NCBI GenBank assembly: GCA_000442015.1
Contig: KE561184.1
Span: 49,804-69,803 of the forward strand
From: Rozella allomycis CSF55
Lineage: Eukaryota
DNA: 20,000 bases
Direction: 5' to 3'
Shown here: positions 1-20,000 of the stretch, piece after piece
How positions within the stretch are numbered: position 1 is the stretch's first letter
Layout: every line of letters begins with the position of its first letter
Notes under the pieces: generated by a model
Database searches by the model: none
Told to the model about the DNA's origin: nothing
Seen by the model: only the letters and a program-made list of their open reading frames with translations
Program-made: the position numbers and the translations under genes

Positions 1-186
1 CTATTATAACATCCAAGAAGTAAATACTTTTCCAATTGTAGAACGGAAACTATCCTTTTCAATTAGTAATCGGGCATTAGCCAATAAGTCTTCCCATTCA
101 TTAAATGTAGCTGGTAAACGAGGTAAACATTCATCGGGTAAAAATCCGGTCACTTCATTTATATCATACTCTTTCAATTCTTTCAT
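1..186 (-). CDS. BNA2: Indoleamine 2,3-dioxygenase family protein, first exon (gene runs off the window start)
   Basis: MKELKEYDINEVTGFLPDECLPRLPATFNEWEDL matches the IDO N-terminal pattern (Y.I....GFLP..PL..LP..F..WE); probable GTATTT donor after ...STIGK. Confidence 0.75.
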
Positions 187-237
187 GAAAAGAAAATTGT
201 GTAAATTTCAAAAATGAAAAAATTAAGTAATTAAGAA

Positions 238-454
238 TGTTAATTCGAGACCAACCTCCGACCTCGCATTTAACAGCTGATACTGATGAAAGCAGATCAG
301 ATATCCGATGAAGTGGAGATTTATATAAACTACTAGTGGAAACACAATCACTGATTCACTATCATGTTAACATGTTTATTGTGACCATTATTTAACCTCG
401 TTCCAAAATATGTGCCCTTTCATCAGTACCAAATTCGGAAAATTAGGAAATGCG
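238..454 (-). other. Unidentified structured element, candidate ncRNA or structured 5' leader
   Basis: Nested inverted repeats 278-292/417-431 (15 bp) and 265-271/448-454 (7 bp), plus hairpin 238-275. Mismatches become G-U pairs on the minus strand. Confidence 0.35.
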
Positions 455-544
455 TCTAAGCCACAGGGGGACATAAAAAGGCGAAAAAAATCCCAACCCC
501 TGCAAAATAACACGAAGGTAAGTACAATGCCCTTTTGTACGATT

Positions 545-615
545 CTTTCTGATGACCATACATAGACATCGGACTAGAGTATATGAATATCCTGATTAGT
601 CTTGTTGGCTGAAAC
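545..615 (+). ncRNA. snR78: Box C/D snoRNA, snR78 homologue (LSU Um2421 equivalent)
   Basis: Box C CTGATGA 549-555; guide TCGGACTAGAGT 569-580 antisense to LSU ACUCUAGUCCGA; D' ATGA 583-586 (+5 rule gives the U of GACU); box D CTGA 609-612. Confidence 0.85.
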
Positions 616-687
616 TTACATTTTATACAAACAACTTTAAGCAGTATCTAACTTTAGGTAATTACCATTACATTTTGCCTAAACTTT

Positions 688-761
688 TTTCATGATGAAA
701 AGAATTACCGACAGACTAAAACATGGTTGATATTATCGGCTGCAATTTTTTGCTCTGAAAC
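688..761 (+). ncRNA. snR77: Box C/D snoRNA, snR77 homologue (SSU Um578 equivalent)
   Basis: Box C ATGATGA 692-698; guide GAATTACCG 702-710 antisense to SSU CGGUAAUUC; D' CAGA 712-715 (+5 rule gives the U of GGU); box D CTGA 755-758. Confidence 0.8.
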
Positions 762-860
762 TATCTTTTCTAATTTTGTTTGTTGAACAAAACTAATGTT
801 AGGCAATTTTCATAAACTGTTTATCATTATATTAAGGTAAGAATAACTTCTAATATTTTA

Positions 861-938
861 CCTTCTTTATGATTAAACTGATGACGAGTCCGAAATCGTG
901 ACGATTTAGTTTAATTTGGCAAAATTCTATATGAGAGG
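861..938 (+). ncRNA. snR75: Box C/D snoRNA, snR75/U15 homologue (LSU Gm2288 equivalent)
   Basis: Box C ATGATTA 869-875; guide GATGACGAG 880-888 antisense to LSU CUCGUCAUC; D' CCGA 890-893; C' GTGACGA 898-904; D ATGA 931-934; terminal CCTT/GAGG pairing. Confidence 0.8.
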
Positions 939-1011
939 ATTTTCTATATATATTTAATTTTCTGAACTTTTCTAACTTTAGGTTTTAAATTAAATTTTCT
1001 TTATCTTTTTT

Positions 1012-1074
1012 GGTCAATGATGTTTTTTGACAAGCATATGGCTGATATCGTGATGCCAACTTTCAACTGAGACC
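1012..1074 (+). ncRNA. snR74: Box C/D snoRNA, snR74/U27 homologue (SSU Am28 equivalent)
   Basis: Terminal stem GGTC/GACC; box C ATGATGT 1017-1023; guide GACAAGCATATG 1029-1040 antisense to SSU CAUAUGCUUGUC; D' CTGA 1042-1045 (+5 rule gives A28); box D CTGA 1067-1070. Confidence 0.9.
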
Positions 1075-1118
1075 ATTTTGCACAATAATTGGTAAGTATT
1101 TTAATATGTTACTTCTTT

Positions 1119-1199
1119 GGGCACATGATGATTTATTTTCACGACGGTCTTCTTAGAGTTAGCCTTGCTGAAATCGCCTGAAGGCAATATCTGATGTCT
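1119..1199 (+). ncRNA. snR73: Box C/D snoRNA, snR73/U35 homologue (LSU Cm2959 equivalent)
   Basis: Stem GGGCA/TGTCT; box C ATGATGA 1125-1131; guide TCACGACGGTCT 1139-1150 antisense to LSU AGACCGUCGUGA; D'-like CTTA 1152-1155; box D CTGA 1191-1194. Confidence 0.88.
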
Positions 1200-1338
1200 T
1201 CTTTGAATTAATTTAATAGTTTTCTATTCTCACTCTAGGTTTTGTTATAATACATTCTGAATAAAAGTTCTTTTAGATCATTGAAATTCTTCTTTATATA
1301 CTTTGATTATTGTTTTTTTTTAAATATATCAACATTTT

Positions 1339-1745
1339 TTATTGATTAATTAAATTTTCTGAGTTGATCAAGGCTATGACCTGATTCTGCGACAAATTTC
1401 TTTTGAAAGCTTCATGAATATAGTACAAAATTCGTTTTCCACGAAGGTTCATGAAATCTTCCGTGTCAAGAAGAAACAAGTACAATGCCCGCGAGTTAGG
1501 AATTTCTGGGAAGAATGTAGACCAAATTCTTTTTGAAAAAGATTCGCAATCAAAAAATCTATGAAACACTGTTTCTTCTTTAACTTGACATTTTGGACAC
1601 ATAGCAGAAACATCACTAAACCTTGCGAATCGTTTATTAGTTAAATAAACACCATGGTAAATTTTCCATAATAACTGAGAGTAATACGATTATACCGTTC
1701 TCCTTGACAGCTGAAAAGTCGAGTTTTTTAAGTTGATAAAAAGTT
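1339..1745 (-). mobile_element. 3' remnant of an L1/Tx1-type LINE (zf-RVT region), copy 1
   Basis: Frame reads LLWKIYHGVYLTNKRF...CPKC...ETVFHRFFDC (CCHC zinc finger C-terminal to RT); in-frame stop upstream; A-rich tail; related copies at ~5530-5900 and ~6220-6390. Confidence 0.75.
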
Positions 1746-1840
1746 GATGCGTACCTCACTTTTTTTAAAAATATTCTGTCTTAAACAGAGTTTACTTTGA
1801 TTTGATGCTACAATAGAGAAATAACGAAATGCATTTTTAT

Positions 1841-3304
1841 TTAAGCGTTGGTTGAGCATTTAAAAATATTGAAACCATTCAACGCGGTACTAATTATCAC
1901 ATTGGGGAGTTGTCGGTGCCAGTGAAGCTCTTTAATATTATCTTGCCCTTGATGAATGAAGAGAAGCTGTGGAGGAATATCTTTCATAGAGTCATGAGCT
2001 ACCTCAATATCTTCTTCAAGGGAAAAGTCCCAAAGAGTCAATTGATCGTCGGCACCTGAAACGGCTAAAACTGTTTCATCAGTTGGATGCCATTCGATAG
2101 AGGTAATTGGACTCTTGTGCCATGAGAATGATGCAACGGGGTCGAAAGCATTCATAGAAAAATGTCTTAGGTCAAAAATCGAAAATTTTCCGTCGTCAAA
2201 TCCTGAAGCCAAAAGATAATCTTCTTTTGAATTCCATGAAATAACATTAACGTCAACAGAAGAAACCGGTGCAGTTAAGATGCATGCGTTTTTCGATCTA
2301 ACATCCCAAAGTTTTATTGTTCCATCAGTGGAACAAGACGCAAAGACATCATTTTCTTTTGGTGACCACTGTAAATCTTCAATAGACCCACCATGCCCTT
2401 TGAATTGATCCGGATTTGCTACTTGATCCGGTGAAACATTTGTCATACATATTACACCGTTGACATCTCCTGAGAGTAATCTTAGTTTATAATTAACATA
2501 TTGCAATACCTTCCAGGCACCCTTACACTCCAATCTAATGCAAATCCTTCTCCTTTGTGCCCTTTTATAACTCCAAAATTTGATGGTGTTTTATTCATAT
2601 TATCCTTGGTTGGATTTTCAAGGGATTCCATAGCCTCAGCAATATTGAATAATCTAACTTTTCCATCATCTGTCCAAGCAGAAACAATTCTGTGCTCATT
2701 CGTTGACTGAGGCATTGCCTATTCTAATTGTATGTCGTTATTACTCTAACACGATTTACGCCAGCATTTAATGATGCAGTTCTCACAGATAATATTGGCT
2801 CACCATTATTTTCTTCTTCATCATCATCTGATTCTTCGTCGCTGTCATCATCGTATTTTGTCTTGCACAGGTTTGATAACTTGGCGACATATAACTTATT
2901 GTCACATGCGTTCGAAGCCTGAGAGCCTGCTACAATAGTTGCACTCATGGGAAACTATTGAAATGAAAAATTAAAACTTACTAAAACTCTATTTTCTCCG
3001 AGTGAGTCACTGACTATATCAAAACTAAGGCAAGGCCATTCTGGTGTTAGCTCATGGTACATTTCGTATGCTGAAGAGTCAAAAGTTAATTCTTCTCCTT
3101 CTTCTAATTTATCTCCAGGTAAATAAACCTTTTATTTTTATACATATGTAATACTTTTGTCTCTTCATCGGCATTTTCAATATCCATGTTGGCCTCATGT
3201 ACTTCGTGATCAGATTCAACTATTTCTTCTATTTCACTGTCAGAAAATTCCTCTAAATCCATCTCATCAAAAGAGGGTGTATTATCGTCCTCTCTTCTCT
3301 TCAT
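1841..3304 (-). CDS. RRB1: Ribosome assembly WD40 protein RRB1/GRWD1 (multi-exon)
   Basis: Acidic N-terminus, then FDSSAYEMYH...WPCLSFD, GVNRVR, EGFALDW, SIEDLQWSP and IPPQLLFIHQGQ..IKELHWH motifs across consecutive exons. Confidence 0.93.
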
Positions 3305-3361
3305 AAATATTTTATGGTGGCTTGGCAGAAAACGATTTTATAATAAAAACAACGCAATGAG

Positions 3362-3852
3362 TCATTTATTATAATGTGTACATATTTCCTTGATTTTTGA
3401 ATCGTGTTTGACAATTAAATCTTTCAATTCAGAAATCTCTGCTTGCAATCTATTCATTTGACTTTCAAGAGTTTCAATTGATTCATCGACAAACTCTTTC
3501 CGATCTCGAACTTTACCCTTATTTCTTGTAGATTCTAAAACCACTACTAATCCAGCAACTGAAAATATTATAAACTCTCCAATAAAATTGGCTATTCAAC
3601 TCTTTACAAAAAATGTATTTTACCGCCAACATTTATTGCCCTTTCTTCATCAAGTGGCCTAATTCTTTCAGGTGCCTTATCATGCAATTTGCTTCTCATC
3701 CTTGCCTCCATTTGATGATAGGATTCGGCTACTTGAATGCATGCACTGCGGAATGCAGGTCTTCGTTTTGCTTCTGATTTCATGAAGCTAGCTATAGGTT
3801 TCGAAATAGTTCTTAGGAATAAATATCCCAACTTTACCAAAGGAATCGACAT
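3362..3852 (-). CDS. OPA3: OPA3-like protein (2 exons)
   Basis: KLGYLFLRTISKPIA and IRPLDEERAI..G motifs, followed by ANFIGE..IFSVAG after a short intron and a C-terminal coiled coil. Confidence 0.9.
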
Positions 3853-4111
3853 TAAAGATGCTAACGCAGAAAGCTAAACAAATAGAAATATTTAACTTTA
3901 CTTTGGAATATGTTCTTTACATGTTCTAATGACAAAAAATGATTACAATATTCACGACAGGACCGGACTCAAGTTCAAAAAAATTACAAAACGTGAACTG
4001 ATTTTGCAGTAAAAATAAATAATTTGATGGGAATGGACTAAATACTAACATAGTCTTTAAGGAAGAATTTGTTCAAAGTTTCGAAGCTTACCCTTGTTTG
4101 TAGATTATTTA

Positions 4112-5287
4112 ATGGATAAAAGAAAAGCTGAAATGCAAGTATCCATTGATGTTAAAAAGCCAAAAGTGGCCGAAACCTCTATAGTGAAAACCTTTAACTC
4201 GAAAGGCAAGCAGATACAAAGTATTCAAGTGAAACGAACGTCAGGCCTGAAATCGCCTATAATGTTATTAACGGGACACGAGTCTGATATTTTAACAACC
4301 AGATTTAGCCCATGTGGGAATTATTTAGCTTCTGGATCATTTGATAAAACAATATGTAAGCATTTTATCATTTCCAGAATAGTTTTGTGGAATGTTTATG
4401 GGGAATGTACAAATTTTAACGTTATGAGAGGACAAAACGGTGCTATTTTAGAATTAGACTGGTCTCCAAATTCAGAGTAATGCATCTGTCTAGACATTAA
4501 CAGGCGTATCTTTACGGCGTGTTCTGACAAGACTGTTGGTATTTACGACGTTATTGTGGGAAAAAATATCCGAAAGCTAAAAGGACATCAGAATATTATA
4601 AATTCTGTGAATTGTTTAAGACGTGAACCTCACTTGATTGTGTCTGGAAGCGACGACAAAATGATTAACGTAAGGGTTGTTGTTTCATATTTTCAGATAT
4701 GGGATCAAAGGCAAAAAGAACCGGTTAGTACTTTTACGCAAAGATTTCAAATCACTAGTGTTTCTTTTGGCCAAGTCGGAGATCTTGTGTTTGCGGGGTC
4801 TTTGGATAACGATATTACGGCTTGGGATATTCGTAATCAAAACATTTCATACAAGTTGAACGGTCATATTGATACAATTACTGGCCTAAGACTCAGCCCT
4901 GATGGTATGAATATTCTTTCCGCTTCCATGGATCATTCAGTTCGATTGTGGGATGTGAAGCCCTACGCCTCTGGAAATAGATGCCTAAAAATATTCGAAG
5001 GCGCACCTCATGGACACGAAAAAAATCTTATTAGACCTTCATGGTCTCATGATGCCCAAAGAGTTGCATGTGGAAGTGCCGATAGAACGGTTCTTGTTTG
5101 GGACGTTCCATCACGCAAAATTTTGTACAAACTTCCAGGTCATAAAGGATGCGTAAATGAAGTTGATTTTCATCCAGAAGAACCAATAAGTAACTCATCG
5201 TGTTTATACTAACTAGTCGCGTCATGTAGCGCAGATCGGCAAATATTCTTGGGAGAGATAGAACCATCTTATTCAGAATCGTACTAA
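4112..5287 (+). CDS. SNRNP40: U5 snRNP 40 kDa WD40 protein (SNRNP40/Spf38), multi-exon
   Basis: RTSGLKSPIMLLTGH, LWNVYGEC.N, GAPHGHEKNL, ILYKLPGHKGCVNEVDFHP and IFLGEI motifs. Confidence 0.93.
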
Positions 5288-5530
5288 TAAATTCGAAATA
5301 AATCTAACAACATTCCATTTTTATTGCCAATAAAAGCTTGTTTACTATTTAATATTTATCAATGTTAGGTTTAAAAAGTCAGGAAGAGGACCCTACGACC
5401 AAAAAAATCGACAATGTTTTAAAATATTTGCAGTGCATAGAAGAAAAGGACAATAACTCACTTTCGACTCTACAAAGAATGGGGCCCGACATATTGCATG
5501 AGAGTCAAATAGGTACAATAACTCTATACG

Positions 5531-5900
5531 ATGACCTGATTCTCCGACAAATGTCTCTTGAAGGCTTCATGAATATAGAATAAGATTCGTTTTCCACTAA
5601 ATTTCATGAAATCTTCCTTGTCGAAAAGAAACAAGTAAAGTGCCTGTGAATTTGGAATTACACGGAAAAATGTTAATTTTGAAAAAAAATTCCCAATCGA
5701 AAAACCTACGGAACATTGTTTCTTCTTTAACTTGGACATTTTGAACCCATTCACTAAACCTTGCGAATCTTTTATTAAATATTAGTTAAATATTTAAAAT
5801 ACTCCAGTCTCTATGATAAATTTTTCATAATAACTGAGAGTAATAAGAATCGGTCCCGCTCTCCCAAGTTCCTTCCCTGATTTTTCTTGAAGTTGATAAA
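5531..5900 (-). mobile_element. Degenerate L1/Tx1-type LINE 3' remnant, copy 2
   Basis: Nucleotide blocks shared with 1375-1740 (atgacctgatt, cttcatgaatatag, tttcttctttaactt, cactaaaccttgcgaatc, taactgagagtaata); frameshifted. Confidence 0.75.
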
Positions 5901-5917
5901 ACTACAAACATATTTAA

Positions 5918-5999
5918 TTTAAATGTTTATGCCAGTCTTCTCAAAATCATGGATGCAATCCTTTTTGCTAAAGTTAACATTAATGTGAGCCTGTGGTAT
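5918..5999 (-). repeat. 3' terminal fragment of the CRE-like retroelement also seen at 19761-20000
   Basis: ttatgccagtcttctcaaaatcatggatgcaatcctttttgctaa is near-identical to 19761-19805; encodes LAKRIASMILRRLA*. Confidence 0.7.
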
Positions 6000-6220
6000 G
6001 AATTATCATATATGCATTCTTTCTGCTATTTAAAGAACACAACACATCACATACTTAGAAGGTCGAAGAGGTTTCTGAGTCCTCCATCCATTCCGACGAT
6101 GTAAAGAGCCGTCATTTTCATCACACCCATTAACAGAAAAGGTAGCCCGCAGCGGAAATGGCCGACCGAATGGAACAAACAGTCCAACAAACATCGCAAA
6201 ACCTGTAAAGGCAAGTGATC

Positions 6221-6390
6221 ATTGGGAGAGCGGGACCAATTCTTATTACTTTCAGTTATTATGGAGAAATTATCATGGAGCGTATCCGCAAGGTTTAGTA
6301 ATGTTTCTGCAATGTGTTCAAAATGCAAGTTAAAGAAGAAACAGTGTTCCATAGGTTTTTAGATTGAAAATTGCAAATCTTTAAAAAGAA
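6221..6390 (+). mobile_element. Degenerate L1/Tx1-type LINE remnant, copy 3 (inverted relative to copy 2)
   Basis: ttgggagagcgggacc...cagttattatgg...cgcaaggtttagt...gttaaagaagaaacagtgttccatagg corresponds to the reverse complement of copies 1 and 2. Confidence 0.75.
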
Positions 6391-6412
6391 GAGACGATAA
6401 TAGTAAGTATGN

Positions 6413-7183
6413 AAGAAAAAAAAGAAGTTTGGGAATTATTGGATTGGCACTGATAGGTCGACATCACTTCAAGAATACCTCAGGGGTCATGAACAATCTA
6501 CGCTGTTGGAGATCTTTACGCTTTTGTATGATGGAGATGGCCTTGATATTTGTCTGGATAACACACAAGTTGATTATCAAGACGAATGGAAGACGCCAGA
6601 GATACTGACATTTCTCGTAATGACTGGTTATCTCACCTACCGCCATAATGAAGTCATTATTCCAAACACTGAAGTTAGAAATCATTGGAATAAGCAAATA
6701 CGCCCTTTGTTTAATGCCGCTGTTAACGAAATGTATGGAAATCAAGTTAGAGCTTTATTTGCTCCTCAAGGTGAATTCAATCATCAAGACTGTCTAGATT
6801 TTATGCAAGACATTTTACTCAATGCCTCTAGTCAAGATTTGGCAAGACTTCAGTATCCAGAAGCACCTTATCATTGTTTTTACTTTGGGATATTTCTTGG
6901 TTGTCTGCATGATGGATCTTTGGTTAAGGTTACTTCGAACAAGGAGGCAGCTCTTGGGCGCTACGATATTAGAATCCAATTTGTGAAATTTAGAAGGGCT
7001 TTTATCTTTGAGTTCAAGGTTGATCGATCAGTCAACAACACTGAACAAGATCCAAACCTGGCTCTCCAGCAAATTCATAACAGACAGTATTACCACGATC
7101 TTCATGGTTACTCTGTACATTTGATTGGCGTTGCGTTCCACAAGAAGCATGTTGTTTTATCACACGAATTGATTAATGTGTAA
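6413..7183 (+). CDS. Bacterial-type AAA-ATPase-like protein with C-terminal PD-(D/E)XK nuclease (PDDEXK_9-like); 5' partial at an assembly gap
   Basis: Frame is open from the N at 6412: FGNYWIGT, LVMTGYLT, IPNTEVR, EAPYH, SNKEAALGRYDI, IFEFK, ALQQIHNRQY, IGVAF; no introns. Confidence 0.85.
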   Translation, partial: KKKKKFGNYWIGTDRSTSLQEYLRGHEQSTLLEIFTLLYDGDGLDICLDNTQVDYQDEWKTPEILTFLVMTGYLTYRHNEVIIPNTEVRNHWNKQIRPLFNAAVNEMYGNQVRALFAPQGEFNHQDCLDFMQDILLNASSQDLARLQYPEAPYHCFYFGIFLGCLHDGSLVKVTSNKEAALGRYDIRIQFVKFRRAFIFEFKVDRSVNNTEQDPNLALQQIHNRQYYHDLHGYSVHLIGVAFHKKHVVLSHELINV

Positions 7184-7282
7184 TAAAAGTGTTTGTTAGC
7201 TAATATAATATCTTTATTTCCAAGTATCAATGCTACTATTTTTAGTGACTCAGATGTCTTGTTGTTAGCAACGCCCACATAT

Positions 7283-7657
7283 ATGCCAGAAAACGGAACT
7301 TTATACGAAGAAATTGGAGGCGCTGAAACGGTATCAGCCGTTGTAGATTACTTTTATTCCTTACTCATCAAAGACAAAAGAGTGAAAAAGTACTTTGAAT
7401 CAATCGATTTGGATCGTTTGAAGATCATGCAGAAATCATTCATTTCCAGTGTCTGCGGAGGTCCTGCATACAACGGCCAGAGTATGCGTTCAGCTCACAA
7501 GAGATTATTGGATTTGGAAAACAAACATTTCGACGCCATCTTGGAAAACTTGGAAACCGCCATGAAGAAGGCAGCCAAAAAGACAATCTCTGAAGAGAAT
7601 AGAAAGAAGATCCTCGCTGTTGCAGAAACAACCAGAAAAGATGTGCTCGGAAAATAA
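7283..7657 (+). CDS. Group 1 truncated (2/2) haemoglobin, GlbN-like
   Basis: TLYEEIGG, VVDYFY, D.RV..YF, Q..F....GGP.YNG..MR.AH and HFDA motifs; likely ATG at 7283. Confidence 0.93.
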   Translation: MPENGTLYEEIGGAETVSAVVDYFYSLLIKDKRVKKYFESIDLDRLKIMQKSFISSVCGGPAYNGQSMRSAHKRLLDLENKHFDAILENLETAMKKAAKKTISEENRKKILAVAETTRKDVLGK

Positions 7658-7711
7658 ATTTCTTTACACTTTCCAATTTTATTTACATTGTAAGATTCTA
7701 TAAAAAGGTAA

Positions 7712-8083
7712 TTATGCATCGTCTTGAAATACTCTATCTTCAGCGAGAAATATGGACTTGTTTGCATTATCTAGATAGCCTAATGGTCCAATTTCACACT
7801 CTGCGCAGATCAAAAATCGAAAATCATTTCCAAAGGAATCCATTTGAGTAGGTTTAGTAACTCCAATGTTATCAAACGTGTATATATTTGACAAAAACCA
7901 TCCACGTGAAGATATTTTCTCAGATTTGGATGTCATTTCCGGTAACTTGATCTACTCGAAAACTGAATTTCATGTTACCGTTAAATTTGTTTTTAATTCT
8001 GCTGAATTCTTTTTAAGTATAAGAGTACGACATTTTTCATTTACACATCGTATATTATTCGGATTTAAATTCGTTTCTGTCAT
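7712..8083 (-). CDS. Mss4/RABIF guanine nucleotide exchange factor (exons 8083-7979, 7951-7712)
   Basis: N...IRC...C in exon 1; 27-nt GT-AG intron 7952-7978; FDNIGVT and FLICAECEIGPLG in exon 2. Confidence 0.9.
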
Positions 8084-9046
8084 TTCGAAAATTTACGACG
8101 CATTTAAAGAAATNCAAATGATATATTGGGGGTTTACTGATTACCATGGACTTTACGATATTCGATTCTTGATATCTTGGATCTGGTCAGTGGTCTTCTT
8201 CAAATATCCACTTCTAAATCCTAATTCAATATTCATAGAATGAAAGTTTACCATTAAAGAATTAAGAAAATGTAAATTGAAATCGAAGAATGTCAGGCAA
8301 AAGACATTTACGAGAAGATATTTGATACCACGTGTAGCCAAAGACTAAAGAGAGTAGTCAAACTGATTCCGTATTTTTCATTGGTTTTGTTCCAAGCTAC
8401 AAGCATAAAAGAGTGATGCAATGATGGAATGGGCGATTGAAGGGTATCAATCAATTATATCCAATGAATGATGTGTGAAGTATACTCTAATGGTCTTTGA
8501 CTTTGATCTAGTCTTGCCGCTGACTTGTTTCACAAAAGAAATTATTCCAATTGTTGCGCCAAGTGATCAAAATTTGGACGAGCTATACTCTTTGTTAACT
8601 AGTGACATAAAGGTTATATTTACCGATAGAACTTTGCAATCTTAACAGTTCATCGCAAGCCAAGTGAGGTATCAAATGGATGGCAAGTCTCACTGAGATA
8701 GCCTCTTTGGATCACAAATGGTATTAAACATAGCGGTGAACTCTTTGATTGCAAGGTGTATGGACACAAGGAACGAAAACTTAATTTGATCATCCAAAAG
8801 AATAGATTTTCCGTGCGACATAAAGGAATATTCAATTTCGAATAAGTGATATTCAAAACAATTAACCAAGTATGACGTGAGCTACTGTCCGCGAACTAGG
8901 TGGTATAATAAACGAGACAAGAATTCATAGTTTTTTAGGTATGCAGGCCGATTTTCATTGTAATACAAACGGATTGTTGAATTCTTTAAAGCCGTAGCGA
9001 GCATATCATAGATGCAAATTTTTCAATAAATCCACTGTGCTATTTA

Positions 9047-11230
9047 TTAGTCTAAGAAAAGCATATAATCCACCAAAGACTTTCCATAACAAGCAGCCAG
9101 ATGTTCGGATGTGAGTATGATGCAATTCTTCGGAACTTGGGAACCGACAAAGTTTGCACCAATATCTCCTTTCAACGCGACGACCAAGTACGATTGACGG
9201 TCTGAAAATTGAGACCCTAGAATTACAAAGTAAACGATTTTAATACCTCCATATTGATCAAGAGTGAGAGTCATTTGGCGGGCGACTGAAGTGATGAGCT
9301 CTTTAGTAGTGGTATCGTGTGTGATGCACCTCGTTGCAATGTTCCAGGTCACTTTGCCAGGGCCTTGCGTGTCACCTGCTTCGGGATAACAAGCGAGATT
9401 AAATCCATCATTGGAGCTTTCAAAGTGATAGATAACGTTAGGCTGAAATTGATCTTGTTTCATGTCGTTGAATTGCTTTTTGGTACAATAAAATAGGAAG
9501 GTGTCTCCGGGCACAACAAAGTACATCTCATCAACCAATGTGCTTGACAGAAACTTTGGATAAATTGATGTCAATTTCAAATGAGAGCAGCTTTGACTCG
9601 ATGTTTAGATTGATACAACAAGCGAATCAATGTTTTCCACAGGCCATGAGCGATCTTGAACGTAGAACCAAATTCAGTCAACTTATAAAGAGTTTCACCA
9701 ATCCGATGTAATAAGGAACCTTTATATTCAGTAGAAAGCAACCTGGAGGCAAAGATTGCCAACGCAAACGGAGAAATAATAGGAACAAAACTTCTGCTTT
9801 TAATTTCTTCATCGGAAAAAGAATTCAAATACAAAGCCCGCTGAACTGAGTCTTCATATGTGCGATTATGAACAATTTTATCATCCATTGGAACTGTTGT
9901 ACGTAGAAGGGCAGCCCTAACATCCTCGATACACAAATAAGCATAAAAGNACATCCTTGATACACAAATAAGCATAAAAGATTGCATGTTCGGCGGCACC
10001 GGAAAGCAGTTTGTTAAAGAGCATTTCATAATTCCAAACACCAAGCTCGTTCGAGTATTGCTTAAGAATACCAAACAATGCTTCCAGACACCGCGGATGG
10101 CCCCCAACCGTAACAATTAAATGCTTGACGTATGCGAACTTGGTATATTCCCAGAAAAGTCCAAGAGAAGCTTCCACACTCAATCTATTCAAAGGAACAA
10201 AATGGATATGTCGACCAGCTTCTGAGGCGCATTTTGTGATACTGGACACTTCTAATGAGGAAATAATCACATGGTTTCGTGAGCAGCAATCGCGTAAAGA
10301 TTTGCTCATCATTGGTGAAACACATCTCAGGCAATTTGTCACTTGTTCAGCATTTCCTTTTTTTGCGATTTCATCAAATAGAAGAAAAATTGATTCTTTC
10401 TTTGAGTGCTCGCGAATGATGGCTAAACTTGCGTCGATACTGAATTTGCCAACCCGTCTTAATCTACTATAAAATGAATCAGCGGAAAGGCTCTGGGACA
10501 GCTTGGTTTTATCAATGAAATAGCTGTGCAGGATTCGTATTGAAATGGCCTGTTCAGGATCTTCGGAACGCCAGACTTCCGTATTTCCACCGAAAGTAAT
10601 TGGAATATACACAGACTCGTTCATCATCTTTTTCAACTTTGCCACTTCCCCATTTAACTATATTAAATGTATGTACTGGTGTCTTACTATTTCACGCATA
10701 TCAGTAGTCAATTCGCCACCTAACTTTAATTGTGAGCGCACATCCATGTACACTTCCGCCACATCTGCATGGTCCATGATATCGCCCTTTATCTGTCCCG
10801 TATAGTCCATCATCTTTGATTTCCCTCCACCAGAAGGTGCCTGAAGCCCGATATATCGATCAATATCTTTCCGATCGAGCTCACTGTCTCTTAACAGCCA
10901 CCGTCTCAAGATCTCATTGGCAATCCCTCTCATGCAAACATCACGATCGACAACCTCCTCAAATACGTTGTTCGCAAGCTTATCAACAACTGAAAAGTCT
11001 GTCTTGATTTCAGCACTGAATTCGTTCAAAAGTAGCTCAAGTGGCGTCTTTTTTGGGTTAAGTTGGATGTAAATGGCACACCCTGCTGACCCAAGTTTAT
11101 CAATCCAATTGTCTGCGGTGAAAGAAGCGTAATCTTCAAATTCAAACTGGTTCTCTTGAACAAACTTATAAAACTTTTCCTTAAATGTTTGAGTTTCAAT
11201 CCACTGTCCAAATTCTTCTTTTGTAATCAT
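9047..11230 (-). CDS. Crinkler (CRN)-like P-loop NTPase with a short helical header and a possible degenerate C-terminal REase; coding status uncertain
   Basis: Walker A APSGGGKS, YIPITF, Walker B IFLLFDE, GGHPR.LE; in-frame 30-nt intron 10658-10687; N-gap duplication at 9920-9980; frame change near 9580. Confidence 0.6.
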
Positions 11231-11535
11231 CAAGACAGGGGTGTCGAAGGTTTCTTATTTGATGGCTGTGCAAACCTTAAATTTTAAAATGATCTAGCCC
11301 TGTCATAAATTTGTGAAACACTTTACAATTTAGAGTCTGTGACAGCGATTGAAGAACTTTTTGATCATATCCGGTCTTTATCGACAAAAGGGTTTGGCTT
11401 GTGGAGTGACGAAGCCAAAAGGTGCTTTGGTACTGAGGTTACTATTGCCACAGCTGCTAGGTAATAGAAATTAATTAGTAGGACTACTAGGTTCGGTGCC
11501 TAAATATTCTCCAAATTACTGAATTCCCTGTACCC

Positions 11536-12141
11536 ATGCAGAAAAAATGTTTTGGGCCCCTTGTAAGGACGTTTCCTGTGCATATAGTGGAAGAATGTGT
11601 GGTTTTTGTTTGCGGCAATCGAAAATACATCGAAGAATTTATTATAAAGAACACCAAGGGAATAATGCCTAAGAATTTCAACATGAAGCCAAAAGGTAAA
11701 GATAATATTCGCGTATCTGTGGCACACTCAAAAAACCACCATTGTGTCGTGCTAAGCGAACGCTGCTCAGTTGGCATTGATATTTTAAATATTAGAGAGT
11801 CGTATTCTTCATTGTTAGTTCTTTTAAACAATCCCTCTCATGTCTTCAATAATAAAGATTTCATACCTCCTTTGCATTATGGCGATGAAAAAATAAATAG
11901 AGTCGCATTAAACTGGGCATCAAAAGAGGCAGTTGTTAAGTGCATTGGAGAGGGATTGTCAATTCCTCCCAATTTGATAAGAGTTGATTTTATCAACGAA
12001 ATAGGCACTGTCATTAAGTTATTGGGAGTATCAGAATATAAAGCAAGTAAATTTTGGATCCATGGATTTGTATTTGAAGATAATATAGTTATGATAGCTT
12101 TAGATAATGAAAGGGTGAATCCAAGACTAAATATTTATTAA
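11536..12141 (+). CDS. Sfp-type 4'-phosphopantetheinyl transferase (5' end uncertain, may have upstream exons)
   Basis: KP...SVAHS, VGIDI and WASKEAVVKCIGEGL motifs. Confidence 0.8.
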   Translation: MQKKCFGPLVRTFPVHIVEECVVFVCGNRKYIEEFIIKNTKGIMPKNFNMKPKGKDNIRVSVAHSKNHHCVVLSERCSVGIDILNIRESYSSLLVLLNNPSHVFNNKDFIPPLHYGDEKINRVALNWASKEAVVKCIGEGLSIPPNLIRVDFINEIGTVIKLLGVSEYKASKFWIHGFVFEDNIVMIALDNERVNPRLNIY

Positions 12142-12145
12142 GAAT

Positions 12146-13851
<1,706 letters not shown>

Positions 13852-13941
13852 TTGCAAATTGTTGTAATTAAATGTGGCGTTCAGTTGAATAGAGTTATTA
13901 TAAAGAAGTAACGAAAACGTGTGTGCTTTATTTACAATTAT

Positions 13942-15517
13942 TCATTGATCATTCAACATATGTGTCCAATCAAATTCTGGATATGTCTTTTTCAAAATAT
14001 AAATTCTCTTGTCCAAAATCAAGTCGTCTTTAATAACTGCCGCATTATCCCTCCATTGAGTCGCATCCAATCCCAACAACTGACCGACTACACTCTACAA
14101 TAAATATCGCATTAATTTGTTACTTTTCCAAAATCGATGGAAAATGATTCCTCCTTTTCAATTACATGGGCATATCCTGTATCAAGTTTAAAGTCCACAT
14201 AAAAATAAGGAAATTTCTTGGGAACGGATCGTCTCAATCCTTTTTCAAAAGTATCAACGAGTTTCTTGTTCTGTGACCATTCGCTCCCAATTTCGTTTAT
14301 TGCTTTTTTGAAATATCCTTTCACTTGATTAATGCAATCGCCAGGGAGGGGAATAGCATCAATCACAGTATGAGGCAGTTTATTGAATTTGATGCAAGTC
14401 TCCAGGAACACCACAGTGAATCCTCTACTTGCAAGCATTCGAATGATGCATTTTTTAAAATTCTAACATTAGAAATACAATCAATAAATTACTCTAATTT
14501 CATCCCACAAGTCTTCATCACCATGCAACATGGATGGAATGTGTTCAATTGGAACAATTTGAAGTTGCAAAGGATGAAGAGCTCCAGTTTTAGGAATCGA
14601 AATGAAAGATTTCAAAGCAGTCGCTAAAACTAAAGAATTATCGAAAAATGAAGATTCCAGACAGAATGGGCAAGCTTCTATAGTCTTTTGTTCTTTTGAT
14701 AAAACCCTGGCCCTTTCTTCGTTCATATCGATTTTCTTTTCTTTATTCTTTAATTTCTTGTTTCTTGTTTCTTGAATTTCATCAAATGTGTCATCATTGT
14801 TGCGTTTAACTTTTGAAGACATTGAAAGGAAATCTCTGTCCATTTTATGTCTAGACTCTGCCCTTTCCATTTGAAGCATCGTTTGAATATCCATGTCATC
14901 TGGATTCGTAAATGTTTTCTTCTTTTTATATTCATTTATATCTTCCTTTATATTTCTATTGTAATTGTTGTACCTTTAAGATTTGAATTTGATACTCTAT
15001 ACGTTCAACAGCAGCCTTTCTTCTATCTTTCCTAGCTGATTTTAATTCTTCTTCAAGTAATTTAATTTTCTCCCTCTTTTCAAGTATCGCTGGATCTTCA
15101 TCTTTATTCAATTTAAGGTTATCAACTTTCTTTCCTTTTTCTTCGGTAATCTTCTTCCCACTCGGTTTCATTTTTGATACTTCGATCATTTCACGAAGTT
15201 TTAGAAATTCTTCATAGGATCCAAACCGATCTTCAGCAACTTCAAGTAGAGATTTCCCTGTTTCCTGTGCCAATTCAATGGTCCTTTGAATCTTTTTAGC
15301 CTGCCATGATAAACTAGGTTTATTGTCATAATTCTCTGGTCTTTTTTGTACGCTTGGGTTTAGAAAGGGATTCATTTCTCTCACTGTTGGTACAGGCGCT
15401 GGAGGCTTTTCGATTTTCTATGATAAATTGGGAAATATTATTTACCTGTTGGTTGTCATTTCTGTCTTTGAATAGCCCCCCTTTTGGAGGTTCTAACATC
15501 CAACTTTCCCTTTTCAT
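13942..15517 (-). CDS. CWF19L2: CWF19-like protein 2 (CwfJ C-terminal domains), multi-exon
   Basis: RESWM, RE.NP, VAEDRFGS, CPFC, IVPIEH, EDLWDEIR, WSQNKK, FPYFYV, GYAHVIE; ends FDWT...*. Confidence 0.9.
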
Positions 15518-15648
15518 GATAAGCCACTTTAGGCTCAAAGGGGAGGGAAATTCTCGATGAAAGGAAGTGGGTCAAGATATGTAGCGATTTAAAATGATGT
15601 ATCGTTTCTATCAGTCTGCCATGATAAACTAGGTTTATTATCATAATT
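15301..15648. repeat. 33-nt direct repeat (15301-15333 and 15616-15648)
   Basis: ctgccatgataaactaggtttatt(g/a)tcataatt, one mismatch. Confidence 0.9.
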
Positions 15649-15681
15649 ATGTGGTATTTTTTGATTTTGCAATTTTCAGGA

Positions 15682-18600
15682 ATGAATTTGACTTTTTTGA
15701 CGACGACCCCGTGGACTGAAGAAGATGTTGAACTTTTAACTAATACTATAAAATACCTTAGACAGACAGTAATATCTTATTTATTGCTAGAGTAGTATTC
15801 TGAGGTTAGTCTGTACGAAGAACTGGAAAGTCAAAATCTATTTCAAAAGTGTTTTTCAGATTTAATCAAAGATAAATGTATGATTTGAAATGTAAATATT
15901 CTAGTCAATGATATTGTTATTGAAGCGTGCAAAAAGGATGAAATAATTTTGGAGAATTGGAAGAGAAGAGTGAAACAGAAATTATTTTATAATGGTGATG
16001 ATGTGTGGTTGACAATTGACTCGTGTATCGAGTTTATATCAAAGTTAAAATTGTATTATCCAGAAACATTAAATTTTATTTTAAACGATAAAAGAAACAA
16101 AAGAAAGATGATTAATAAATTGGCGTGTTGTTCAATTACTGTAGAGAATATAAATATTTTTCTAGACCTTATCGAAAAGAATGAAGATGATATAATGAAT
16201 GAAGATGACTTTAATGAAACATTTTTGTTTCTTTCCATGGAAATATTTCAGGTATTGGTTGAAAATGGAAAGATAGAACCATTAAAGAAAGTTATCAAAG
16301 TAAATTAAAGAAATAAATTTAAAACAGAAATCCATGTTAAAGAAGAATAGTTTGGAGAATAAAATAGCAAAATCATTATTGAGAAAATTCGTAAATTGCG
16401 AAAAAGAATTTAAAGGATTTGATTGGGATTATTATTTTGTTTTATTGAATGCGATTGAAGAAGAAGAAATTCATTTAATAAAAGTATAGAATTGAAAAGA
16501 ATTAAATGTAGCCAATTTTGAGTGGATTCAAGTCATTTGTTGAATCATTTTGTTGTGAAGAATGGCTTTTGGTTCTTGTAGAGGTTGGACTGTCAATGAC
16601 TCAACTTGAATGCAAAAAAGCTTTCAGTGAAATTTGTTTGAAATCTTTAAAGGGAAAATTAACTTTGGAATTTGTTTGTGGTAATTTGAATTTCTAATGA
16701 AATAAAACAGAAAAATTTGTTCCATTGATGGATTGTGTTGCATTGTTTACATCTAGTGGCCCTTTGGAGACATTTGGTTCTTTTGGTGATTTATTTGTTG
16801 AATTCTTTAAAGAAAACAATTTTGATTTAATTGAGATTTTAAAATTGATTCATTTCAAAACAATTCATCCAATAACAAAATTTTATCTTTTGATTTCATT
16901 AGAAGAAACAAAAAATTCTTTAAATGACGATTGCGTTGAAATTTTAATTCTAATTCTGAAAAATCACAAAAATTCAAACGCTGCTTTAAAAAAGGCAATC
17001 GTTCATCAAATTTGGATGTTTTGCAACAAAAATTTTATTTCTTCAAATTTGGATTTTTGTTTAGAAATTTTAAAAGAATTTAAAGACCAGGGTATTCAAA
17101 TAGATTCCAATTTTGTCAAAAAACTATTAAATTTTGAATTTGATGAATTGAAATCTAAAGTTTCAAATTTTTTAGCAATTGAAGATTCATCTTTACGCTT
17201 TTTAACAAATGAATCAAAAAAGATTTCATTTTTAACTCTATTGAACAACGATCACATCATTTTCCATCAATTGTTTATTAAATTAGAAAATATTTATTCA
17301 AATCCTTATTTCCACAACCAAAAATTCTATTTAAAATATTTACTCGTTATTTTTCACATTAATTTACTAAACAATAATTTCTTTAAAAATTTCCCGCCAA
17401 AAATTAAACCGGAATTTCTAGATTTCATTTTTCTTGATTCAATCAATCATCCTTTCATCTTTGAATTCTTACAAAATATTCACAAATTTGACACTTTATT
17501 CTTTACAAATTATGCAAAAAATAAATTGAATTCTAAACTCGACACGAAATCTTACTATTTGGCTTCTTTTGTTGGTTCATCCAATCCATTCTTCTTTCTA
17601 CAAAACAATGAACAAAATAAAATAATCGTGTCCAATTCTATTAAATATAAAATAATTATTTCTAGCTTTGCTGATTCTTCAAACGAAGCAAAACCTAAAT
17701 TGTTAGAGTGGCTTATATCAAACCCGCCTACAAGCAATGAAGAAACTAAAATTTATTTAAACGCAATTAGTTTATTTTTACCATTTATTTCTGAACCACA
17801 AGTAAACATTTGTACATTTCAAAATAGCTCATCGGATTATCCCAGTCCAGTAAAATAGATAAAGAACAACTCATCGATTTCTTTCTCTCAAAAGATTTCC
17901 TTTCATATTTTTGGTCTTTAAGCGTCGAATTCATTAAAAACAATTGGGAAAAATGGAAATCAGATTCTTCAATTTGTTTAATGATTTCAAAATCTCTTTC
18001 ATTAATTTTAAATTCTCCTAAATTTGATTCTGAATCTCATTTGAATTTTCTTGCCAATCTTGTTCTTTCTTTATCTTCATTTGGTACTTTGCCTGACGTG
18101 TATGAAAAATACAAACTAATTGTGGAATCATATTCTATTCATGTTGATCATTCAAATCAAATTCGCTCAAATGTTATCTCTTGTTTTCTTTCTCTTGATT
18201 CAGCTCCTCTGTTAATTTCGGAATTAATCAAGAATTGCATTCAAACTATTATTCATACTCATAACAGCAAAAGGAGCATTTTTCCAAATTGCCTGGAACA
18301 TAGAATTCTCATTCGATTGTACTCCTTTTTAATAATCTTAATAACTAATGCCTCTTCAAGTGATGCAGTTGACTTGTGTGTCCATTTATTTGATATTCTT
18401 CAGATTGAGTCTGATCCTTCAATGTTCACGTATTTGAATTTTATTTTATTATTTTTATCGAATAAATTTCCTGAAATACATTCTATGTGCTTAAAGTAAC
18501 ATAATTTACACTTTGGGAATAGTGAATTAACTAAACCTCATAAACCATCATTCTGTAATGTTTTGATCATAACTTGCTTCAAAACCTGCAATCCCATCCA

Positions 18601-19648
18601 TTATTCAAAGGTAATTGCTTTCATTAAAGTAAATTAAGCTTGCCAGAATTCTGTTACCCTTGTCAATTTCTTCATCATTTCTTTCACGTTGTTATGTTTG
18701 TTTTATCATCTTGAAAATAAAAGAATTCATAAAAGATGATGATTGTTTGGCTAATTTTATAAGTTACATTGAAAATAACCAGGATTGTCAGAAGGGGTTA
18801 AAAAAGGTGAATAACTTTTTATTGACTACAGATGAATCTATTTTGGAGCTTTACAATCTTAAATTTATTCTTCATGATTTGCCTAAAATCAACGGGGTCG
18901 TTGATGAACATGAAATCTATTCACTCTCTTGCATCAATGAGCTGTCTGTCAATTCCAAAATACCTTTAAAAGGAATCAAAGTTGTTGACATTGAAACAAG
19001 AAAGAATATTGACAGTCCAAAAGTTGAGTTGGAAATATTTCAACAAAAAATTCAGCCTTGGGAAAATCAATTCAAACTTGAAGAGTTGGATTCATTGACA
19101 AGAGGAAAGGTAATTAATATTTTAACATTCAATCAATAGAACTCGAAAACTGATATCATTCTAATAGCCTCATTACTAGATAAGCCTGCAAATCTAGGCG
19201 GTCTCTGTAGAACATGTGAAGTATTCAACATTAAAGAATTATGCGTCAACAGCGAAACGATTAAAAATGATTCCATCTTCAAAGCCCTAAGCATGTTTTC
19301 AGAAAACTGGCAAGACATCTGCCAAGTCACCAGATCTGATCTTAAAACTTTCATTCTCTCAAAAAAAGATGCTGGCTATACTTGCGTTGGATTAGAGCAA
19401 ACTTCAGTGTCTACCCCAATACAAGATTATGTTTTTCCCAAAAAAGTTTTGGTTCTACTGGGTAATCAGCTTTGTGATGGATTATAGGAAATGAAAAGGA
19501 TGGGATCCCAGCAGAGTATCTATCGTTGTTAGATGCTTACTTGGAAATACCGCAATTTGGAGTTACTCGTTCATTAAATGTTCATGTTAGTGCATCTATA
19601 CTTTTATGGGAAATCAAGAAACAAACTCTAATTAATAAATCTATTTAG
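15682..19648 (+). CDS. TRM3: tRNA Gm18 2'-O-methyltransferase TRM3/TARBP1 (long helical N-terminus plus SpoU domain), multi-exon; start approximate
   Basis: FQQKIQPW, ASLLDKPANLGGLCRTCEVF, VGLEQT, LLGNEK.GIP, EIPQFGVTRSLNVHVSASILLWE. Confidence 0.9.
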
Positions 19649-19760
19649 TTATTTGAATGTATAATGCTAATTAGTCATACTTACAGCCATTCTATACATC
19701 TTTTTAATAAGTTAAAAAAATTTAATCTAAAATTAATCAAACTAATCTTATTTAAAGTAT

Positions 19761-20000
19761 TTATGCCAGTCTTCTCAGAATCATGGATGCATTCCTTTTT
19801 GCTAATGTGAAACAAATTTTGAATCTGAGCCTGTGATATACCACATTAGTTTCAATATTTTTTGTACATTCAAGACATGAACCATTATGATTAAAGAATT
19901 TGAGTTTATTGTCAAACCAAGGCCACTAACAGGTGCCACATTAAGCCAATCACCGCTTCACTTTACACATTGCGAGTTTAGAACTGCAATGTTTCTATCT
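19761..20000 (-). mobile_element. Internally deleted remnant of a CRE-like (restriction-like endonuclease) non-LTR retrotransposon, 3' end
   Basis: Minus frames give ...*SGDWLNVAPVSGLGL (cf. CRE-type GAWL.A.P...GL) and ICFTLAKRNASMILRRLA* (cf. terminal S..LQRGNA..IL); in-frame stop; second copy at 5918-5999. Confidence 0.6.

What the first reader, a model, noticed from the sequence alone, without database searches (positions are those of the whole stretch)
500..1270. Hidden intronic box C/D snoRNA cluster: snR78-77-75-74-73 homologues in ancestral order
Seen: five C/D-box units in an ORF-free region, each with a 9-12-nt guide before a D' box, flanked by canonical splice signals. Known: the guides are antisense to conserved rRNA segments, and the +5 rule lands on the yeast sites Um2421, Um578, Gm2288, Am28 and Cm2959. 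These are the targets of the snR78-snR72 cluster, which is polycistronic in S. cerevisiae and intronic in many other fungi. Inference: the same gene order in what looks like a very early-diverging, compacted genome would place this cluster and its intron-per-snoRNA layout at the base of Fungi. Protein-centred annotation would miss it.
Basis: partly seen in the sequence, partly recalled or inferred. Interest (0 to 1): 0.85.

Follow-up and report, generated by a model that had tools for sequence, protein, structure and literature searches.

The report
Rozella intronic snoRNA cluster (snR78–73)
A non-coding gene of the early-branching fungal parasite Rozella carries five small RNAs that guide ribosomal RNA methylation, in the same order as a well-known yeast cluster, which extends a known arrangement towards the root of the fungi.

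Summary
Window 545-1203 (+) carries five box C/D snoRNA units. Rfam finds SNORD35/snR73 above its gathering score, SNORD27/snR74 at E 8e-7, and snR78 and snR75/SNOR75 more weakly. The snR77-like unit has no specific Rfam hit and rests on its guide and position. All five guides (12, 9, 9, 12, 12 nt) lie before a D' box. On real eukaryotic rRNA fetched here they pair so that the fifth-nucleotide rule gives the sites tabulated for yeast as 25S-U2421, 18S-U578, 25S-G2288, 18S-A28 and 25S-C2959. The last needs a degenerate D' (CUUA).

The organism is Rozella allomycis (Rozellomycota): the window encodes one of its annotated proteins exactly.

Four units sit in 140-147 nt introns with GTAAG/GTAAT donors and CTAAC-type branch sites close before TAG, at near-constant spacing. 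Introns 1 and 2 abut with no exon between them. The snR74-like unit has no branch site or acceptor of its own. No RNA data were available.

The same five-gene, all-intronic cluster is already published for Rhizopus oryzae, and exon-less intron arrays and exonic snoRNAs are known in fungal clusters. This is a new member of a known kind. It pushes the cluster towards the fungal root and contradicts a 2018 claim of origin in Ascomycota.

The parts
440..517 (+). Putative first exon of the non-coding host gene. The 5' end is unknown and 440 is a placeholder. It ends ...ACGAAG before the donor.
   Evidence: Donor GTAAGT at 518. No ORF. The start is not determined and no RNA data exist.
518..657 (+). 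Intron 1 (140 nt): GTAAGT donor, CTAAC 648-652, TAG 655-657.
   Evidence: Motif scan. Geometry.
545..614 (+). Unit 1, snR78/U52-like box C/D snoRNA. C box 550-555 UGAUGA, guide 569-580, D' 583-586 AUGA, C' 593-598 UGAUUA, D box 609-612 CUGA.
   Evidence: Rfam snR78 28.2 bits, E 0.052. The 12-nt guide is exactly complementary to LSU rRNA in 29 of 109 loci, always at the same offset. The fifth base upstream of D' (A578) faces the U that ends the LR10 primer site, which is yeast U2421 (site table).
658..802 (+). Intron 2 (145 nt). It begins directly after intron 1's acceptor (0-nt exon). GTAATT donor, CTAAT 793-797, TAG 800-802.
   Evidence: GTAATG is used as a donor in the window's U5-40K gene. 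Juxtaposed introns are known in fungal snoRNA clusters (PMC3596301 section 8).
688..760 (+). Unit 2, snR77/SNORD65-like. C box 692-698 AUGAUGA, guide 702-710, D' 712-715 CAGA, D box 755-758 CUGA. The terminal stem is only 2 bp.
   Evidence: Rfam gives only weak generic hits (SNORD65 13.9 bits). The 9-nt guide is complementary to the SSU 'CGGTAATTC' in 20 of 49 loci, 19 of them 551-559 nt after the NS1 site. A707 is the fifth base upstream of D' and faces the first U after GG, which is yeast U578. The position between the 78-like and 75-like units fits.
803..836 (+). Internal exon, 34 nt.
   Evidence: Lies between acceptor 802 and donor 837.
837..981 (+). Intron 3 (145 nt): GTAAGA donor, CTAAC 972-976, TAG 979-981.
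861..939 (+). Unit 3, snR75/U15/SNOR75-like. C box 869-875 AUGAUUA (degenerate), guide 880-888 (it contains a second UGAUGA, as in the family consensus), D' 890-893 CCGA, D box 931-934 AUGA. The terminal stem CCUUCU/GAGAGG forms in the MFE fold.
   Evidence: Rfam SNOR75 26.8 bits, E 0.0011; snR75 20.2 bits. The guide is complementary in 53 of 109 LSU loci, 46 of them at offset -120. C885 faces a G that lies 133 nt upstream of unit 1's target, and 2421-2288 = 133. Fold. The alternative D box CUGA 962-965 would lie 16 nt from the acceptor and does not fit the spacing of the other units.
982..1091 (+). Segment carrying unit 4. It starts with GTTTTA directly after intron 3's acceptor and ends at the donor of intron 5. 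It has no branch site or acceptor of its own, so it is either an exon or the 5' part of a composite intron 982-1238.
   Evidence: No AG and no CTRAY motif in 1075-1091. The C box lies 36 nt after 982, as in the true introns (32-35 nt).
1012..1074 (+). Unit 4, snR74/U27 (SNORD27)-like. C box 1017-1023 AUGAUGU, guide 1029-1040, D' 1042-1045 CUGA, C' 1052-1057 UGAUGC, D box 1067-1070 CUGA. Terminal stem UGGUC/GACCA.
   Evidence: Rfam SNORD27 46.1 bits, E 8.2e-7, with the guide and D' matching the consensus. T1037 faces SSU position 28, counted from the 5' end recognised in 37 of 49 loci. Stem.
1092..1238 (+). Intron 5 (147 nt): GTAAGT donor, CTCAC 1229-1233, TAG 1236-1238.
1120..1203 (+). Unit 5, snR73/U35 (SNORD35)-like. 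C box 1125-1131 AUGAUGA, guide 1139-1150, D' probably 1152-1155 CUUA (degenerate), D box 1191-1194 CUGA. Terminal stem GGGCA/UGUCU.
   Evidence: Rfam SNORD35 38.4 bits, above gathering 36. The 12-nt guide is complementary in 29 of 109 LSU loci (56 of 109 reach that far). G1147 faces the first C of GACC, which is yeast C2959, if D' starts at 1152.
1239..1290 (+). Putative last exon with AATAAA at 1260-1265. The 3' end is unknown.
   Evidence: No RNA evidence.

Best explanation
Window about 440-1290 (+) is a non-protein-coding snoRNA host gene of Rozella allomycis. One RNA polymerase II transcript carries five box C/D snoRNAs, orthologous to yeast snR78, snR77, snR75, snR74 and snR73 (human U52, SNORD65, U15, U27, U35).

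Four of them lie one per intron, in introns of 140-147 nt. They are released from the excised, debranched lariats by exonucleolytic trimming up to the bound core proteins (Snu13, Nop56, Nop58, fibrillarin). The uniform spacing suggests splicing-coupled assembly: the C box starts 32-35 nt after the donor, and the D box ends 38-41 nt before the branch A.

Introns 1 and 2 abut with no exon between them. They must therefore be removed stepwise, or the first donor must choose between two acceptors.

The snR74-like unit has lost its own acceptor. It is released either from a composite intron (982-1238) or from the exon or unspliced precursor.

Through their D' guides the mature snoRNPs direct 2'-O-methylation of 18S A28 and U578 and of 25S G2288, U2421 and C2959 (yeast numbering).

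Shown here: the motifs, the family similarity, the pairing to real eukaryotic rRNA, and the organism. Inferred: transcription, splicing order, processing and methylation.
For: - Family similarity comes from Rfam.
- All 29 + strand matches in 400-1400 are C/D families.
- Guides pair with fetched LSU and SSU rRNA at fixed, homologous offsets.
- The distance between the targets of units 1 and 3 is 133 nt in 46 loci, equal to 2421-2288.
- The predicted sites equal the tabulated yeast sites of the five snoRNAs.
- All five orthologues in N. crassa are D'-guided and intronic (Table 1).
- Four complete donor/branch/acceptor sets with near-constant geometry.
- The signals match the window's own coding introns: GTAAGG, GTAATG and GTAACT donors, and TTAAC or CTAAC close before the YAG acceptor.
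- No ORF longer than 35 aa on either strand, and none above 17 aa on the sense strand, in the spliced models.
- TGATGA occurs 4 times in 771 nt, against 32 times in the other 39,229 nt of both strands.
- Terminal stems form for units 3, 4 and 5.
- The DNA sequence is confirmed by independent contigs: X1 spans 1-1342 with 1 difference and X3 spans 471-1407 with 0.
- Published precedent exists for the same cluster in the same layout.
Against: - No expression, splicing or methylation evidence of any kind.
- Only one unit reaches an Rfam gathering score.
- Unit 2 has no family-specific hit and only a 2-bp terminal stem. Its 9-nt guide also fits a second SSU site, 'GGTAATTCT', about 130 nt after NS1 in 13 of 49 loci.
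- 9-nt complementarity to conserved rRNA is common by chance.
- Unit 3 has non-consensus C (UGAUUA) and D (AUGA) boxes and an ambiguous D box.
- Unit 5's D' is CUUA.
- Units 1 and 2 lack convincing terminal stems.
- Fold energies do not differ from shuffles (z -1.26 to +0.46). This is usual for C/D snoRNAs but gives no support.
- Rozella's own rRNA was not available. Unit 1's 12-nt match needs '...TAGTCCGA', which is present in only 29 of 109 eukaryotic LSU loci.
Confidence: 0.85

Rival explanations
1. The five snoRNAs are real, but the transcript is an unspliced polycistron, as in S. cerevisiae. It would be cut between units by an RNase III-type endonuclease and trimmed by exonucleases. The splice-like motifs would be relics or chance.
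For: Unit 4 has no acceptor of its own, and introns 1 and 2 have no exon between them. S. cerevisiae and close relatives express the same cluster without splicing (PMC3596301). No spliced RNA was seen, but no RNA data exist at all.
Against: There are four complete donor, branch and acceptor sets with uniform spacing to the snoRNAs. They match the signals of the window's coding introns. In all non-Saccharomyces fungi surveyed in PMC3596301 the cluster is mostly or wholly intronic.
Confidence: 0.07
2. The cluster is partly decayed. Units 4 and 5 (and probably 1) are functional snoRNAs, but unit 2 and/or unit 3 are pseudogenes, or guide something other than U578 and G2288.
For: Unit 2 has no specific Rfam hit, a 2-bp stem, a 9-nt guide and an alternative SSU match in 13 of 49 loci. 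Unit 3 has degenerate C and D boxes and scores below gathering. 9-mers matching conserved rRNA are frequent by chance.
Against: Both 9-mers sit exactly between a C box and a D'-like box. Their fifth-nucleotide positions land on the known sites expected from the cluster order. Unit 3's C-box G-to-U and D-box C-to-A changes would keep the Watson-Crick pair of stem II; this is my inference from recalled K-turn geometry. Both units keep the same intron geometry as the others.
Confidence: 0.12
3. The motif pattern is a chance product of AT-rich intergenic DNA and there are no snoRNAs.
For: The region is AT-rich (31% GC). Short motifs such as CTGA abound.
Against: SNORD35 scores above gathering and SNORD27 has E 8e-7. 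Three 12-nt antisense matches to rRNA fall in 771 nt, against none of 12 nt or more in 18.7 kb at the same threshold. The order matches a published cluster.
Confidence: 0.01

Closest known systems
Fungal snoRNA gene cluster I (snR78-snR77-snR76-snR75-snR74-snR73-snR72): polycistronic in S. cerevisiae, intronic in most other fungi (PMC3596301; passages and section 8 read)
   Same: The snoRNA families, strand and 5'-3' order are the same. The host is non-coding with mostly one snoRNA per intron. As published for Rhizopus oryzae, snR76 and snR72 are absent and the rest are intronic.
   Different: The lineage (Rozellomycota) is not in that survey. The cluster is very compact (about 0.8 kb, introns 140-147 nt). 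One unit (snR74-like) has no acceptor of its own. Introns 1 and 2 abut without an exon, which that paper reported for Hemi-, Eu- and Archiascomycetes.
Juxtaposed 'complex introns' after exon loss in fungal snoRNA clusters, spliced stepwise 5' to 3' or by alternative acceptor choice (PMC3596301 section 8)
   Same: Intron 1's acceptor (TAG 655-657) is followed directly by intron 2's donor (GTAATT 658).
   Different: Splicing order is untested here. This is a single junction, in a lineage where it has not been described.
Neurospora crassa snoRNA clusters in UHG-like non-coding host genes, including an exon-encoded snoRNA, CD6 (PMC2780460; abstract, Table 1 and passages read)
   Same: Orthologues CD5, CD24, CD7, CD21 and CD31 are D'-guided and intronic. 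An exonic snoRNA sits beside intronic ones in one cluster. The host genes have only short ORFs.
   Different: N. crassa snR78 is fused with snR72 into a double guide (CD5). In the rRNA parts I held, the Rozella unit shows no recognisable second guide.
Mammalian snoRNA host genes (UHG/SNHG1, GAS5)
   Same: They are non-coding spliced hosts with one box C/D snoRNA per intron, each at a constrained distance from the branch point (recalled: Hirose and Steitz 2001).
   Different: The snoRNA sets differ. In human U15, U27, U35, U52 and SNORD65 are in separate hosts (recalled, not tested here).

Membership tests
Box C/D snoRNA (general) | C box (RUGAUGA) near the 5' end and D box (CUGA) near the 3' end, on one strand, 50-100 nt apart | tested here: met
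   There is a C-box motif for every unit. It is the consensus UGAUGA in units 1, 2 and 5, UGAUGU in unit 4 and UGAUUA in unit 3. The D box is CUGA in units 1, 2, 4 and 5 and AUGA in unit 3.
Box C/D snoRNA (general) | Terminal stem bringing the C and D boxes together | tested here: inconclusive
   Stems of 5-6 bp for units 3, 4 and 5, but only 2 bp for units 1 and 2. Short or absent stems are common in intronic snoRNAs (recalled).
Box C/D snoRNA (general) | Guide of 9 nt or more, complementary to rRNA and ending next to D or D', with the target facing the fifth nucleotide upstream of the box | tested here: met
   plus counting on the sequence. This holds for all five on heterologous eukaryotic rRNA. 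Unit 5 needs a degenerate D' (CUUA). The organism's own rRNA was not available.
SNORD35 / snR73 (RF00211) | Score at or above the Rfam gathering threshold | tested here: met
   38.4 bits against 36.
SNORD27 / snR74 (RF00086) | Score at or above the Rfam gathering threshold | tested here: not met
   46.1 bits against 52 (E 8.2e-7). The guide and D' match the consensus and the target is A28. It works like snR74, and formal family membership falls just short of threshold.
snR78 (RF01176) | Score at or above the Rfam gathering threshold | tested here: not met
   28.2 bits against 48. The guide core ACUAGAGU is shared with the consensus, and the 12-nt guide pairs at the U2421 site.
snR75 (RF01185) / plant SNOR75 (RF02539) | Score at or above the Rfam gathering threshold | tested here: not met
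   20.2 bits against 40, and 26.8 against 50. The GAUGACGAGUCCGA element is identical to the SNOR75 consensus.
snR77 / SNORD65 / snoR77Y (clan CL00057) | Significant match to a family model | tested here: not met
   The best clan hit is SNORD65 at 13.9 bits against 41, E 0.56. The assignment rests on the guide (20 of 49 SSU loci), the +5 site U578 and the position in the cluster.
Fungal snoRNA cluster I (snR78-72) | Members on the same strand, in the order 78-77-(76)-75-74-73-(72), within about 1-1.5 kb | tested here: met
   The units at 545, 688, 861, 1012 and 1120 are all on the + strand. Published order. No snR76 or snR72 homologue was found in 190-1900.
Fungal snoRNA cluster I (snR78-72) | Co-transcription as one host RNA, with splicing | not testable with these tools
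   No RNA holder was listed. The one RNA run that was laid had no contigs on 1-6000.

The most novel reading that the evidence does not exclude
Cluster I, with the order 78-77-75-74-73 in a spliced non-coding host, was already present in the last common ancestor of Rozellomycota and all other fungi. That would make it one of the oldest conserved non-coding gene orders known in the kingdom.

Three consequences would follow:
- The published scenario that the cluster was assembled at the root of Ascomycota would be wrong.
- snR76 and snR72 would be later insertions into the cluster, not repeated losses.
- Exon-less juxtaposed introns (stepwise splicing) would be either equally old or a recurrent outcome of this architecture.
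Probability: 0.55. Interest if true: 0.45.

Novelty: new member of a known kind. Interest (0 to 1): 0.32.

Why it matters
It adds a data point from one of the deepest fungal branches for a snoRNA cluster that is used as a model of intron loss and gain.

Together with the published Rhizopus and Dikarya clusters, it argues that the gene order and the intronic expression mode predate the split of Rozellomycota from other fungi. A 2018 fungal snoRNA survey, whose main text names neither Rozella nor Cryptomycota, placed the cluster's assembly at the root of Ascomycota.

It also shows that Rozella keeps these five guides. According to that survey its sister group, Microsporidia, has lost almost all snoRNAs.

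The practical value is annotation. These are five rRNA-modification guides and a non-coding host gene that protein-based gene calling would not report.

Tried and rejected
- Whole genome and own rRNA: no genome is held for this window, so the guides could not be tested on Rozella's own rRNA.
- RNA evidence: no RNA holder was listed for 300-1500. The single RNA run carrying the species label laid no contigs on 1-6000. This says nothing about expression.
- Fetching SSU rRNA: the NS1 primer found nothing in viral contigs. Searching the metagenome records behind the LSU loci for SSU was not possible because those records are not held. SSU was then obtained from eukaryotic rDNA fragments in prokaryote assemblies.
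- Second (D-box) guides: in the rRNA parts I held (SSU about 1-740, LSU about 1700-3100) no conserved complementarity of 9 nt or more lies directly upstream of any D box. The rest of the rRNA is untested.
- A sixth unit: TGATGA at 284 with CTGA at 351-354 has no Rfam support. The best hit is archaeal sR2 at 11.9 bits, E 2.9, and there is no rRNA match at guide position. I rejected it.
- snR76 or snR72 homologues next to the cluster: none in 190-530 or 1200-1900, and none at gathering level in the whole window.
- Thermodynamic support: the fold energies of the five units do not differ from shuffles.
- Earlier scan notes: nothing by place, words or sequence.
- Literature: searches for 'Rozella' with 'snoRNA' gave 9 papers. 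In the two I opened for passages, and in the titles and abstract openings of the other seven, none describes this cluster. Supplements, including Table S3 and the figures of PMC3596301, were not seen and could hold more taxa.
Full report
**What is there**

Window 500-1270 has no long ORF. No ORF of 80 aa or more overlaps it, and its longest ATG-ORF is 23 aa. It is 31% G+C.

A whole-window Rfam scan at gathering thresholds gives one hit, SNORD35 at 1120-1203 (+), 38.4 bits against a threshold of 36. A permissive scan of 400-1400 lists 31 matches with E<=10. The 29 on the + strand are all box C/D families, and the 2 on the - strand are unrelated. The matches fall into five blocks:

| Unit | Coordinates | Best Rfam match | Bits (gathering) | E-value |
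|---|---|---|---|---|
| 1 | 545-614 | snR78 | 28.2 (48) | 0.052 |
| 2 | 688-760 | generic C/D hits; SNORD65 (snR77 clan) | 13.9 (41) | 5.6; 0.56 in the narrow scan |
| 3 | 861-939 / 864-967 | SNOR75 / snR75 | 26.8 (50) / 20.2 (40) | 0.0011 and 0.014 in the narrow scan |
| 4 | 1012-1074 | SNORD27 | 46.1 (52) | 8.2e-7 |
| 5 | 1120-1203 | SNORD35 | 38.4 (36) | 5.1e-7 |

The narrow scans are. The hexamer TGATGA occurs 4 times in these 771 nt, against 32 times in the other 39,229 nt of both strands.

**Boxes and guides**

These were read.

| Unit | C box | Guide | D' | C' | D box |
|---|---|---|---|---|---|
| 1 | 550-555 UGAUGA | 569-580 | 583-586 AUGA | 593-598 UGAUUA | 609-612 CUGA |
| 2 | 692-698 AUGAUGA | 702-710 | 712-715 CAGA | not assigned | 755-758 CUGA |
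| 3 | 869-875 AUGAUUA | 880-888 | 890-893 CCGA | not assigned | 931-934 AUGA |
| 4 | 1017-1023 AUGAUGU | 1029-1040 | 1042-1045 CUGA | 1052-1057 UGAUGC | 1067-1070 CUGA |
| 5 | 1125-1131 AUGAUGA | 1139-1150 | 1152-1155 CUUA | not assigned | 1191-1194 CUGA |

- Unit 3's guide contains a second UGAUGA. The SNOR75 and snR75 consensus sequences do the same.
- Terminal stems of 5-6 bp exist for units 3, 4 and 5. Units 1 and 2 have only 2 bp.
- Fold energies are no better than shuffles (z -1.26 to +0.46). That is normal for this RNA class and gives no support.

**Do the guides pair with rRNA?**

- LSU: the LR10 site gave 109 metagenome loci.
- SSU: the NS1 site gave nothing in viral contigs. It gave 49 loci of eukaryotic rDNA lying in prokaryote assemblies.

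Exact Watson-Crick complements were found as follows:

| Unit | Guide length | Loci with exact complement | Position |
|---|---|---|---|
| 1 | 12 nt | 29 of 109 LSU (10-nt core: 31 of 109) | always 14 nt into the LR10 site |
| 3 | 9 nt | 53 of 109 LSU (96 reach 150 nt or more upstream) | 46 at offset -120 |
| 5 | 12 nt | 29 of 109 LSU (56 reach 600 nt or more downstream) | offsets about 515-587 |
| 4 | 12 nt | 49 of 49 SSU | trivial: the target lies inside the NS1 primer |
| 2 | 9 nt | 20 of 49 SSU (24 reach 600 nt or more downstream) | 19 at offsets 551-559 |

One-base extensions of the guides of units 2, 3 and 4 match 0 loci.

**The fifth-nucleotide rule**

I counted on the sequence.

- Unit 1: A578 faces the U that ends the LR10 site.
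- Unit 3: C885 faces a G 133 nt upstream of that U.
- Unit 5: G1147 faces the first C of GACC.
- Unit 4: T1037 faces SSU position 28, counted from the 5' end recognised in 37 of 49 loci.
- Unit 2: A707 faces the first U after GG in CGGUAAUUC, at SSU position about 574-582 in these loci.

The yeast table in PMC8307265 lists Am 18S-28 snR74, Um 18S-578 snR77, Gm 25S-2288 snR75, Um 25S-2421 snR78 and Cm 25S-2959 snR73. The difference 2421-2288 is 133, as observed. Mapping these contexts to the yeast numbers otherwise rests on my recall of the yeast sequences and of the LR10 coordinates.

**Caveats on the pairing**

- Unit 5 needs the degenerate D' CUUA. It aligns to the CAGA of the SNORD35 consensus.
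- Unit 2's guide, shifted by one base, also fits 'GGTAATTCT' about 130 nt after NS1 in 13 of 49 loci.
- 9-mers complementary to conserved rRNA are common by chance: 39-51 antisense and 43-44 sense runs in the other 18.7 kb.
- At that threshold no run of 12 nt or more occurs outside the cluster, against three inside it. At a looser threshold one 13-nt run occurs at 2612-2624.

Units 1, 4 and 5 therefore stand on their own. Units 2 and 3 stand on position, the +5 rule and the cluster order.

**Organism**

The ORF at 4484-5212 is 95% identical to a WD-repeat (U5 snRNP 40 kDa) protein of Rozella allomycis CSF55. The next hits are about 60% identical, from Glomeromycotina and Mucoromycota. Mapping the exons shows that 390 of its 391 residues are encoded exactly; the remaining residue falls at an exon junction. 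Rozella is in Rozellomycota. [quoted passage not shown]

The introns of that gene are 27, 27, 30 and 88 nt. They have GTAAGG, GTAATG and GTAACT donors and a TTAAC or CTAAC close before the YAG acceptor.

**Host-gene anatomy**

Donors lie at 518 (GTAAGT), 658 (GTAATT), 837 (GTAAGA) and 1092 (GTAAGT). The branch and acceptor signals are:

- CTAAC 648-652, then TAG ending at 657
- CTAAT 793-797, then TAG ending at 802
- CTAAC 972-976, then TAG ending at 981
- CTCAC 1229-1233, then TAG ending at 1238

AATAAA follows at 1260-1265.

This gives introns of 140, 145, 145 and 147 nt. Each holds one snoRNA, whose C box starts 32-35 nt after the donor. The D box ends 38-41 nt before the branch A and 44-47 nt before the acceptor. 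This regularity argues for real, splicing-coupled processing. It also favours the AUGA at 931-934 as unit 3's D box over the CUGA at 962-965, which would lie 16 nt from the acceptor.

Two departures from 'canonical signals around each unit':

1. Intron 1's acceptor is followed directly by intron 2's donor, so the exon between them is 0 nt.
2. Unit 4 lies in 982-1091. This segment starts with GTTTTA right after intron 3's acceptor, and the C box is 36 nt in, like the others. But it has no AG and no branch motif before the next donor at 1092.

Unit 4 is therefore either exonic or part of a composite intron 982-1238.

Spliced models have no ORF over 35 aa on either strand, and none over 17 aa on the sense strand.

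**Expression**

No RNA holder was listed. The one RNA run with the species label laid nothing on 1-6000. This is not evidence either way. DNA contigs from three runs confirm the sequence: X1 covers 1-1342 with 1 difference and X3 covers 471-1407 with none.

**What is known**

- PMC3596301 (passages and section 8 read) defines 'cluster I' as snR78-77-76-75-74-73-72.
- It finds the cluster in nearly all fungi analysed.
- It states that in Euascomycetes, Basidiomycota and Rhizopus oryzae the snoRNAs are all intronic.
- It states that the snR76 intron is missing in Archiascomycetes and R. oryzae, and that the snR72 intron is missing from the cluster in most species. The Rozella arrangement is therefore the arrangement already published for Rhizopus.
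- The same paper describes juxtaposed introns without intervening exons. [quoted passage not shown]
- PMC2780460 reports an exon-encoded snoRNA inside a N. crassa cluster. Its Table 1 lists the five orthologues as D'-guided and intronic.
- In contrast, PMC5824354 (passages read) places the formation of the 77-76-75-74-73 cluster at the root of Ascomycota, with the families scattered before that. Its main text mentions neither Rozella nor Cryptomycota.
- A search for 'Rozella' with 'snoRNA' returned 9 papers. None describes this locus, judged by titles, the openings of the abstracts, and passages of two of them. Supplements and figures were not seen.

**Verdict**

It is overstated in two respects. 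Splice signals are complete for 4 of 5 units. And the architecture, including the exact five-member composition, is already in print for another non-Dikarya fungus.

What the window adds is a Rozellomycota member. By parsimony with the published taxa, this moves the cluster and its intronic mode to the common ancestor of Rozella and other fungi. It also makes later insertion of snR76 and snR72 more economical than repeated loss. That inference rests on one locus. It remains untested in chytrids, Blastocladiomycota and outgroups, which I could not search.

Noticed in passing
window 1376-1587 and 5531-5734: A dispersed repeat lies just downstream of the cluster. There are two direct copies at 84% identity, about 4.15 kb apart. 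Contig word-depth there is 10-60 times that of the flanks, and many contigs join the two copies. This suggests a multi-copy element. An 87-aa ORF on the - strand at 1339-1602 overlaps it.
   Followed up: partly
window 4478-4504, 4670-4696, 5189-5218: The U5 snRNP 40 kDa gene has extremely short introns of 27, 27 and 30 nt. The branch-like TTAAC or CTAAC lies only 2-3 nt before the acceptor. The snoRNA-bearing introns are about five times longer.
   Followed up: partly
window 284-354 (+): A TGATGA at 284 and a CTGA at 351-354 lie upstream of the cluster on the same strand. The only Rfam hit is archaeal sR2 at 11.9 bits, E 2.9, and no rRNA complement sits at guide position. Probably chance.
   Followed up: yes
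window 701-709 versus SSU loci L110-L158: Unit 2's guide, shifted by one base, is also complementary to 'GGTAATTCT' about 130 nt after the NS1 site in 13 of 49 SSU loci. This could be a second target or a competitor for the U578 guide.
   Followed up: partly
window 728-742: Inside unit 2 a second element (GAUAUUAUCGGCUG) resembles the guide-plus-D' element. cmscan aligned it to the AAUUACCGaCUGA of the A. fumigatus family Afu_300. It may be an internal duplication or a remnant of a different box arrangement.
   Followed up: no
window 417-468, 944, 1200-1240 (run X4): One DNA run carries a second sequence variant. It has substitutions at 417, 428, 445, 467, 468, 1200, 1201, 1205, 1216 and 1240, and a TA insertion after 944. 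None of the listed changes falls in a box or guide, but 13 further differences were not shown, so no conservation claim can be made.
   Followed up: no
loci L110-L158 (genome contigs): An exact 19-nt eukaryotic 18S primer site occurs in at least 49 contigs of bacterial and archaeal assemblies, both isolates and MAGs. Many of them also carry the 5' end of the SSU just upstream. This points to eukaryotic rDNA contamination of prokaryote assemblies.
   Followed up: no

Follow-up and report, generated by a model that had tools for sequence, protein, structure and literature searches.

A predicted snoRNA host gene in Rozella allomycis in which two introns may abut without an intervening exon

Does a snoRNA host gene of Rozella allomycis CSF55 join two of its introns directly, with no exon left between them? 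The question is raised by a short stretch of the window, by which we mean the whole 20,000-nucleotide piece of DNA analysed here (contig KE561184.1, positions 49,804 to 69,803 of the forward strand; G+C content 34%). At positions 648–663 of this window CTAAC (648–652), TTTAG (653–657) and GTAATT (658–663) are contiguous, and the letters stand exactly where the initial annotation had placed them. What resembles the acceptor of a first intron thus adjoins what resembles the donor of a second (AG/GT, 656–659, + strand), and the annotation had read the junction as a zero-length exon between an snR78 and an snR77 intron that are excised stepwise. We found that the computed sequence evidence favours the abutment of the two introns and the absence of an exon, whereas their stepwise excision is only inferred.

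The junction lies in a region (430–1330, + strand) that is probably a non-coding host of the fungal 'cluster I' kind and would yield nothing but box C/D snoRNAs, freed as its introns are spliced out. On the + strand no ORF of at least 80 aa was present between 1 and 1338, and the longest ATG ORF comprised 51 aa before and 46 aa after removal of the predicted introns. Rfam matches and guide stretches in 430–1330 gave the + strand order snR78, snR77, snR75, snR74 and snR73, while the Rfam search of the cluster region did not find snR76 and snR72. In the proposed gene model the 3′ part of the first exon (430–517) ends in AAG, an internal exon of 34 nt (803–836) is framed by an acceptor ending at 802 and by GTAAGA, the donor that starts at 837, and the terminal exon (1239 to a provisional end at 1330) contains AATAAA at 1260–1265. 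Upstream, in 190–520, no further snoRNA or tRNA was detected (nothing better than E ~3). A scan for bacterial-type promoters and terminators, which is irrelevant to a eukaryotic locus, returned counts equal to those of shuffled sequences.

Some features of the surrounding DNA were recorded alongside. Directly downstream of the host gene, an ORF on the − strand (1339–1689) matched zf-RVT, a zinc-binding domain of reverse transcriptases (E 1.9e-6), and an ORF further along the + strand (6407–7183) matched the PD-(D/E)XK nuclease domain PDDEXK_9 (E 1.8e-10); both are probably remnants of mobile elements. A short duplication with two copies of CTTTTATGCTTATTTGTGTATC (9925–9952) contains an N at about position 9940, which probably marks an assembly join.

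The identity of the five snoRNAs was examined with Rfam, the gathering score of which was passed by SNORD35 only. This snR73/SNORD35 match (1120–1203, +) reached 38.4 bits against a gathering score of 36 and is located inside the last predicted intron. The snR74/SNORD27-like RNA (1012–1074, +) matched SNORD27 with an E-value of 1.6e-6, its 46.1 bits staying below the gathering score of 52, and the snR75-like RNA (864–967, +), inside the third predicted intron, matched snR75 with an E-value of 0.015 and plant SNOR75 with one of 0.0012 in a 136-base search. The snR78-like box C/D RNA (545–614, +; box C TGATGA at 550–555, box D CTGA at 609–612) gave 28.2 bits (E 0.1), under its gathering score of 48, and two conserved stretches of snR78, TGATGACCAT and ACTAGAGT, were aligned in this match. 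For the snR77-like box C/D RNA (688–762, +; box C at 693–698, box D CTGA at 755–758) the Rfam matches were weak only, namely Afu_300 with 17.8 bits and sR15 with 18.8 bits. Its guide GAATTACCG (702–710) has a near-identical counterpart, followed by a D′ box, in the consensus of Afu_300, an A. fumigatus family. We take this guide to be complementary to the 18S site that is modified by S. cerevisiae snR77, and we infer that the RNA at 688–762 corresponds to snR77. The names snR78 and snR77, which had been proposed from the letters alone, are backed by conserved guide stretches and by Rfam matches that are weak.

To score the splice sites, donor and acceptor matrices were derived from 24 hand-picked AT-rich GT-AG mini-introns of 23–30 nt, all of them candidates from a search of the window's coding genes for introns that restore the reading frame. 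The training set is small and subjective, and its introns are about five times shorter than the 140-nt snoRNA introns; the matrix scores are rough because only 24 hand-picked introns of the same window underlie them. Among the 33 GT sites in 430–1330 the top four were 518 (7.34), 837 (7.28), 658 (6.55) and 1092 (6.41), and each of them is located 29–34 nt ahead of a box C. GTAATT, the hexamer at 658, opens three of the 24 training introns, and a donor score equal to or above that of 658 occurred at 81 of the 39,916 positions on both strands of the whole window (0.2%). Weak GT sites were found at 982 (3.43) and 1239 (0.49). The acceptors of the host gene scored 4.9–5.5, which is within the training range of 4.67–9.53 and at its low end, and a close upstream [CT]T[AG]A[CT] motif accompanied those at 657 (CTAAC), 802 (CTAAT) and 981 (CTAAC).

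With these sites, and with the introns abutting at 657/658, the GT-AG introns of the + strand model would be 140, 145, 145 and 147 nt long. Intron 1 (518–657, 140 nt) would extend from the donor GTAAGT over a branch-type CTAAC at 648–652 to the acceptor TTTAG, and intron 2 (658–802, 145 nt) from GTAATT over a branch-type CTAAT at 793–797 to the acceptor GTTAG (4.98). That the second intron closes with AG at 801–802 and the next exon begins at 803 had been proposed before, and the splice-site scoring agrees. Intron 3 (837–981, 145 nt) is predicted to start with GTAAGA and to end in TCTAACTTTAG, as intron 1 does, and the last intron (1092–1238, 147 nt), which carries snR73/SNORD35, has an alternative acceptor at 1219. 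Four of the five snoRNAs fit a GT-AG intron of their own of 140–147 nt; the exception is snR74, which is followed by the next donor with no acceptor AG in between.

The predicted snoRNA introns are set apart from those of the coding genes in the window. In these genes (2481–19674, both strands) we found GT-AG mini-introns of 23–30 nt, mostly starting with GTAA or GTAT, the branch motifs of which are degenerate and very near the AG. Compared with these, the predicted snoRNA introns have five times the length and stronger, yeast-like signals. A similar two-class intron pattern has been described in Microsporidia (PMC6349667). No clear stack of abutting mini-introns was found in the coding genes of the window. 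One group of candidates in a coding gene (14946–14995, − strand) had been considered as such a stack and was rejected, the candidates being alternatives of the same frame class.

What distinguishes the junction at 657/658? The stretch 613–692 holds GT at 644 and 658 only, with none in 660–692, so the earlier statement that no other GT follows up to the snR77 box C is right; the GT at 644 scores −0.56, and by this measure snR77 has no usable donor ahead of it other than 658. From the donor at 658 to the snR77 box C (ATGATGA, from 692) the distance is 34 nt, as had been noted, compared with 31, 29 and 33 nt in the other introns. AGGT occurs 103 times in the window; three of these sites passed both the acceptor and the donor matrix, and one of the 103, that at 658, also has a branch motif, defined as [CT]T[AG]A[CT] within 18 nt upstream. 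Since GT follows the AG at three of the four host-gene acceptors (657, 981 and 1238), the AG-GT dinucleotides alone are not special here, but the full GTAATT is.

The sequence in front of the junction points in the same direction. Acceptor 657 scored 4.9 with CTAAC 5 nt upstream, and the 13-mer TCTAACTTTAGGT at 647–659 has an exact copy at the end of intron 3 (971–983) and a counterpart of 85% identity at the end of the last intron (1228–1240). Because TCTAACTTTAGGT recurs at the ends of other introns, 647–657 reads as the end of an intron and not as an exon. The 3′ modules of the introns look as if they had been duplicated together with the first two exon bases. As a separate observation, a 20-mer is common to 967–986 and 1224–1243. 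A 13-nt inverted repeat (627–639/771–783, 85% complementary) was also seen; base pairing between its arms could join the 3′ flanks of snR78 and snR77 across the AG/GT, and the repeat may be due to chance. The rank of the donor, the uniform intron lengths and the rarity of such a site among the AGGT occurrences make the zero-length exon the best reading: the introns with snR78 (518–657) and snR77 (658–802) probably abut, and the exon between them would accordingly have zero length.

Other readings of the same letters were weighed against this one. The first is that a single 285-nt intron (518–802) contains both snoRNAs, with 657/658 idle or with 518 pairing alternatively with 657 or 802; the two snoRNAs would then be separated by an endonuclease or derive from different transcripts. 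Such a reading gains from the host gene itself, which already breaks the rule of one snoRNA per intron at snR74, and from Luo et al. (PMC3596301), whose data are by their own account also compatible with a single functional donor that is joined to one or another of several acceptors. However, 658 matches the accepted donors both in strength and in distance to box C, a complete and duplicated intron end is present at 647–657, and 285 nt is about ten times the common intron size in the window. We regard the single intron as unlikely, although it is the alternative to which we give the most weight.

A second reading makes use of the CAG at 642–644, the presence of which had been pointed out initially as an alternative acceptor. 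Intron 1 would end there, intron 2 would again start at 658, and a 13-nt micro-exon (645–657) would place CTAAC-TTTAG in exonic sequence. The score of this CAG, 3.2, is not hopeless, and small internal exons are known from such clusters, as parts of the Luo et al. paper describe (PMC3596301). Yet none of the 24 training acceptors scores as low as 3.2 (their minimum is 4.67), no branch motif is found in the 28 nt upstream, the micro-exon would have to match the 3′ end of intron 3 by chance, and intron 1 would shrink to 127 nt, outside the 145–147 nt of the other introns. The micro-exon is on these grounds improbable. That the region is not spliced at all, the snoRNAs being freed by endonuclease cuts and trimming as in the S. 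cerevisiae snR72-78 polycistron and the splice-like motifs being relics, is very improbable: S. cerevisiae and close relatives do make such clusters from unspliced transcripts (sections of Luo et al., PMC3596301), but the regularity of four top donors at a fixed box C distance, paired with the CTAAC/CTAAT-AG ends, is greater than relics would show, and the flanks, to judge from the sequence, appear too short for the stem-loops used in such cleavage.

We also considered the one snoRNA that departs from the pattern. snR74 lies in a stretch of 110 nt (982–1091, +) that has an acceptor AG before it (980–981) and the strong donor 1092 after it. No AG that could serve snR74 as an acceptor was found between 1071 and 1096, and since none follows snR74 before donor 1092, the stretch 982–1091 looks like an exon that contains snR74. 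It is possible that snR74 is exonic, that it shares the intron of a neighbour, or that it resides in an intron with the weak donor GTTTTA (982) and a TG end (1090–1091). Exonic snoRNAs are allowed for in some species in passages of Luo et al. (PMC3596301). Two further + strand sites would be conceivable as zero-length junctions, 981/982 (TAG/GTTTTA) and 1090–1091/1092 (TG/GTAAGT). Among the frame-restoring GTA...NN mini-introns, the final dinucleotide was AA in 31, AG in 28 and TG in 12, counts that are inflated by overlapping variants of the same intron and are uninformative on TG ends. Taken to its extreme, the snoRNA introns from 518 to 1238 would form a chain with almost no exon left, the exons at 657/658, 981/982 and 1090–1091/1092 being of zero length and the snR74 intron ending in TG; this is very unlikely. 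If the chain were true, the locus would offer a natural system for studying relaxed choice of 3′ splice sites and recursive splicing in series.

Returning to the abutting introns 1 and 2, an order of events can be proposed. Intron 1 (518–657) would leave first, whereupon AAG, the end of exon 1, would adjoin the GTAATT at 658. The donor at 658 would be improved by this loss, because the matrix prefers an AAG over a TAG context. Intron 2 (658–802) would then be removed and exon 1 spliced to the 34-nt exon 803–836. On paper the reverse order is also possible, in which intron 2 leaves first and acceptor 657 comes to face the exon at 803. The lariats would be debranched and then trimmed by exonucleases down to the snoRNP, one lariat yielding one snoRNA, and a route of this kind would require one snoRNA per intron. 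Lariat debranching and exonuclease trimming are established for the intronic snoRNAs of yeast and vertebrates. For the Rozella locus the use of the sites is predicted, and the 5′-to-3′ order and the trimming pathway are carried over from published systems.

How does the proposed junction compare with known systems? Recursive splicing takes place at ratchet points, or zero-nucleotide exons, in long introns of Drosophila and vertebrates, for which Chen et al. cite Georgomanolis 2016. There, as would be the case at 657/658, an AG/GT restores a donor once the first splicing step is complete; ratchet points, however, split very long introns of coding genes, whereas the two halves in Rozella would be complete snoRNA introns of 140–145 nt and would serve snoRNA release. 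Another parallel is SPNCRNA.445 of S. pombe, the host of snoRNA61, for which Chen et al. (bioRxiv 10.1101/226894) demonstrated an intron with a zero-length exon by spliceosome profiling and RT-PCR. The same source reports 5′-P/3′-OH peaks and conservation across Schizosaccharomyces. In both loci a 3′ splice site touches a 5′ splice site in a snoRNA host transcript, which is read as recursive splicing; the S. pombe case has biochemical proof, while the Rozella junction is known from its sequence.

The closest counterpart is the fungal 'cluster I', the snR78-77-76-75-74-73-72 host genes treated in sections of Luo et al. 2013 (PLoS One 8:e58547, PMC3596301). According to these sections the introns of the cluster are juxtaposed without intercalating exons, some internal exons being 'small, even absent'. 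The authors count no fewer than 61 lost exons and report such loss only in Hemiascomycetes, Euascomycetes and Archiascomycetes. The ESTs and RT-PCR results given in the same text fit stepwise removal in the 5′-to-3′ direction, and may also fit a donor that chooses among several acceptors. The Rozella locus resembles this cluster in the order of the snoRNAs, in its predicted non-coding host, in having mostly one snoRNA per intron and in an acceptor that adjoins the next donor, but differs from it in that snR76 and snR72 were not detected and in that the surrounding genome uses introns of 23–30 nt. Mitrovich et al. (2010) reportedly described cluster host genes of the same type in Candida and Yarrowia. 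Juxtaposed snoRNA introns without exons are thus already published for fungal clusters, and the mechanism considered here is not new.

Relatives of the locus were sought in metagenomes and in the literature. A search pattern built from both snR74 guides returned 0 loci, and a looser snR74 pattern returned 22, none of which carried the snR77 guide or stood in cluster order; these 22 were dropped as relatives of the cluster, being unrelated eukaryotic genes of the U27 type. In the literature on Cryptomycota snoRNAs and on the short introns of Rozella we found no description of the locus. The cluster is dated to the root of Ascomycota in the sections of Canzler et al. 2018 (PMC5824354) that were available, in which Rozella is unmentioned, while those of Luo et al. 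(PMC3596301) place it also in Basidiomycota and Rhizopus. Because Rozella keeps the order snR78-77-75-74-73, in contrast to the root-of-Ascomycota date given in those sections (PMC5824354), the cluster is perhaps much older, and cluster I may have originated at the base of Fungi. We rank such an origin as likelier than the almost exon-free chain of introns.

The possible novelty of the junction lies in the lineage in which it is found. Since the mechanism has been described before, the gain would be one of breadth and not of principle. If the junction at 657/658 is used, exon-less and serially spliced snoRNA introns would extend beyond Ascomycota to an early-branching lineage, the spliceosome of which handles mostly introns of 23–30 nt, and the exons of the host gene would be dispensable spacers.
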